From Phycisphaerae bacterium (GTDB lineage: Bacteria > Planctomycetota > Phycisphaerae > UBA1845 > Fen-1342), in the NCBI GenBank assembly GCA_030612705.1, contig JAUWNI010000004.1:4703-68702 (forward strand): 64,000 bases of DNA. Direction: 5' to 3'. The notes below the pieces were generated by a model. That model saw only the letters and a list, made by a program, of their open reading frames with translations, was not told where the DNA came from and searched no databases. A program made the translations under genes and the position numbers. Of this stretch, positions 1-64,000 are shown piece by piece. Each line of letters opens with the position of its first letter. The stretch's first letter is position 1.

Positions 1-2493
1 ATAGCTTGCCGCGATACCCGCTTCGGCCGCTTTCTTTTCCGCTTCTTGGCGCCGTTCCTTGCGCGTCGTGATCTTGTCACGCAGGTAGTACGTGAGAACG
101 GCTCCGAACGGCGGGTTTGGGGCGGCGTAGAAAGAAGCCCCCTGCGATCCGCGGCCCGAATCTCCGCCGAGCCGATTGCTCTGGATATAACGCCAGGCGC
201 TCTTGATCGGGAATAACACCGCACCGCGCTCCAGAAGCTCCTTGTCGGCCGTTCGCAATGGCGTGTAGTCGTCGAGGATGTAGATGCCGCGACCGAACGT
301 GCCCAGCACGAGGTCATTCTCTCGACGTTGGATGACGAGATCGCGCACCGGGATGGGCGGCATGTCGCCGGTGAGCTTGATCCACTGCTCGCCACCATCC
401 ACGGTGAAGTACGCCCCAAACTCGGTACCCACAAACAACAGCTTCGGATTCACGTCGTCCTCGGCAATGCTGTACACGGTGTCGCGCGGCGGCAGGTTCC
501 CGGCGATGGTCGTCCAGGTTCGCCCGCGATCGGTACTGCATAGAAGGTAGGGTTTGAAGTCGGCGTTCTTGTGGTTGTCGAACGCGGCGAACACAGTGTC
601 GACGTCGTGTAGCGAGGCGCTCAGGCAGCTCACGTAGGTCATCTCGGGTACGCCTGGAAAGGTCTCAATCCGCCGCCAGTGCCGGCCACCGTCCTCAGTG
701 ACCTGGATCAATCCATCGTCCGTACCGACGTAGATCAGCCCCTCGGCGAGCGGCGACTCCGTTAGCGAAACGCAGTTACCAAACCACGATGTGTTAAGGT
801 GCTTGGCCACTGCGTCGGCGGACTGGATCTTGCCCATGACCTTCAAGGTGTTGCGATCAAGCCGGCGAGTGAGGTCGTCGCTGGTAACCGTCCAACTCTC
901 GCCGCGGTCATCGGAGCGGAAGAGCTTGTTGGCGGCGAAGTACAGTCGCCGGTGATCGTGCGGGCTGAGGATCAGCGGCGAGTCCCAGTTCCAGCGGTAC
1001 GGCTCTTGGCCCGGAGCCTCCCGGGGCTTGATGTCGATCCGCTCGCCGCTGCGCCGGTCGTAGCGCACCAGGCCGCCGTACTGCCATTGGCTGTAGACAA
1101 TGTTGGGATCTTTCGGATCAACCTGTGTCTTGTAGCCGTCGCCGCCAACCGTGACGAACCAGTGCTCGTTCGCGATACCGACGCGGTCGCGGGTACGCGA
1201 CGGTCCGCCCAGCGTGGCATTGTCCTGCGTGCCGCCATAGACGTTGTAGAACGGCGTGGCGTCGTCGGCGCTGACGCGATAGAACTGGGTGATCGGCAGG
1301 TTAGGCTTCGGGTCCCAGTTCTTGCCCCGATCGAAGCTCTCGTATACGCCGCCGTCACAGCCGATCAGTAGGTAGTTGTTGTCGTCTGGGTCGATCCACA
1401 GGGCGTGATCGTCCACGTGGCGGTGCTCGCGCGGCATGCGCTGGAACGTTTTTCCGCCGTCTTCGGTAACGTGCAGGAACGTATCCAGGACGTAGATGCG
1501 ATCCACGTCACACGGATCGCAGACGATCTCGTTGTAGTACTGGGCGCTGGTTGTCTTGTATTCGCCGCGCTTCTCCCAGGTTTCGCCGCGATCCACGGAT
1601 CGGAAGAAGCCGCCCTTATCGTTGGCCGCATCAATAATGGCATAAACGACGTCCGGGTTGGTGGGCGCGATGTCCAAGCCGATCCGACCCATGTCTACCT
1701 CGGGCAGCCCCTCGGTGAGCTTGCGCCAAGTCTGGCCGGCATCGGTGGACTTGTATAGCGCTGATTCCGGCCCGCCGTTGATCAGCGTCCACACCCGCCG
1801 TCGCCGCTGATACGCGGAGGCATAGAGCACGTCTGGGTCACGCGGGTCGGCATGGATTTCATTGAAGCCCGTGTCATCGCTGACGTGCAGGATGCGCTGC
1901 CAGGTTTGGCCGCCGTCGGTCGTCTTGTACAGGCCGCGGTCGCCGCCGGCTCGCCACAACGGCCCCTGAGCGGCGACGTATAGCACGTTCGAGTCACGCG
2001 GGTCAATCAAGATCATGCCGATGTGCTCGGAGTCCTTGAGACCCAGGTTCTCCCAGTGGGCGCCGCCGTCGCGCGTACGGTACACGCCGTCGCCAAAGCC
2101 GACGCTGCGCTGACTGTTGTTCTCGCCGGTGCCAACCCATACCACGTGAGGGTTCTTGGGGTCCATTGCCAGACAACCGATTGAGTACGAACCTTGCTTG
2201 TCGAACACAGGTGTCCACGTCGTGCCGGCGTTGACCGTTTTCCATACGCCACCGGAGGCTACCGAGATGTAGTAGCGCGCGCGGTTATTCGGATTGACGA
2301 CCAAATCGCTGATCCGACCGGCCGTGAGGGCCGGTCCGAGCGAGCGCAGCTTGAGACCCGCGAAAGTCTCACCGGACATGAGTTCTGGCTCTTTCGACGT
2401 AGTCTCCGTCGAGGATCCCTGATCCGTCACAGGTGGAGGTGGTGCCATAAAAAAGACTACGATCGTTGGGAGCAGCACGACAGACAGTTTCAT
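1..2493 (-). CDS. Sortilin/VPS10-type BNR (Asp-box) repeat beta-propeller protein, secreted; N-terminal 831 codons, 3' end lies beyond the window start
   Basis: Absent from the ORF track because it is open at the window edge. My own minus-strand translation from the ATG at 2493-2491 gives MKLSVVLLPTIVVFFM (signal-like). It continues with ISDLVVNPNNRARYYISVASGGVWKTVNAGTTW, VYRTRDGGAHWENLG and LYKTTDGGQTWQRI (repeated DGGxTW Asp-box motifs). The frame stays open to nt 1 (..FYAAPNPPFGAVLTYYLRDK..). Confidence 0.8.
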   Translation of the reverse strand, partial: MKLSVVLLPTIVVFFMAPPPPVTDQGSSTETTSKEPELMSGETFAGLKLRSLGPALTAGRISDLVVNPNNRARYYISVASGGVWKTVNAGTTWTPVFDKQGSYSIGCLAMDPKNPHVVWVGTGENNSQRSVGFGDGVYRTRDGGAHWENLGLKDSEHIGMILIDPRDSNVLYVAAQGPLWRAGGDRGLYKTTDGGQTWQRILHVSDDTGFNEIHADPRDPDVLYASAYQRRRRVWTLINGGPESALYKSTDAGQTWRKLTEGLPEVDMGRIGLDIAPTNPDVVYAIIDAANDKGGFFRSVDRGETWEKRGEYKTTSAQYYNEIVCDPCDVDRIYVLDTFLHVTEDGGKTFQRMPREHRHVDDHALWIDPDDNNYLLIGCDGGVYESFDRGKNWDPKPNLPITQFYRVSADDATPFYNVYGGTQDNATLGGPSRTRDRVGIANEHWFVTVGGDGYKTQVDPKDPNIVYSQWQYGGLVRYDRRSGERIDIKPREAPGQEPYRWNWDSPLILSPHDHRRLYFAANKLFRSDDRGESWTVTSDDLTRRLDRNTLKVMGKIQSADAVAKHLNTSWFGNCVSLTESPLAEGLIYVGTDDGLIQVTEDGGRHWRRIETFPGVPEMTYVSCLSASLHDVDTVFAAFDNHKNADFKPYLLCSTDRGRTWTTIAGNLPPRDTVYSIAEDDVNPKLLFVGTEFGAYFTVDGGEQWIKLTGDMPPIPVRDLVIQRRENDLVLGTFGRGIYILDDYTPLRTADKELLERGAVLFPIKSAWRYIQSNRLGGDSGRGSQGASFYAAPNPPFGAVLTYYLRDKITTRKERRQEAEKKAAEAGIAASY

Positions 2494-2882
2494 TCTTGTT
2501 CCTCTCGGCGGCTTCTGCGCCGGAATGCGCTGTGGCTGCCGGCGGAGCCGACCTTTTCATGATCCCAATAGGCGCCGCACTCCGATCAAGCAGCAATCTG
2601 AGAAGCGTGGCATTATGGCAGGATCGTACTCGAATTCTCGCGGTGTTGCTGCCAATCCGGGTAAGCTGTACTGGATCAAAAAGCCCAAAGAAATCAAAAC
2701 GTACTACGCCTACGACGACCGCGTTCACAATGCGGATCCTGGTTGGGTTGCCAAGTGGATGTGCTTGTCCATCGCCGGGTTGAGCGTACGCCTCGGTGGC
2801 TGTTCGGATTGAAGAGGATGCCCCTCCGACGCGCCGCCTTGGTTGCTCCGCCGGACCAATCCACCCTCGTTCAAACGACTCG

Positions 2883-3070
2883 TCAGCTGTGCAGCACCGC
2901 GCTAAGTTCTCCGATCGTCCGCGCGGCGCACGACCGAAGGACTGACTCGTCGTCCTGCAACATCACCAGCAGGGGCTCGAGGACATTGGGAGTCACGGTC
3001 ACCACCCGCAAGCGACGCGAGCGCCCGGGGGAGCATGGGAACGGCCGAGACTGTCGAACGGCGAGCATGG
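2883..3070 (-). pseudogene. Possible HEAT-repeat protein C-terminal fragment
   Basis: The ORF tail NVLEPLLVMLQDDESVLRSCAARTIGEL resembles a PBS-lyase/HEAT repeat unit. It has only a TTG start, and it abuts the transposase remnant. Confidence 0.25.
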
Positions 3071-3316
3071 TCAAGCCATACGTTGCAGGTCGCCCCGCAG
3101 CCCTCGGCGGATGATGTCGATCAGTCTGGGCGGTAGATGTGAGATGTTTCCGAGCGTTTCATGTTTGACCTTGCCGCCCTGGCGATAGCTGCGCCGCAGC
3201 AAGGTTGTCTGGTAGACCTCGCCTTTGTATTTGCGCTTGGTCGTGGCTACGTGAACTGTTCCGCTTCTTGCTAGTATACTAATGTTATAGCACAAGAACC
3301 GGCATCGCGCAAGCAT
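3071..3316 (-). pseudogene. IS1634-family transposase, N-terminal ~80-aa remnant
   Basis: VATTKRKYKGEVYQTTLLRRSYRQGGKVKHETLGNISHLPPRLIDIIRRGLRGD matches the conserved N-terminus of IS1634 transposases as I recall it. Full-length proteins are about 500-600 aa; this ORF stops at 81 aa. The adjacent DNA (about 3240-3760) is visibly lower in GC. Confidence 0.6.
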
Positions 3317-3814
3317 AATCCTGTATATTAGTGGCTACATTTGGAAGAAAACCAGCCCCTCCAACCCTATGTCGATTCAGAGGTTAGGCTCGAAAACAGG
3401 GATCAAAGTCGCGAAAAGTTCAGACTAGCCGGAATTCGACTTGGGGGGACAGATTCCTCGGTGCGGAGTCTACCCTGAGCGAAGCCGAAGGGCTTTTCGG
3501 AATGACGGCGTACGCACGGACCCGCACGGAAATTACGCTCACCCTTCGGAAACGGGTGCGGATAAAAAAATGAGTCTCCGGAATAAACCGTTCCAAAGCG
3601 TGACGGTGGTGTGAATTTGAGCGTTAACTACATCACACCGCAGGAGTTACGTTTTTCTAGGCGCGAACTGCCGACGAGAAACCGTCCACCCAGCAAGCGG
3701 GAATAGCGTTTTTTCTCTTGCGTTTTGGCTCGGGAGGTGATTAGAGTTTTGCTTTTGGTAGCGAAAATCGCACGGATGTGATGCTCGCTGCCAAGCCCTT
3801 GGCGAGGAAGGTGA

Positions 3815-4900
3815 ATGAGTTCACGGCCAAGTGTGTCGGAACCTCAGATGAATCATTCGAAGTATCTGCTGGAGTTCGAGAAGCCCATCGCCAAGATGGA
3901 GCAGGAGATCCAGCGTCTCGAATCAAGTCAGGTCGAGTCCGGACGCGACTACGCGGACATCATTAAGAGCATCCGCGATCAACTAACCGCCGCCCTGCGC
4001 GAGGCGTACGGAAATCTGACCCCGTGGGAGAACGTGCTGGTAGCGCGTCACCCGCGACGGCCTCTGATGCGCGATTATATCCGCATGTTGTGCAGGGATT
4101 TCTGCGAACTGCACGGAGATCGTCAATGCGCGGACGACAAGGCGATCGTGTGCGGGTTCGCCCGGCTCGCTGGTCAGCGCGTGATGCTTATCGGGCACCA
4201 TAAAGGCCGCGACACGCGCGAGAAGATCGAATCGAACTTCGGCTGCGCGCACCCGGACGGGTATCGCAAGGCGATGCGAGCAATGAAGCTGGCCGAAAAG
4301 TTCCACGTTCCAATCGTAAGTCTAGTCGATACGCCGGGTGCTTACCCCGGAGTCGAGTCCGAGGAGCGGGGAATTGCATGCGCGATCGCGGTCAACCTGA
4401 TGGAAATGTCGCGGCTGAAGACGCCGATCGTCGCCTGTGTGATCGGCGAGGGCGGTAGTGGAGGAGCCCTGGGCATTGCCGTGGCCGACCAGGTCGCCGT
4501 GATGCAACATGCCTATTACTCGGTGATCAGCCCGGAGGGCTGCGCCGCGATTCTATGGAAATCGGGTGAGCACGCCCCGAAGGCGGCCAAAGCCCTGCGA
4601 TTGACGCCTGAAGACCTGTTGCGACTGAAGTTGATCGACGCGATTGTGCCGGAACCTCTGGGCGGAGCGCACCGCGACCCCGAGGCAACGGGGAAGAACC
4701 TCGAGACCTGGATCGGCCGTTCGCTACGCGAGTTGAAACGCCCCAAGGTAGAAACGATCGTGCGGCGGCGCTACGAGCGGCTGCGTCACATCGGCTCGTT
4801 CCATGAGTCGGTCGCTGCCGACAACCCGACTAAGGTCTCGAAAACACGGAGTCGGCGGCGTCAGCCGGCCGCGCGGGTGATAACTGCTGCTCAATCCTGA
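3815..4900 (+). CDS. accA: Acetyl-CoA carboxylase carboxyltransferase alpha subunit
   Basis: The whole ORF reads as AccA: LEFEKPIAKMEQEIQRL, ARHPRRP, LIGHHKGRDTREKIESNFG, DTPGAYPG, EGGSGGALG. GAGGAAGG lies upstream of the ATG. An alternative start exists at 3848. Confidence 0.95.
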   Translation: MSSRPSVSEPQMNHSKYLLEFEKPIAKMEQEIQRLESSQVESGRDYADIIKSIRDQLTAALREAYGNLTPWENVLVARHPRRPLMRDYIRMLCRDFCELHGDRQCADDKAIVCGFARLAGQRVMLIGHHKGRDTREKIESNFGCAHPDGYRKAMRAMKLAEKFHVPIVSLVDTPGAYPGVESEERGIACAIAVNLMEMSRLKTPIVACVIGEGGSGGALGIAVADQVAVMQHAYYSVISPEGCAAILWKSGEHAPKAAKALRLTPEDLLRLKLIDAIVPEPLGGAHRDPEATGKNLETWIGRSLRELKRPKVETIVRRRYERLRHIGSFHESVAADNPTKVSKTRSRRRQPAARVITAAQS

Positions 4901-4923
4901 AGTAACGCGTGAATTGGTAGAGC

Positions 4924-5244
4924 GTGTCGGATCCCAGGACTCAACCCGTCGAAATCGATCTTGAACGCACCGAGCATCTGGAAATCCGCTGGGCCGATGG
5001 TCACCAGAGCACTATTGCATTGCCGCACTTACGCAACGCATGCCCATGTGCAAGCTGTCGGCAGACTCACTTGGAACGTGTGAATAACCCCCCGGCAGTC
5101 ATACCGTCGGAGCAGAGCATGCCGGATATGATGATTGTCGAAAGGGCTGAGCTGGTCGGCGCTTACGGGCTGAAAATCGTCTGGAATGACGGCCACGACA
5201 CGGGGATTTACGATTTTGCCCTGCTGCGCGAGCTGGGTGGATGA
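4924..5244 (+). CDS. DUF971 family protein (gamma-butyrobetaine hydroxylase-like N-terminal domain)
   Basis: LEIRWADGHQSTIALPHLRNACPCASC ... YGLKIVWNDGHDTGIYDFALLRE is the typical DUF971 pattern. The start codon is GTG. Confidence 0.8.
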   Translation: MSDPRTQPVEIDLERTEHLEIRWADGHQSTIALPHLRNACPCASCRQTHLERVNNPPAVIPSEQSMPDMMIVERAELVGAYGLKIVWNDGHDTGIYDFALLRELGG

Positions 5245-5358
5245 ATATTCTCACTTCGGCTATTGCGGATCGAACCGGATACCCGGTTACGGCGTAGAAA
5301 AAATGGTAAACCACAACAAATTGCGGTATTTTCCTATCCGAGTCGGCTTGGAGCGCGT

Positions 5359-5408
5359 TATAATGCCCTGTTTAAGATATGATACGGGTTCAACAGATAC
5401 GGTATAAT
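5359..5408 (+). promoter_or_regulatory. Two perfect TATAAT hexamers upstream of the DUF2617-like gene (candidate -10 boxes)
   Basis: TATAAT occurs at 5359-5364 and at 5403-5408 in a locally AT-rich stretch. The -35 regions are weak (TGATAC sits 17 nt upstream of the second box). Use of the second box would favour the ATG at 5433 as the start. Confidence 0.3.
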
Positions 5409-5432
5409 CACAAGAGAGGTATCACGAGCAAT

Positions 5433-5975
5433 ATGGAAATGGTGACCTTACAAGCAATTGATCTGAATCTGTTTCTCTACGACCGTCCGTTGCACCCGGA
5501 GCTGTTTCAGCATTTTGCTGATTATCGGATCCGACAGGGTCGTTATCACGCGGATATCTGGATCACCGGGCTGAGTCATGTACTCACAGTGACGATGGGC
5601 CACCGCTCGGTCACTGAATTGGTCTATAATGATCTGGATATACTGCCGACACGCGGCGTACTGACGCGTTTTCGCATCAAGGGCGAGCGCGACGGTGAGC
5701 GAGAGATGTCCGATGGCTGGCGCTACATGGTCAGTAGCCAGATTGAGATTATGGCTGAGCCGCTGTACAAGTCGGTTCATAACGATTTGATTCGGCACGC
5801 GGCAAAGCGTGGCTGGTACTACGCTTACGAGCAATGGGCCGACGGAGAGCTGGTTCCGTTCACGTATATTGACTACGAGGCCCGCGATCGGGAATTTCAC
5901 GTACACGTGTTCCACGCGTTCCCGCAGGACCACACGTTGGTCAAGACGCAGTCGATTTTCGAGTTGCCGAGCTAA
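5433..5975 (+). CDS. Conserved hypothetical protein, DUF2617-like
   Basis: The C-terminal EFHVHVFHAFPQDHTLVKTQSIF resembles the conserved H-x-W-x-T-W-H-A-Y-P-Q..LV.T end of DUF2617 proteins, recalled from memory. The tracked ORF starts at 5379. A good terminator follows. Confidence 0.5.
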   Translation: MEMVTLQAIDLNLFLYDRPLHPELFQHFADYRIRQGRYHADIWITGLSHVLTVTMGHRSVTELVYNDLDILPTRGVLTRFRIKGERDGEREMSDGWRYMVSSQIEIMAEPLYKSVHNDLIRHAAKRGWYYAYEQWADGELVPFTYIDYEARDREFHVHVFHAFPQDHTLVKTQSIFELPS

Positions 5976-5997
5976 TCGGTCGACGTTTGCAGACAGC

Positions 5998-6040
5998 GCC
6001 ACCCGCGGTTCGGCTTAATACCGCGAGTGGCTTTTTTATT
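5998..6040 (+). terminator. Rho-independent terminator
   Basis: GCCACCCGCGG (5998-6008) pairs with CCGCGAGTGGC (6021-6031) with one mismatch and a 12-nt loop. TTTTTTATT follows directly. Confidence 0.75.
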
Positions 6041-6050
6041 GGACGGTAGC

Positions 6051-6253
6051 GCTTTGTCTGGGTTGATTTGATGGGTAGTGTTTCTTTCGAGACCGTGATA
6101 ATGCTTGAAGAGGGCAACAATACTCGAAGAGCCGCGGACTTTAGTCCGCCCGGTCCTTCGGAAAGGGGTAATTCTACTCCCCGAACGACCGGGCGGACTG
6201 AAGTCCGCGGCTCCTCGGGCGGCTCCTCGGGTTGAACCCATCAAAGCAACACT
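6051..6253 (+). repeat. About 200-nt structured intergenic repeat, copy A (inverted copy at 47851-48041)
   Basis: It aligns by eye to the reverse complement of 47851-48041. Conserved arms are gctttgtct.ggttgatttga.gggtagtgtttctttcgagaccgtgataat.cttgaag.gggcaacaatactcgaagagccgcgga and gcggact.aagtccgcggctcctcgggttgaacccatcaaagcaa. The centre is variable. Confidence 0.85.
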
Positions 6254-6270
6254 GACGGAGCACCAGGACT

Positions 6271-6307
6271 TCGATTCGTGTCCCACACGGCTAAAGCCAT
6301 GGGCCAC
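6271..6307 (-). repeat. Truncated copy (5' half) of the 77-nt cloverleaf-like repeat
   Basis: The reverse complement reads GTGGCCCATGGCTTTAGCCGTGTGGGACACGAATCGA. It matches the first half of 55548-55624 and 60717-60793. Confidence 0.8.
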
Positions 6308-6333
6308 ACCTCTATCGAGATACGGATACCTCG

Positions 6334-8310
6334 ATGCCCGTGTCGGATCCGAATGTGATTCACATCAATGGCGCCCGCGTTCACAACCTCAGGGACGTCA
6401 CGCTGACGCTCCCGAAAGGTCGGCTGATCTGCTTCACCGGCGTCTCCGGCAGCGGTAAGAGCAGCTTGGCATTCGACACGCTGTACGCCGAGGGGCAGCG
6501 GCGATACATCGAGTCGCTCAGCTCGTATGCCCGGCAGTTCATGGGCGAGCTGCCCAAGCCGGATGTCGACCAGATCACCGGGCTGGCCCCCTCGATTTCG
6601 ATTCAGCAGAAGACGAGCGGGTGGAACCCGCGCAGCACAGTGGGCACGATCACGCAGATTCACGACTACCTGCGGGTCTTGTTTGCTCGGGCGGGTACGG
6701 CGCACTGTCCGGAGTGCAAACGGCCGATAACCGCGCAGACGCGTGAGCACATGCTGGCGCGGATTCTATCGCTGGATGAGGGGACAAGGCTGGTACTGCT
6801 GGCACCGAAGATTCGCGGTCAGAAAGGTGAATATCGCGATCTGTTCGAAGAGCTGTTGCACCAGGGATTTGTGCGAGCACGGGTCGACGGCGAGATTATT
6901 GAATTAGCAAGCCCGCCGGAGCTGGATCGCTATCGCCGACACGATATCGAGGTCGTCGTGGATCGCTTGGTCGTTCAGGCGGGAGTGCGGCCGCGTCTCG
7001 CGGAAGCGCTCGAGCTGGCGCTGTCGAGCGGCGACGGGGCGGCGATTGTGATGATTCCGAGCGAGAACGCAGACTCCGGGCTGGGGCACCGGAGGCGGAA
7101 GGCGGGCCGGGGAGGTCGGGATATTCTGCTTTCGTCGGGGTATGCCTGCACGGCGTGCGGGTTGAGCTTTGAGCCGCCGAGCCCGCAGATGTTCAGCTTC
7201 AACAGTCCACGGGGGATGTGTGAATACTGCGACGGGCTGGGGACGCGTTTCGACTTCGATCCCGAGCTGCTGATTCCGAATCCGTCGCTGAGTTTTCTTG
7301 CTCCGTGCGTCGCGGCGCTGCGCCGGCCGCCGGGACGTTGGCGTAGACACATATATGAAGGCGTGGCGCGCCATCTGGGAGTCGATTTGAAGAAGCCTTG
7401 GCGTGACCTGCCGACAGGCGCCCGCGAAGCATTGCTATACGGGACGGGTGACGCTCATGTCACATTCGAGTGGAAAGGACGCTACGGCGTATGGAAGCAC
7501 GGGGGAACGTACGAAGGCGTCATTCCCAAGCTACACGCCCAGCACAGGAAAGCCGGTTCCGCAATAGTGCGGCGTTTTTACGAACAATACATGCGGCAGA
7601 CGACCTGTCCGCGTTGTCAGGGTGCCCGGCTGGTCGCGCAAGCGCTGGCGGTCACCTTGACCAGCCGATGCAAGGAAATCGGCAAGGGCGAGGCGGCCCG
7701 GCTGAACATCGACGAGGTGTGCAAGCTGTCGATCGACCGCGCGTTGGCGTTCTTTGATGAGCTTGAGCTCGATCGCCTGGGCGAGCAGATTGCCGAAGAG
7801 CCGTTGAAGGAGATTCGGGCCCGGCTACGGTTTCTGGTGGATGTGGGGCTGGAATATCTGACACTCGATCGACAGGCACCGACGCTGGCGGGGGGCGAAT
7901 CGCAGCGAATTCGACTGGCGAGCCAGATCGGGTGCGGGCTGGTGGGTGTGCTGTACGTGCTGGATGAGCCGAGTATCGGACTGCATCCGCGGGACAATCG
8001 CCGACTGCTGTCGTCGCTGCAACGGCTGCGTGACATGGGGAACACGGTGATCGTGGTTGAGCACGACTGGGACACGATGGAGGCCGCGGACCTGATAGTG
8101 GATTTTGGTCCCGGACCGGGGGTTCGCGGGGGTGAAGTGGTGGCGCGGGGGAATTTGCGTGAGATAGCCGAAACGGCGAATTCGGTGACGGGGGCGTACC
8201 TATCGGGCCGGAAAAGTATTGAAATACCGGCGGCGCGCCGCCCGGTAACACGTCGATCACCGCGCAATCAGCGGGGTCGAGTCAAGTCTTCGCGACAAAT
8301 CAACGAGTAG
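6334..8310 (+). CDS. uvrA: UvrA-like excinuclease ABC subunit A, truncated: only the first ABC ATPase module with its zinc/insertion domains (658 aa)
   Basis: The ORF contains GVSGSGKSSLAFDTLYAEGQRRYIESLS (Walker A), APSISIQQK, LAGGESQRIRLA (signature) and LYVLDEPSIGLHPRD (Walker B). It ends just after VTGAYLSGRKSIEIP, where the second ATPase module normally begins. The last ~20 aa are an unrelated basic tail. Confidence 0.85.
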   Translation: MPVSDPNVIHINGARVHNLRDVTLTLPKGRLICFTGVSGSGKSSLAFDTLYAEGQRRYIESLSSYARQFMGELPKPDVDQITGLAPSISIQQKTSGWNPRSTVGTITQIHDYLRVLFARAGTAHCPECKRPITAQTREHMLARILSLDEGTRLVLLAPKIRGQKGEYRDLFEELLHQGFVRARVDGEIIELASPPELDRYRRHDIEVVVDRLVVQAGVRPRLAEALELALSSGDGAAIVMIPSENADSGLGHRRRKAGRGGRDILLSSGYACTACGLSFEPPSPQMFSFNSPRGMCEYCDGLGTRFDFDPELLIPNPSLSFLAPCVAALRRPPGRWRRHIYEGVARHLGVDLKKPWRDLPTGAREALLYGTGDAHVTFEWKGRYGVWKHGGTYEGVIPKLHAQHRKAGSAIVRRFYEQYMRQTTCPRCQGARLVAQALAVTLTSRCKEIGKGEAARLNIDEVCKLSIDRALAFFDELELDRLGEQIAEEPLKEIRARLRFLVDVGLEYLTLDRQAPTLAGGESQRIRLASQIGCGLVGVLYVLDEPSIGLHPRDNRRLLSSLQRLRDMGNTVIVVEHDWDTMEAADLIVDFGPGPGVRGGEVVARGNLREIAETANSVTGAYLSGRKSIEIPAARRPVTRRSPRNQRGRVKSSRQINE

Positions 8311-8622
8311 ATCGGTAGCGGTTTCGAACGATACGCGGGTCTCGGTACGCTCCGGGTTCGCGGTTATTTTCGGAACACGCGGTTTTACCGTGGCCGGGGG
8401 GTACGGTCAGTGCCGCGGCGGGCAAGTCAAGCATCAAATTCAAAATCATGCCCTCTATCTCAGGAAAGTTTTGAATCCTTCATTAGCGAACGTGCCTTGA
8501 GTCGCACGTTGAGAGGGAACACGGCGGATCTTCCGAAGCGAGTCATGCGCCGGGTTCGAAAGTTGGCGAGTGTCCAACGGCGGCCGCAATCAAGCGGATG
8601 CCACCGAAGGTTGGGAACGGCC

Positions 8623-8811
8623 ATGAGCACAAGCGGCAGAATAACGCTGATTTGTCCGAATCTGTCGTGTCGGCGAACGCTGCACGTTCCACTGTCGTCG
8701 CGCGGCAAGGTGATGCGTTGCGCGTATTGCAACTCACCGTTTCGCGTACCCGAGAACATCAAGAATGAATCTGAAACGGTCTCGGCGGTTCGTGAGGGAA
8801 AGAAAGAGTAA
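8623..8811 (+). CDS. Small zinc-ribbon protein (62 aa)
   Basis: MSTSGRITLICPNLSCRRTLHVPLSSRGKVMRCAYCNSPFRVPE has a CxxxxC...CxxC arrangement typical of a zinc ribbon. The start is chosen at the internal ATG; the tracked ORF begins at 8410. Confidence 0.45.
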   Translation: MSTSGRITLICPNLSCRRTLHVPLSSRGKVMRCAYCNSPFRVPENIKNESETVSAVREGKKE

Positions 8812-8862
8812 GGGAAAGTAGTCAAGGCGGCCCAGCGCCGCCGGTGGTGAAGGAAGCGGGAC

Positions 8863-9408
8863 ATGAAAGCGCCAGCACACGAGTGCCTCGGGCCGGTAGT
8901 CCGGCCCGGGTCAACGCCTAATGTAATTGCTGAATACAAGTCGTCCGCGGCCTTCTCGCCGGCCGGGCAGGATACGGGATCGGCGGCGACGGACCGGCAA
9001 ATCATTCTGAACTTAAAAACGCTGTTCGAACGCGATCCGGCTTTGATTTCATCGTTGATGGAGGACCCGGAACGTCACCCATCGACTCCGTGCGCGACCA
9101 CTTTGATGGTCGCGGCCCGGGAGGCACTGGACGCGCGCCCGAACTCGGCGGAATTGCACTATCACGTTGCGCGGGCAGCGGCGCGGCTTGGGAGACCGCA
9201 AGAAGCGGCGAGTCTGCTCGAACGGGCGTTGGAGTTGAACCCATGCCACAGCGGAGCCTCGGTTCTGCTGAACGACGTCTGCATGCTGTTGAAGGAGCCG
9301 CACCGTGCGGTCGCGTGGGTGCAGCGCCTGCTACGGGCGGACACCGCACCACCGTCGACGGTGTCACCGGGGGGACGCGACAGGAGAGGAAATGAGCTAT
9401 TTACTTGA
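8863..9408 (+). CDS. Hypothetical protein with a TPR-like C-terminal half
   Basis: AELHYHVARAAARLGRPQEAASLLERALELNPCHSGA looks like a TPR unit. It overlaps the next gene by 17 nt. Confidence 0.5.
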   Translation: MKAPAHECLGPVVRPGSTPNVIAEYKSSAAFSPAGQDTGSAATDRQIILNLKTLFERDPALISSLMEDPERHPSTPCATTLMVAAREALDARPNSAELHYHVARAAARLGRPQEAASLLERALELNPCHSGASVLLNDVCMLLKEPHRAVAWVQRLLRADTAPPSTVSPGGRDRRGNELFT

Positions 9409-11077
9409 AACACTGGGCCGCGGCCTGCTCGGGCGCCTGCTCAATGCTTTCGAAAACCAGTTGCCGAACTCGCCCGACGACGAGGTGGAGGTGCTTGCGC
9501 GCCGTCAGCGAGACGCCTGCACGTCGTTTGACCTGACGATGCGGCTGGGCTCGGCGTATCTGCGCGAGGCGCGGCTGAGCGATGCCCGGAAGACGTTTGA
9601 AGCGGCGATGCACCTGGACGGCCCGGCGCACGTGCCGGCACTCGGGTTGGCGTGCGTTTGTGACGAACTCGGCCGGATCGATCGCGCGTTGCACTATCTG
9701 GGGCAGGCATACGAAAACGATCCGCGCGATCCGTCCATCGCGTTCGGCATGGGATTATGTCACGAGCAGCAGGGGGATCTGATTGACGCCGTCGAGTCGT
9801 ACGGCCGCGCGATCGAGCTTTGTCCACACCTGCGTAACGCCTACGAACGGCTGGGGGCGATCGCGGTGCGGCGCGGCGACTGGGGTGGGGCGCGGGAATG
9901 CTATCGGCAACTGGCCGAGTTGGAGCCCGGCGATCTGAACGTGCTGTTGCCTCTGGCAAACTTGCAGCTTCAGGAGGGCTGTCCCGAAGAAGCGGCCGAG
10001 ACGTTTCAGCGGGCGCTCCTGATCGAGCCGGAAGCGGCCGACGAGACGCTCGACGCGGCGGCGGAGTTCGAGGATGAGGGGCGTTTGTCACAGGCGATTG
10101 GCACGCTGGAGAAGCTGGTCGAGAAGTATCCGGGCGTGACCGAATTCCGCGTGCACCTAGCCGACCTGTACGTCAAGGCGGGCGACGACGACGAGGCGGT
10201 GACGCAGTATCACGCCGCCCTGGAACTGCACCCGACGTTTCTCGAAGCGACCGTGAAACTTGGCACGCAACATCTGCGGCGGCAGCGCTACGACGCCGCC
10301 GCCCAGGCGTTCAACCGCGCGGTGGAGCTGAACGACCGGTTATTGACGGCGTTCGTGGGGCTGGGGGTCGCGCAGCATGATGCGGGACATAAGCAGGATG
10401 CATATGCCACGTTCGATCTGGCGGCCAGTCTGGCGCCGAACAGCACGCTGCTGTTTTCGGAGACGAATCGGCTGCATTTGAAATCGCTGCGTCAGCGCGG
10501 TCACGGGGACCTGATGTACTATGACCAGCCGCTGGAGGAACCCGGGCACGACGAATTGCTGGTGGAGGCGATCCGCCGGCATCAACAGGTCCTGGCGACT
10601 CATCGCTGTCGGGCCGACCTGCACTACCGTCACGGGATGCTGCTGCGGCAGGTCGGAGATTTTGAGGCGGCGACGCAGGCGTTTCAGGAAGCCATTGCGA
10701 TCAATCCGTCGTATTCCAAGGCATTGATCAAGCTGGGGATCACGTGGAAGGAGCTGGGCCAGACCGAAGAGGCGCTCGATGTTTTCGGCCGAGCGCTGCG
10801 GCTCGACGAAAGCCACGTGAACCTGCATTACCAGTTGGGGTTGCTGTACGCCCAATACAACCAGTTTGATCTGGCGGTCGAGCGGTTCGAGACCTCGCTG
10901 TCCGGGCAGGCCGGCGCGATCGAGTTTCGTCACAACCTGGCCTTGGCGTTGCAGAATATCGGCATGGTGGACCGCGCCGACGCCACCTGGCATTCGATCT
11001 GCGAGCTGTCGTATAGCAACAACGCGGGGCCGGGTGGTAACCGGATCCAGGCGATCCACGACCCGCGGCCCGAATAA
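9392..11077 (+). CDS. Tetratricopeptide (TPR) repeat protein, 561 aa
   Basis: It carries many consecutive 34-aa units, for example GDLIDAVESYGRAIELCPHLRNAYERLG and GQTEEALDVFGRALRLDESHVNLHYQLG. The start is chosen at the ATG at 9392, preceded by CAGGAGAGGAA; the tracked ORF begins at 9305. Confidence 0.8.
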   Translation: MSYLLETLGRGLLGRLLNAFENQLPNSPDDEVEVLARRQRDACTSFDLTMRLGSAYLREARLSDARKTFEAAMHLDGPAHVPALGLACVCDELGRIDRALHYLGQAYENDPRDPSIAFGMGLCHEQQGDLIDAVESYGRAIELCPHLRNAYERLGAIAVRRGDWGGARECYRQLAELEPGDLNVLLPLANLQLQEGCPEEAAETFQRALLIEPEAADETLDAAAEFEDEGRLSQAIGTLEKLVEKYPGVTEFRVHLADLYVKAGDDDEAVTQYHAALELHPTFLEATVKLGTQHLRRQRYDAAAQAFNRAVELNDRLLTAFVGLGVAQHDAGHKQDAYATFDLAASLAPNSTLLFSETNRLHLKSLRQRGHGDLMYYDQPLEEPGHDELLVEAIRRHQQVLATHRCRADLHYRHGMLLRQVGDFEAATQAFQEAIAINPSYSKALIKLGITWKELGQTEEALDVFGRALRLDESHVNLHYQLGLLYAQYNQFDLAVERFETSLSGQAGAIEFRHNLALALQNIGMVDRADATWHSICELSYSNNAGPGGNRIQAIHDPRPE

Positions 11078-11279
11078 TCCGCACCGATCGACGGGATGCA
11101 CACCACGGCGGCTTCCCGCATCGGCAGGTCTTGCCTCGAACGTGCAGAACTTGCGTCCTCGTTGCAGCTTACCTCCGGCCGGGGTTAAAAACCTCGGCCG
11201 GTCTGCTTGTTGCTAATTCCACTAATGTCGTTGACTTAGAGCTTGTCGCGCGGCGAGTGCGAGCAACGATCTCCCGCTC

Positions 11280-11295
11280 TGGCACGTGATCTGCA
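11280..11295 (+). promoter_or_regulatory. Sigma-54-like -24/-12 element (TGGCAC-N5-CTGCA)
   Basis: The sequence tggcac gtgat ctgca compares with the consensus TGGCAC-N5-TTGCA/T. It lies about 340 nt upstream of flgF. It is a single-motif match only. Confidence 0.25.
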
Positions 11296-11632
11296 AAGCA
11301 ACCGCTACACGTCCGCCGCGTAAACCCGCGCGGGCGGACGGAGTATCGGGTCTGAGCGCGCGCCGCTGTGCGCGGCGTCCGTTCGGGCGTGTTGGTCGAA
11401 CCGGTTTGGGACGAGTACGGAGTCGCGGCGTGCGACAAGACAAACGAGATCGCGTCAAGAAAGTCGTAACACCAGGCACAACCATTGACGCGGACGAATC
11501 GCCGGCCGACTGGCGTGAGTTGGGACGGCACGTGCTCAACGAGGCGATGCGGCGAACGGCACGCGATTTGCGGCGACGAAACGGCTGCACAGTGCGGTCT
11601 TACGAATTCCGCCGAAATTCGGGGGGGCCATC

Positions 11633-12385
11633 GTGATCTACGGGCTGTACCAATCCGCGGCTGGGATGATGGTCAACGAGTACCGGCAGGACATTCTGGC
11701 AAACAACCTGGCGAACGCGGAGACGGTCGGCTTCAAGCGTGAGATCGCCAGCTTCGCGGAGCGGCTGCAAGCGAGCGGAGCCGGCCAGCGCGACGGGCCC
11801 AGCAACGATCTGATGGAGGCGCTCTCGGGCGGCATCTGGCTCGCGCGGACCGACACCGACTTCAGCGAAGGGGCGTTTATCCAGTCGGACAACCCGCTCG
11901 ACGTCGCGATCACCGGGCCGGGCTTTCTGCGGGTCAACGCCGGCGGCCGGGAGTATCTCACACGCGACGGACGGATGATGATGGACCCCAACGGCCGGCT
12001 GGTGTCGGCTACCGACGGTGCGTCGATTCTGGGTCAGGCCGGTCAGCCGATCCGTCTGAACCCGCGCGGTGGCGAAATCTCGATCGACGAGGCCGGGCGG
12101 ATCAAGCAGGGCAACCTGACGGTCGCTCGGCTGGGTTTGGTGGACGTCGACAACTATGAAGTATTGCGCAAGGCGGGGGCGGGACGCTTCGACGCCAATG
12201 GCGCCACGCTGACGCGCTCGTCGGCGAAGTTGATTCCCAAGTTTCTGGAAAGCTCGGGCGTCGAGCCCATCAAGGAACTGGTCACGATGATCGAGGCCGC
12301 GCGCGCCTACCAGCTCAACGCGCAGATGGTCACGCTACAGGACCAGTCAGCCGGCCGCCTGATCAACGCCGTGGCCAGTCCGTAG
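11633..12385 (+). CDS. flgF: Flagellar basal-body rod protein FlgF
   Basis: The N-terminus reads MIYGLYQSAAGMMVNEYRQDILANNLANAETVGFKRE and the C-terminus reads EPIKELVTMIEAARAYQLNAQMV, both rod-protein family motifs. GTG start. The gene is placed just before flgG. Confidence 0.85.
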   Translation: MIYGLYQSAAGMMVNEYRQDILANNLANAETVGFKREIASFAERLQASGAGQRDGPSNDLMEALSGGIWLARTDTDFSEGAFIQSDNPLDVAITGPGFLRVNAGGREYLTRDGRMMMDPNGRLVSATDGASILGQAGQPIRLNPRGGEISIDEAGRIKQGNLTVARLGLVDVDNYEVLRKAGAGRFDANGATLTRSSAKLIPKFLESSGVEPIKELVTMIEAARAYQLNAQMVTLQDQSAGRLINAVASP

Positions 12386-12695
12386 GAGGCTGTAGTCAGT
12401 CGGCTCATAGATGGCTGTAGTCAGTCGGCCCAGAGTTGGCTGTGGTTAGTTGGCTTGGAGTTGGATGTGGTTAGTTGGTTCGGAGTTGGATGTAGCCAGT
12501 TCATGGGAAAAACTGAAATCTGCGATCTGAGATTTGAAATTAGAGATTTGAGATTTGAAATCAGCAATTTGGAATCTGAAATCAGCAATTTGGAATCTGC
12601 GATCTGGAATTAAGAACCGGCAATATGAAATTTGGAATCTGAATCCTGAACCCTGAACCCTGAGATCTGAACCCTGAACCCTGAACCCTAAACAA
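12386..12695. repeat. Mosaic of short tandem repeats filling the flgF-flgG spacer
   Basis: ggctgtagtcagtcggc occurs twice. gttgg(c/a)tgtggttagttgg-like units occur three times. aatcagcaatttggaatctga occurs twice, and gatttgaaat variants are present. (ctgaacc)n heptamers run up to the flgG ribosome-binding site. Confidence 0.9.
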
Positions 12696-12706
12696 GGACG
12701 CACAAC

Positions 12707-13504
12707 ATGGCCATCACGGCCCTTCATACCGCCGCCACGGGCATGCAGGCCCTCTCCACCAAGATCGACGTGATCGCGAACAACATCGCGAACGCCGAGA
12801 CGGTGGGCTTCAAGTCCTCGCGGGTGAACTTCCAGGACCTGCTCTACCAGATCCGGGCCCAGCCGGGCGTGCAGACCAGCACCGAGACGGCGGCGCCGCT
12901 GGGGACGCAGATCGGCCTGGGCGTGCTGGTGAGCAACACGCAACTCAACTTCAAGCAGGGGTCGGCGATTCAGGGCAACAACCTCGACGCCATGATCCAG
13001 GGTGACGGGTTCTTCCAGGTGGAGTTGCCGAACGGAGGGGTGGCGTACACGCGGGCGGGTAACTTTGTGCGTAACGCGAACGGCGAGTTGGTGCTGGGCA
13101 ACAGCATGGGTTATCGCCTGCGGGACACGCCGACGATTCCCGAGAACGTTCCGAGCGACAAGATTTCGATCGGGAGCAATGGGGAGATCAGCGGGCTCGA
13201 CGAGAACGGGCAGATCCAGACCTTCGGCCAACTCCAACTGGCCTGGTTTCCAAATCCGGGCGGGTTGATTCAGTACGGCTCGAACGTCTACGCCGAGACC
13301 GACGCCTCCGGGACTCCCAGTGAGGGCAATCCGGGAGAGGACGGTCTGGGCACGATCATCCCCGGCCATCTCGAACAGAGCACGACCGAAGCGGTGACCG
13401 AGCTGGTCGAGCTGATCAAAACCCAGCGGGTCTTCCAGATGAACTCGCAGTCGATCCAGACCGCCGACCAGGCGCTACAGGTCGTGGCGAACCTGCGGCG
13501 GTAA
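12707..13504 (+). CDS. flgG: Flagellar basal-body rod protein FlgG
   Basis: The N-terminus reads MAITALHTAATGMQALSTKIDVIANNIANAETVGFKSSRVNFQDLLYQ. The C-terminus reads LEQSTTEAVTELVELIKTQRVFQMNSQSIQTADQ. Confidence 0.93.
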   Translation: MAITALHTAATGMQALSTKIDVIANNIANAETVGFKSSRVNFQDLLYQIRAQPGVQTSTETAAPLGTQIGLGVLVSNTQLNFKQGSAIQGNNLDAMIQGDGFFQVELPNGGVAYTRAGNFVRNANGELVLGNSMGYRLRDTPTIPENVPSDKISIGSNGEISGLDENGQIQTFGQLQLAWFPNPGGLIQYGSNVYAETDASGTPSEGNPGEDGLGTIIPGHLEQSTTEAVTELVELIKTQRVFQMNSQSIQTADQALQVVANLRR

Positions 13505-13540
13505 CGCGGACGGTGAATGGCGCGCCCTGGAGGTAAGCGC

Positions 13541-14605
13541 ATGAGACTACTTTTGCGAATCAGTCTTTTCTCGGTGGCCTTGGCGGGCAGCGCCGCCGCC
13601 GACCTGATCGAAAAGGACGTGAGTCGGCTGAAGTTGCGACCACAGGCGTACGTGCGTGGCGACGTGGTGACGTTGTCCGACGTCCTGAACTTTACGCGGG
13701 CCGATCCGCGATTGTCGGCCGAGATCGGCGACGAGCCGGTGGCGGCGGAACTGATTGCGCCGACCGAGACGGAAATCACACACGACCAGGTTGTGCGTCG
13801 GCTGGAGGAGCTGGGCGTAAACCTGTCGCGAATATTGGTCAGCGGCGCGTTGTCGTGCCATGTGACGCTGGAGCCGGCGCAGGCTGAAATGTTGCCGGGA
13901 GAAGCCGCGGACGAGGCACCGCTGATACGCGCGCGGTCGTACGAAGCCGGTGCGACGACGCTGGCGGACGTGCTGCGGGCGCGGATCGAAGACGAATTGG
14001 CCTCGGCCGGCGGAACGGTCGAGATCGAGTTCGAGCGAGCCGGACAGGAGTTTCTCGAACTGACCACGCCGCCGTTTGACTTTTCGATCCGAGGTGATCG
14101 CGGGCGCAAGCTGGGTCTGCGGGAGTTCAACATCACGCTGCGCCGCGACGGGCGCGTGCAGCGGACGGTGCGGATCGGGGCGCGGGCCAAGCTGGTCAAG
14201 CAGGTGCTGGTCGCGGCCAAGCCGTTGAACATCGGCGCGTACGTCAGGCGCGAGAGCCTGGATTACGCGACGCGGATTTTCACCAGCGGGCACGACCTGG
14301 GCATCAACTATCCCGAGCAGATCATCGGGCAGCGGGTTAAAAAATTTGTGCCGGTCGGGCAGATGATCCACGTCGACGATCTCAAGGTGGTCGATCTGGT
14401 GCGGCGTTCGCAGCCGGTGACGGTGGTCGGCAGCGTGTCGGGCGGGGATAGCGTCAGCATTCGAATCACGGGCGACGCACTCGACTCGGGCGGGTACGGC
14501 GACACGATTCGCGTCCGCCTGGGCGACTCGCGCGAGAACTACCGCGAGGTGCGCGGGGTGGTCAGCGGCGTCGGCACGGTGCGTCTGGCAGACGGTGGAT
14601 TGTGA
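13541..14605 (+). CDS. flgA: Flagellar basal-body P-ring formation chaperone FlgA (long form, 354 aa)
   Basis: A signal-like MRLLLRISLFSVALAGSAAA opens the protein. The C-terminal SAF/FlgA region reads GQRVKKFVPVGQMIHVDDLKVVDLVRRSQPVTVV...GDTIRVRL. GGAGG precedes the ATG at 13541; the tracked ORF begins at 13517. Confidence 0.8.
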   Translation: MRLLLRISLFSVALAGSAAADLIEKDVSRLKLRPQAYVRGDVVTLSDVLNFTRADPRLSAEIGDEPVAAELIAPTETEITHDQVVRRLEELGVNLSRILVSGALSCHVTLEPAQAEMLPGEAADEAPLIRARSYEAGATTLADVLRARIEDELASAGGTVEIEFERAGQEFLELTTPPFDFSIRGDRGRKLGLREFNITLRRDGRVQRTVRIGARAKLVKQVLVAAKPLNIGAYVRRESLDYATRIFTSGHDLGINYPEQIIGQRVKKFVPVGQMIHVDDLKVVDLVRRSQPVTVVGSVSGGDSVSIRITGDALDSGGYGDTIRVRLGDSRENYREVRGVVSGVGTVRLADGGL

Positions 14606-15408
14606 GGCTTACGCGGATGAACGGGAGTACCGCGATGCGGCGTAATCTAACTTGGGCACGTGTTCTGCTGATTGTCGGAGCTTTTTGCGCGACCGCGGAC
14701 GCTCAGAGCAATTCGCTTTTCCACCTTACCGGCAACCAGGCAGCACCGACGACGCAGCCGGCTTTGGGTGCGCGGGAGGTTTTACTCCCGGCGCCGCCGA
14801 TGCTGGTGTATCCGCGGCTCGGGCAGGACGACGACACACCGCCGCCGAACGAGGTGTTGCTGGCGACGGCGTTGATCGCGGTGGAAGCACCAAAGCCGCG
14901 CAAGATCAAGGTACACGACCGAATCACGATCATCATTCGCGAAGAGAAGCGCTCGACGTCCGACTCTGATCTGAAGCGCGAGAAGAAATGGGAGATCGAG
15001 GCGGAGCTCAAGGAGTGGATCCGCCTCAATGAGGCGCACAAGCTCATCCCGCAGGTCTTTCCGGCGGGGAATCCCGCAATCGACCTCAAGTACGACGACA
15101 AGTACGAGGGCAAGGGCCAGGTCGGCCGCAAGGACACGCTGGTCACCCGCGTCACCGCGACCGTGATCGACGTCAAGCCGAACGGCGATCTGGTGCTCGA
15201 AGCGAAGAAGGACATCAAGGTCGATGAGGATCGGCAGGTTATCAAGCTGACCGGCATCTGCCGTAGTGATGATGTGACGGTACAGAACACCGTGCTGAGC
15301 ACGCAACTGGCGGATGCGAAGATCGACATCCAGCACAGCGGACCGACCCGCGACGCGACTCGTCGGGGTTGGCTGGCGCGAATCTGGGATTTCATTCGGC
15401 CGCTGTAG
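14602..15408 (+). CDS. flgH: Flagellar L-ring protein FlgH
   Basis: VHDRITIIIREEKRSTSDS...VTATVIDVKPNGDLVLEAKKDIKVDEDRQVIKLTGICRSDDVTVQNTVLSTQLADAKI is the FlgH core. The GTG at 14602 overlaps the flgA stop. ATG alternatives exist at 14617 and 14635. Confidence 0.88.
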   Translation: MRLTRMNGSTAMRRNLTWARVLLIVGAFCATADAQSNSLFHLTGNQAAPTTQPALGAREVLLPAPPMLVYPRLGQDDDTPPPNEVLLATALIAVEAPKPRKIKVHDRITIIIREEKRSTSDSDLKREKKWEIEAELKEWIRLNEAHKLIPQVFPAGNPAIDLKYDDKYEGKGQVGRKDTLVTRVTATVIDVKPNGDLVLEAKKDIKVDEDRQVIKLTGICRSDDVTVQNTVLSTQLADAKIDIQHSGPTRDATRRGWLARIWDFIRPL

Positions 15409-15459
15409 CCGTGAAGGAACGCACGCGAGTGCCGTTGTAAAGCAAGGAAGCGTGAATTC

Positions 15460-16587
15460 ATGAGCACGACGGGCTTAGGCCGCAAACGCATGCACTGGAC
15501 ACTGGCGATCGTTGTTTTGGCAACGGCCGCCGGGGCGGTGGCCGAAGTTCGCGTGCAGGACATCGCTCGGCTGCAAGGGCAGCGCACCAACAAGCTGATG
15601 GGCTACGGCCTGGTGGTCGGGCTCAACGGGACCGGCGACGGGGGAAAGAACGAGCACACCATGCGGGCGCTGATGGCGATCCATCGCAAGTTCCATCAGC
15701 CGGTGCTCAGCGCGGATGAGCTGAAGAACGCCAACAACGTCGCGCTGGTGGTGGTCGAGGCGACGATCCCCGAGTTCGGGGCGCGCGAGGGGCAGACGAT
15801 CGACGTGGCGGTGTCGGCCTTCTCGGCCAAAAGCATCAAAGGCGGGCGATTGCTGACGACGCCGCTGCAATTCACGGCGTTTGATGAAAACGATCCGGCG
15901 ACGCAGCAGATTCTGGGTTTTGCGGGGGGGTGGGTGGACCTCCCGGATTTGAGTGTGCTGACGCGGGGGATCATTCGCGGCGGTTGCACGCTCGAGGCGG
16001 ACTTCTTCTACAACTTCATTCTCGACGGGTACGTCACGCTGGTGCTCGACGAGGAGCACGCCGGGTTCCAATGGGCCCAGCTTGTCGCGCGGGCAATCAA
16101 CCACGAGTTGATCAACCCGACAGAGATCAGAGCCCAGGCTCGCAAAGCGAAGGAGGCGGGGCGCGTGGTGGTCGCGCCAAGTGTCGCGGACGCGCTCGGG
16201 CCGAAGAATATTCGGGTGCGCATCCCGCCTTACGAGTTGGCCAAGCCGGCGGGGTTCATCAGTCGGGTGTTGCAAACGCACGTTTTTATGACGCCCAAGC
16301 AGCCGGCGCGGGTCTGCATCAACCGCACAACCGGGCACGTTTCGTTCACCGGGGCGGTGACGATCTCGCCGACGATATTGCAACTGCCCGGACTGGGGAC
16401 GCTGGCGGTGGGCAGCGCTCCGGCCAAGTCGCGCGGCGGCGCGGCGCAGGGCGGCGGCGGGGTCGAGTTTCAGGAACTGTTGAACACGTTGAGCAAGTTG
16501 CAGCTTCAGCCGGCGCAGATGGTGGAGACTATCGAGCACCTGCATCGGACCGGCACGCTGCACGCGCAATTGATATACATGGAGTAA
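15460..16587 (+). CDS. flgI: Flagellar P-ring protein FlgI
   Basis: VRVQDIARLQGQRTNKLMGYGLVVGLNGTGDG, VATIPEFGAREGQTIDVAVS and GGRLLTTPL are FlgI motifs. Confidence 0.93.
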   Translation: MSTTGLGRKRMHWTLAIVVLATAAGAVAEVRVQDIARLQGQRTNKLMGYGLVVGLNGTGDGGKNEHTMRALMAIHRKFHQPVLSADELKNANNVALVVVEATIPEFGAREGQTIDVAVSAFSAKSIKGGRLLTTPLQFTAFDENDPATQQILGFAGGWVDLPDLSVLTRGIIRGGCTLEADFFYNFILDGYVTLVLDEEHAGFQWAQLVARAINHELINPTEIRAQARKAKEAGRVVVAPSVADALGPKNIRVRIPPYELAKPAGFISRVLQTHVFMTPKQPARVCINRTTGHVSFTGAVTISPTILQLPGLGTLAVGSAPAKSRGGAAQGGGGVEFQELLNTLSKLQLQPAQMVETIEHLHRTGTLHAQLIYME

Positions 16588-16595
16588 AACGGCGC

Positions 16596-17009
16596 ATGGA
16601 AGTCATGCGGGTTCAAAGTTCGACGCAGTCTTACGACGCCGGCGCGACGGCGCGCAAGCTAGACGTGTGGCGCGCCCTGGGGCGCAAAATCGACCCCCGC
16701 GATCCAGGTTTGGCCCACGAAGCGGCCAGCCTGCTGACGTCGCAGCTCTTCTTCGCACCGATGCTGGCGGAGATGCGCAAGCTGCCGTTCGGCCGGGAAT
16801 TCGGTCACGGCGGGCGTATGGAGGAGGCGTTGGGGGAGCAGTTGGACATGCGGATCGCCGACACCGTGGCCCGTAGCGACCGGGGTCTGACGGCCCAGTT
16901 GGCGGAGAAGCTTATCCGGAAGCAGTCGTCGGTGGATCCGGTGTCGCTCCAGGCTTCGTGGCCGGCGGAAATGCAGGCCCGCGCCGCCGGCACGGGGGGT
17001 GAGATATGA
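16596..17009 (+). CDS. Rod-binding protein (FlgJ N-terminal-domain-like, no muramidase domain)
   Basis: This is the last 137 codons of tracked ORF 15930..17009, starting at the ATG 9 nt after the flgI stop. AASLLTSQLFFAPMLAEMRKLPFG fits the rod-binding (FlgJ N-terminal) motif. Its position between flgI and flgK is also consistent. Confidence 0.6.
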   Translation: MEVMRVQSSTQSYDAGATARKLDVWRALGRKIDPRDPGLAHEAASLLTSQLFFAPMLAEMRKLPFGREFGHGGRMEEALGEQLDMRIADTVARSDRGLTAQLAEKLIRKQSSVDPVSLQASWPAEMQARAAGTGGEI

Positions 17010-17596
17010 ATCGCACGGTCGGAAAGTCGGAAATGAGCGGTGAAGCGATGCAGACACAAACCGTGACCAATCCAGCCGACGGGCGGCAGCAAGACCCCGG
17101 CGTTCAGATCGAGGAATTGCTGGAGACGGTGTCGTTGCTGCACGAGCTGCTCAAGCGGCTGCTCGAACTCGCACGGGCCAAGCTGGCGGCGATGCGCGCC
17201 GCCGACGCCGAGACGTTGCACCAATGCGCCGCGGAGGAGTGCGACGTGCTGGAAGCGTTGTTTAAACGTGAGAAGCAGCGGGACGCAGTCCTTGCGCGCC
17301 TGGCGCAAAGCCTGCATTGGAGCGGTGACGAGCGGGCGCGTCTTTCGGAAATCGCGGAAAGATTGCCCGAGCCGTTTTCCTCGCGTTTGCGGGCGAAAAC
17401 GGCGGGTTTGCGGAAAACGGCGGATGAATTGCAGCGGAAAAACCGCCTGGCGGCGGATGTGGCACGGCACCTGCACAAGCACATTCGAGCAGTCTTTGAA
17501 GATGTTGCGCGAGTGAATCAGGAGTCGGTCGTGTACGGACCAAACGGCAAGCACGAACAACGAACCCGGAAAACCTGGGTGGATGCGGTAGGATAA
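17006..17596 (+). CDS. flgN: FlgN-like flagellar export chaperone
   Basis: The helical region IEELLETVSLLHELLKRLLELARAKLAAMRAADAETLHQCAAEECDVLEALFKRE fits the FlgN family pattern. It lies immediately upstream of flgK/flgL, its expected clients. Confidence 0.5.
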   Translation: MNRTVGKSEMSGEAMQTQTVTNPADGRQQDPGVQIEELLETVSLLHELLKRLLELARAKLAAMRAADAETLHQCAAEECDVLEALFKREKQRDAVLARLAQSLHWSGDERARLSEIAERLPEPFSSRLRAKTAGLRKTADELQRKNRLAADVARHLHKHIRAVFEDVARVNQESVVYGPNGKHEQRTRKTWVDAVG

Positions 17597-17599
17597 ATT

Positions 17600-19309
17600 G
17601 TGTCATTAGGTGGAGCTTTCCAAATCGGTCGCAGCGCGTTGGCGGCGTATCAGGCGGCGCTGTCCATCACGGGACAGAACATCGCCAACCTCGCCAACCC
17701 GACTTATGCCCGCCAGACCGGACACCTCGTGACGATGCACGGGGGGCCGTCCTACGGCTCTGTGCGGCCCGGGGCGGGCGTGACCATGAACCGCCTGACC
17801 CGGCACGTCGACGCGGCACTCGAATCCCGGCTGCGGCTTTCGCTGGGTTCGCGCTCGTCGGCGGAGGTCATCTACCAGGCCCTTAGCCAGACCGAGGCCT
17901 CATACAACGAGCTGACCGACCAGGACATCTCGACGCAATTGAGCGATTTCTTCGCACAGTTCAGCGATCTGGAGACCGCTCCGCAAAGCAACAGCGCCCG
18001 CAACCTGACCATCGCCACCGCCGACGCGCTGATCACCACGATCAAGCGGCTGCGCACCGGGTTGGTCAACCAGATCGCCGGTCTGAACGACTCGGCCACG
18101 ACGGCGGCCGAGCGGGCCGGGGACCTCGCCTCCGAGATCGCCTCGCTCAACGAGCTGATCGTGCAGCAGGAGTCCGACGGCGCGACGGTGGCCGGTGCTC
18201 TGCGGGACCGCCGCGACGATCTGTTGCGCGACCTGGGCGAGCTGATGGACATCCAGGTGCGCGAGCAGGACAACGGTTCGATCAACGTGTACGTCGGGAG
18301 CGAGCCGCTGATCGAGTTCGATCGTTCGCGCGGGCCGATCGTCGAGATAGTGATCGAGGACGGAGTGGAAATCGCCTCGGTCCGCTTCGCCGACACGCAT
18401 GGCAACGTGATCCTGACCGGCGGGAAGCTGTATGGGCTGTTGGAATCGCGCGATCGGTACCTGAAGGATCAGATCGACCGCTTCGACACACTCGCGGGTG
18501 GGCTGATCTACGAGGTCAACCGCATTCACTCGACCGGCGTGGGGCTGGTGGGGTACGAGGATCTGCTGAGCGAATACTCGGTCAGCGATCCGGCCGCGGC
18601 GCTGAACACGACCAACGCCGGGCTGCCTTTCCCGCTGGAGAACGGCACGTTCATCGTGCACATGCGCGACACCTCGACGGGACAGGAAATCACCCGGCAG
18701 ATCCACGTCGACCTGGACGGCCTCAATGGGAATGACACCACGCTCAACAGCCTGGCGGCGGACCTGAACAACGTGCCGGGGCTGACCGCGACGGTAACGG
18801 CGGACAATCGGCTGCAACTCGTCGCCGGCAACGGCCAGGAAATGTGGTTCAGCGAGGACAGCTCGAGTTGCCTGGCGGCGCTCGGCCTGGCTTCGTTCCT
18901 CAGCGGGCAGGATGCGCAAGACATCGCGGTTTGCGACGCGATCCGCACCGACCCGCGATTGATCGCGACTTCGTTGACCGGGGCGTTGAACGACGGCGAC
19001 AACGCCGGCCGAATGGCCAACCTGGTGCTCGGCACGAGCACGAGCACACTGCTTGGGCACCGCAGCATTCAGGATTACCACGAGGCGCTGATCACGGACC
19101 TGGCGGTCGAAGCTTCCGCCGCCCTGACCGATCACGAGGCGGCCACCGCCGTCTACGAAAGCCTGTACGCGCAGCGTGAAGCGGTCAGCGGCGTGAATCT
19201 GGACGAAGAGGCGATCAATCTGTCGAAGTTTCAGATGGCGTATCAGGGTGCGGCCCGCTACTTGTCGGTAGTGGACTCACTGACGAACGAAATCATGGCC
19301 TTGCTTTAG
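17600..19309 (+). CDS. flgK: Flagellar hook-associated protein 1 FlgK
   Basis: The N-terminus reads MSLGGAFQIGRSALAAYQAALSITGQNIANLANPTYARQ. The C-terminus reads GVNLDEEAINLSKFQMAYQGAARYLSVVDSLTNEIMAL. GTG start. Confidence 0.92.
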   Translation: MSLGGAFQIGRSALAAYQAALSITGQNIANLANPTYARQTGHLVTMHGGPSYGSVRPGAGVTMNRLTRHVDAALESRLRLSLGSRSSAEVIYQALSQTEASYNELTDQDISTQLSDFFAQFSDLETAPQSNSARNLTIATADALITTIKRLRTGLVNQIAGLNDSATTAAERAGDLASEIASLNELIVQQESDGATVAGALRDRRDDLLRDLGELMDIQVREQDNGSINVYVGSEPLIEFDRSRGPIVEIVIEDGVEIASVRFADTHGNVILTGGKLYGLLESRDRYLKDQIDRFDTLAGGLIYEVNRIHSTGVGLVGYEDLLSEYSVSDPAAALNTTNAGLPFPLENGTFIVHMRDTSTGQEITRQIHVDLDGLNGNDTTLNSLAADLNNVPGLTATVTADNRLQLVAGNGQEMWFSEDSSSCLAALGLASFLSGQDAQDIAVCDAIRTDPRLIATSLTGALNDGDNAGRMANLVLGTSTSTLLGHRSIQDYHEALITDLAVEASAALTDHEAATAVYESLYAQREAVSGVNLDEEAINLSKFQMAYQGAARYLSVVDSLTNEIMALL

Positions 19310-19324
19310 AACGGTAAGGAACCG

Positions 19325-21253
19325 ATGGGCGTTTCTCCGGTCAACGTGTCACGCATCAGCCAGAACCTGCGGGCGTTCAACCTGCTCAGTACGGTTCGGG
19401 CGAACCACCTCGGCTTGTTCCGAACGCAGAATCAGTTGGCGACCGGGCTGCGGTTCCTGGCGCCGAGCGAAGATCCGGCCCGCGCCGCCGACGCGATCAA
19501 GCTCGACCGTTACGCCGACATTCTCAACCAGGTCGGGCGGAACCTGTTGCGCGTGAACGAAACGCTGCGGATCGGCGAGTCGGCAATGCAGGATTCGGCC
19601 GACCTGGTAATGGAAGCCCACACGCTGGCGTTGTCGATGGCGAGCGATATGCAGTCGGAGGGTGAACGCGAGTCGATCCGCGTCGTGATCGACTCGATCC
19701 TCGACCAGTTAATCGCGGTCGGCAACCGTAAATACCTTGACGCGCATCTGTTCGGCGGTAACTACGGCAAGGACGTGCCGTTCGAGCTGGGCGGCGAAGG
19801 CGTGATCTTCCGCGGCGACAACGGGTGCTTGCAAACGATCGTCGACAGCGATCTATCGGAAGACACCTTCACGATTTCCGGGATGGAGTTCTTCAACGCC
19901 GTCTCCAACAGCGTGCGGGGTTTCGCCGATCTGAACCCGGCGGTCACAAGCGATACGCGGCTGATCGACCTGAACGGGGCGACCGGCAACGGCGTGAGCC
20001 TGAGCCGGATCGACGTCTCGGACGGCGTCACACAGGTTGAAATCGATCTGAGCGAAGCGGACACCGTCGGCGACGTGGTCGACATTTTCAACGCCGAGCT
20101 GCCTGGAACGCTCATGGCCGTGCTGACGACCACCGGGATCAACGTCGTCTCGAGTGGGGCGGGAGCGGTCAACATCACGATCACGGACACCGGCGGTGGA
20201 AACACTTCGGTGGATCTGGGGATCTTTTGCGACTCGCCCTCGGGCAGTGTGATCGGCGGGGATCTTGACCCGCGGCTGACGCTACGAACGGCCCTGGATG
20301 ATCTGAACCTCGGCACGGGCATCAATCTGGCCAACGGTTTGACGATCCGCAACGGGAGCGAAGTAGCCAATGTCAATTTCAACGGCGCCGCGACGCTCGA
20401 GGACGCGTTGAATCGGATCGACGGGTCGCAGGTCGGCGTCCTGGCCCAGATTGGTGACGACGGCAAGACGATCGATGTGCGCAACCGGATCTCGGGCGCC
20501 GATCTGCGGATCGAGGAGAGCGGCGGGCAAGCCGCCACGGCGCTGGGCATCCGCTCGATGTACGTTGACACGTTGTTGTCCGGGCTGAATGACGGGAACG
20601 GAATAGACTCGGTCGACGGCGACGACATCCGCTTCACCACCGCCGACGGCACGACGATCGACATCGACATCAACGATCTGGACCTGGCGACGGCGACGTT
20701 GCAGGACCTGGTCGACCTGTTCAACGCGCGCGGGGGCGGGGCGATCGGCGTGGCCCTGGCGGCCAACGGCAACGGAATCGAGATTACGGACAACACGGTC
20801 GGCGGCGGGACGCTCACGATCGAGCGGCTCAACCTCTCGCCGACGATCGACGGACTGGGGCTGGAGGTCACCGAGGTCGGCGGCGTGCTGACCGGCACCG
20901 ACGTCAACCCGGTGAAAGTGGACAGCCCGTTTACCGCCCTGCTGGAATTGCGCACTGCCCTACAAGCGGACGATTCGCAAGGCATATCGGCCGCGGGTCG
21001 CCGCCTATCGGCGAACCTGGAGCGTATGCAGGAGATTCAGGGCAAACTGGCGGCCAAAGCCGCCTCGATGCTGGAGCGCACCGACCGGATCGAAAATGAG
21101 AAGACGGCGGCGCGCATTCTGCAAAGCGATATCCGCGACGTGGACATGACCGAGGCGATCGTTCGCTTCCAGCAGGTGCAAGCGGCCCTGCAAGCCAACC
21201 TCGCCACCGCGTCGCAGGTGATGAATCTGTCACTGCTCGATTATCTGCGCTAA
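19325..21253 (+). CDS. flgL: Flagellar hook-associated protein 3 FlgL (unusually long, 642 aa)
   Basis: The flagellin-type ends are QNQLATGLRFLAPSEDPARAADAIKL at the N-terminus and DMTEAIVRFQQVQAALQANLATASQVMNLSLLDYL at the C-terminus. It follows flgK. Confidence 0.85.
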   Translation: MGVSPVNVSRISQNLRAFNLLSTVRANHLGLFRTQNQLATGLRFLAPSEDPARAADAIKLDRYADILNQVGRNLLRVNETLRIGESAMQDSADLVMEAHTLALSMASDMQSEGERESIRVVIDSILDQLIAVGNRKYLDAHLFGGNYGKDVPFELGGEGVIFRGDNGCLQTIVDSDLSEDTFTISGMEFFNAVSNSVRGFADLNPAVTSDTRLIDLNGATGNGVSLSRIDVSDGVTQVEIDLSEADTVGDVVDIFNAELPGTLMAVLTTTGINVVSSGAGAVNITITDTGGGNTSVDLGIFCDSPSGSVIGGDLDPRLTLRTALDDLNLGTGINLANGLTIRNGSEVANVNFNGAATLEDALNRIDGSQVGVLAQIGDDGKTIDVRNRISGADLRIEESGGQAATALGIRSMYVDTLLSGLNDGNGIDSVDGDDIRFTTADGTTIDIDINDLDLATATLQDLVDLFNARGGGAIGVALAANGNGIEITDNTVGGGTLTIERLNLSPTIDGLGLEVTEVGGVLTGTDVNPVKVDSPFTALLELRTALQADDSQGISAAGRRLSANLERMQEIQGKLAAKAASMLERTDRIENEKTAARILQSDIRDVDMTEAIVRFQQVQAALQANLATASQVMNLSLLDYLR

Positions 21254-21484
21254 GCGCGTCGGTCGTCGGGTCAAGGAAAGCAAGTACGGACTGCGGCAAG
21301 AGGCACGCACAAAATGTGGTCGGCAGGAGTGGCTGCGTCGACCACGGATGCCGGTACACCCGTTGGAAGCGGGTGAAGGGCCCGGAGGGCCCGGCCGAAC
21401 AGACGGAAACAAGGGTTGCCCGACCGACGGCGGTCGGACCGTCCGCCCGGCCAACCGGACTGGCTGAGCCACGGGAGCAAAAGG

Positions 21485-21934
21485 ATGCTCATCGAAACGA
21501 CTCGCTTCGGCAAAGTGGAAATTGATGGCGGCCGAGTCATCACGTTCAAGGATGGTTTGCTGGGATTCCCCGACCACCGACGCTTCGCCCTGATTCAGAC
21601 GACCGACGACACGGTCTTCTACTGGATGCAGTCGGTGGAGGACCCGGCGCTGGCGTTTCTGGTCTGTGATCCGCTGGCGTATGTTTCCGATTACCAGGCT
21701 CAAATCCGCACCGACGACGTCAAGACGCTGGAACTGCGCGATCTGACCGATTGTCGCGTGCTGGTAATCGTGAACAAGAGTGACGGGTATCTGACGGCGA
21801 ACCTGCTGGGACCGCTGGTGATCGGGGCCCATTCGCTGCTGGCCAAGCAACTGGTGCTCTCGGACAAACGGTACAGCACTCGGTACCGCCTGGTACAAAT
21901 CGAGTCGCTGACCGCGGTGTCCAAGACGGCGTAA
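21485..21934 (+). CDS. fliW: Flagellar assembly factor FliW
   Basis: MLIETTRFGKVEIDGGRVITFKDGLLGFPDHRRFALI...FYWMQSVEDPALAFLVCDP...NLLGPLVI is a clear FliW pattern. The start is chosen at the ATG at 21485; the tracked ORF begins at 21416. Confidence 0.93.
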   Translation: MLIETTRFGKVEIDGGRVITFKDGLLGFPDHRRFALIQTTDDTVFYWMQSVEDPALAFLVCDPLAYVSDYQAQIRTDDVKTLELRDLTDCRVLVIVNKSDGYLTANLLGPLVIGAHSLLAKQLVLSDKRYSTRYRLVQIESLTAVSKTA

Positions 21935-22140
21935 AGGGTCGGCAACGCGGTAGAGTTTCGAACGGAAGGTAGGTAAAATGTCCCCACAAGGACTGCGCCA
22001 ATTTGTTCTGTCTGAGTACGTTCGCCCCGGCGACGCGCAGCTATCGCGCGAACGGGTGGTCGGCTTGCATGGGACGCCTTCCGGATCGGGAAGGACAGTT
22101 TCCACGTTGCGCATCGGCACAATCCAGGAAGGAGCCGCGG

Positions 22141-22383
22141 ATGTTGGTGCTCTCAAGACAACGAGACGAATCAATCATGGTCGGCGACAACGTTCAGATA
22201 ACGATCGTCGACATCAGGGGGGACAAAGTGCGGCTGGGTATCATCGCACCGGCCGAAATACCCGTTCATCGCAAGGAAGTGTACGACGCCATCCAGCGGG
22301 AAAACCGCAAGGCGGCCGAGGTTTCCACGGAAGATGTTCCGGTCGTGCCGACGACGGCACGAAACAACCGGAAAGGACGCTGA
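22141..22383 (+). CDS. csrA: Carbon storage regulator CsrA (translational repressor), 80 aa
   Basis: [56 protein letters not shown] is the CsrA core. This is an internal ATG of tracked ORF 22003..22383. Confidence 0.95.
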
Positions 22384-22446
22384 CGTTACCCGGTAGCCTC
22401 GGCGCCAGGTATATCTCGCAGCATTTCTCAGTAGCCACGAACCGTT

Positions 22447-22458
22447 CAGGGAGGATGG
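22447..22458 (+). promoter_or_regulatory. GGA-rich Shine-Dalgarno region of flagellin 1 (candidate CsrA site)
   Basis: cagGGAGGAtgg lies 4 nt upstream of the ATG at 22462. CsrA proteins bind GGA motifs that overlap the SD. Confidence 0.3.
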
Positions 22459-22461
22459 CCA

Positions 22462-23889
22462 ATGGCTCGCATTAACACAAATATTGGGGCATTAACCGCA
22501 CAGCGTTATCTTGCCCGAAGTAACGAGGATTTGAATACCACGATTCAACGGCTAGCTAGTGGTCTGCGGATCACCCGCGGAGCCGACGACCCGGCCGGGC
22601 TGATCTGCTCGGAACGGCTGCGGTCGGAGATCAGCGCGGTCGGCCAGGCGATGGCCAACACGCGCCGGGCCAGCAACATCATCGCCACGACCGAAGGCGC
22701 GCTCGATGAAGTCGCCCGGTTGATGAACGACATTCAGGACCTGATCGTCGAGGCCGCCAACGAAGGCGCGCTGTCCGAAGACGAGATCATGGCCAACCAG
22801 TTGCAGGTGGACTCGGCGATCGACAGCATCACGCGCATCTCCAACAGCACCACCTTCGCCGGCCGACAACTGCTCAACGGCTCGCTGGATTTCCTCACCA
22901 GCGGCGTTGACAATTCGGTGATCGACTACCTCGACATTCAGAACGCGCAGTTCGGCACGCGGGATTACATCCCGGTGAACGTCGAGGTGACGACGTCGGC
23001 CCAGCCGGCCCAGCTTAATTTCCCCTACGGGACCCTGACCAGCTCGGTCACGATCGAGCTGCAAGGCACCGTTGGGACGACTATGATCAGTTTCACCTCG
23101 GGCGTGACGGCCTCCGCGATGGCCGCCGCCATCGACGCCTTGTCCGACTCCACCGGCATCAACGCCACAGTCTCGGCTACCCCGGCCTTGGGCTTCCATA
23201 TGGAGAGCCAATACCTCGGGAGCAGGGAGTTCGTCTCGGTCCGGGTATTGCCGGGCGGCGGCAGCTTCGATACCGAGGACGAGAGCGGCACCGTCACGAA
23301 CCGCGACGAGGGCCGCGACGCGGTCGGGCAGGTCAATGGTGCCCTGACACTGGGTGACGGTAACAGACTCACGCTCAAGACGTCCTCGCTCAGCTTGACA
23401 ATCCAGCTCGACCAGACCTTCGGAGAAGGCACCACCGCGTTCGCCATTACGGGCGGCGGGGCGCTGTTCCAGGTCGGCCCGGAGGTCAACACGAATCTCC
23501 AGGTCAATCTGGGCGTGCAGTCGATCGCCTCCTCGCGGCTCGGCAACGCCGAGGTCGGTTTCCTGAGCCAGATTCAGTCCGGCGGACCATACTCGCTGGT
23601 CAGCGGCGAATGCCAACAGGCGCAAAAGATCGTCACGGAAGCGATCCGGCAGGTCTCGGTGCTGCGTGGTCGGCTGGGCGCGTTCGAGAAGAACACGCTC
23701 GACACGAACGTAAACCAGTTGGGCATCACGCTGGAAAACCTGATGGCGGCGGAATCGGCGATCCGCGACGCGGACTTCGCGCAAGAGACGTCCGAGCTGA
23801 CCCGGTCCCAGATCCTCGTCAGTGCCGGCACGTCGGTCCTGGCATTGGCGCAGCAATCGTCGCAAAACGTCCTGCGTTTGCTGGGATAA
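22462..23889 (+). CDS. fliC: Flagellin (475 aa)
   Basis: The N-terminus reads MARINTNIGALTAQRYLARSNEDLNTTIQRLASGLRITRGADDPAGL. The C-terminus reads IRDADFAQETSELTRSQILVSAGTSVLALAQQSSQNVLRLLG. Confidence 0.95.
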   Translation: MARINTNIGALTAQRYLARSNEDLNTTIQRLASGLRITRGADDPAGLICSERLRSEISAVGQAMANTRRASNIIATTEGALDEVARLMNDIQDLIVEAANEGALSEDEIMANQLQVDSAIDSITRISNSTTFAGRQLLNGSLDFLTSGVDNSVIDYLDIQNAQFGTRDYIPVNVEVTTSAQPAQLNFPYGTLTSSVTIELQGTVGTTMISFTSGVTASAMAAAIDALSDSTGINATVSATPALGFHMESQYLGSREFVSVRVLPGGGSFDTEDESGTVTNRDEGRDAVGQVNGALTLGDGNRLTLKTSSLSLTIQLDQTFGEGTTAFAITGGGALFQVGPEVNTNLQVNLGVQSIASSRLGNAEVGFLSQIQSGGPYSLVSGECQQAQKIVTEAIRQVSVLRGRLGAFEKNTLDTNVNQLGITLENLMAAESAIRDADFAQETSELTRSQILVSAGTSVLALAQQSSQNVLRLLG

Positions 23890-23895
23890 AAGCAC

Positions 23896-23920
23896 GGGCC
23901 GCGTAAATGCTTACCGGCCC
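23896..23920 (+). terminator. Hairpin after flagellin 1 (weak terminator candidate)
   Basis: GGGCCG (23896-23901) pairs with CGGCCC (23915-23920). An A/T-rich cataataaatag follows, but there is no clean T-run. A second 11-bp hairpin (ccgggagtgcg...cgcactcccgg) lies about 40 nt downstream. Confidence 0.35.
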
Positions 23921-24024
23921 CATAATAAATAGTTCTTGCCAATCCCGGCTCGGCGGGAGTGCGTCACCGGGCGCACTCCCGGCCGGGCCGGTGTCTTGCA
24001 CGCCGGATGTCTCGAACCTCCAAT

Positions 24025-24051
24025 TAAAGCTTCCCCCCGCCCGCGACGATT
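24025..24051 (+). promoter_or_regulatory. Sigma-28 (FliA)-type promoter candidate for flagellin 2
   Basis: The sequence is TAAAGCTT-N11-CGACGATT; the enterobacterial/Bacillus consensus is TAAAGTTT-N11-GCCGATAA. It lies about 130 nt upstream of the ATG at 24180. Confidence 0.45.
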
Positions 24052-24080
24052 CCCTCTACGTCTAAGGAGTGCAGAGACTG

Positions 24081-24095
24081 GCCGAAGGAGCCGGC
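24081..24095 (+). promoter_or_regulatory. Small hairpin presenting GGA in its loop within the flagellin-2 leader (candidate CsrA site)
   Basis: In GCCG-aaGGAgc-CGGC a 4-bp stem closes a loop containing AAGGAG. A second GGA overlaps the SD (ttGGAgg, 24163-24169). Confidence 0.3.
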
Positions 24096-24179
24096 TCGAT
24101 TCGAGATCGCATGATTACACCACCAGATCCCGACTGCGAACTCGAGCGCTCGACAGTAGCCTTTGGAGGCGCGTGATTC

Positions 24180-25601
24180 ATGATTCACATTAACACGAAC
24201 GTGCCGTCGCTGGTCGCCGCTCGTATCCTCACCACGCAAGACATGCGACTCAGTCAGTCGATGATACGGCTCGGCACCGGCCTGCGGATCAACAGTGGGA
24301 AAGACGATCCGGCGGGCTTGATTGCATCCGAAGTGCTGCGGTCGGAAAAGACCGCGATCAACGCGGCCATCAATAATATAGCGCGCGCGAACAACGTCGT
24401 GGCCTCGGCCGAGAGCGGGCTCAACGAAATCGGCAAACTGATCCTGGATCTGGAGGAACTGGTCGACAAGAGTGCCAACGAGTCCGGCATTAGCGATGAC
24501 GAGCGGGATGCAAATCAATTGCAGATCGACGCTATCCTGGAATCGATTACCCGCATTGCCAACACGACCGAGTTCCAGGGACGCAAGCTGCTCAGTGGTG
24601 AGCTCGACTACGCGACTTCCGCCATCGATACCAGCGATTTTGAACACGTGCAGATCAACGCGGCGAAGCTCCCGACGAATTCCTACCGCACGGCGATCGT
24701 CGAAGTCACAACCTCGGCCCAACTCGCGCAGCTGGTCTACGGCGCCTCGACGACCGGTGCCGGACTAACGACGATCGAGATTACCGGAGGCGAGGGAAGC
24801 GAATCGCTGACGTTCACCTCGAACACCGTGATCGCGACGGTCGCCACCGCGATCAACCAAAGCCGTGAAATGACCGGGGTCTCTGCGAGCGTCTTTTCCG
24901 CCACCGGCTTGCGCTTCTCGAGCATCGAGTACGGCTCGGAAGAATTCGTCACGGTCCAGACCCTGGCAGGGACATTCAACGTCACCGGCGGAGACGCCGG
25001 CAGCAACAAAGACTACGGCCGCGACGCGACCGTACGGGTCAACGGCGTTACGGCGGTATCTCACGGCCTTAGCGCGCGGCTGCAAACCAGCACCCTTGCG
25101 CTCGAGTTGGTGCTGACCACCACGTTCGGAACGACGCCCGGTTCGTCCACGTTCTACATTACCGACGGCGGGGCAAACTTCATGATCTGCCCGACGGTCT
25201 CGCCCCCCGGGGAGGTCAGCATCGGCGTAGCGGCCGTCTCTTCCTCGAGTCTCGGAAAAGGCGGCGTGGGGTATCTCAATTCACTGGGCAGCGGACAGAC
25301 GAACTCGATCGACTCCAAGCATTTTGACACCGCGCAGAAGATCATCCGACTCGCCCAAACGCAAGTATCCCAGTTGCGCGGCCGGTTGGGAGCTTTCCAG
25401 AAGAACGTCTTGGAGCCCAACAGCAATTCGCTGCACATCATCTATGAGAACATCACCGCCGCCGAATCGAACATCCGCGAAACGGACTTTGCCCAGGAAA
25501 CCTCGAACCTGACTCGCGGCCAGATTCTCGTGCAGGCCTCGATGGCTGTCCTGCGAATCGCGAACGCGCAGCCGCAGCAGGTTCTGGCGTTACTGGGGTA
25601 A
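24180..25601 (+). CDS. fliC: Flagellin (473 aa), second paralog
   Basis: The N-terminus reads MIHINTNVPSLVAARILTTQDMRLSQSMIRLGTGLRINSGKDDPAGL. The C-terminus reads IRETDFAQETSNLTRGQILVQASMAVLRIANAQPQQVLALLG. Confidence 0.95.
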   Translation: MIHINTNVPSLVAARILTTQDMRLSQSMIRLGTGLRINSGKDDPAGLIASEVLRSEKTAINAAINNIARANNVVASAESGLNEIGKLILDLEELVDKSANESGISDDERDANQLQIDAILESITRIANTTEFQGRKLLSGELDYATSAIDTSDFEHVQINAAKLPTNSYRTAIVEVTTSAQLAQLVYGASTTGAGLTTIEITGGEGSESLTFTSNTVIATVATAINQSREMTGVSASVFSATGLRFSSIEYGSEEFVTVQTLAGTFNVTGGDAGSNKDYGRDATVRVNGVTAVSHGLSARLQTSTLALELVLTTTFGTTPGSSTFYITDGGANFMICPTVSPPGEVSIGVAAVSSSSLGKGGVGYLNSLGSGQTNSIDSKHFDTAQKIIRLAQTQVSQLRGRLGAFQKNVLEPNSNSLHIIYENITAAESNIRETDFAQETSNLTRGQILVQASMAVLRIANAQPQQVLALLG

Positions 25602-25626
25602 AGTGGGCCATCAGGGCGCTTCGCAA

Positions 25627-25657
25627 GGGCGATCCGTTTCCGGGTCGCCCATTTTAT
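25627..25657 (+). terminator. Rho-independent terminator candidate after flagellin 2
   Basis: GGGCGA (25627-25632) pairs with TCGCCC (25645-25650) around a 12-nt loop. ATTTTAT follows. Confidence 0.5.
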
Positions 25658-26092
25658 AGAACCTACAACCCGCATTTCTCCCCAGCGTAAGCGTCGATCA
25701 TGGAAATCGTGGCTGAGAATGGCTTTGCAGTCCGCCGCAAAAGTCACTACGGGTCGGGAATGACGTAGCGGCCGGCGCCTCGCCGGCCGTAATAGGCCGG
25801 AAACGCCGCTTTGGGTGTTCGGCCCGCGAGGCGCGGGCCGCTACATGACTTTTGCGGCGAATTGCCAGGCGGACGCGGTCGGAATGACATTCAGGCCTTA
25901 CCCATTTCCCTGACACTCACCCGAACAAGCCGCGCCCCTTGACACCCTTGACGTTCTTGGTACTACTAACGATGGTTTTCTTCGCTTCCTGCGAAGATTT
26001 TTTCACGTTGCAGGGGGTGGCACGGTCTGGCGCAGCCATGCCGTGCGTGTTGAGCGCCAACCACGGCCAAGCTTCGCTTGACCGTGCCACCC

Positions 26093-26211
26093 CCCGTCCA
26101 AAGTTCAAAGTAGGTGCTCTCAACGGCGCAGCCCAGCAATAATCCCCAATCGTCAATCGTCAATCGTCAATCCCCATGCCCCTTTGGTTGCGGCCGAAGG
26201 CCGCGCTGTGA
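26093..26211 (+). repeat. Composite intergenic repeat, uninterrupted copy (interrupted inverted copy at 55479-55952)
   Basis: cccgtccaaagttcaaag..gtgctctcaacggcg.agcccagca.taatccccaatcgtcaat(cgtcaat)n cccc is followed 2 nt later by gcccctttggttgcggccgaaggccgcgctgtga. Both blocks recur in reverse complement near 55.5-55.95 kb. The repeat includes a (caatcgt)x3 heptamer run. Confidence 0.85.
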
Positions 26212-26241
26212 CTTGGCGGTTCACTTCATCCCGCCACACGC

Positions 26242-27684
26242 TCACAGCAATGGCGCGAACAACCGGGCCACGCCCTCGAACAACTGGAGCGGCAGGCTGC
26301 GTTGCCAAACGTCGCGCGGTTCGATCCGCCGGGCACTTTCACAGTGACGTTCGATCGACTCCGCAAGTTCTCGCGTGACGCGACGGTCGTAGAGCAGCGC
26401 GGTGATCTCGAAGTTCAAGCGGAAGCTGCGCACGTCCATGTTGGCTGTGCCGAGCATGCACCAACGGTCGTCAACAGTGATGATCTTCGAGTGCAACATG
26501 CCGGCGTCGTACTCGTAGATCTCGACCCCCGCGTCGAGCAGTTTGGGGTAGAAACTGCGCCCGGCCCAGAGCACCAGCGGGTGGGTACTGCGCGTTGGAA
26601 GGACCAGTTGCACACGCACGCCGCGATAGCAGGCATGAATCAGCACCATTCGCAAAGCGGCATCGGGGACGAAATACGGAGTCTCGATACGGATGTTGGA
26701 ACGCGCGGTCGATACCGCCGCGAAAATGATCTGGCCGAGCGGGCTGATATCCCGTTCGGGCCCGGAGGGTAGGATTTGGACAATGGAATCGCCCGCGCGG
26801 TGGGGCGTGGGGAAATAATCGTCGTCAATCAGCGATTCGTGGGTGGCGAAGAACCAGTCCTCGGCGAAAGTTTGCTGTAGAAACAGCGTCGCTGGCCCGG
26901 TCACGCGCATGTGGGTGTCATACCAGGGGGAAAGTTTTTTTCGTCGGCCGAGGTATTCGTCGCCTACGTTCTGGCTGCCGACGAAAGCCACCCGCCCGTC
27001 GATAACCACGATCTTGCGGTGGTTGCGCATGTGGATGCTGATACGACGACGCCAGGGATAGAGCGACATGAAGAACGCCACCTTACAGCCGGCCTCGGTC
27101 AAGGGTCGGACGAAACGCCGCGTTAATCGCCAGCAGCCAACGGCATCGAGCAGCAGGCGGCATTCGACGCCTCGGCGAGCCTGTTCAATCAGCAGGTCGC
27201 GGAAGCGGCGGCCGGTCTCATCCGGCTGCCAAATGTAGTATTCCAAGTGGATGTGGCGTTCCGCGGCGCGGATCGCGCCTCCCAGGGCCGCGTAGGTCGC
27301 ATTGGCCTCCTGGTAGATGTGGACGGCGTTACCGGACGTTGCCGGCATCTGGGCCAACCGTTGCCCCATCTGCTCGATGGCTTTCAGATCTTCGGGCAGA
27401 TCAACCGCCCGGCTTCCATCAGTCTCCTGCATCCGATCCGCGGTCCGACGGTTCAAAATCGACATGAGATGCGCAACCCGGTGGCGCCGGCGACCGGCTT
27501 TGCGGCGAATGTGGGTCGACTCCATCAGCCAACACAAGATGCTGCCGACAAACGGCAGCGTCACGATCGCGAAGATCCACGCCAACATGGACATGGGCTC
27601 TTTCCGCCCGCGCAGCACGGCGGTGACGGCCAGCAGGGCGAGCACGCCGTGTGCCACGAGAGCCCAGATCAAATATTGCACCAT
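26242..27684 (-). CDS. cls: Cardiolipin synthase (PLD superfamily, two HKD motifs)
   Basis: The N-terminal transmembrane segments read MVQYLIWALVAHGVLALLAV...WIFAIVTLPFVGSILCWL. The HKD motifs are HRKIVVIDGRVAFVGSQN and HSKIITVDDRWCMLGTAN. The tracked ORF extends to 28194, but that extension overlaps rsgA. An alternative start exists at 27765. Confidence 0.9.
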   Translation of the reverse strand: MVQYLIWALVAHGVLALLAVTAVLRGRKEPMSMLAWIFAIVTLPFVGSILCWLMESTHIRRKAGRRRHRVAHLMSILNRRTADRMQETDGSRAVDLPEDLKAIEQMGQRLAQMPATSGNAVHIYQEANATYAALGGAIRAAERHIHLEYYIWQPDETGRRFRDLLIEQARRGVECRLLLDAVGCWRLTRRFVRPLTEAGCKVAFFMSLYPWRRRISIHMRNHRKIVVIDGRVAFVGSQNVGDEYLGRRKKLSPWYDTHMRVTGPATLFLQQTFAEDWFFATHESLIDDDYFPTPHRAGDSIVQILPSGPERDISPLGQIIFAAVSTARSNIRIETPYFVPDAALRMVLIHACYRGVRVQLVLPTRSTHPLVLWAGRSFYPKLLDAGVEIYEYDAGMLHSKIITVDDRWCMLGTANMDVRSFRLNFEITALLYDRRVTRELAESIERHCESARRIEPRDVWQRSLPLQLFEGVARLFAPLL

Positions 27685-27798
27685 AAGGTCAGTGTTGGCG
27701 GTTGATTGCGACGTGTCAACGCGTCGGGTCGGGATACTGTCTTGGGACCGGTCGCCGGAATCCATTTTGTTTATCGCGGCATGGCGTAGAATACGCAT

Positions 27799-29010
27799 AT
27801 GCCGCCAAAACGTCGCAAAGGTCGCAAGGTGCGGGTGGACTTTCGGCAAAACCGCCAGCAACGCCGCCGGTCGGCCGACTGGACGAGCCGTTACCAGACC
27901 GACCAGGACAACCTGGTCGATGAACGCCTGACCGAATCGGTCCGCGCCAAAGGCGAGCTCTCGCGCAAGCGCACCGTGATCGTCGATGAAGACGCCGCCC
28001 CGGTGATTGACAAGACCCTCTGGCAGCGCGGCGTCGTCATCGCCGTACACGGTTTGGTTTGCCGCGTGGATGACGAGGCCGGCGGGCACTGGGATTGCAC
28101 CGTCCGCCGCGTGCTGCGCACGCTGCTGATCGATCAGCGCGCGAGCGTGACCGTCGGCGATCGCGTGTGGTTCTCCGATCACTCGAAAATGCACGACGGC
28201 GAGACAGTGGGCGTGATCGAGCGCGTCGACGAGCGCACCACGGTGCTCTCACGCCGCGATCGGCGCAAACGCGAGCATGCGATCGTCGCCAACGCCGACC
28301 AGTTGCTGATCGTCACCAGTATCGCGCAGCCCGCGCTCAAGCCGCACTTGGTCGACCGCTACCTGGTGGCGGCGGCGCGGGGTGACCTGCGGCCGGTGAT
28401 CTGCTTCAACAAGTGCGACCTGGAACCGGAGGTGGTCGAGTTTGAGCCGGGGCGCGCGTCATCGGCGGAGCGGGAGGATGAACACCGCGGCGCCGCCTCG
28501 ATCGACGATCTTTTCGAGGAATTCCGCGCGCTCGGCTACACCTGCCTGCGCACGAGCGCCACCGAGCGCATCGGTCTCGACGAGTTGCGCCGCGAACTGA
28601 CCGGTCACATGACGGTTCTCTCGGGTCAGAGCGGGGTCGGCAAGAGCTCGCTGATCAACGCGCTGCAACCCGGCCTCGAGCTGAAGGTGGAGGAGGTCAG
28701 CAGCGACACCGAGAAAGGTCGCCACGTCACTTCGCACGCCCGTCTGCTGGGGCTGGACTTCGGCGGTTGGGTTGTCGACACGCCGGGCATACGCCAATTC
28801 GATCTCTGGTCGGTCGAGCCGGGCGAGTTGGAGGCCTGCTTCACCGAATTCGTGCCGCACATCCGGAACTGCCACTTCAACGACTGCCACCACCGGCAGG
28901 AAAAAGGCTGCGCCGTTATCGCGGCGGTCGAAGCGGGCCGGATCAGCGAACGGCGTTACTACAGCTATCTGAAGATGCTCGAGGAAATGGCCCGCGAGCA
29001 ACGCAAATAG
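27799..29010 (+). CDS. rsgA: Ribosome small-subunit-dependent GTPase A (RsgA/YjeQ) with a basic N-terminal extension
   Basis: The motifs are an OB-like VCRVDDEAGGHWDCTVRRVL, then ANADQLLIVTS, CFNKCDL, LSGQSGVGKSSLINAL and DTPGIRQF. The zinc motif is CHFNDCHHRQEKGCAV. Confidence 0.9.
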   Translation: MPPKRRKGRKVRVDFRQNRQQRRRSADWTSRYQTDQDNLVDERLTESVRAKGELSRKRTVIVDEDAAPVIDKTLWQRGVVIAVHGLVCRVDDEAGGHWDCTVRRVLRTLLIDQRASVTVGDRVWFSDHSKMHDGETVGVIERVDERTTVLSRRDRRKREHAIVANADQLLIVTSIAQPALKPHLVDRYLVAAARGDLRPVICFNKCDLEPEVVEFEPGRASSAEREDEHRGAASIDDLFEEFRALGYTCLRTSATERIGLDELRRELTGHMTVLSGQSGVGKSSLINALQPGLELKVEEVSSDTEKGRHVTSHARLLGLDFGGWVVDTPGIRQFDLWSVEPGELEACFTEFVPHIRNCHFNDCHHRQEKGCAVIAAVEAGRISERRYYSYLKMLEEMAREQRK

Positions 29011-29040
29011 AACTCCCCCAAGCGCATCCAGCCCGCGAGA

Positions 29041-29232
29041 TGTAGCGTCCGGCCCCCGTGCCGGACGAAGTAGACGTAGCGTCCGGTCCCCCGCCGGACG
29101 AACCGTAGCGTCAGACGTCCCGGTCCGACGTTTTTCCAGCAGTTCGCGCGCCGGGTGGCACGGACAAGCTTTGCTTGTCCGTGTTCTCCGAGCGTTGCAG
29201 TGAACGGGCACGGACAAACAATTTTGTCCGTG
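29041..29232. repeat. Cluster of REP-like palindromic hairpins downstream of rsgA
   Basis: GTAGCGTCCGG-loop-CCGGACG units occur two or three times across 29042-29130. Two CACGGACAA(GC/A)-loop-(GC/T)TTGTCCGTG hairpins follow at 29159-29183 and 29209-29232. Confidence 0.8.
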
Positions 29233-29589
29233 GCACCCGAACGTATGTAACTGACTGACGCTCCGGCTACCCCCCGGCGAACTGGGCTGTCTTTTTTCAT
29301 TTTTCGCGCCGGTTTCACGCCCGTTTGTCGCTGACCCTGATGGAGACAGGAATTCAGTTGCTCGGCGGTCGACGGTCAGTCCTGACCGAGAGGAATCGCC
29401 AACGCGGACGCAACTTATCGAGACCTTGTCATTCGACAGGTTGGCGAGAGAAAGGAGGTGCGCAGATACAAAGCTAACGAGCCCGCGATGTCTTGAATTG
29501 AGACGGCTTGCGCACCGTGCGCAGCAGTCAAATCAACCGACTTAGTCCGCAAAGCGGACGTCACACAGGCAACGAAAAGGAGAATCGCA

Positions 29590-30483
29590 ATGAGAACGCA
29601 TGATGCAATCAAGGGCGCTGCAACAGGTGAATGTTCCCCTCTCGGGCCTTCCTGCGCGCAGCCCAACTTATTCTTGAGGCTCAAGGAGCTGGGGAAGATC
29701 AACCTCGTCCGGCCGCTCTACATCAGCGCATTTACTCTTGGCGTCTTGCTGGCCGGAACCGATCGGTTGCATGCCGATCCCCTGCCGGCGGCTGTCGAAA
29801 CACTGGAAATGATGATGGAGGCGATAGCGGCTGACGGGGAGTTTCTTGGTCGGCATTTTGGAGCAGACCCTGATAACCCGCTTTCCTTCACCGCCAACGT
29901 GGATCCCGACAATAAAACCTTCAACTATGCTTTCCAGCCGGAAACTACGTATGCTGGTGAGCCACTTTCACTTTCCGGTGACGGTTCCTTTGATGTTGAA
30001 AGCGACGCCTGGACGGGAGTCGCCAATGGCCAGTGCGGTGCCTCTGACGATCCTCCTTGGTGGGCCCAGTGGGAGTTCGACATCGATCACGGCGACCCCT
30101 ATGAGGGGAACTTCGATTGGGAAACGACCATTCTGGGCGTTAAGCTCGACGCTCATCGTCGGGTAACCATTGAATGGTCGGCGAGCGGCGGCTTTGCCCT
30201 GAGCACCGCAGATCTTGCGTTCACAATCAACGACACGGTCGTTGCAACAGGGACGGCAGAAGACCGCGTCGTCAGGCGGAGTCTCGAGTCCTACGACGTT
30301 TACTGGGGAACCACGACCGTTACGCTGGTTCCCCCGATCTTCGTGGTACTGGACGGCTCGTATGACGACGGCACTGGCCTCGCGACGGGCTCGTTGACCG
30401 TCATCCCCGAGCCGGCGTCGCTGGTGCTGCTTGCCCTCGGGGGTCTGGGTATTCTCCGGTGGCGGATCGTGCATCGGGCGTAA
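29590..30483 (+). CDS. PEP-CTERM sorting-domain secreted protein
   Basis: The C-terminus SLTVIPEPASLVLLALGGLGILRWRIVHRA is a canonical PEP-CTERM anchor (PEP, transmembrane segment, basic tail). AAGGAG lies upstream of the ATG. Confidence 0.8.
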   Translation: MRTHDAIKGAATGECSPLGPSCAQPNLFLRLKELGKINLVRPLYISAFTLGVLLAGTDRLHADPLPAAVETLEMMMEAIAADGEFLGRHFGADPDNPLSFTANVDPDNKTFNYAFQPETTYAGEPLSLSGDGSFDVESDAWTGVANGQCGASDDPPWWAQWEFDIDHGDPYEGNFDWETTILGVKLDAHRRVTIEWSASGGFALSTADLAFTINDTVVATGTAEDRVVRRSLESYDVYWGTTTVTLVPPIFVVLDGSYDDGTGLATGSLTVIPEPASLVLLALGGLGILRWRIVHRA

Positions 30484-30514
30484 CAACCGGACGGCTCTTC
30501 ACTTCTCCTGACGC

Positions 30515-30958
30515 TTCTCACTCGCTCGCCCCTGCGTTGCTCCACGGCGCGGGGGCGAGCTGCTTTTCGATACCATCGGCCGGGTCGCCCGCGTGACCGA
30601 CCTGCACCTGAAGATCGGCACGCCGCCGAGTTACCGCGTCGACGGTGAGCTCAAGATCACGAGTGGCCGGCCGCTCGACACGCACACAATAGAAGCGCTG
30701 ACACGCACGCCGCTCGACGAAGTCGAGCTGGCGACGCTGAGGAAGTTCCGCTCGGTCAACACCTCCCATCTGATCGACGGGATACGCTACCGCGTCAACA
30801 GCCTCTTCGACCGTCACGGGATGGCGCTGGCGATACGCGCGCTCGACGTCAGGACGCCGCAGATCGAGATGATCGGTTTTCCGAACGGGGTTTGGGAGGA
30901 CATCGTCAAGCTGGGCCAGGGGCTGGTGCTGGTGACGGGTACGACCGGCGCGGGCTGA
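30515..30958 (+). pseudogene. pilT: PilT/PilU-type type IV pilus retraction ATPase, N-terminal remnant ending inside Walker A
   Basis: The open frame reads ..ELLFDTIGRVARVTDLHLKIGTPPSYRVDGELK...IRYRVNSLFDRHGMALAIRAL...MIGFPNGVWEDIVKLGQGLVLVTGTTGAG*. Intact PilT continues GPTGSGKSTT... No ATG start is present (GTG at 30593). No further PilT-like frame is visible downstream. Confidence 0.75.
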
Positions 30959-31327
30959 ACAGAGCCCGAGGCGCGAGCGCGCGAATGGGCTCGGGCAATC
31001 GGCCGGTCCTGAACCACGGTCGGTCGGCCGACTTGGGGGCTTGCTCAGCCATGAGTGCAAAAGCCTCCACTCGCGCTTCGGGTTCTGATTTGGTACTCGG
31101 TCATGGCAGCGGTGCCGACACGTCAGCAGGCCCGCGAGCGGGCAAAAACTGGTGTTCTCGGCGGCATATTAGATCGTGCCATTCCGCCAGACGAATCGAA
31201 GCCGTTGAAGGGGGCCGCGATTCTCGTGCTCTGTCAGCCATGAAATGAAGGGTGGCACGGGTGTCCCGCCCGTGTGAATCTCGGGCGAGACGACCGGGCC
31301 ACCCACCAGTCTCGCATTTACTGAACA

Positions 31328-32074
31328 CTACGCTTGCGCAAGGATGGAATCGACGGTTCGGCAAAACACGTCGGGCTCTTCCAACATCATCAGATGACCA
31401 GTCTGAGCAATCTCGATGTACGAGCGGGCCGCGTCGCGGATGAAGTCGGGCACGTCCCAGGCTTCGGCGGATCGCTGCCCGGCGATCAAGTGGAGCGGCA
31501 CGTTTCGCTCGACGACCCGGCGGAAGGCGTCGAGAAAGGTTGGTCGACCCGTCTCCTCGATAATCGCCTTCGACATGGCGTAAATCGTTTCGGGTGGTTG
31601 GTGATCGAGAATGGCCGCGAGCCGCTCGATGCGTTGTTCGCTGGTCTCGATGCCCCAATCCACGGCACACGCGGGGACATCGTGCCGCATGGCGCGATAC
31701 TGATCCGACCATTCCTCCAACGACGTGGCGATGATTTTTCTCGACCAGAACGCGTCGTTGAGCGTGAAGTTGCCTTCAATGTTGATGATGCCGCGGACCA
31801 GCTCGGGCCGCTGATCCGCCGCCAGCATCGCCACCGCCCCGCCCATACTGTGGCCGAGGAGCCAGGCGGGCGTTTGGCAATACGTCTCCAGGTACGACAC
31901 GACATGCTCGGCCTGCGCCTGGAGCGTCAGCCGATCATGTGAAACGTCTTGCTCGTCGCCGTAGCCGAGCAAGTCGAGCGTGCGAACGTCGGCGTTGGCG
32001 ATCCGCGCGGCAGGATCGAAGTAATCCAACGAGCCGGCGAGACCGTGGATCAGGAGTAGTGCGGGCTTGAGCAT
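31328..32074 (-). CDS. Alpha/beta-fold hydrolase
   Basis: MLKPALLLIHGLAGS is followed by the nucleophile elbow LLGHSMGG and a C-terminal GHLMMLEEPD (catalytic His region). The start is chosen at the internal ATG at 32074; the tracked ORF begins at 32194. Confidence 0.85.
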   Translation of the reverse strand: MLKPALLLIHGLAGSLDYFDPAARIANADVRTLDLLGYGDEQDVSHDRLTLQAQAEHVVSYLETYCQTPAWLLGHSMGGAVAMLAADQRPELVRGIINIEGNFTLNDAFWSRKIIATSLEEWSDQYRAMRHDVPACAVDWGIETSEQRIERLAAILDHQPPETIYAMSKAIIEETGRPTFLDAFRRVVERNVPLHLIAGQRSAEAWDVPDFIRDAARSYIEIAQTGHLMMLEEPDVFCRTVDSILAQA

Positions 32075-32264
32075 GTTTGGGCCTTCGCGAACAGCGAATA
32101 TGTGCCATTGCTCTCTGAGTGGTACAATATCGCGGTAGCAAGGCACCGCTTCCTTGGATTGCCCACCCAACACTGGTACGCGTCTGTCATCCATACCCCC
32201 TGCGGTTTCGCCGTGCGTGCGGACGACAACCGGCCACCGAAGTGACGCAGAGCACGCCTCGTGG

Positions 32265-33779
32265 TCACGGCATCGCGTAATCGAGCGTCAGGATGAGCAA
32301 CTCGCCTTGGTCAATGTCGGTGGCATCGTAGATACGGTCGTGAACGCTGGTGCCACCCTGGAATGCCGTTGCCCGCCACAGGTACTTTGGGAAGGCTTTC
32401 CGTAGTACGTCCCAGCGTTTAGTAGGCGGCAAGCCAGTTGCCTGACATACGCTGGCCTTGAATTCATCCTCGGTAGTCAAGAATACTTCCCATTCGGGTT
32501 CGGGCGTTATGTGGTAGTTGGCTCGAACGTACGCATCAAAACGCAGAATCTTTAGGAGAATCGTATAAAAATCTATGCGAATTTTGTGATACACGGGTAC
32601 GATAATGGCTTCTGGGCCGAAGCAGACAGACCCGGGAATCCCGTCTCTACCGGCCCACGACGACCGCATTGTAAATGGCACGGTCTTTGCCATGCGCCCA
32701 TGGGCCACGAACAATCGCTGGGGGCCGAATTCCAGACGGGCAAAGGGGCCCACCTGGTCATCATGCACATACAGCTTGTCAATACGCGAGGAACGCAGCA
32801 ATGTTCCCGTGTCTGGATGCGCCGTACAGTCGGCCTTGCCGAGACTGTAGCCGGTGACAGCTACGGCGTGTCCCTCGTCCCAGCCGCCGCGGTACGGTTT
32901 CGCGAAACCGCAGCCCGAGACGTCGTACATCGCCGTATTCATTATCAAGGGGATCCGCGCTCGCAGGTAGGCGTACACGGTGGCCTGCAGAATCGCCGGT
33001 GTAGCTACGCCAACCACAACCGGCTCAAGGCCAGCTTTCTTGATCGCCGCGGCCATCTGCAGAGGAGTCAGTCCTTTATTCGGCACATCGCGTTGCAGAC
33101 CGGGGAATTGCTCCGTGGCGACGCGCGTGATCTCGACCGGGGACCAAATCTGATGTTGAAACAGCATCGCGGTTCCTTGAAGGGCCGACCAAAGCGCGCT
33201 CGTAGCACAAGCAGCTACGACCGTGTCTTGCTCCTGGAATGCAAGTGACTCGACAGTCAGCGTCATTCCAAGGAGATGCGCCTCGTAAGTGCGCTTGACA
33301 GAAAACTCGCGAGATCCATCCGAATCATAAGTCTTAAGGCACGTGCGCCCGACGAACGTCCGAGGTAGCGGTTTCACAACCACGAATCCAAGGTATGAAG
33401 TATCCAAGGCCTGTGCGTCGAGCGACTCCGACTTACCGGTCGTGGCGACGGCGCGTAATTGCGTCTCGTCGAAATCGGCTTGGAAGAAGTGCAATCTCGC
33501 GCATTCGGGAACGTACTTGGATTGAAAGCACCGAACGTAGTAGGCAGCGTAGTCTTCCAGGAAATCCCGATCCGTGTACTCCCACTCGACGACTATCGTG
33601 ATCGGACCTTTCGCCAGGAAGTAGCTGAAGTAGCTCTTGAAATAGTCGAAATGCTTCTTGCGTTGAACAGTCTCCTCGGTCGTGTTCGCAGCAGCAGCGG
33701 CGGCAAGAAGACGTCGCAGCAACTCGATCGAGTATTTGAAAACCTGGATGTGCTGCTTCTTATCGATTTGAACTGGCAC
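32265..33779 (-). CDS. Orphan 504-aa protein with a papain-fold-like thiol peptidase signature (C39/UCH-like Gln..Cys..His..Asp)
   Basis: The candidate catalytic residues are FQEQDTVVAACATSALWSALQ (Q182/Q184, C191), GHAVAVTGY (H304) and KLYVHDDQVGPF (D340/D341). Their order and spacing match papain-like peptidases. The N-terminal ~170 aa and C-terminal ~130 aa are unassigned. GTG start with AAGGGA upstream. GC is visibly lower than in neighbouring genes. Confidence 0.55.
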   Translation of the reverse strand: MPVQIDKKQHIQVFKYSIELLRRLLAAAAAANTTEETVQRKKHFDYFKSYFSYFLAKGPITIVVEWEYTDRDFLEDYAAYYVRCFQSKYVPECARLHFFQADFDETQLRAVATTGKSESLDAQALDTSYLGFVVVKPLPRTFVGRTCLKTYDSDGSREFSVKRTYEAHLLGMTLTVESLAFQEQDTVVAACATSALWSALQGTAMLFQHQIWSPVEITRVATEQFPGLQRDVPNKGLTPLQMAAAIKKAGLEPVVVGVATPAILQATVYAYLRARIPLIMNTAMYDVSGCGFAKPYRGGWDEGHAVAVTGYSLGKADCTAHPDTGTLLRSSRIDKLYVHDDQVGPFARLEFGPQRLFVAHGRMAKTVPFTMRSSWAGRDGIPGSVCFGPEAIIVPVYHKIRIDFYTILLKILRFDAYVRANYHITPEPEWEVFLTTEDEFKASVCQATGLPPTKRWDVLRKAFPKYLWRATAFQGGTSVHDRIYDATDIDQGELLILTLDYAMP

Positions 33780-33804
33780 GTGGGTCCCTTGCCGGACAGC
33801 GCCT

Positions 33805-33993
33805 TTACACGGTGGCGGCGCGGTCGAGCGCTTCCCTGCTCAGGCGCCGTTCTTCGCGGAGCGCACGTGCTGCTCGCTCAGCGCCGGGCGTCTTCGTCGC
33901 ATCGACGGAGGCCGCTTCCGACGCGCGCTTCGTGGCCTCTCGCAACACATCTGTCGCTGTATTCTTGGATGCGCTGTCACGCCGACTTTTCAT
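33805..33993 (-). CDS. Small highly charged helical protein (62 aa), unknown function
   Basis: A perfect AGGAGG lies 7 nt upstream of the ATG. The stop is 25 nt upstream of the 504-aa ORF start. The sequence reads MKSRRDSASKNTATDVLREATKRASEAASVDATKTPGAERAARALREERRLSREALDRAATV. Confidence 0.5.
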   Translation of the reverse strand: MKSRRDSASKNTATDVLREATKRASEAASVDATKTPGAERAARALREERRLSREALDRAATV

Positions 33994-34015
33994 GATGCTT
34001 CCTCCTAGATGCTAA

Positions 34016-34216
34016 CTAATACCTTGCATTAGATCGGCTCATCCGACCGATTCCAATAACGAGTGCCCCAAGGCATAGCCCTAACCCTATGCGTTGCGGC
34101 GACTTGCAATCAGCGCACAAAAGGCAATCATTCATGATATCCTGAGGTTGCGCGAATATCAACACGAGCATTGCACCGCGAACAAAGCTCGCAACAAACC
34201 AGATAGGCAGATACAA
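34016..34216 (-). CDS. Possible small membrane/Cys-rich peptide (66 aa from TTG; 39 aa from the internal ATG)
   Basis: The ORF contains CLLCADC followed by the hydrophobic IGLGLCLGALVIGIG. It has no convincing SD and a TTG start. It lies between the promoter candidate and the 62-aa ORF. Confidence 0.25.
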   Translation of the reverse strand: MYLPIWFVASFVRGAMLVLIFAQPQDIMNDCLLCADCKSPQRIGLGLCLGALVIGIGRMSRSNARY

Positions 34217-34244
34217 CAGATGCTACATCTTGAGTCTTGCCGCG

Positions 34245-34272
34245 AGAATACCCCAACATGATGAGGTGTCAA
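34245..34272 (-). promoter_or_regulatory. Near-consensus sigma-70 promoter (TTGACA-N16-TATTCT) for the low-GC cassette
   Basis: The minus strand reads TTGACAcctcatcatgttggggTATTCT. The -35 box is at 34272-34267 and the -10 box at 34250-34245. A second TTGACA lies 14 nt upstream. The element sits about 50 nt after the AAA+ gene stop. Confidence 0.5.
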
Positions 34273-34320
34273 GCGTCGTGATGTCAATTTCGAGCGCCCC
34301 TGGGTGGCCTGTTTAGCGGC

Positions 34321-35808
34321 TCAATCCGCCGGGACGCAGCGGCCGCGGGCCCATTGGCGGAGGTCTTCTACTTTTTCGGCCATGGTTACCGAGAGGGGCG
34401 GCGAGTTTTGCAGGGCGCGGAGGATGTGCTCCGTGCCGAGGCTTTCGTTTTGGGCGAATGCGTCGTGCAGGGATGAGAGGACGGCCTGCTCGATTTCGGC
34501 GCCGCTGAAGCCTTCGGACTCGCGGGCCAGGGCTTCGAGGTCGAAGTCGGCCGGGTCGCGCTTGCGCTTCTTGAGATGGATGGCGAAGATCTGGGCGCGG
34601 GTGTCCTCGCGCGGCAGATCGACGAAGAAGATCTCGTCGAAGCGGCCCTTGCGGAGCAACTCGGGCGGCAGGGCCTCGATGTCGTTGGCGGTCGCGACCA
34701 GAAACACCGGCTGGGCGTGCTCCTGCATCCAGGTCAGCAGCGTGCCGAACATGCGTTTTGACAGGCCGCCGTCGGTGGATTGGCTGGCGGCGGAGGCGAA
34801 GGCTTTTTCGATCTCGTCGATCCAGAGGATGATCGGGGCCATGGCTTCGGCCTGGGCGAGGGCGTCGCGGAGGCGGCGTTCGGACTCGCCTACGTAGCGG
34901 TCGTAGAGGGCGCCGACGTCCATGCGGAGCAGCGGGCGTTGCCAGGCGGTCGCGATGGCTTTGGCGCAGAGGCTTTTGCCGGCGCCCTGCACGCCGAGCA
35001 TCAGGACGCCGCGCGGGGCGGACAGGCCGTACTCGATGGCTTTTTCGGTGAGTGCGCCGTGACGTTGCTCGAGCCAGGTTTTGAGTCGGCGTAGGCCGCC
35101 GATTTCTTTGTTGTCGACCGGGGTCTCGACGAATTCGAGCAGGCCGGCGCCGCCGAGGGTTCGGCGTTTGCCGGCGAGGATGTGGTTGATGTCTTGCTCG
35201 TCGAATTTACGGTCGTCGGCGACGCAGTCGATGATGATGCGTTCGATCTGTCGGCGGGTGAGGCCGTGGAGGTTGCGGATGACGGTTTGCCAGCCGCCGC
35301 GGGTGATGTCGATGACGATCGGGCGCTCGCGGTGGGCTTTTCGGAGCGTTTCGCGGACGAGGGCCTTGATGTCCTTTTCGTCGGGCAGGGCGATCTCGAA
35401 GGGGGTGGCATAGGCCTTGACGACCTCGGACTTGATCGTCTCGTGGTCGATCATGACGAGTTGGCTGCCGGTGGTGCGGAACTGGTTTATCAGGTTTCGC
35501 CAGATGCGGAGCGTACGTTCCCGTGTAAGGTGTCCGGCGAGGTCGAGCGTGAGGCAGATCGGTTCGTTTTCGAGGCCGGCGAGGTGGATGAGGCCGGCGG
35601 CGGGGTCGGTGGTGTCGGGAATGGGTGGGCTGCCGGCGATGAGGCCGTCCTGCACGCCCCCGCTGAGCGACCACATTTGCAGGGGGCGTCTGAGCTTCAT
35701 GGCGGCGTCACGGATGAGGTGGAGGGCGTAGTCCTCTTCGAGCGTGACGATGGAGATACAGACGTGTCGGCAGCGTAGGAGTCTTTCGATGCGCTCTTCG
35801 TTGTTCAT
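34321..35808 (-). CDS. Ycf46-type AAA+ ATPase (495 aa)
   Basis: The motifs are GVLMLGVQGAGKSLCAKAIA (Walker A), PIILWIDEIEKAF (Walker B), VFLVATANDIEALPPELLRKGRFDEIFFVDLP and FSGAEIEQAV. The overall layout (an N-terminal ~230-aa domain plus a single AAA module) matches Ycf46-like proteins as I recall them. Confidence 0.8.
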   Translation of the reverse strand: MNNEERIERLLRCRHVCISIVTLEEDYALHLIRDAAMKLRRPLQMWSLSGGVQDGLIAGSPPIPDTTDPAAGLIHLAGLENEPICLTLDLAGHLTRERTLRIWRNLINQFRTTGSQLVMIDHETIKSEVVKAYATPFEIALPDEKDIKALVRETLRKAHRERPIVIDITRGGWQTVIRNLHGLTRRQIERIIIDCVADDRKFDEQDINHILAGKRRTLGGAGLLEFVETPVDNKEIGGLRRLKTWLEQRHGALTEKAIEYGLSAPRGVLMLGVQGAGKSLCAKAIATAWQRPLLRMDVGALYDRYVGESERRLRDALAQAEAMAPIILWIDEIEKAFASAASQSTDGGLSKRMFGTLLTWMQEHAQPVFLVATANDIEALPPELLRKGRFDEIFFVDLPREDTRAQIFAIHLKKRKRDPADFDLEALARESEGFSGAEIEQAVLSSLHDAFAQNESLGTEHILRALQNSPPLSVTMAEKVEDLRQWARGRCVPAD

Positions 35809-36399
35809 GGCGTCAGGCCTGCCTCACCAAAAGTTCGACGGTTGCCGCACGTGACGATTTGTACTTGCTGTCGTCGGTGGCGACAGAGAGCATAGTGTAA
35901 CTTCAACACTATGAATTCAAACCGCCAAGTCGACAAGAGCGCCGAGAAGGGTGGATGACGTTTCCGGCGGGGTGGTCGTCCCGCGCATGACCGTCATCCC
36001 GACGAGTCCGCCACGGGCGGGCGATGGAGGGATCCGGCCGCGAATCGCGAGCAACTCGATCGGCGCGGCAAGATTCCTCTGTGCTCTTCGGGGGCGGTCG
36101 GAATGCCAGGAAAGGCCATGACGGGAAAGGTGGGTGGGCGGTTTAGATTTGGGTGGCATGGGCAGGCTCGCCGAAGGTGAGTTTGCACGTGTTTTCGGAG
36201 GGAAGCCGGATGGATGCCTGAAGGTGTTTTCGGACAGTGCGATTCCGGAGGGTAAAAGGGGACATTCGTGACTGTCGCTAATTGTTGGAAGTCACGGGTT
36301 GGTCTCCCTGAACGGTTCGGGGCGCCGGGGAAATGTTGCGGCTCCGCTAACATATCGCGGCAATATTGCCGTGTGAAAATAGCATGCTGTCGAATAAGT

Positions 36400-36438
36400 A
36401 TCGCGGCCGCAACCCTTGGGACGGGGGGCGGCCGCGAT
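36400..36438 (-). terminator. 11-bp GC hairpin 23 nt downstream of the dockerin-like gene
   Basis: ATCGCGGCCGC (36400-36410) pairs with GCGGCCGCGAT (36428-36438). Only a weak T-tract (acTTATTcg) follows on the minus strand. Confidence 0.45.
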
Positions 36439-36460
36439 CGATTTAACGCGTTACGACGTT

Positions 36461-38143
36461 CTAGGCTCCGTACCCATAAACCGCGAGCAGGGTGGCAAGA
36501 TCCGAAAGATCCACGTCGCCGTCAAGATCCAGGTCGCCGTCGATCCAGGATACGTCTTCGGTCGCACCGTAATTTGCGAGCAATGCCGCGAGATCCGAGA
36601 GATCGGTGTCGCCGTCAAGATCCACGTCGCCGGTCACCGGGTGCGTCCAGGCCGCGCCGCTGGTCGAATTGCTTTCCGGGAACGGGTGAGTCATCTCGAC
36701 CCATTCGCCGCCCCCGCCTTGTACGAGGTCGTAGACTTGCATGGGGACGTCGGCTCCGTACACGCTGACAAGGTACACCTTGTTTTCGCCGCAGGCCATG
36801 CCGCGCCCGGCACTGTTGGTGCCGGTAAACGGCCCGACGATATACGTCATCGTAGCCGTATCAACGTCGATGGAGTAAAGTCCCGTGGGGCTGCCGTACT
36901 CGGTGTAACCGTAGAGCAGTCCGTCCGCGGCGTTGTAATCGAGCGCGAAAAATCGCATCGAGCCGGTGTCGACCAAAAGCGTCATATCGCCGGTGTCGGG
37001 ATCGATCTCATAAATGCCCTTGGGGCTGGCATAGTTGGAGAAACCGAACAACCGGCCGTTCCCGTACGCCAGAGCGCTCACGTCCAATTGCAGATCACAC
37101 ATCTGAAACGCCGGCCCTTCCACGGGGGCCAGGAAAAGATCCGAATTGAAAGCGCCGTTGGCGAGGTACAGCGACCCGTCGGGAAGACCAGCGGCCGCGC
37201 TGACCGCGATTGTAAATCCGTTGTTCCACGTTACATCCGGGAAACCGCTCAGATCGGTGCTGCGCGTCGGCAAGTCGCCGTATTCCACGCCGGCAAAGAG
37301 CGGACGCGTGGGATCTAGCGGCTCGGAGCCGCCCTCCGGAAGAACGGAGATATCGTCGTAATAGACGGTGGTCTGATGCGGGGCGTAGAGGTCGATGTTT
37401 CCGATCGCAAGCTGGCCGACCGAACCCACGATCCAATCACCCGAGTACAACAGCTCGTTGTTGTAGTACTCGTCGATCGTGCCGAGCCCGCCGCTCAGAT
37501 CCACCTCGATGCGAATTTCAACCCACTGGTCATAGATGATCGGAAGAGTGCTCGAGCCGCCCGGATCGCGCAGTTGATCATTCACCTGATCGGTAGCCGG
37601 ATCAAAATGAATCTCGACAGTCCAAAAATATGGACCGCCATGCTCGTAGTAGCTGTTCACCACGAAGTACGTGATGCCCGTCAGGTCCGAGGGGATGTAC
37701 TGCCAGGCGGTGATGATCCACTGCCCGCCTTCAAAACCCGACAGCGGGTGAATCGCGTCCACCGCCGTGTCATTAACCGAGATCGAATGCGGCGTTGAAT
37801 GCGCCTGAGCATCCGAAACAACGCCGGCGGCGGCGGGATCGTCGTCCCAACCCGTCCAGCCGCCCACGTTGTACAGCAGCGTTCCGTTCTCATAACTATC
37901 AAAATTATCAGACCAACCTTCGTCGGGCGGATCGCCGTCGAGGCACGGATTCGGCCAGCAGACCGTGTCGTCACCCTGGTACTCACCGCCGTTATCGAGG
38001 CAGAACGTCTCCGTCACTTGCAGGCATCCGTTGGTGTAGAAGCAACAGGCCCCTACCGGGTCGCCGAGCTCGGGACCTGGTTGTCCATAGGCCATGCCGG
38101 CCGTCAACAAAATGAGTGCCGTTGCCAGAAAAACCATCCGCAT
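36461..38143 (-). CDS. Secreted protein with a C-terminal dockerin-like (EF-hand type) tandem repeat
   Basis: The signal peptide is MRMVFLATALILLTAGMAYG. The C-terminus reads GDVDLDGDTDLSDLAALLANYG...GDLDLDGDVDLSDLATLLAVYGYGA. Confidence 0.75.
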   Translation of the reverse strand: MRMVFLATALILLTAGMAYGQPGPELGDPVGACCFYTNGCLQVTETFCLDNGGEYQGDDTVCWPNPCLDGDPPDEGWSDNFDSYENGTLLYNVGGWTGWDDDPAAAGVVSDAQAHSTPHSISVNDTAVDAIHPLSGFEGGQWIITAWQYIPSDLTGITYFVVNSYYEHGGPYFWTVEIHFDPATDQVNDQLRDPGGSSTLPIIYDQWVEIRIEVDLSGGLGTIDEYYNNELLYSGDWIVGSVGQLAIGNIDLYAPHQTTVYYDDISVLPEGGSEPLDPTRPLFAGVEYGDLPTRSTDLSGFPDVTWNNGFTIAVSAAAGLPDGSLYLANGAFNSDLFLAPVEGPAFQMCDLQLDVSALAYGNGRLFGFSNYASPKGIYEIDPDTGDMTLLVDTGSMRFFALDYNAADGLLYGYTEYGSPTGLYSIDVDTATMTYIVGPFTGTNSAGRGMACGENKVYLVSVYGADVPMQVYDLVQGGGGEWVEMTHPFPESNSTSGAAWTHPVTGDVDLDGDTDLSDLAALLANYGATEDVSWIDGDLDLDGDVDLSDLATLLAVYGYGA

Positions 38144-38385
38144 GTCTTAACCTCCTTGTGTTTTTGCCGTCGCTACCGCGCGACACAGCACGGAGCAGAA
38201 CAAATACGTAGACCGTGAATTAGCGAAGTTTCGCAAATATGTGCTTGAAACCACATCGCATGTCTAGATTAAACATTTGGATAATATATTGCAATATCAA
38301 AATCAAAAAATGCGTAAGAATTTGACATTCAATCTCCTATGGGCCATATTGGTTATTGAAAACTCCAGCGTTTGGTAATCATAAT

Positions 38386-39621
38386 ATGAGCAGAACTCTT
38401 GAACAGGATTCATCTCCCAACTTCATGGTTGGAGCGGAATATGCGATTCGAGAGTTGCGCGATGCCATCGGCTCTATCATCGCCAGCATTCCTGGCTTTT
38501 CCTATGGTCGTCCGAACGATCTCGCCGTCGAATTGGGTCTTGATCCCAAACTGGCCTGGAACGTGGGACGTTGCCTCGAAGGTTCCGATCAATTCGCTTC
38601 GGCGAAATATATCCCCGGGCCAACCGGCATGCGCACGCTGCTGCGCGCGGCCAAGCGACGAAACGCACCGGAAGAGGTGCTCGAACAAACCCGATCGGCG
38701 TTCGAGTCTTTTCACGAATTGGTGCAAAAGCACGCCGGCTCCCGCAAGCATTTCAACATGCTCGCCGCGGGTTTGTCGATAACGGACAGCGCTCGTGCCG
38801 ATCTAGAGCATCGCCGCATGTTGTTCGACGGCAGTACATATATCTGGGGAGTTCAGGCGCGCACGCTTTTCCGGACTTATATAGTGCGCCCTTCCGACGA
38901 AAATGCGGCTACATACGACTTGGCGACGGTGCGCGGTCTCGTTGATTTCACGCGCATGAGACCGAATATCGCTTGGCGATTTACGCTGCCGTCCTCGACC
39001 GACGACGACGAAATCACACGCGCGAACGTGGTTCACGTGGCCCTGGACCCGCGAGTCAAGGGGTCGGTTCCCATGCTCTCGAATTTTTGCACTCACCCTC
39101 TGCCGGAATTTCGCCGGCGAGCCGACTCCGGCAACACGCGCGAATTCGAGCTCGTCGAAAGCTCGGTCGGCATTTCGGGACGCGCGACATACGTGGTCGG
39201 CGAGTTGTTGCCGCAACTTGAACCGCGCTATCATCGGCCGCTGTATCGCGATTTTTGCGTGTCCTACGTGATTCGCACGCCGGCCAGGAATTTGGTTTGC
39301 GATCTCCTAATTCACCGAGACCTGTTCCCTGACAGGGATCCACCCTCGGTCGAGTTGTACAGCGACCTGTTTAATTACGGAATCGTGATCAAGTACACGG
39401 AATCTGACCGGATGCCCGTGCATGAAACCCTGGAGAGGCTCGGCGACGGATCGGAAGCGGCCTTTACACCCGAAATTCCGCGCTATCCGGAAATGCTGCG
39501 GTACGTGCTGGATCGAGTGGGCTGGAACGGCGACGAATTCGATTTCTATCGTTTACGAATGCAATATCCCCCTATCCACACTACGCTGATGCTGCGCAAA
39601 CCGCTACCGGAGCCGGGATAA
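38386..39621 (+). CDS. Hypothetical protein (411 aa), no recognisable motif
   Basis: This is a long ORF with coding-like composition, preceded by an AT-rich 240-bp spacer. The start is chosen at the ATG at 38386; the tracked ORF begins at the TTG at 38356. Confidence 0.6.
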   Translation: MSRTLEQDSSPNFMVGAEYAIRELRDAIGSIIASIPGFSYGRPNDLAVELGLDPKLAWNVGRCLEGSDQFASAKYIPGPTGMRTLLRAAKRRNAPEEVLEQTRSAFESFHELVQKHAGSRKHFNMLAAGLSITDSARADLEHRRMLFDGSTYIWGVQARTLFRTYIVRPSDENAATYDLATVRGLVDFTRMRPNIAWRFTLPSSTDDDEITRANVVHVALDPRVKGSVPMLSNFCTHPLPEFRRRADSGNTREFELVESSVGISGRATYVVGELLPQLEPRYHRPLYRDFCVSYVIRTPARNLVCDLLIHRDLFPDRDPPSVELYSDLFNYGIVIKYTESDRMPVHETLERLGDGSEAAFTPEIPRYPEMLRYVLDRVGWNGDEFDFYRLRMQYPPIHTTLMLRKPLPEPG

Positions 39622-40137
39622 TAGCGACCGGGGGCTGTTCGAGCGGCTGACGGCTTGGCAATGGTCGAGCGCTCGGGCGTATGAGACCGGCGCCCCCACG
39701 GTCCCGACCTTTGTGCCTACCCCGACCCGAATCGATTGCCATAGGATTAGCGCGTGAGAAAGCCATAGCGTGCCGCCAAATTTGGCCCTCACCTGCGTTT
39801 CGGGTTCGGTTGTGGGCGCGTGGTTGCGCGCGATGATTTCACTGCGGGGCGGGATTGGGCAGATTCTCCCGGATTGTGCAGATTCTTCGAGAAATTCGGC
39901 GGTCTTGGCGGTGGGCGCATTGCAGCGGCCTGACGCGACTACTATACTCACGGGACTATGGTGGCGCCCTTGGTGCTGGTTCACCGAGTGGCCGTCCGGC
40001 GACATCCGGAAGACACCTATCAGCGTTGCGGTTTAGATCGTCAAGGCGGTTTCCTTGACGCTTGGAATATTGATTGGTGGGCTGGAAGCACAGCCCGATG
40101 TTGAGGCTAGCCCCAACGGATTCTACGGTTGAGTTGA

Positions 40138-41514
<1,377 letters not shown>

Positions 41515-41617
41515 GCCGCGGGAGTTTTCAGCAAGTGTTTTGGCGCGGTGCGAGGTGGGAATTCCGCCTCGCCCGCGCTTTTGTTATTCTGGCGCGTGGA
41601 CGACGCGAGAGTTTGAG

Positions 41618-44581
41618 ATGGTCGAACCCGGTCACGGTGCCCAGCGCGACGAACCTGATCTGCACTTCCGCGGGTTTCATCAACTGATGCCCAACCGGGT
41701 GCGGAACGTGCTGCTGGTTTCCAGCCTGTACGAATCGTTCATCCTCGAGGAAGAGGGGCTACTGACCGAGCTGATCTCCAGCGAATACGTGGACATGAAC
41801 CTCAGCCAGGCCCCGCGCGTCTCTCGGGCAACAACGGGAAAAGAGGCCCTCGAGTTCATCCAAACCCAGCCGGTCGATCTGGTCATCACGATGACCCGCC
41901 TGGGGCAGTGGAACCTGCCGGACTTCGCCCGGGCCGTAAAAGAGGTCCACCCCGACCTGCCGGTGCTGGTGTTGGCGGGCGAGAACCGGGAGCTGCTCCG
42001 ACACCCGGAACTTTCGCAGTGCGAGAGCATCGACCGGATTTTCGTCTGGAACGGCGACGCGAAAATCCTGTTGGCAATCGTCAAATTCATCGAGGACCGG
42101 CTCAACGCCGAGTACGATACGCGCTACGGCGACGTGCGGGTCATCATCCTGGTCGAAAACTCGGTGCGGTTTTACTCGGCTTATCTGCCGCTGATCTATG
42201 AGGAGCTGGTCAAGCTGACGCAATCGCTGATGGCCGAGGGCATCAATCCGATGCACCGGCTGCTGCGGATGCGGGCCCGGCCGAAAATCCTGCTGGCCGA
42301 AACCTTCGAGGAGGCTTGGGAGCTTTACTCGAAGTACAGCGAGAACCTGTTGGGGGTGATCTCGGACGTCCGCTTTCCAAAGGGCGGCGAGCTGAACGAT
42401 CACGCGGGGCTGGATTTCATTCGGCTGATTCGCGCGGAGTCGCCGCACCTGCCGATCCTGCTGCAATCATCGGACGCCGGACACGCGCGGGCGGCGGAAG
42501 AGTTGCAGGCGTTTTTCCTGAACAAGAATTCGCGCAGCCTCTTGCAGAATTTGCGGGCGTTCATTCTCGGCTATCTGGGTTTCGGGGATTTCGTTTTCGT
42601 GACGCCGGACGGGAGCGAGGTCGGCCGGGCGCACGACCTGCTCTCGTTCGAACAGGCGATTGCGACGGTACCGTCGGAATCGCTGGTGTTTCACGCCAAG
42701 AACAACCACTTCAGCAACTGGCTGATGGCCCGGACGGAGTTCGGGTTGGCGGCCCGGATTCGGCCGCGAAAGGTGACGGACTTCGCGACCGTGGCGGAGT
42801 TGCGTAAGTACATGCTGGAAATGCTGGCGGAGTTTCGCGAGCGTACCCAGAGCGGGGTGATCACGGAATTTTCGCCCGCGCGGCTGGGCATCCCGATGGC
42901 GTTTACCCGCATCGGCAGCGGCTCGATCGGCGGAAAGGCCCGCGGTTTGGCGTTCATCAACGCCTTGATTCGCCGTTACGATCTCCGCCGTCGCTTTGAG
43001 GGCGTGCGCATCGCCGTCCCGAGCAGCGCGGCGATTGGGACGGACGTCTACGACGAGTTTCTCGATAGAAACCGTCTCCGAGAATTCGTGGCCCGGGACG
43101 TCGATGACGAGGAGATCGCGAAGACGTTTCTGGCGGCGAAGCTGCCCAAGGCAATCTTCAGCGATCTGACGGCGTTTCTACATCAGGTGCGTTATCCGCT
43201 GGCGGTCCGGTCGAGCAGTTTATTGGAGGACTCGCAAGGCCGACCCTTCGCGGGCGTCTACACCACCCACATGATTCCGAACAACCACACCGACCTGAAG
43301 GTTCGACTCGAGCAGCTTTGCGACGCGATCAAGCTCGTCTACGCCTCGACCTTCTTCCGCGCCGCCCGGCGTTATCTCGGAGCGACCGGCCGGCATTCGG
43401 AGGAGGAGAAGATGGGCGTCATCCTCCAGGAACTCGTCGGCAGCAAGCACAACGGGCGATTCTACCCGACCTTTTCCGGGGTGGCGCGCTCGTATAACTA
43501 TTACCCCACCGGACAGATGGAGCCGGAAGACGGCGTCGCCAGCGTGGCCCTGGGGCTGGGTAAGATAGTTGTCGAAGGTGGGCAGAGTCTGATGTTTTCG
43601 CCCGCCCTGCCGCAAGTCCTCCCGCAATTCCCGACCACGAAAGACCTGCTGGCGAACTCGCAGCGCCAGTTTATCGCGTTGGACATAAGACACCCGGATG
43701 TGTATCCGACCCCGGACGCCAACGCCAACCTGGTCATGCCGAACTTGGACGTGGCGGAAGCCGACGGCACCTTGGCGCCGATCGGGTCGGTTTACTCGGC
43801 GGAGAATGACGTTGTTTACGACGGCGTGTTCCGCGACGGGCCGCGGCTGGTGACGTTTGCGCACGTGCTCAAGTCCGACCTGTTTCCGTTGGCGGAGATA
43901 CTCCGGCTGTTGCTGGAGATCGGCCGCGAGGGGATGGCCTGCCCGATCGAGATCGAATTCGCCGTGGACATGAGCGAGCAGCCGATGGAATTCGGGTTTT
44001 TGCAGATCCGCCCGATCTTTTCGTATGAAGAGTGCGGCGACGTCACCATTGAGGATACCGACCCGGATCACGCGGTTTGCTACAGTCCGCGGGCATTGGG
44101 TGACGGGCAAATCGGCGGCATACATGACATTATCTACGTCAAGCCCGATGACTTCGACGTGAGCCAGACGCGGGAGATTGCCGCCGAGCTGGCAAAGGTC
44201 AACGACGAGCTGCTTCGTAGCGAGCGGCAATGCGTTCTGATCGGTCCGGGACGGTGGGGATCGGCCGATCGCTGGCTGGGAATCCCGGTGACGTGGGAGC
44301 AGATCTCGTCGGCACGGGTGATCGTGGAAACGTCTCTGGAGGATTTTGTGGTCACGCCCTCGCAGGGCACGCACTTCTTTCAGAACCTGACGTCGTTCGG
44401 GATCGGATACTTCACCGTGCATCCCTCACTGCACGAGGGCTTCATCGACTGGGATTGGCTCGCGGCGCAAAAGGCCGTGGGGGAAACGCACTTCATCCGC
44501 CACGTGCGCCTACACAAACCGCTCGACGTTCGGCTGAACGGCCGAACCAGGCAGGGGGTGATCCTCAAGCCCACCCGGTAG
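41618..44581 (+). CDS. Receiver-domain / PEP-pyruvate-binding (PPDK_N-like) multidomain protein, 987 aa
   Basis: The N-terminal CheY-like regions read NVLLVSSLYESFILEEEG...DLVITM and RVIILVENSVRFYS. The central region IGGKARGLAFI...LAVRSSSLLEDSQGRPFAGVYTTH is the ATP-grasp PEP/pyruvate-binding domain of PEP synthase/PPDK relatives. The start is chosen at the ATG at 41618, because the tracked start at 41453 overlaps gdhA. Confidence 0.75.
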   Translation: MVEPGHGAQRDEPDLHFRGFHQLMPNRVRNVLLVSSLYESFILEEEGLLTELISSEYVDMNLSQAPRVSRATTGKEALEFIQTQPVDLVITMTRLGQWNLPDFARAVKEVHPDLPVLVLAGENRELLRHPELSQCESIDRIFVWNGDAKILLAIVKFIEDRLNAEYDTRYGDVRVIILVENSVRFYSAYLPLIYEELVKLTQSLMAEGINPMHRLLRMRARPKILLAETFEEAWELYSKYSENLLGVISDVRFPKGGELNDHAGLDFIRLIRAESPHLPILLQSSDAGHARAAEELQAFFLNKNSRSLLQNLRAFILGYLGFGDFVFVTPDGSEVGRAHDLLSFEQAIATVPSESLVFHAKNNHFSNWLMARTEFGLAARIRPRKVTDFATVAELRKYMLEMLAEFRERTQSGVITEFSPARLGIPMAFTRIGSGSIGGKARGLAFINALIRRYDLRRRFEGVRIAVPSSAAIGTDVYDEFLDRNRLREFVARDVDDEEIAKTFLAAKLPKAIFSDLTAFLHQVRYPLAVRSSSLLEDSQGRPFAGVYTTHMIPNNHTDLKVRLEQLCDAIKLVYASTFFRAARRYLGATGRHSEEEKMGVILQELVGSKHNGRFYPTFSGVARSYNYYPTGQMEPEDGVASVALGLGKIVVEGGQSLMFSPALPQVLPQFPTTKDLLANSQRQFIALDIRHPDVYPTPDANANLVMPNLDVAEADGTLAPIGSVYSAENDVVYDGVFRDGPRLVTFAHVLKSDLFPLAEILRLLLEIGREGMACPIEIEFAVDMSEQPMEFGFLQIRPIFSYEECGDVTIEDTDPDHAVCYSPRALGDGQIGGIHDIIYVKPDDFDVSQTREIAAELAKVNDELLRSERQCVLIGPGRWGSADRWLGIPVTWEQISSARVIVETSLEDFVVTPSQGTHFFQNLTSFGIGYFTVHPSLHEGFIDWDWLAAQKAVGETHFIRHVRLHKPLDVRLNGRTRQGVILKPTR

Positions 44582-44630
44582 GCGCGCCACAAACGCCGCG
44601 AAGCCCTTGAAGTGGAAACGTCATTGACGA

Positions 44631-45842
44631 TCAGATCACAGGTCGGCCCGCGATCCAGACGGCGTTTGCGGGGGCGGGACTGTCTATCAGTGCGCGGATC
44701 GGGTCGTTGATGTTCGGCGCGCATGAAAACGCCGACAGATCAGCCTGTTTACCCGGCTCCAATGATCCGATTTGTTCATCGAGGTTGAGAGCACGGGCGG
44801 CATCCAGTGTGACCATTTGCAGCAGTTCATCAGGCGGGGGTGGGTTTGCCACCTGTGTACGGACGTAGTGCAGTTCGTCGAGCAGCGAAAGACTGTCGTT
44901 ACTCGCCAGGCTGTCGGTGCCCAGCGCGACCGTCACGCCCGCCGCCCGCATTCTCATAAACGGGTGCGGCGAGTGGCCGAAGAAATGGTGGGATCGGGGG
45001 CAGTAGATGACGACGTGACCGACGTCGGCCAATTGTCCGAATTCGTCGTCCGTGACGTAGTTCGCATGCGCGATCGAACCGGGACGAACTCCTTGGGAGC
45101 ACTCCGCTAAAAGCGCGATAGGCGAACAATGTGGTGCTTTGATGCCGCATTGAGCGAGCAATTTCTCAATCGTTGGGCTCAGTGCGCCCTTTTCGCCGCG
45201 CAGGTACGCGACTTCTTCCGGGGTCTCGGCCAGATGCATGGTCCAGGGCCGCCGGATTTCATCGGCCAGCGCGATTGCGGAACGAATCTGATCGAAGGGG
45301 ACGGTGTAGGGAGTGTGCGGCGAGATGCCGACGGTCAGCAATTCATCCTCGACGACCTCCCGCGCGCCGCGGCGGAGTTCGTCGGGATTGCGCGGCGGAT
45401 GGTCGGCGAGCGTGAGCAGTTCGACGAAGCAGACCTTGCGGATCGGGAGCTGTTTGAGGACGGGCCAGGCGCAGTTGCGCCGCGAGATATCGCCGACGCA
45501 GGTAACGCCGGCTCGTAGCGATTGCCGGGCACCGTCTATCACGGCGTCTCGTTCACGCTCCAGTTGTCCCGGTTTAGATCGCAGCCGAATGAGTTGCTCG
45601 ATCCAGTTCCAGAATCGCGCCGGTTTTAGCAGATTGGCGTAACAGCTCAGTTCGAGGTGCGAATGCGGGTTGACGAACCCGGGCGTCAGAATCACGTTAC
45701 CGAGATCGGTGACTTGTGTTGCCGTTGACGGAAGCGCGGACACCGCTCCGACGGCGACGACCCGGCCGTCGGCAATCTCGACGTAACCCGCATGGATCGG
45801 GGGCGAGGTAACCGGTACCACCCAGGCGGCCTTAAGTATCAC
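44631..45842 (-). CDS. Amidohydrolase-superfamily nucleoside deaminase (MtaD / aminodeoxyfutalosine-deaminase-like)
   Basis: GFVNPHSHLELS is the metal-binding HxH motif. LAETPEEVAYL, HANYVTDDE and ALGTDSLASN follow, in the chlorohydrolase/MTA-deaminase family pattern. Confidence 0.7.
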   Translation of the reverse strand: MILKAAWVVPVTSPPIHAGYVEIADGRVVAVGAVSALPSTATQVTDLGNVILTPGFVNPHSHLELSCYANLLKPARFWNWIEQLIRLRSKPGQLERERDAVIDGARQSLRAGVTCVGDISRRNCAWPVLKQLPIRKVCFVELLTLADHPPRNPDELRRGAREVVEDELLTVGISPHTPYTVPFDQIRSAIALADEIRRPWTMHLAETPEEVAYLRGEKGALSPTIEKLLAQCGIKAPHCSPIALLAECSQGVRPGSIAHANYVTDDEFGQLADVGHVVIYCPRSHHFFGHSPHPFMRMRAAGVTVALGTDSLASNDSLSLLDELHYVRTQVANPPPPDELLQMVTLDAARALNLDEQIGSLEPGKQADLSAFSCAPNINDPIRALIDSPAPANAVWIAGRPVI

Positions 45843-46858
45843 GACTGTGTGCTATCCTCGGCTTGTTGATCGAGAGTGTCGGGATCGTCGCGCTCGTGGT
45901 CGTAGCGGCGGCGCTGCTGGTCGAGGAAATATTCGTAGTCGAATTCGTAACCGCCCTCGCGCCGACGCGAATCGCCGCGGCCCGACAAAGACCCATGACC
46001 TTCGAACCACGTTCGCCAATCCCAGCCGATTTGGCCGCTGGCGATGTGGTGCTGCATGGACGATTCGCAGTGGCAAACGCCGGGTGTGCGCCGCAATACT
46101 TCGGTCAGGCGTTCGAGCAGGCGCGGCAAGCGTTCGACGGCGGCGGCGGTGCGTTGATCCTGGCTCTTCTGGTCGAGAACGTGGCCGTCTTCGAAAGGTC
46201 GAAAATCGCTCCCGGTTTCGGCGTAGCCGGCGACGTAGCACAGGCTGGCATAGCACATCTGCAACTCTTTGGCGAGGAAAACCTCCGGCGCCAGCGTCGT
46301 GCCGAGTAGCTCACCGCCCAAGGCGGCGTACTTACGGACTTCGGCGGGGGTTTCGCGGCGGGGGCCCTCGATGCAGACGTAGATGGCGTGCTCGGCAAAC
46401 TTAGACCCCTCTTCCTCGAGCGTCGTCGCGAACGCCTTGCGGAGCGACGGGCAGAAGACGGGCCACTGCCGCACGACCCCGAGCCCGCGGTTTTCGAAGA
46501 AGGTGTTGGGGCGCAGGTGGGTTTCGTCGATCAGGTCGTCGACGATGACGTACTGGCCGATGGTGTAGTTGTGACAGATAGCGCGGGTTTCGCTCCAGGA
46601 GACGATGGCGCGTACGCCGAGGTCTTTCAGCGCGTAAATGTTGGCGCGGTAGTTGACGAAGCTGGGGGCGAGGTTGAAGCCGGACTCCCCGTGTCGTGAG
46701 AGAAAATAGAACTCGCCGAAGCGCGACGCGCAGAGATAGATCGGCTGTGATTCCCCGAAGGGAGTGTTCTGAGGTCCGAGCCGCTCCGCGAGCAGGGCTC
46801 CTTCCCGCAGCAGATCGTACGCCGCGGTGCCGCCGATGCAGGCCGAGGTCGCTTTCAT
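45839..46858 (-). CDS. mtnP: S-methyl-5'-thioadenosine (or thioinosine) phosphorylase-like protein with an acidic C-terminal tail
   Basis: FLSRHGE, VNYRANIYALKDLGVRAIVSWSE, YVCIEGPRRETPAEVRKYAALGGELLGTTLAPEVFLAKELQMCYA is the MTAP family core. GGAAGGAGA lies upstream of the ATG at 46858; the tracked ORF begins at 46981. There is a 4-nt overlap with the downstream deaminase gene. Confidence 0.75.
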   Translation of the reverse strand: MKATSACIGGTAAYDLLREGALLAERLGPQNTPFGESQPIYLCASRFGEFYFLSRHGESGFNLAPSFVNYRANIYALKDLGVRAIVSWSETRAICHNYTIGQYVIVDDLIDETHLRPNTFFENRGLGVVRQWPVFCPSLRKAFATTLEEEGSKFAEHAIYVCIEGPRRETPAEVRKYAALGGELLGTTLAPEVFLAKELQMCYASLCYVAGYAETGSDFRPFEDGHVLDQKSQDQRTAAAVERLPRLLERLTEVLRRTPGVCHCESSMQHHIASGQIGWDWRTWFEGHGSLSGRGDSRRREGGYEFDYEYFLDQQRRRYDHERDDPDTLDQQAEDSTQS

Positions 46859-47147
46859 CGTCTCCTTCCCACCGTGGTGAGGTTCATTGAAACAGTCGTG
46901 CCGACAAATACCGGAACCCGTCCGGCAATCCTGGTAATGGAATATTCGGTCGCTGGCAACCCGCTTGGCGCGGGGCTTCATTTTGAACGTTGATTCGCCG
47001 CGCCGTGAGTATAGGGCGACGGGCGGAAATCGCCAAACGAATCTTTGAGAATGCCACGGGAGGGGGGGTGCCTAATCTTAGTGGCACCCTCCGTCAGAGT
47101 TTTACGGTGTGCCACTGCTCCTGAGCAGTGCTAAGTATCGCGGGAAG

Positions 47148-47177
47148 CACGGACAAGCAAAATGCCGCTTGTCCGTG
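47148..47177. repeat. CACGGACAAGC hairpin (same family as 29159-29232)
   Basis: CACGGACAAGC-aaaatgcc-GCTTGTCCGTG lies downstream of the PduO-type gene. It may double as a terminator. Confidence 0.7.
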
Positions 47178-47243
47178 GCACCCGGCGAGACCCGACGCCA
47201 CCCACAAGTTCAGCATTGACTGAACACTGGAGGGTTGGTTCGT

Positions 47244-47807
47244 TTACGAGCGGCTGTTCCATACGGGTTCGTCGACGCCGGCCGCCTTGTTCTGGTAGCG
47301 GGCCATGACGAAGAGCAGATCAGAGAGCCGGTTGAAATAGGGGATCAGGTGTTCGCCGATCGGCCCCTTCTCCGCCAGCAGGACCGTGACGCGCTCCGCC
47401 CGTCGGCAGACCGTGCGCGCGACGTGCAAATGCGCGGCGGCGACGTGGCCGCCGGGTAAAACCAGGTTCTTCAACGGCGCCAGTTTTTCATTGAACCGGT
47501 CGGTTAGCTTCTCAAGCGCCGTGACGTGGCGCGTTTCGATCTTCGGGCCGGGTCTTTTCTTGTCGGCTGACTCCGGGGCGGAGAGCTGGGCACCGGCGTG
47601 AAACAACTCGTTTTGGATGCGGCGTAACGGTTCGACCAGTTCCGTGGCCGGGTTCGCGGCCAGCACGACGCCGAGCTGGGCGTTGAGCTCGTCGACGGTG
47701 CCGTGGGCGACGATGCGTGGTGAGGTTTTGGGAACGCGCTCGCCGGTTCCCAGGGCGGTGCTGCCGTCGTCGCCGGTGCGAGTGTAGATTTTGGTCAAGC
47801 GCGGCAT
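47244..47807 (-). CDS. PduO-type ATP:cob(I)alamin adenosyltransferase
   Basis: MPRLTKIYTRTGDDGSTALGTGERVPKTSPRIVAHGTVDELNAQLG and the C-terminal NRLSDLLFVMARY are typical of the family. Confidence 0.9.
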   Translation of the reverse strand: MPRLTKIYTRTGDDGSTALGTGERVPKTSPRIVAHGTVDELNAQLGVVLAANPATELVEPLRRIQNELFHAGAQLSAPESADKKRPGPKIETRHVTALEKLTDRFNEKLAPLKNLVLPGGHVAAAHLHVARTVCRRAERVTVLLAEKGPIGEHLIPYFNRLSDLLFVMARYQNKAAGVDEPVWNSRS

Positions 47808-47850
47808 GGCGGGGCCTCATTCATGGTATCGGTCTTACTAGTGCTCCGTA

Positions 47851-48041
47851 AGTATTGCTTTGATGGGTTCAACCCGAGGAGCCGCGGACTTTAGTCCGCG
47901 CGGCGCCGCGGAGAGTAAAATCTATCCTTCCCAAGGGACCGCGCGGACTGAAATCCGCGGCTCTTCGAGTATTGTTGCCCCCTTCAAGTATTATCACGGT
48001 CTCGAAAGAAACACTACCCGTCAAATCAACCTAGACAAAGC
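47851..48041 (-). repeat. About 200-nt structured intergenic repeat, copy B (inverted relative to 6051-6253)
   Basis: The reverse complement aligns to copy A over both arms. ACTAGTGCTC occurs on both flanks, at 47837-47846 and 48042-48051. Confidence 0.85.
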
Positions 48042-48113
48042 ACTAGTGCTCTGTCAACCATCGATTGACGGGCAGGATTGCCCGGATCGCCGCGGCGCGG
48101 TACACAGCGCCTG

Positions 48114-49013
48114 ATGAGTACGTATCCCTCATCGCGATTCTGGATCGGTCCGTCCGGGTGGAGTTATCCGGATTGGCACGGCGTAGTCTACCCCAAGCGC
48201 AAACCACGCGGGTTCAAGCCGCTGGCGTTTATCGCCGAGCATTTCAACGCCGTCGAGGTAAACTCCAGCTTCTACGCGATTCCGACGCCGCGCGTGACGG
48301 AGAGCTGGATTCCGCTCGTGCCGGCCGACTTTCGTTTCGCGTTCAAGCTCACTCGGAACTTCACACACGACCCCGATCCGGTTCCGGCCCCGGTTGCTCT
48401 GACCGCCTTCTCGGAGGCCCTGCGTCCGGTCGAGCAAGCCGACCGTCTCGGCCCGGTGCTGATGCAGTTTCCATGGTCGTTCCGTTACACAGCCGGCGCG
48501 GCCGAGCGCCTACGGCGTCTGGCGGACGGGTTGGCGGAGTTTGAGCGCGTCGTCGAAGTCCGCCACGCCTCGTGGGCACAGCCGGCGGCACTCGACCTGC
48601 TGCGGCATATCGGCGGCTATTGCAACATCGACCAGCCGCGGCTGCGCAACTGTCTCGGACCGACGCAGCACGTCTTCGGCCCGACGGCATACGTGCGGCT
48701 GCACGGCCGCAACGCGGAAAAGTGGTTCGCCGAGAATATCCCCGGCTATGAAAGGTACAACTACCTTTACAGTCACGAAGAACTACGCGAGTGGATCGGG
48801 CGTCTCAACGCGATCGGCAAACAGGCCGAGCACGTATACGTCTTCGCGAACAATCATTACTGGGGGCAGGGACCGGCCAACGCACTCGAGCTACGGGCGT
48901 TGCTGGAAGACAAGCCCGTCGCGGTGCCGGCTCAGCTATTGGTAACATACCCACGACTAAGCCGGATCGCCTTACCCCCACGCGAGCCGGGGTTGTTCGA
49001 CGCAGGTGTATGA
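48114..49013 (+). CDS. DUF72 family protein
   Basis: FWIGPSGWSYPDWHGVVYP, FNAVEVNSSFYAIP and FRFAFKLTRNFTH are DUF72 motifs. The start is chosen at the ATG at 48114; the tracked ORF begins at 48078. Confidence 0.85.
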   Translation: MSTYPSSRFWIGPSGWSYPDWHGVVYPKRKPRGFKPLAFIAEHFNAVEVNSSFYAIPTPRVTESWIPLVPADFRFAFKLTRNFTHDPDPVPAPVALTAFSEALRPVEQADRLGPVLMQFPWSFRYTAGAAERLRRLADGLAEFERVVEVRHASWAQPAALDLLRHIGGYCNIDQPRLRNCLGPTQHVFGPTAYVRLHGRNAEKWFAENIPGYERYNYLYSHEELREWIGRLNAIGKQAEHVYVFANNHYWGQGPANALELRALLEDKPVAVPAQLLVTYPRLSRIALPPREPGLFDAGV

Positions 49014-49344
49014 TCTTCCGTTGGAAGAAAATGGTTCATCCGGCATTCCGGTGAACTTGAACCGCCAAGACGCCAAGACGCCAAAGTTGAGTGATCATAC
49101 ACCACTCTCGAACGCACTTACCACCACGCTGTCTCTCTCGCCACGAATAGGACCGTAGGGCGTGCCGTGCCCGCCGATCGCCTCCTCGCGCTTATCCCTT
49201 GTTTCACTTGGCGCCTTGGCGGTTTTCATCCTTTCCCGATATGCCGTGACCGTCAACGGCACGAACGCCGACATGACCGTCGACTGCCCGGCCTGCTTGG
49301 CCGGCTCATCTCCTGGTTTGTTGAATTCGACCGAACCGAACAGT

Positions 49345-49887
49345 CTATCGTTCTCGGTCAGGTCGAAGACGCGGATGTGAAAAACCTCGCCGAGTTGATT
49401 GTACGCCGCTCTCCGAAATCGAAGGCGACAACCCGAGCGCGGAAATCATCTCGACGTTGAAACAATTGAGAATCGGCATCAAATCACGCAACGCCAGCTC
49501 ACGTTGCCAGGCCTCCGCGCTCACCGGCGGCAAGTCCCTTTCCGCACGCTCGCCGCTCGGTACGGCATGGGCAATCGCCGCCGACACTCGCGTCCCCTCG
49601 CAGACCGGCGCCGCGCGCACGAACCACCAGCAGGCTTCCGTCTCGTTCGGCGGTCGCGTGGGAACCTCGCAAGATACCAACCGGCCCCGCACGAACAATT
49701 CTCGGCGAGCCGCTTTCAGTAGATAATGGTGTGAAGACGGCACCAGTTCATAGGCCGACTCGCCCACTACATCGCGCGGGCATCCACTGATACTGCGAAT
49801 CGTCAAATCGCGATCCAGCGTGGCGAGTATAGGCGTGATCACGGTATTCCACTCCCGTGTCCCGGCGGGAACCACCCGTCGTCTCAT
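49345..49887 (-). CDS. Hypothetical protein with a PAS-like N-terminal region; the 3' end is possibly frameshifted
   Basis: ILATLDRDLTIRSISGCPRDVVGESAYELVP...CWWFVRAAPV resembles a PAS fold. Third-position GC drops in the last ~45 codons, while another frame becomes coding-like. Confidence 0.4.
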   Translation of the reverse strand: MRRRVVPAGTREWNTVITPILATLDRDLTIRSISGCPRDVVGESAYELVPSSHHYLLKAARRELFVRGRLVSCEVPTRPPNETEACWWFVRAAPVCEGTRVSAAIAHAVPSGERAERDLPPVSAEAWQRELALRDLMPILNCFNVEMISALGLSPSISESGVQSTRRGFSHPRLRPDRER

Positions 49888-50157
49888 CCCTGAAACGTCA
49901 TTGCTACCAACTTCATCTTAAGCAAAGCGCCCCCTGAATCTCTATTAGGGATTTCCCTGAATCCTGCGGGATTTGCGCGCTTTTTTAACGAGACCGATCC
50001 ATGATGTACGGGGCCGAATCAGAATATCGGGTAGCATCGGCTTCTCGCCGGTCCGAGCGTCGCCGAGACGGCGACGCTCCCCGCGTTACCTACAATCCTG
50101 ACGGACACCCGTGACAGATGTGCCCCGAAATCGTTCAGATGCTTATGGCGCCAAGGC

Positions 50158-51465
50158 TTACCAACATACGGTGCCGTAATTCGCGAGCAGTGTCGCTAAA
50201 TCGGCCAAATCCACGCACCCGTCGTGGTCCAGGTCGGCTGCGGGTACAAACCCGGGATCCCCCGCGCACAGTCCGTACGAGCTCAGCAGAAGCGCCAAAT
50301 CTGCCAAATCAACATCCCCGTCGCGATCCAGATCACCTACGCACTGATAACCGATCGCCCAGTCCGCCGCGCACGTCAACACGTCCTCACAGAACACATA
50401 ATCCAACATGCAGAGATTGTCGGCGGTCGCAAGCCCGAGTTGGTCACCGTAGCAGTAAAGCTCGAACATCCCGAACCCGGACGACGTGAACAAATCACCC
50501 GGCCCAAACTCACCGAACAGACTCGGCGATCCCGGCGCCAATGAGAAAATAACCTGATCCTCCCCGGGCGTGAACTGGTATAGCCCATCGCTGTCAAGCA
50601 CGATCATCGCGTCGATGTCGTCATCCAACATCAATCCCAGTGCATACGGCCCGACGTACAACTCTTCATTACCCGCCTCTTGTGGGTCGCGATCAAGGTA
50701 GATGTCCGCCCCGCTGCCAAAACCGGGTAGCACTGACAGGGACGGGCTGTTGGCCGTCAGCGAGAACACAACCTCCGTCGGCCTGCCTTCTCCCTCAGCC
50801 GACTTGTCCCCCCCACGTAGCCGCGATCGCGGCGGCTGCGTCCCGGAACCCGCGTTTACGTTCGACTGCGGAGTCCCCGGCGGAACCGGCGTCGACGGCG
50901 ACACGCCCGGCGGACTCAGCCTGAAATCAACTCCGCCCGCGTCCCCCTGGTTGATTATCAGCGTGTTGTTGTTCGAGTGCGAAGGTCGCCCCGGCGGTAT
51001 AAACCCCATCCGCGTGAACAACAGCAGCGACATGTACGCATCGCCCGCCGCCTGGTTCTTAATCGCCTGGTCCTGAACGTTAAACGGCAACCCCATCGAA
51101 ACCAGCGTCTCGTCCGGCGGCAATCCGCCAACCGCCTGGCGGTCAACCGAGAAGATCAACACAAACTCCGTCGTGATATTTCCCTCCCACGGACCATACG
51201 ACAACGCGTCTATGTCATCCTCGTCGTCAAGCAGAAACATCCCTTCCGCCGATATCACTACCTCCGGAATATCCTGTTCCCCAGGCAACAGCAAATCACC
51301 CGACCGCAAAAATCCCCCCTGCACCTCCGGCGAGAGCGAATCAATCGAAAACAGCGGCGGAAGCAGCGGGTTTCTCGCCGTAACATCATCGTCGCCCGCC
51401 ATAACAACAACGCTGCCGATAAAGAACATAACCGTTGTTACCAAACACAAGACCCGAGCTTTCAT
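50158..51465 (-). CDS. Secreted protein with a C-terminal dockerin-like tandem repeat
   Basis: The signal peptide is MKARVLCLVTTVMFFIGSVVVMAG, with GGAGGGA upstream of the ATG at 51465. The C-terminus reads GDLDRDGDVDLADLALLLSSYG...ADLDHDGCVDLADLATLLANYG. Confidence 0.75.
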   Translation of the reverse strand: MKARVLCLVTTVMFFIGSVVVMAGDDDVTARNPLLPPLFSIDSLSPEVQGGFLRSGDLLLPGEQDIPEVVISAEGMFLLDDEDDIDALSYGPWEGNITTEFVLIFSVDRQAVGGLPPDETLVSMGLPFNVQDQAIKNQAAGDAYMSLLLFTRMGFIPPGRPSHSNNNTLIINQGDAGGVDFRLSPPGVSPSTPVPPGTPQSNVNAGSGTQPPRSRLRGGDKSAEGEGRPTEVVFSLTANSPSLSVLPGFGSGADIYLDRDPQEAGNEELYVGPYALGLMLDDDIDAMIVLDSDGLYQFTPGEDQVIFSLAPGSPSLFGEFGPGDLFTSSGFGMFELYCYGDQLGLATADNLCMLDYVFCEDVLTCAADWAIGYQCVGDLDRDGDVDLADLALLLSSYGLCAGDPGFVPAADLDHDGCVDLADLATLLANYGTVCW

Positions 51466-51789
51466 CCCTGATCCCTCCATGACATCTGAAACCGCTTGCC
51501 GAGTTGACATACCTCTCCCATCAAAAACCCCACTATGTTATCGTAGTCAAGCAGACCCGCCTTCCGATAAGAAAAAAACAGGATTTTTCGCGTGCATGAC
51601 AACCGGGACGGTCTCTGGGGGAGGCCGTAGCGTCCGCCCCCCGCGGCGGACGTCGAGAACCGGGAACCGTTCGTCGTTTCACGGCCGCCACGGAGGGCAG
51701 CCGTTGCATGTCCAGGCCCAAAGCATTCCCCGCCTGGAGTGTTATATGCCCGGATTTTTCACACCCGGCCTAATAACACCACCAGATAC

Positions 51790-54627
51790 CTACGGCGACG
51801 CGGCACCATTTACCCCCAACCACCCGGGCCAGCCCTCATCTTCCCGTAACTTGATCAACAAAAACTTAGCCCGAAAACAGTAGTTCTCATTATCGTACTG
51901 ATCGCACGCCGCTTTGAGGCTGGTAAGCGCTTGCTCACTCCGCCCGTCCGTGAGCTCACGCACACCCCTGAAGAAAAACGCCCCCGCCAGACGAAGCCGC
52001 TCATCGTCACGCCGCTCCGTCCCTTCCCGCGCCGCCGCCTCCAAAGACGACCAGTCGACATCCCCACGCACATAGCCCGTCAACACGTTCAACCACTCCG
52101 GCGTCCAGCCCGGCGAAAGCCTGCATTCGCTGCACGTCTCATCCGGCAAGAGACCAGCCGGGGGCGGGCGTCCAATCAGCCGATACGCACTATGGAGGCG
52201 AAGAACGTACTCCGGGTGTTCTCGCGCAAGCTCCACACCCGTTTTCAACACCTCCTCCGCCCTGTCCCAATCGTCCGCACTCGCGGCAATGAGCGCTTCG
52301 TAGAAGCTGTCGTCCGCGTCGTAATTCTGCCGGCGATCGTAGCCGGTCGGTGGTCCATATCGCTTCGCACACATCTGCTCAGCTTCCGCATGTTCGCCGC
52401 GCCAAAAATGTAACCGCATCTGATACGCGTAGCGCTCGGACCAATCCGAATTTGTCTTCAGGATGCTCTCATCATCGTAGCGGTTCCATGCGGCGATGGC
52501 GGACCGATAGTCACCGACGCTCTCATAATAATCCGCCTCGGCCGCATAGCCCCGCGGGCTGGTCGGCTGAACATTCTGGGCATCGATTGCAGCGGACAGG
52601 CTGCCGGCGTACGCCCTCTCGGCAGCTTCGGTCTTGCCCTCGGCTTCGTAGATCTCCGCCGCCAGATAATGCGTGATCGATAAAAGGTAGCGCGGATATG
52701 CTTTCCCCGGCTGGAGATCAGCCGCGATCTCAAGCTGGCCGACCGCCTTTTCGTAGTAGCTGATCGCGAGCAGGGGGTCGCGGGCGCGCCAGGAATACAT
52801 GATCTGGTTCATCGCGCGACCCTGGTGAAGCATCGCTTGCGTAAACGTGAAGCCTTCCCGGCCGGCCGCCTTGAGCGCCTGGTCGAACGAGTCCACCGCT
52901 TCCTCCGGGCCGCTCCCCCAGACTGCCTGGGCGCGGAAAAACCAACCCGCCGCGCTCGGTTCCACATCAGGCGGATGCCGACACGCGTCGCCAAGCCCGA
53001 TGTGACGTTCGGCGTCCGCCCACATTTCCACGCCTTGCGTGTACCCGCGACGTACGTACGCCCACGCCAGAAGATAGTGCGCGTCAACGTCGCCCGGACG
53101 CTCTTCGAGCAAGCCCTCCAATAGCTCGATCGACTTCTTCGGCTCCGTGCGAATGTGCGCGAACGCCTCAACAAACTTTCGCCGATACCGGTCACTACCG
53201 ACCCGGCTAACCCAACTCAACTTCCCCCGCGCGCGTTCCCATTCACGATAATCATCGAGCAGGACAGCCTCGGCCTTGTCGATTTCGCCGTTGGCGGTTG
53301 TGGAGAAGAAGCTCAAAAGCAGCGGGATCACAACAACGAGCACCGCCGACGTCGCCATGACTCCCGCGCGCCACGGATGCCGACGCGTCCACCGCACCGC
53401 CTTGCCCAACGGCCCCACCGGCCGGCTCGCAATCGGAAACCCTTCCGCATACCGCCGCAGGTCATGTGCCATCTCCCCCGCGGTCGGAAAACGCCGCCGC
53501 GGCTCCTTCTCCATCGCCCGCAAGCAGATCGTCTCGAGATCCATGGGAATCCGCGGATCAATCCGTCGCGGCGGCCTCGGCTCACGCTTTAGAATCTGGT
53601 GGATCGTCTGCTCGTATGTCTCCCCCTGAAATGGCCGCCGCAGCGTCAGCATCACGTACAACGTCACCCCCAGCGAATACACATCGGTCCGCCGATCGAT
53701 CGTCGTGGACGGCCCCGTGATTTGCTCGGGCGACATGTACGCCGGCGTGCCAACCATCTCCGTGCTCCGCGTCAGCCCCGGCTCGTCGAGCACACGTGCC
53801 AGCCCGAAATCCGTGATGTGCAACTCGTCGTCCGGCCCCAGCAGCAGATTCTGCGGCTTGATATCGCGATGAACCACCCCCTGCTCGTGCGCATGGTGCA
53901 AACCTTCCGCCACCCCCGCCGCCAGACGCACGATCCGTTTGTAATCGCGCGCCGGCCCGAGTCGATGCGTTATCCGGCTCAGTCGAATCGTCGATACCGC
54001 CGACCGCAACAACACCGTCGGCGACCTCAGCAGCCATGTGGTCCCCTCGGCCGCCTCACGCTCGTCCGTCTCCCGGCCCTCACTACTGCTCTCCCGCTCT
54101 CGACGCAGCACCTGGTCGAGCGATTCTCCCTCGACAAGCTCCATCGCGTAATAAAAGTAATCCCCCTCATGACCCTGGGCGTAAATCGGCACGATATTGG
54201 TGTGGTGCAGCCGGCCCGCCGCCTGCGCTTCCCGCGTGAACCGTGACACCGACCGTTCACTTTGCACCAGCCCGGCCGAAAGCAGCTTCAACGCCACGAT
54301 GCGATTGAGCGAAATCTGCCGCGCGCGGTAAACCACCCCCATCCCCCCCCGACCCAACTCCTCGAGTATCTCAAAATCCCCCAGCCGCGTATGCGCTGCC
54401 AGCACTGTCGGCTGGATCGGCCGCGATCGGCTCTGACTCGAATTCCACGCCGATTGCTCGGCGGAGCGCGCCACGCCCAAGTCGCCTACCAGCGCCCGCA
54501 TTTCCCGATACTTAGCCGCGCACGCCCGGCAATCATCAAGGTGCGCTTTGACGGAGCAAGCCTGCTCGGACGTCAGCTCCCCCTCAATATAATCCAGCAG
54601 CAGTTCCCCGACCGCCTCGCAGGTCAT
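51790..54627 (-). CDS. Anti-sigma (zf-HC2)-Ser/Thr protein kinase-TM-TPR fusion protein, 945 aa
   Basis: The N-terminal CEAVGELLLDYIEGELTSEQACSVKAHLDDCRAC is a zf-HC2 anti-sigma motif. The kinase motifs are LGRGGMGVVYRA, HRDIKPQNLLL, DFGLAR and GTPAYMSPEQ. A hydrophobic segment (AGVMATSAVLVVVIPLLLSFF) and TPR-like repeats follow. Confidence 0.88.
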   Translation of the reverse strand: MTCEAVGELLLDYIEGELTSEQACSVKAHLDDCRACAAKYREMRALVGDLGVARSAEQSAWNSSQSRSRPIQPTVLAAHTRLGDFEILEELGRGGMGVVYRARQISLNRIVALKLLSAGLVQSERSVSRFTREAQAAGRLHHTNIVPIYAQGHEGDYFYYAMELVEGESLDQVLRRERESSSEGRETDEREAAEGTTWLLRSPTVLLRSAVSTIRLSRITHRLGPARDYKRIVRLAAGVAEGLHHAHEQGVVHRDIKPQNLLLGPDDELHITDFGLARVLDEPGLTRSTEMVGTPAYMSPEQITGPSTTIDRRTDVYSLGVTLYVMLTLRRPFQGETYEQTIHQILKREPRPPRRIDPRIPMDLETICLRAMEKEPRRRFPTAGEMAHDLRRYAEGFPIASRPVGPLGKAVRWTRRHPWRAGVMATSAVLVVVIPLLLSFFSTTANGEIDKAEAVLLDDYREWERARGKLSWVSRVGSDRYRRKFVEAFAHIRTEPKKSIELLEGLLEERPGDVDAHYLLAWAYVRRGYTQGVEMWADAERHIGLGDACRHPPDVEPSAAGWFFRAQAVWGSGPEEAVDSFDQALKAAGREGFTFTQAMLHQGRAMNQIMYSWRARDPLLAISYYEKAVGQLEIAADLQPGKAYPRYLLSITHYLAAEIYEAEGKTEAAERAYAGSLSAAIDAQNVQPTSPRGYAAEADYYESVGDYRSAIAAWNRYDDESILKTNSDWSERYAYQMRLHFWRGEHAEAEQMCAKRYGPPTGYDRRQNYDADDSFYEALIAASADDWDRAEEVLKTGVELAREHPEYVLRLHSAYRLIGRPPPAGLLPDETCSECRLSPGWTPEWLNVLTGYVRGDVDWSSLEAAAREGTERRDDERLRLAGAFFFRGVRELTDGRSEQALTSLKAACDQYDNENYCFRAKFLLIKLREDEGWPGWLGVNGAASP

Positions 54628-55232
54628 AACAGTAGAGAATCATCGAATTGTTGCAGTTTCTCACGCAAAACGTCCATCGCCTTGCTCAGCCGCGCCTTCG
54701 TCCCCGCCACCGAAAGCCCGATCGCCTCCGCGATCTCGTCGCGCGGCAATTCCTGAAAATACCGCATCACCACCACGCTGCGCAAATCCTCGTCCAGCTC
54801 CTGCAACACCGCCAGGATCCGCACTGCCCGATCACGCTTCAGGGCCTTCCCCGCCGGCGTTGTCAGCGGATCAATCGCGTGATCGAAACTCGCCTGTACC
54901 CCCCGCGCCGCTCGCGCCGCCGGACCCGCCGCGTCGTGCTGCTTCCGCTGCGTATCGATGCAACGCCGTCGCGCCACCTGATACAGCCACCCCCGAATAC
55001 TGTGCGTCGGCAACGATTCCACATCCAGCCGACAACAGGTCTCCAGCACGTCCTGGACGATATCCTCCCCCTGTGCCGGATCGCCCAGCATCCGTCGGCA
55101 AAATAGCCGCAATTCATCCCCATATCGCCGCTCGATCGCCGCGATAGCCCGGTTGTCACCAGCTCGCAGCCGCTCCATCAGCAGCCGATCGTCCTGGCTC
55201 AGCGCAGTCGTGCTCAACTCGTCACTGGCCAT
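54624..55232 (-). CDS. ECF-family RNA polymerase sigma factor
   Basis: Region 2 reads ERLRAGDNRAIAAIERRYGDELRLFCRRMLGDPAQGEDIVQDV. Region 4 reads LQELDEDLRSVVVMRYFQELPRDEIAEAIGLSVAGTKARLSKA. The stop overlaps the kinase start (ATGA). GAGGAGG lies upstream of the ATG at 55232. Confidence 0.88.
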   Translation of the reverse strand: MASDELSTTALSQDDRLLMERLRAGDNRAIAAIERRYGDELRLFCRRMLGDPAQGEDIVQDVLETCCRLDVESLPTHSIRGWLYQVARRRCIDTQRKQHDAAGPAARAARGVQASFDHAIDPLTTPAGKALKRDRAVRILAVLQELDEDLRSVVVMRYFQELPRDEIAEAIGLSVAGTKARLSKAMDVLREKLQQFDDSLLL

Positions 55233-55478
55233 CTGCGGAACCCCGCCTCCTCGGTTTACCACCCGGCGCGGCAGGCCTCTTGGGTTTTCTCGGATATTTG
55301 TAACAACCGCTACCAAGAGCGGTTAAGAAACGTGCTCTTAATATCATAGCCTAACCGGTCAACCATCCGCGAACAACCGTTTCTGTCGGCAAGACGATCC
55401 CATTCCGCACCCAATTCCATTTTTTCCGCCACCGCGGTAGCCGTCCCGCCGACCCGCACGTCTTCCATTATGGAGAGA

Positions 55479-55952
55479 TCACAGCGCGGCCTTTGGCCGC
55501 AACCAAAGGGGCCAAGGGGTCGAGGGTCCAAGGGTCCAAAGGATCGGGTGGCCCATGGCTTTAGCCGTGGGGGACACGAATCGACCGTCTATTCGTATTC
55601 CCCGCCGATGATGCGATGGGTCACCCACGTAGCGAGAAATCTTCGCGAGCAGCGAAGAAATCGGTCGTTTGCAGTACAAAGAGGTAAACCCCTGGTCCGG
55701 ACCCGACTCTCCCATAATGACTCGCTCGCCCAAGATCGGCAGGTCAGGGACATGGTTAATATAACCATCTCCCGCCTGTCGGTCCTTTTTCAACCCGGCT
55801 CACGATGGGGGAGCCCGGCGTCCGAAGTGTGCGAGAGGGGTTGAACCGCCCAGGCACGGCACGGCGATTGGGGATTGACGATTGGGGATTAGTGCTGGGC
55901 TACGCCGTTGAGAGCACCCACCTTGAACTTTGCACTTTGAACTCTGGACGGG
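55479..55952 (-). repeat. Interrupted copy of the 26.1-kb composite repeat carrying a 357-bp insertion
   Basis: 55870-55952 is the reverse complement of 26093-26175. 55479-55512 is the reverse complement of 26178-26211. The 357 bp between them (55513-55869) has no counterpart at 26.1 kb and contains the 77-nt cloverleaf-like repeat. Confidence 0.8.
55548..55624 (+). repeat. 77-nt cloverleaf-like repeat, copy 2
   Basis: GTGGCCCA...TGGGTCAC forms the closing stem, with one G-U pair. The GGC-ttta-GCC arm and the 12-bp GGGGACACGAAT/ATTCGTATTCCCC arm are retained. The third arm is degenerate. Confidence 0.75.
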
Positions 55953-56144
55953 CTACTGCTCGGATGCTCGAATAATGGCGTCAATTCCCATCTTGTCCGC
56001 GTTTCGCCCCGACACTTCACACGACATGCCCGCTTGGGCTGCTACGGCATGAAGATAGGCGTAACTCAATTCAGATTCCGTTTCAATTGGTGGTAGCAAT
56101 GACATCGAGCAACCTCCTAGTCCCAGCCATGTAGGTCGAGTCAT
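55953..56144 (-). pseudogene. DUF4365-domain (restriction-endonuclease-like) protein, N-terminal 63-aa fragment
   Basis: ETESELSYAYLHAVAAQAGMSCEVSGRNADKMGIDAII matches the N-terminal DUF4365 pattern as I recall it. The ORF stops exactly where the composite repeat begins (55952/55953). Confidence 0.5.
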
Positions 56145-56200
56145 CGACCCGACACATGAATTCCGGATTCGTCGGGTCTATGACATTACCTACGCCTAGC

Positions 56201-57169
56201 CTACATCCCCAGCACCTTGGCCGTCTGGGCGAAGACGGCGTCGGGGCGCTCGACCACCGTGATGCCGACTTCTTCCATCACCTTGCGCTTGTACGTGTAG
56301 GTCTCCTCCTCATTGCGGATCATGGCGCCGGCGTGGCTCTGAGCTACTCCCGCCTTGGTGAACATCCCGCCCAGGAAGACGATGATCGGCTTGGTGATCT
56401 GCCCGGACTTGACGGCCGCGGCCAGATCGTTCTCCTGAGTCGTGCCGGTCTCGCCGTAGGCCACGATCACCTTGGTGCGTTCGTCCTTCTGAAAGGCCAG
56501 CGCCGCGTCGATCATGGTGACGCCGGGCATCGGATCGCCGCCGGTGCACAACACCGCGCTCACGCCGGGGTACTGCTCGCCCCACAGCGGTCCGAAGCTG
56601 CCATCCTCCTGAGGGCCGGGCAGGTTGGGCCGGCAGTGGAAGGCGCCCAGCAACTGGGACAGCCCGCCCGAGCGGGAGATCACGCCCACGCAACCGGGTA
56701 AGTAGTTCTTCCTGGCCCAGGTCGCGCTGCCGCCGATCATGCCGAACAGGTAGCCGGACGTATCGAGCATGCCGACCGTGTTGGGCCCCAGATAAGTACA
56801 ACCCTTGGCCTTGGCGTACTCCTTGAGCACGGCTTCATCGTGAGTCGCCACACCGTCGGCCGTGAGCACGGCAAACTTGAGACCGGCGTCCATGGCTTCC
56901 ATCGCGGCGCGTTTGACGGCCGCGGCCGGCACGTACATCACGGCGCAGTTCAGCTCGGGATTTGCCGCGACGGCCTCCTTGGCGCTGTTGTATATCGGTT
57001 TGTCGAGCACCTCCTGCCCGCCCTTGCCGGGTGTGCAGCCGGCGAGCACGTTGGTGCCCATCTTCATCATCAGCTTGCTGCTGGTCTGACCCTGCTTACC
57101 GGTCATGCCGACGACCAGCGCCTTGGGCTCCTCGATTCCGACCAGGTGTTTCAGGATACCGTTTTTCAT
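56201..57169 (-). CDS. Succinyl-CoA-synthetase-alpha-like CoA-binding subunit (citryl-CoA synthetase small subunit-like)
   Basis: VVGMTGKQG, GTNVLAGCTPGKGG, YVPAAAV and GVISRSGGL are family motifs. The phosphohistidine loop is GVAQSHAGAMI. The start overlaps the upstream gene's stop (TAATG). Confidence 0.8.
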   Translation of the reverse strand: MKNGILKHLVGIEEPKALVVGMTGKQGQTSSKLMMKMGTNVLAGCTPGKGGQEVLDKPIYNSAKEAVAANPELNCAVMYVPAAAVKRAAMEAMDAGLKFAVLTADGVATHDEAVLKEYAKAKGCTYLGPNTVGMLDTSGYLFGMIGGSATWARKNYLPGCVGVISRSGGLSQLLGAFHCRPNLPGPQEDGSFGPLWGEQYPGVSAVLCTGGDPMPGVTMIDAALAFQKDERTKVIVAYGETGTTQENDLAAAVKSGQITKPIIVFLGGMFTKAGVAQSHAGAMIRNEEETYTYKRKVMEEVGITVVERPDAVFAQTAKVLGM

Positions 57170-58656
57170 TAGTCCACCTCCGGCAGGTCGAGTCTGATGC
57201 GGAGCTCACCGTTGCCCTCGAGCAGCGAAACCACCTCGCACATCAGGCAACCGATGCAGCGCGCCCCCTCCACGGGTTCGACGGTGCGCTGCTCGGCGTT
57301 CCAGAAAAGGAAGTTGTTGGGACAGGCGCCCACACAGGGTGGAGCCTCGTCCTTGTCCCACTTGTCCGCGAAGAAGAAGAAGTCCCCCGGCGGCACGTCG
57401 ACGCGGAAGCTGGGCTCGCCCGTGGGTTGCGGCTCGGGCGTCACCTTGATGCGCTGTTTGGTGGCCATCGCCGCGACGTCGTCCACCATGGCGTTGGGAA
57501 ACACATGCGGCATGTAGGTCTTGACCGGCACCGGCAAACTCGGGGCGACCTTCTCGATCAGCTCGCGGCCCTTGTCCTCGTCGGTCCCGCCGAAGCGCAG
57601 CAGCGCCGGCAGCGGCGTGGGGCTTTCCCGAATAGCCTTCCATACGGCGGCCGCCACGTAGTGCTGATTCTGGAAGCCCATGCCGGACCCCGTGAGCAGC
57701 AGCACCTGCGAGTCCTCCATCTCCAGAATGGCCCGCAGCACCCGGTAGCTCTTGAAAGCCGACAGGCCGCCGGAGGTGTCGGACTCGTTCATGGTGTAGA
57801 TGTCTTTTCGCGCCCCGGTGGTCATCTCCCAGAGCATCTTGCCGCCGCCGCCGCACAGATTGGTGGCCACGCGCCAGGCGCCTTCGGGTGCCGGCTCGCG
57901 GTTCTCGCGGATGAAACCGGTCCCGGCCGGATCAGCCTCGTTGACCTTGTCCACCAGACGCTCCAGGTGGGTCTTGTCCTCCTTGGTGACCGGCGCGGCG
58001 GCGAAGAGTTCGGTATCCTTCTTGCCGACCGCTTGTTTCTCGAACTCGGCGCGGCAATCCACCACCAGTAGTGAGCCGTCTTCCAATACGCCGATGGGGT
58101 TGGCCTCGAGTACGATCAGCTTGTAGCGGGCGTAGGTCTTGATGAAGCCCTCCAGGAACTTGCCGATCGCCTGGGCGCCCGCCACCTTGCCCAGCTTCGC
58201 GATGAGGTCGTCCGCGCTGGGCAGGTTGAGCAGCGAGAAGGGGATCTTGTGCAGGCTGGCGGCGCGCTCCTCGACGCCCGAGCCACCCTCGGTCGAGAAG
58301 AGCAGCACGCCGTGCGGCAGCTCGTCCGCGTTGCCGAAGTCCAACATGCAGGCTGCGTAGTACTCGCCTTTCATGTTGACGGAGTTCGCTACCAGCACGC
58401 CTTCGGCCTGGCCCCAGGAACCGGGGGCCAGAAGCTGCTTCAGGCCGCTCTCCAACTGTTCCTTGCTGTCGCAGCGGCGCACCAGGCCCTGGGCCGCGCG
58501 GCTGGTGGCGCCGGGGATCTGGGCCTTGAGGTAGACCGGCGGCTCGGGGAGCGGGTCCGGAAGCTCCGCCCCGGCCGCCACGAACACCCCCTCCACCAGC
58601 GGTACCTTCTCGTTGTCGAGGAGCACCCGCGTCTTGTATTCGGGTAGGGCTGACAT
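57169..58656 (-). CDS. ATP-grasp succinyl-CoA-synthetase-beta-like subunit (citryl-CoA synthetase large subunit-like) with a ~100-aa C-terminal Cys-rich extension
   Basis: The ATP-grasp start is PEYKTRVLLDNEKVPLVEG. LEANPIG and the ligase-CoA-like NLCGGGGKML...LLTGSGMGFQ follow. The C-terminal end reads PPCVGACPNN...ARCIGCLMCEV. Confidence 0.7.
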   Translation of the reverse strand: MSALPEYKTRVLLDNEKVPLVEGVFVAAGAELPDPLPEPPVYLKAQIPGATSRAAQGLVRRCDSKEQLESGLKQLLAPGSWGQAEGVLVANSVNMKGEYYAACMLDFGNADELPHGVLLFSTEGGSGVEERAASLHKIPFSLLNLPSADDLIAKLGKVAGAQAIGKFLEGFIKTYARYKLIVLEANPIGVLEDGSLLVVDCRAEFEKQAVGKKDTELFAAAPVTKEDKTHLERLVDKVNEADPAGTGFIRENREPAPEGAWRVATNLCGGGGKMLWEMTTGARKDIYTMNESDTSGGLSAFKSYRVLRAILEMEDSQVLLLTGSGMGFQNQHYVAAAVWKAIRESPTPLPALLRFGGTDEDKGRELIEKVAPSLPVPVKTYMPHVFPNAMVDDVAAMATKQRIKVTPEPQPTGEPSFRVDVPPGDFFFFADKWDKDEAPPCVGACPNNFLFWNAEQRTVEPVEGARCIGCLMCEVVSLLEGNGELRIRLDLPEVD

Positions 58657-58690
58657 GGTCTCTCCTTTGTTGCGGTTAAAGCTCTCAGCT

Positions 58691-58756
58691 TTCAGCGGTC
58701 AGCTTTCAGCAAACAGCAATCGCCGTTCGGCTGATCGCTGACTGCTGACCGCTGAA
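58691..58756. repeat. Long imperfect palindrome between the lyase and synthetase genes
   Basis: TTCAGCGGTCAGC (58691-58703) pairs with GCTGACCGCTGAA (58744-58756), giving 13-bp perfect arms. The interior is also cagc/gctg rich. A related atcagcggtcagc motif recurs at about 60688. Confidence 0.8.
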
Positions 58757-58759
58757 TGC

Positions 58760-59863
58760 TTACTTCGGATAGTCCCGATCGGCTTTGCCTTCGTAGACGA
58801 CGTCGCCGAAATTGATCCGCCGCATCGGACGCTGGGTGGCGATCTCCTCGAAATAGTGCGCCGAGAGACCGGCCACGCGGCCGAAGACGAACAGCGCCTT
58901 CGCCAGATCGACGTCCATGCCCATGTCGGCCACGATCGCGCCGATCACGCCGTCCACGTTGATCGGCAGGCTTTTGCCGCTGGCTTTCTGGAAGATGTCG
59001 GAGATGCACTCCGAAACCTCGACGCACTTGCCGGCGAGGCCGTATTCCTTGACGCGCTGCCAGAGCACGTCGCGCCGCGGATCCTGGCTATGGACGCGGT
59101 GCCCCATGCCCTGGATGCGTTTTTTGGTCTCGCGGTACTCGAGGACCAGTGCCTCGGTCGCCTTCTCGATGGACAGGTTCTCCTGCTTGGCCTTTGCAGC
59201 TATCTTCTGAAAGACCAAGGCGGCCATGCGGCCCGCGCCGCCGTGCACGTCGGTGATCGCACCCACGCCGCTGCACAGCGACATGGCGTAATCGGCCCGC
59301 ACCGACGCGGCAATCATGCCGGCCTGAGCCGAGGGCGGGGTCACGCCGTGGTCCACGCTGGCGACGACCATCGTCTCGATCATCAGGCCCTTCTTGGGAT
59401 CGACCGTTTCCTCGCCGGTCACCGCCCGGTAGATCAGGTTGCCGAAGGGCTCGTCGGCCGCGGCTTTGTCCAGGGCGGGCTCGTTACCCAGCAGGTAGGC
59501 CAGGTAGCGGGCGAAGCGGCCGAGCGCGAAGATGGTCTTGTTGACCGGACCGTCGTCGCCGGTCTGCGGTACGGCGAACAGCTCGCCGTCCATCAGCAGG
59601 CACGCGCCGAGCGCCGCCGAGATGTCCTCGCCCTCGAAGCGTTCCACCTTGGGCGCCGGCTTCATCGCGGCCTGGTAGGCGGCCTTGGTGTGCGCCGCGA
59701 GCTCCGCCTGGGTGGGAAGCTCTGTCTTGATCAGCAGGTGCGCCGTTTCCAGTACGTTGGAGTGTTCGATCAACTGGGCCAATGGATATCCGGCGATGAC
59801 CAGGTTGTTCGGCTCGACCTTGGTCGTGACCGTGGCCCATCCGGGTTTTGCTTCTGTGCTCAC
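58760..59863 (-). CDS. Citryl-CoA lyase / citrate-synthase-family protein
   Basis: VASVDHGVTPPSAQAGMIAASVRAD, GAITDVHGGAG, GMGHRVHSQDPRRDVL and VFGRVAGLSAHYFEE match the citrate synthase / ATP-citrate-lyase C-terminal domain pattern. Confidence 0.8.
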   Translation of the reverse strand: MSTEAKPGWATVTTKVEPNNLVIAGYPLAQLIEHSNVLETAHLLIKTELPTQAELAAHTKAAYQAAMKPAPKVERFEGEDISAALGACLLMDGELFAVPQTGDDGPVNKTIFALGRFARYLAYLLGNEPALDKAAADEPFGNLIYRAVTGEETVDPKKGLMIETMVVASVDHGVTPPSAQAGMIAASVRADYAMSLCSGVGAITDVHGGAGRMAALVFQKIAAKAKQENLSIEKATEALVLEYRETKKRIQGMGHRVHSQDPRRDVLWQRVKEYGLAGKCVEVSECISDIFQKASGKSLPINVDGVIGAIVADMGMDVDLAKALFVFGRVAGLSAHYFEEIATQRPMRRINFGDVVYEGKADRDYPK

Positions 59864-59902
59864 GACTGCTTCTCCTTTCGGGTAGCGTCGGCTCCCTGTC
59901 GG

Positions 59903-60118
59903 GTAGCGTCGGCCCCCCGCGGCCGACGTAGATTGTCGATAGCCGTTCGCAAGTGTGGTGTCTCAACAATAATGCTTCGTATCCAGATGAAGAGCCGCGG
60001 GCCTGAAGCCCGCCCGGTGCAACGCATTCAAGCGTGCTCGCCGTTATGCGTGGCTTTCATACGATTTGTTATTGAGACAGTACACTAGCCTACGTCGGCC
60101 GCGGGGGGCCGACGCTAC
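59903..60118. repeat. Pair of inverted 29-nt REP-like palindromes bracketing about 160 bp (BIME/MITE-like unit)
   Basis: GTAGCGTCGGCCCCCCGCGGCCGACGTAG lies at 59903-59931 and its inverse CTACGTCGGCCGCGGGGGGCCGACGCTAC at 60090-60118. A partial copy lies at 59882-59902. The interior holds a GCGGGC-ctgaa-GCCCGC hairpin. Confidence 0.85.
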
Positions 60119-60161
60119 TAACTGCAAGACAAACCGTGACAGAGCACTAGAGCCACGCGGC

Positions 60162-60644
60162 TCAGCGTTTTTTCAATGCCGCCCTGGTATACGGCAGGAG
60201 TCCTCCGGCCTCGCGAATAGCCAGGATTTCCGGCGGCAACTTTGGGAAATTGAGAACCTTCCCGCCAACCTTGATCTGTCCCGCCTGGGGATCCAGGCTA
60301 ACCTCGTCGCCGTCCTTGTACGCGTCGACCGCCTCCGCGCATTCGACCAGCAGCAACCCCTGGTTGATCGCGGCCCGGTAGAATATCCTGGCGAAACCCT
60401 TGGCGACGATCGCCTGCACGCCGACCGCTTTCAGACCAAGTGCCGGCTGCTCGCGTGATGAGCCGCACCCGAAATTCTTGCCCGCGAAGAGAATATCTCC
60501 CTCGGCAACCTTCCCCGCGAATTCGGAATCCAAGTCTTCGAGCAGATGCGGCTTGATCTCCTCGGCGGTGCTGCAAGTGTACGTATACTTGCCGGGGAAG
60601 AGCATGTCGGTGTTGATGTCGTCGCCGTATTTCCAGACTTTCAT
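60162..60644 (-). CDS. Aconitase-family dehydratase small subunit (LeuD/HacB-like, 160 aa)
   Basis: MKVWKYGDDINTDMLFPGKY and GKNFGCGSSREQPALGLKAVGVQAIVAKGFARIFYRAAINQGL are family motifs. The start is chosen at the ATG at 60644; the tracked TTG is at 60665. Confidence 0.85.
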   Translation of the reverse strand: MKVWKYGDDINTDMLFPGKYTYTCSTAEEIKPHLLEDLDSEFAGKVAEGDILFAGKNFGCGSSREQPALGLKAVGVQAIVAKGFARIFYRAAINQGLLLVECAEAVDAYKDGDEVSLDPQAGQIKVGGKVLNFPKLPPEILAIREAGGLLPYTRAALKKR

Positions 60645-60716
60645 GGGAAGAACTCCAGTCTTCAAGTGCTCTGCACTTAGCTATCAGCCATCAGCGGTCA
60701 GCTTACGGCCGGATGG

Positions 60717-60793
60717 GTGGCCCATGGCTTTAGCCGTAGGGGACACGAATCGAAGCTCTATTCGTGTTCCCCACCTCTAAAGAGGTGGGCCAC
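60717..60793 (+). repeat. 77-nt cloverleaf-like repeat, best-folded copy
   Basis: An 8-bp closing stem pairs GTGGCCCA (60717-24) with TGGGCCAC (60786-93). The three arms are GGC-ttta-GCC, the 12-bp GGGGACACGAAT-cgaagctct-ATTCGTGTTCCCC (one bulge) and CCTC-taaa-GAGG. It is flanked by the direct repeat cagcttacggccgg at 60698-60712 and 60809-60823. Confidence 0.8.
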
Positions 60794-60837
60794 CCTTCGT
60801 ATTACCCATCAGCTTACGGCCGGCGAGGCGCCGGCCG

Positions 60838-62100
60838 CTACATTTCCTTTCGCGGGTCCGTGATTTCGCCATATAGCGCCGACGCAGCGACCGTCGCCGG
60901 GGCGGCGAGGTAGATTTCCGCCTCTTTGCAACCCATGCGTCCCTTGAAGTTTCGGTTTGCGGTGGACAGACAAGCCTCACCCGGAGCGAGTACGCCCTGA
61001 TGCGCTCCGAGACACGGCCCGCAGCCCGGCGGCAAAACCGTCGCGCCCGCTCGCGAGAGCGTCAGCATAGTCCCATCTTCGGTTGCCGCCTCGAAAACCG
61101 CGCGCGAGGCCGGCAAGACCAGCAGCCGCACGTTCGGCGATATTCGCTTGCCTTTGAGAATTCCCGCCGCCTCCCGCAAATCATTCAGCCGGCCGTTCGT
61201 GCAGGTGCCCAGCAAACACTGGTTGATCCTGGTGCCGGCGGCCTCGCCGACGGGGCAGACGTTGTCGACGGTATGCGGCTTGGCCACGACCGGTTCGAGC
61301 GCGGCCAGATCGTATTCCAGCTCGCGTACATAGTCCGCGTCGGCGTCCGCCCATAGCGGCTCGTAGCTGCCGCGCGCGACGCCGACCTGTTCGAGATACT
61401 CGACCGTCTGCTCGTCCACGGGGAAGACGGCGACCTTGGCTCCCATCTCGATGCCCATGTTGGCGACGGTGAAGCGCTCGGGGACGGAGAGGTTCGCGAT
61501 ATCGCCGTGAAACTCAACCGCGGAGTAGGTCGCTCCGTCGGCGCCGATGTCGCCGATGATCCGCAGGACCAGGTCCTTTGCGCCGACGCCGGGCTGGAAA
61601 CGGCCGCGGAGCGTGATGCGTAACGTGGGCGGGACCTTGAGCCAGGTCTGACCGGTGAGCAACAGGGCGGCGGACTCGGTGCGATCGACCCCGGTGGAAA
61701 AGACGCCGAGCGCTCCGTACGAGCACGTGTGTGAATCGCTGCCGACGATAATCGTGCCGGGCCGGGCGTGCCCTTTTTCGACGAGTATTTGGTGGCAGAT
61801 ACCCTCACCGACGTCGTAGAAGTTGTGAATGCCGTACTTTGCAACGAACTCGCGCACGTTCTTGTGCCCCGTGGCGGTTTTCTCATTGGCCGCCGGGGTC
61901 ACGTGGTCAAGCACGATCACCGACAGGTCGGGACTCACGACGCCGTACTGCGCCAAATCGTCGCCGATCTTGCCGATGATCGCGGCGGTGTTGTCGTGCG
62001 TGAGCAAGTGCGCCGGTCGCACAGTTACGATCTGGCTGACGGCGACCTCATCCAGACCCGCCGCCCGCGCCAGAACCTTTTGAGCAAACGTCTGTCCCAT
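60838..62100 (-). CDS. Aconitase-family dehydratase large subunit (LeuC/HacA-like, 420 aa)
   Basis: HLLTHDNTAA, GICHQ, VGSDSHTCSYGALG, LGTCTNGR and PGCGPCLGAH include the Fe-S ligand cysteines. STANRNFKGRMG is also present. Confidence 0.88.
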   Translation of the reverse strand: MGQTFAQKVLARAAGLDEVAVSQIVTVRPAHLLTHDNTAAIIGKIGDDLAQYGVVSPDLSVIVLDHVTPAANEKTATGHKNVREFVAKYGIHNFYDVGEGICHQILVEKGHARPGTIIVGSDSHTCSYGALGVFSTGVDRTESAALLLTGQTWLKVPPTLRITLRGRFQPGVGAKDLVLRIIGDIGADGATYSAVEFHGDIANLSVPERFTVANMGIEMGAKVAVFPVDEQTVEYLEQVGVARGSYEPLWADADADYVRELEYDLAALEPVVAKPHTVDNVCPVGEAAGTRINQCLLGTCTNGRLNDLREAAGILKGKRISPNVRLLVLPASRAVFEAATEDGTMLTLSRAGATVLPPGCGPCLGAHQGVLAPGEACLSTANRNFKGRMGCKEAEIYLAAPATVAASALYGEITDPRKEM

Positions 62101-62102
62101 GG

Positions 62103-63926
62103 CTAATTCCCTCTGGCGGCAAACAGGCCGCCCCGCTGGTAGATGGCCAACTGTGCTTCGGAAACCGGCGTGCCGGCGATCTCCTGCCCGCCGGCCACCC
62201 GCCGGATTTTCCCGGTGCGGAAGTCGATCTCGACCTCTTCACCGTCGGCGATGTCCGATGCGCTGGTATCGGCGGCCATGATGGCGAAGCCGGCGTTGAT
62301 GGCATTGCGCTCGTATATGGCGCCGAACGACTCGGCCACGATCGCCGCCACGCCCAGCGCCTTGAAGCAATCGACCGCCTGCTGCCGCGAGCTGCCGCAG
62401 CCAAAGTTCTTGCCGGTGACGACGATGTCGCCCGGCTTGACCTTTTTCGCGAAATCCTCCCAGCCTTCCAGGTTGTCGAAGGTGTACTGCCCCATCTCTG
62501 CCAGGTCGGTAATCGTCAGATAGCGGTTGTGGTAGATCATGTCGGTGTCGATGTTGTCCTGCGCGATCCTCCAAACGCGCCCCTTGATCTTGGTAGGACG
62601 CTCAACAGAAGGGCTGCGGGCTTCAGCCCGCGCGGCCGTGATTTCCTTAGCCGGTTTCGGTTGCGCGAACCTCACCGGCTCGGCCGGTATCGCGTCACGG
62701 GTCGCAATCACCCCCGCGACAGCACTGGCGGCCGCCGTCTCCGGCGATGCCAGGTAGACGCTGCCCTTGCCTTGTTTGCCGGGAAAATTGCGGTTGCCGG
62801 TGCTGACGGTTACTTCGCCGGGACCGTTCTGACCGATCTGCCCCGCCGCGCAGCCGGCACAGCCGGCGTTGCCGAAGAGCGCTCCCGCATCTTTGAAGGT
62901 CTTGACCACGCCCTCATTCAACAGCCGCCGCCAAACCTCGTCTGTCGCCGGCACTACCTTCAACACCACCCCGGGAGCGACCTTGCGACCCTCAAGTACT
63001 CGCGCGGCGGCGACCAGGTCCTCGTACCGCCCGTTCGTGCACGAGCCGATGAACACCGAGTCCACCTTTGTACTCGCGACCTCGGACGTCGGCACTGCGT
63101 CGTCCGGATGGCCCGGTCGGGCAACCATCGGCCCGATCCCATTGATACTCACTGTAATGTCGTCGGCGTACTCGGCGTCCGGGTCGGCATAGACCGGCTC
63201 TACCTTTCGCCCGCTCGCCTGCTCGCAGAAGTCGAGCACCACCTGGTTCGGCGGAAACAGCACAATAATGCCGCCCATCTCCGTGCACATCGACGCCAGC
63301 GTGATGCGGCCAGGCACGTCCAACTGATCGACATACGGACCGTACAACTCGGCGGCAAAGCCGAGCAGGCCGTTGGCGCCGAAGTGCTTGCACAGTGCCA
63401 GCGTCACGTCCTTCGGCGTGGCATTGGCCGCTGGCTGACCCTCAACGCGCACCTTTACCGTTGGCGGAACCTTGAACCAGACCGTGCCGAACGCAAAGGC
63501 GTGGGCGATGTCCTGGTCGCCCATCCCTTGCCCGAACGCGCCGATGGCCCCCATGATATTCGCGTGCGAGTCGGTCGATACGAACGTTTCACCCGGACAC
63601 ACCATCCCGCGATCCATCGCCAGATGCGTGCCGATGCCGGCGTTGATATCGCAGATCTCGATCCCGGTCTCGCGGGCGAACAGCCGACAAAGCTGCTGGT
63701 TCTCGGCGTAGCGCTGGTCGGAGCCGCCGGGGTTACAGTCGAAAGTGAAAAATGTCTTCACGGGATCGGCGACAGACAGACTGTTGTCGCGGATGTTCTT
63801 GACGACGTTGGCGCCGCCGAAGTCACGGGCCACACGGGCGTCGATCACCACGTCGACGATATCGCCGGGCCGCACATCTTTGCCGGCGTGTTTGCCGAGG
63901 ATTTTTTCTACGATTGTTTTTCCCAT
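62103..63926 (-). CDS. Fused aconitase-family dehydratase (LeuC-like large domain + linker + LeuD-like swivel domain, 607 aa)
   Basis: The large-domain motifs are VSTDSHANIMGAIG, IGSCTNGR, GCAGCAAGQ and STGNRNFPGKQG. After a linker (PAEPVRFAQPKPAKE...) come RVWRIAQDNIDTDMIYH and GKNFGCGSSRQQAV. Confidence 0.85.
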   Translation of the reverse strand: MGKTIVEKILGKHAGKDVRPGDIVDVVIDARVARDFGGANVVKNIRDNSLSVADPVKTFFTFDCNPGGSDQRYAENQQLCRLFARETGIEICDINAGIGTHLAMDRGMVCPGETFVSTDSHANIMGAIGAFGQGMGDQDIAHAFAFGTVWFKVPPTVKVRVEGQPAANATPKDVTLALCKHFGANGLLGFAAELYGPYVDQLDVPGRITLASMCTEMGGIIVLFPPNQVVLDFCEQASGRKVEPVYADPDAEYADDITVSINGIGPMVARPGHPDDAVPTSEVASTKVDSVFIGSCTNGRYEDLVAAARVLEGRKVAPGVVLKVVPATDEVWRRLLNEGVVKTFKDAGALFGNAGCAGCAAGQIGQNGPGEVTVSTGNRNFPGKQGKGSVYLASPETAAASAVAGVIATRDAIPAEPVRFAQPKPAKEITAARAEARSPSVERPTKIKGRVWRIAQDNIDTDMIYHNRYLTITDLAEMGQYTFDNLEGWEDFAKKVKPGDIVVTGKNFGCGSSRQQAVDCFKALGVAAIVAESFGAIYERNAINAGFAIMAADTSASDIADGEEVEIDFRTGKIRRVAGGQEIAGTPVSEAQLAIYQRGGLFAARGN

Positions 63927-64000
63927 AGCAATCTCCTACCGCCATCGGGACCGACCTTGAAACCCTCAGCCCCTCGGTCCCTTGAACCCTTGACCCCTAC

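Follow-up and report, generated by a model that had tools for sequence, protein, structure and literature searches.

Within a 64,000-nucleotide stretch of DNA from a Phycisphaerae bacterium (the window, to whose positions all coordinates refer), bases 32265-34006 form a self-contained two-gene cassette, in which a small gene is followed on the minus strand by the gene for a predicted cysteine peptidase, and these two genes travel between genomes together. Judged from sequence comparisons, the cassette is probably a conflict or defence module. The explanation that we prefer, although we would give it somewhat less than an even chance, is that of a putative toxin-antitoxin-like pair, consisting of a protease and its inhibitor.

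Layout and spread of the two-gene cassette

The peptidase gene, called as an ORF of 504 aa at 32265-33779 of the minus strand, begins with GTG. It is preceded on the same strand by the partner gene (62 aa, 33805-33993), which begins with ATG and has, 7 nt ahead of that ATG, a ribosome-binding site that reads AGGAGG (34001-34006, minus strand). Both ORFs, and the 25 nt that separate the stop of the first from the GTG of the second, were found as the first-pass annotation had described them. Further upstream, at 34245-34287 of the minus strand, there are two overlapping sigma-70-like sequences (TTGACA-N18-CATCAT and TTGACA-N16-TATTCT), which are predicted by consensus match only. The second of these, at 34272-34245, lies 49 nt past the stop codon of an AAA+ ATPase gene, in agreement with the earlier estimate of about 50 nt. 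Four promoter-like matches are observed in the 4.7 kb from 31200 to 35900, where 1.1 would be expected, and three of the four sit between the AAA+ gene and the cassette; the predicted sites at 34245-34287 probably drive the cassette.

Two small ORFs had been proposed as partners of the peptidase gene, and a search for both among related loci separates them. About 90% of loci, drawn from at least 15 phyla, have a homologous ORF of 52-70 aa immediately ahead of the peptidase gene, whereas the second candidate, a 66-aa Cys/TM ORF (34016-34216), has no counterpart: tblastn recovers it at L001, in the window's own genome, and nowhere among about 85 related loci. The 66-aa ORF, which also overlaps promoter- and terminator-like matches, is probably spurious. 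For the 62-aa ORF, this comparison of loci strongly bears out its standing as a real partner. The median gap between small gene and peptidase gene is 10.5 nt, with 52 of 56 gaps no longer than 25 nt and 6 overlapping, and the arrangement is kept in relatives of 26-31% identity, where the sequence of the small protein diverges, as is expected of a co-evolving binding partner. The 62-aa protein itself is 40% K/R/D/E and ends ...RRLSREALDRAATV-COOH; it matches nothing in Pfam, NCBIfam or PADLOC, and a profile search with it returns only 21 tiny hypothetical proteins.

The peptidase was at first taken for an orphan, which is wrong. Of the 8,000 candidates scored, at least 1,595 are homologs, and clustering of the family at 50% identity gives 4,742 clusters, spread over at least 15 phyla. 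Searches of a set of 185,579 species' genomes place the family in 243 genomic stretches scattered over many phyla, and four plasmids carry the cassette with IS elements nearby. A version of it is also present in the cultured Methylotenera versatilis 7. The family has no Pfam, NCBIfam or PADLOC model (neither cassette protein matches any of the 5,027 models of PADLOC-DB v2.0.0 at E <= 1), and no paper that describes it was found in the literature searched. There is no homolog in 50,697 phage records, a result that is neutral for a defence reading, and a DNA-level search of E. coli genomes with a plasmid relative gave no match.

The suggestion that the cassette was acquired horizontally fits this distribution, together with its variable neighbours (see below), its absence beside orthologs of the AAA+ gene in three relatives, and its lower GC content. 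The block 32265-34272, which had been noted as visibly less GC-rich, has a GC content of 56.1% versus 61.4% for the window (z = -2.4, in the lowest 2.3% of 2-kb windows), and the 504-aa ORF has the lowest GC among the 35 long ORFs of the window. The GC3 of this ORF (0.65 versus 0.75 +/- 0.09) is lower than average by only about 1 sd. On either side of the cassette, a search for direct or inverted repeats that would mark an insertion gave nothing convincing. The decayed pilT gene that had been reported in the same segment is partly recovered, as a 121-aa fragment (30593-30958) with a GTTGAG Walker-A-like end, but its match to T2SSE is weak (E 0.0085) and below the Pfam cut-off.

The peptidase and its flanking domains

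The combined evidence of structure modelling and conservation supports the prediction that the 504-aa protein is a papain-fold (clan CA, C39/C47-like) cysteine peptidase. Modelled at full length with AF2, the protein has a pLDDT of 85.3 and a pTM of 0.84, although the loop that carries the Gln (residues 181-190) falls below a pLDDT of 50. The predicted peptidase core spans residues ~179-400 (32580-33245, minus strand) and contains the predicted catalytic residues Q184 (33228-33230), C191 (33207-33209), H304 (32868-32870) and D340 (32760-32762), all on the minus strand. The first-pass annotation had recognised a papain-like Gln-Cys-His-Asp signature, with C191, H304 and D340 as the residues whose conservation mattered; the motifs that it quoted are present, and in none of 83 relatives, the most distant of which share 26% identity, do Q184, C191, H304, D340 or D341 vary. 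In the family alignment, Q184, D185, C191, H304, H339, D340 and D341 are invariant or nearly so.

Comparison of the core with the PDB using Foldseek yields prostaphopain B (1x9y, E 3.4e-5) and staphopain (1pxv/1y4h, TM 0.53-0.54 when normalised by target length), with a probability of 1.00 for both staphopain and the C39 domain of PCAT1 (9azl). Further matches are LahT150 (6mpz), ComA (5xe8), phytochelatin synthase (6th5) and UfSP (5ejj), the last of which is weak (E 0.16-0.43, probability 0.41-0.57). The sequence identity of staphopain to the core is 12-14%, and sequence searches against the PDB, with either the single sequence or a profile, gave nothing meaningful; searches of BFVD viral structures gave weak matches only, including phage endolysins and uncharacterized phage proteins. 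The 504-aa protein has no match in Pfam even at E <= 5. Peptidase_C39_2 (PF13529), whose gathering threshold is 24 bits, is passed only by a 726-aa relative from a P. aeruginosa plasmid (24.7 bits); of 36 family members, 4 give weak matches, with an E of 0.0059 and 17.6 bits at best. Because the window protein lies below this threshold and few relatives match, the family is treated as separate and unnamed, although related to PF13529. The Foldseek results, the invariant residues and the C39_2 match in a relative thus uphold the original assignment to papain-fold thiol peptidases, for which C39 and BtrH-like families had been named as look-alikes.

The core is flanked by a domain on either side. 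The N-terminal alpha/beta domain (residues 1-178, 33246-33779, minus strand) is modelled with confidence on its own (AF2 pLDDT 90.6, pTM 0.88) and contains twelve positions that are invariant over 83 sequences (E65, Y68, D76, Y81, R95, H97, F99, Y129, G131, G144, T146 and G171); however, it has no fold match in the PDB (best Foldseek E 1.2, probability 0.08). Two candidate identities for this domain were rejected. A Zn site formed by C84, C93, H97 and C147 was dropped because C84, C93 and C147 are not invariant, and a PD-(D/E)xK nuclease, suggested by a PDDEXK_13 match in one member (E 0.016), finds no PDB match for the domain model. The C-terminal alpha/beta domain (residues ~401-504, which with the stop codon occupies 32265-32579, minus strand) is delimited from the full-length model and the alignment, and no fold match was obtained for it. 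The clade of the window protein does not have the ~35-aa C-terminal tail with W-x-I-x-x-W-F that is present in most relatives; the loss of this tail coincides with that of the small-protein motifs, in a single clade only, and is thus weak evidence of co-variation. Inspection of the 504-aa protein reveals no apparent signal sequence, and the protein is therefore presumably cytoplasmic.

Genomic neighbours and explanations of the cassette

Apart from the small gene and the peptidase gene, what surrounds the cassette is variable, and its position is not conserved even in close relatives. Restriction-modification of types IIG and I, DISARM, BREX-like genes, integrases, a caspase-family gene and a TrlF ATPase are found among its neighbours, a list given as observed and uncorrected for how common defence genes are. 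Many loci, including that in the window, lie not in defence islands but amid housekeeping genes (for example, those for iPGM, argininosuccinate synthase and thymidylate synthase). A recurrent association is nevertheless seen with Bub/E1 operons and CapH/CapP-type regulators, which adjoin the cassette in 12 of about 87 loci, representing at least 8 separate lineages. The cassette is not among the defined components of Bub (6E/DUF6527) operons (PMC11601596).

If the preferred explanation is correct, the cassette would behave as type II toxin-antitoxin or abortive-infection modules do. Thanks to its stronger translation signal, the small protein would be produced in excess and would bind the peptidase, and its conserved C-terminal tail might conceivably occupy the substrate cleft and inhibit as a pseudo-substrate. 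A cue from stress or from a phage, sensed perhaps through the polar site that is invariant in the N-terminal domain, would remove or outcompete the small protein, and the freed peptidase would then cleave cellular or phage proteins; at the loci next to Bub/CapH genes, the HTH repressor may be the target. Several features count for such a pair, among them the papain fold with its invariant predicted catalytic residues and the small upstream ORF that is kept across phyla. The small gene comes first and is separated from the peptidase gene by gaps of 1-25 nt, with six overlaps, which matches antitoxin-toxin operons; the small gene has AGGAGG and ATG versus the GTG of the peptidase gene; staphopain, the closest solved fold, is co-encoded with a dedicated inhibitor (1pxv, 1y4h); and the cassette is patchy and mobile in its spread, has defence-type and Bub/CapH neighbours, and is lower in GC. 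The housekeeping surroundings, the absence of a PADLOC match, and a small protein in which domain searches recognise no DNA-binding domain count against it.

The C-terminus of the small protein, which conforms to ...R-x-[VIL]-D-P-x-x-L-x-E-P-h-T-[LVI]-COOH at fixed length, raises the alternative that this protein is a substrate, whose extreme C-terminus the peptidase trims or with which it forms an acyl-enzyme. An unfiltered count finds T-[LVI] at the end of the nearest upstream ORF in 55 of 83 loci, and among positions outside the selection filter there is L at -6 in 46 of 57 sequences and V, I or L at -11 in 56 of 57. So strictly positioned a T-[LVI]-COOH would be no less expected of a processed substrate than of an inhibitor. 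Processing would give an effector in its mature form, a signal or a protein tag, which might work with the neighbouring Bub machinery, and there are analogues in Atg4 and UfSP, which act on Atg8 and UFM1, in C39 peptidases, which act on leader peptides, and in sortase, which acts on LPXTG. Processing is also in keeping with the fold neighbours C39, LahT150, ComA and UfSP, which mostly cut small proteins or peptides at one defined site, and with the recurrence of Ubl-conjugation operons beside the cassette in independent lineages. However, the motif is lost in distant relatives and modified to AATV in the clade of the window, while the active site remains invariant. In addition, the small protein is not hydrophobic and has neither a Gly-Gly motif nor a signal peptide, no transporter was found as a conserved neighbour, and fusions of the two proteins number 0 among 261 family members. 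Moreover, about 86% of loci have no E1/Ubl genes within 10 kb, and the 64-kb window has no gene for Ubl (multiubiquitin), E2, E1 (ThiF) or DUF6527. On balance, we regard processing or tagging as unlikely, if deserving of serious attention.

The arrangement of the loci next to CapH-like genes suggests another role, that of a regulatory protease which, like CapP or IrrE, would cleave a CapH-like HTH repressor upon a damage or infection cue, with the small protein acting as a brake. In L005/L024, L031, L043 and L060, a CapH-like HTH gene is followed by the small gene and then the peptidase gene, with no CapP metallopeptidase, so that the cassette takes the place held by CapP in L049. In L038, the genes for CapH, CapP, the small protein and the peptidase follow one another on one strand, and in L004 an XRE-family HTH gene lies directly upstream of the cassette. 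Repressor control by partner-protein modules next to immune operons is established for CapH/CapP and CapK/CapS (10.1101/2022.04.27.489752; PMC13373217). Nevertheless, most loci, including that in the window, have no adjacent HTH gene or immune operon; in L047, L049, L054 and L092, the cassette and the regulated operon converge, and the cassette does not lie upstream; and CapP is also present in four of the loci. We consider a role of this kind quite improbable. (A likeness between the C-terminal 'LRxDPxL' of CapH and the 'RxVDPxxL' of the small protein was considered as well, but the spacing differs and it is not taken as evidence.)

The position of many loci between housekeeping genes, together with the lack of a match to any defence model, would also fit a peptidase of ordinary housekeeping or stress functions that has a small chaperone or adaptor and no part in genetic conflict. 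Against this stand the very sparse and phylogenetically scattered family, the shifting position in close relatives, carriage on plasmids beside IS elements, the lower GC, and the repeated occurrence next to Bub operons and to genes of restriction-modification and DISARM, and we find such a peptidase hard to credit. It would be similarly bold to propose a new and widespread protease-based immune or signalling module, in which the N-terminal domain would be a new sensor by virtue of an invariant polar cluster (E65, D76, R95, H97 and T146), the peptidase would trim or transpeptidate the C-terminus of its partner, and the partner would serve with Bub as a switch or tag. Were this long shot to prove true, the Bub/CapH adjacency would reflect functional coupling and not just shared islands, and the partner would be a switch or tag without a ubiquitin-like domain signature.

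The AAA+ ATPase gene (34321-35808, minus strand), which lies directly upstream of the cassette on the same strand, looks from its phylogenetic distribution like a conserved Phycisphaerae gene unrelated to the cassette. Its product matches IetA models of PADLOC (E 2e-27) and the NCBIfam model IteA_antiphage (E 3.5e-24), but the IteA score is 85.6 versus a cut-off of 510, only the generic AAA module is covered, and CDC48, PAN and FtsH models score above IteA. At E <= 1e-50 its homologs number about 8,000; the 120 matches listed are 63-99% identical, mostly of ~495 aa, and, where named, from Planctomycetota/Phycisphaerae. Three relatives have the orthologous gene with no cassette alongside. This AAA+ gene adjoins the peptidase gene only in the window's own genome (a match at L050 is weak and ~8 kb off), where a 327-nt gap with promoter-like sites separates it from the cassette. 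A joint IetAS-like defence system of this ATPase and the peptidase, for which the model matches and the shared strand might speak, also has no S8 protease (IetS), and the missing co-occurrence refutes it as far as the comparative data go, leaving it next to no probability. The alpha/beta hydrolase encoded downstream (31328-32194) was likewise rejected as a partner; it has only weak, distant matches, at L005/L006/L024 and L040, that are on the other strand or far away.

Significance and comparison with known systems

This large family has neither a name in the sources searched nor a model, yet its confident structure model and obvious predicted catalytic site make it easy to test. If the cassette is a conflict module of protease and inhibitor, it extends the effectors known in bacterial toxin-antitoxin and defence systems by a class of cysteine peptidases. 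Its N-terminal domain may represent a new fold or, failing that, a new type of sensor domain. In addition, the repeated Bub/CapH adjacency offers an unexpected way into the study of Bub systems, for which neither the targets nor the physiological role are known as yet (PMC11601596, PMC13373217).

Among characterised systems, CapH/CapP, IrrE/DdrO and ImmA/ImmR resemble the cassette in position, since about six cassettes directly follow a CapH-like HTH gene beside Bub operons; by analogy, this CapP-like position suggests a protease that responds to a signal. However, CapP, a Zn metallopeptidase (Peptidase_M78) that carries a GAF domain, has a fold unrelated to that of the cassette peptidase, most cassettes have no HTH neighbour, and by the tests run the small partner is not DNA-binding. 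Enzymes of the UfSP/Atg4 type trim the C-terminus of a small modifier, and the cassette partner has a strictly positioned, conserved C-terminus; unlike their substrates, it gives no sign of a beta-grasp (no domain match) and has no C-terminal Gly.

The C39 and Peptidase_C39_2 families (PF03412, PF13529) belong with the cassette peptidase to one sub-cluster, C47/C39/C39_2/BtrH_N/C83, of papain-like enzymes (PMC10318531). The C39 enzymes PCAT1, LahT150 and ComA likewise act on one small cognate peptide, but the cassette differs from C39 (PF03412) in having no ABC transporter and a partner with neither a double-glycine leader nor a secretion signal, while the N- and C-terminal domains of its peptidase are absent from C39 enzymes. 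With staphopain (MEROPS C47) and staphostatin, the cassette shares a papain fold with Cys and His and a small partner co-encoded in one operon. Staphopain is a secreted enzyme that has a propeptide; staphostatin, encoded downstream, forms a beta-barrel of ~105-110 aa. The cassette peptidase, in contrast, lacks a signal peptide and has two extra domains, and its partner of ~60 aa, with no recognisable domain, is encoded upstream. Finally, compared with type II toxin-antitoxin systems, the putative toxin is large (500-730 aa) and a peptidase, and the small protein has no recognisable DNA-binding domain; nevertheless, the cassette resembles them in its small first gene, its tight or overlapping junctions, its mobility and patchiness, and its fast-diverging partner.

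The peptidase family and its domains

The 504-aa protein, encoded at 32265-33779 (-) from a GTG start, is a papain-fold peptidase belonging to a large unnamed family. It has no match in Pfam, NCBIfam or PADLOC, and searches of the PDB by sequence, with the single sequence or a profile, gave nothing. It is nevertheless no orphan, as the first-pass annotation had called it: at least 1,595 of 8,000 candidates scored are homologs, and an exhaustive profile search yielded 4,742 clusters (50% identity) at E <= 1e-3 and 2,185 at E <= 1e-30. With one genome taken per species, the peptidase is encoded in 243 genomic stretches across 185,579 species' genomes, in phyla that include Planctomycetota, Bacteroidota, Cyanobacteria, Pseudomonadota and Desulfobacterota as well as Nitrospirota, Armatimonadota, Zixibacteria, Omnitrophota and Myxococcota.

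Insight into the core comes from an AF2 model, built on 36 sequences, that is confident overall (pLDDT 85.3, pTM 0.84). Its best Foldseek matches in the PDB are prostaphopain B and staphopain (E 3.4e-5 to 8.5e-4, probability 1.00; TM 0.53-0.54 for the mature staphopain enzyme, normalised by target length); further matches are the C39 domain of PCAT1, LahT150 and ComA, together with UfSP and phytochelatin synthase. Among papain-like enzymes, this is the C47/C39/C39_2/BtrH_N/C83 sub-cluster (PMC10318531); the fold and chemistry of the core are of a known kind (clan CA). Residues Q184, C191, W197, H304, H339, D340 and D341 are invariant in 83/83 aligned members, an alignment that takes in relatives of 26-31% identity. 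Peptidase_C39_2 matches 4/36 family members weakly, and a 726-aa relative on a P. aeruginosa plasmid passes its gathering threshold (24.7 bits vs 24). The papain-like Cys-His-Asp signature initially read from the sequence is therefore borne out by fold, by invariant residues and by this relative. The loop that directly precedes the nucleophile (FQEQDTVVAA, aa 181-190; window 33210-33239) is among the family's most conserved stretches, and here the model is at its least confident (pLDDT below 50). The loop may act as a mobile lid, or may become ordered only upon partner binding.

The core is flanked on both sides. Modelled alone, aa 1-178 give a very confident structure (pLDDT 90.6, pTM 0.88) that matches no PDB fold (best E 1.2, probability 0.08). 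In this N-terminal domain, invariant residues (E65, Y68, D76, Y81, R95, H97, F99, Y129, G131, G144, T146 and G171) are as numerous as in the catalytic core, which points to a specific site for binding or catalysis within it; a zinc site is unlikely, because the cysteines are not among them. Another alpha/beta domain makes up the C-terminal ~100 residues. Most relatives have, in addition, a ~35-aa tail with a W-x-I-x-x-W-F motif, absent from the window's clade, and some plasmid relatives have ~200 more residues without a Pfam match. The three-domain protein has no apparent signal sequence.

The small partner gene and the layout of the cassette

In the window the peptidase gene is the last of three minus-strand ORFs, after a 66-aa ORF (34016-34216) and a 62-aa ORF (33805-33993); the three are bounded upstream by a 495-aa AAA+ gene (34321-35808, -) and downstream by an alpha/beta-hydrolase gene (31328-32194). 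The ORF table and the sequence agree with the first description of the 62-aa ORF, whose ATG follows an AGGAGG after 7 nt and whose end is separated from the peptidase GTG by 25 nt. The near-consensus promoter-like match also described there, TTGACA-N16-TATTCT, is recovered at 34272-34245, overlapped by a TTGACA-N18-CATCAT, and a third promoter-like site occupies 34162-34134. (These sites are pattern matches only; 4 were observed vs 1.1 expected per 4.7 kb.) The lower GC of the block is real but moderate, because the block, at 56.1% GC vs 61.4% window-wide (z = -2.4), is in the lowest 2.3% of 2-kb windows, while the GC3 of the 504-aa ORF, whose GC is the lowest among 35 long ORFs, is only ~1 sd low. 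No flanking repeats were found around the cassette.

In every context looked up, a 57-67-aa ORF lies directly upstream of the peptidase gene. The gap has a median of 10.5 nt, is <= 25 nt in 52/56 and is an overlap in 6. At 55/83 genome-derived loci the closest ORF upstream terminates in T-[LVI], and at about a dozen more it does so in related P-h-x-h variants. Aligned small proteins share a W-x-x-S-x-x-G motif and the C-terminus ...R-x-[VIL]-D-P-x-x-L-x-E-P-h-T-[LVI]-COOH; the 57 used here had been selected by their last five residues, which leaves only positions further in unbiased, and these too are strongly conserved, with L at -6 in 46/57 and V/I/L at -11 in 56/57. In the window's clade the C-terminal motif is modified (...RRLSREALDRAATV), and the plasmid relatives of 26-31% identity lack the motif, although a 52-60-aa ORF still precedes their peptidase gene. 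Taken together, this conservation argues that the 62-aa ORF is a genuine partner of the peptidase, a role that had been suggested for the small ORFs. The 66-aa ORF, already considered doubtful, has a counterpart only in the same genome and none at other loci, and drops out of the module.

Neighbours of the cassette

In an all-against-all comparison of up to five ORFs per side at 82 loci, no other neighbour recurs at more than 8 of them; around the two-gene cassette nothing else is conserved. Scanned against Pfam and PADLOC, the two ORFs next upstream of each cassette include housekeeping genes (iPGM, thymidylate synthase, argininosuccinate synthase and DnaA among them) as well as mobile or defence genes (type IIG and type I restriction-modification, DISARM DrmA/D/MI, BrxH, integrases and a DDE transposase). 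On the four plasmids that carry a copy, the surroundings include IS elements, a TrlF ATPase, a caspase-family gene, a DEAD/DEAH-box helicase and Bub (ubiquitin-like conjugation) operons. In a Phycisphaerae MAG (L007, 9631-17569) the cassette adjoins an apparent defence island containing an AAA_15 ATPase, a 1,100-aa Eco57I/MmeI-type methyltransferase and a PLD-SNF2 helicase.

The AAA+ protein beside the window's cassette combines a CDC48/PAN-like AAA module (residues ~230-455) with ~230 N-terminal residues that match nothing in Pfam. Its gene looks like a conserved lineage gene, because homologs number about 8,000 at E <= 1e-50 and, among the 120 listed (63-99% identical, mostly ~495 aa), those with a named source are Planctomycetota/Phycisphaerae. 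In three relatives with an orthologue (81-85% identical) all downstream genes differ and none is the cassette. The PADLOC IetA matches are generic AAA matches, and an IetAS-like pairing of ATPase and protease is excluded as far as comparative data allow. Apart from the orphan status, the 66-aa ORF and any role for the AAA+ gene, the first-pass annotation largely stands, in observation and in interpretation.

Elsewhere in the region, a 121-aa ORF at 30593-30958 (+) resembles the N-terminal part of a PilT/T2SSE-type ATPase (weak Pfam T2SSE match, E 0.0085) and stops within a Walker-A-like GTTGAG; the remainder was not found in another frame, and the ORF is probably a truncated gene remnant. A 297-aa PEP-CTERM protein (29590-30483, +; E 9.6e-5) and a 560-aa protein (36461-38143, -), which has DUF6923 repeats and whose C-terminus shows, by eye, dockerin-like D-x-D-x-D-G repeats, are likely secreted or surface proteins. 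Just past the 560-aa gene, at ~38000-38750, GC dips to 0.47-0.50, more sharply than in the cassette block.

At 12 of ~87 distinct loci the cassette adjoins an E1 (ThiF) operon and a gene for a CapH-like HTH repressor. Bub operons are rare (544 catalogued; PMC11601596), and this rate of ~14% is, judged informally rather than against a formal background, far above chance expectation. The arrangements differ: CapH, small gene and peptidase gene, in that order, without the metallopeptidase gene CapP (L005/L024, L031, L043, L060); CapH, CapP, small gene and peptidase gene, again in that order (L038); a cassette convergent with CapP-CapH (L047, L049, L054) or with an E1 gene (L092); and a cassette at the 3' end of a Bub operon (L089). 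In a neighbour-joining tree built from the peptidases, these loci are spread over at least 8 separate lineages, which argues that the adjacency arose repeatedly. In Methylotenera versatilis 7 (L049, 11565-15230) a complete type I Bub operon, as defined in PMC11601596, is directly convergent with the cassette; it encodes Multi_ubiq plus Prok-E2_E, Prok-JAB plus ThiF, and DUF6527, and is accompanied by CapH and CapP. This cultured strain would be a convenient experimental system. Bub-type genes also occur at L043 and on the P. aeruginosa and a Mesorhizobium plasmid. At L005 (5160-7106, -), L031 and L060, an operon divergent from the CapH-like gene encodes a 280-aa ThiF-family E1 and three small proteins (169, 110 and 90 aa) without a Pfam match, possibly an E1-centred system, akin to Bub or Bil, that is yet to be described. 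Papers that surveyed the genes around Bub operons list CapW, CapH with CapP, and CapK with CapS (PMC11601596; PMC13373217), and the peptidase cassette goes unmentioned in them. The 64-kb window itself has no Bub, CapH or CapP homologs.

Possible functions of the two-gene unit

The cassette is a mobile unit that pairs a small charged protein with a three-domain one, whose papain-fold core has its catalytic set intact and invariant. No description of the family, its N-terminal domain, its partner or the Bub/CapH link was found in the libraries and literature searched. The cassette is a clean, testable candidate system rather than a proven new mechanism.

Tentatively, the arrangement is toxin-antitoxin-like or abortive-infection-like: the small protein would restrain the peptidase, its C-terminal tail acting as a pseudo-substrate in the cleft, and a cue would then release the enzyme. 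The main rival reading, given a lesser chance, makes the small protein a substrate: the peptidase would trim its C-terminus or transfer it, in the manner of UfSP, Atg4, C39 or sortase, which would fit both that fixed C-terminus and the Bub neighbourhood. A CapP-like regulatory role, in which the peptidase would target HTH repressors encoded next to it, seems distinctly doubtful, and the family's distribution makes a plain housekeeping role unlikely. The toxin-antitoxin-like reading is suggested by the gene order and tight coupling, by translation signals that, in the window, are stronger for the small gene, by rapid divergence of the partner vs the invariant active site, and by a mobile, patchy, partly defence-island distribution. 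It is also suggested by the precedent of staphopain, the closest fold to the window's peptidase core, which is restrained by staphostatin.
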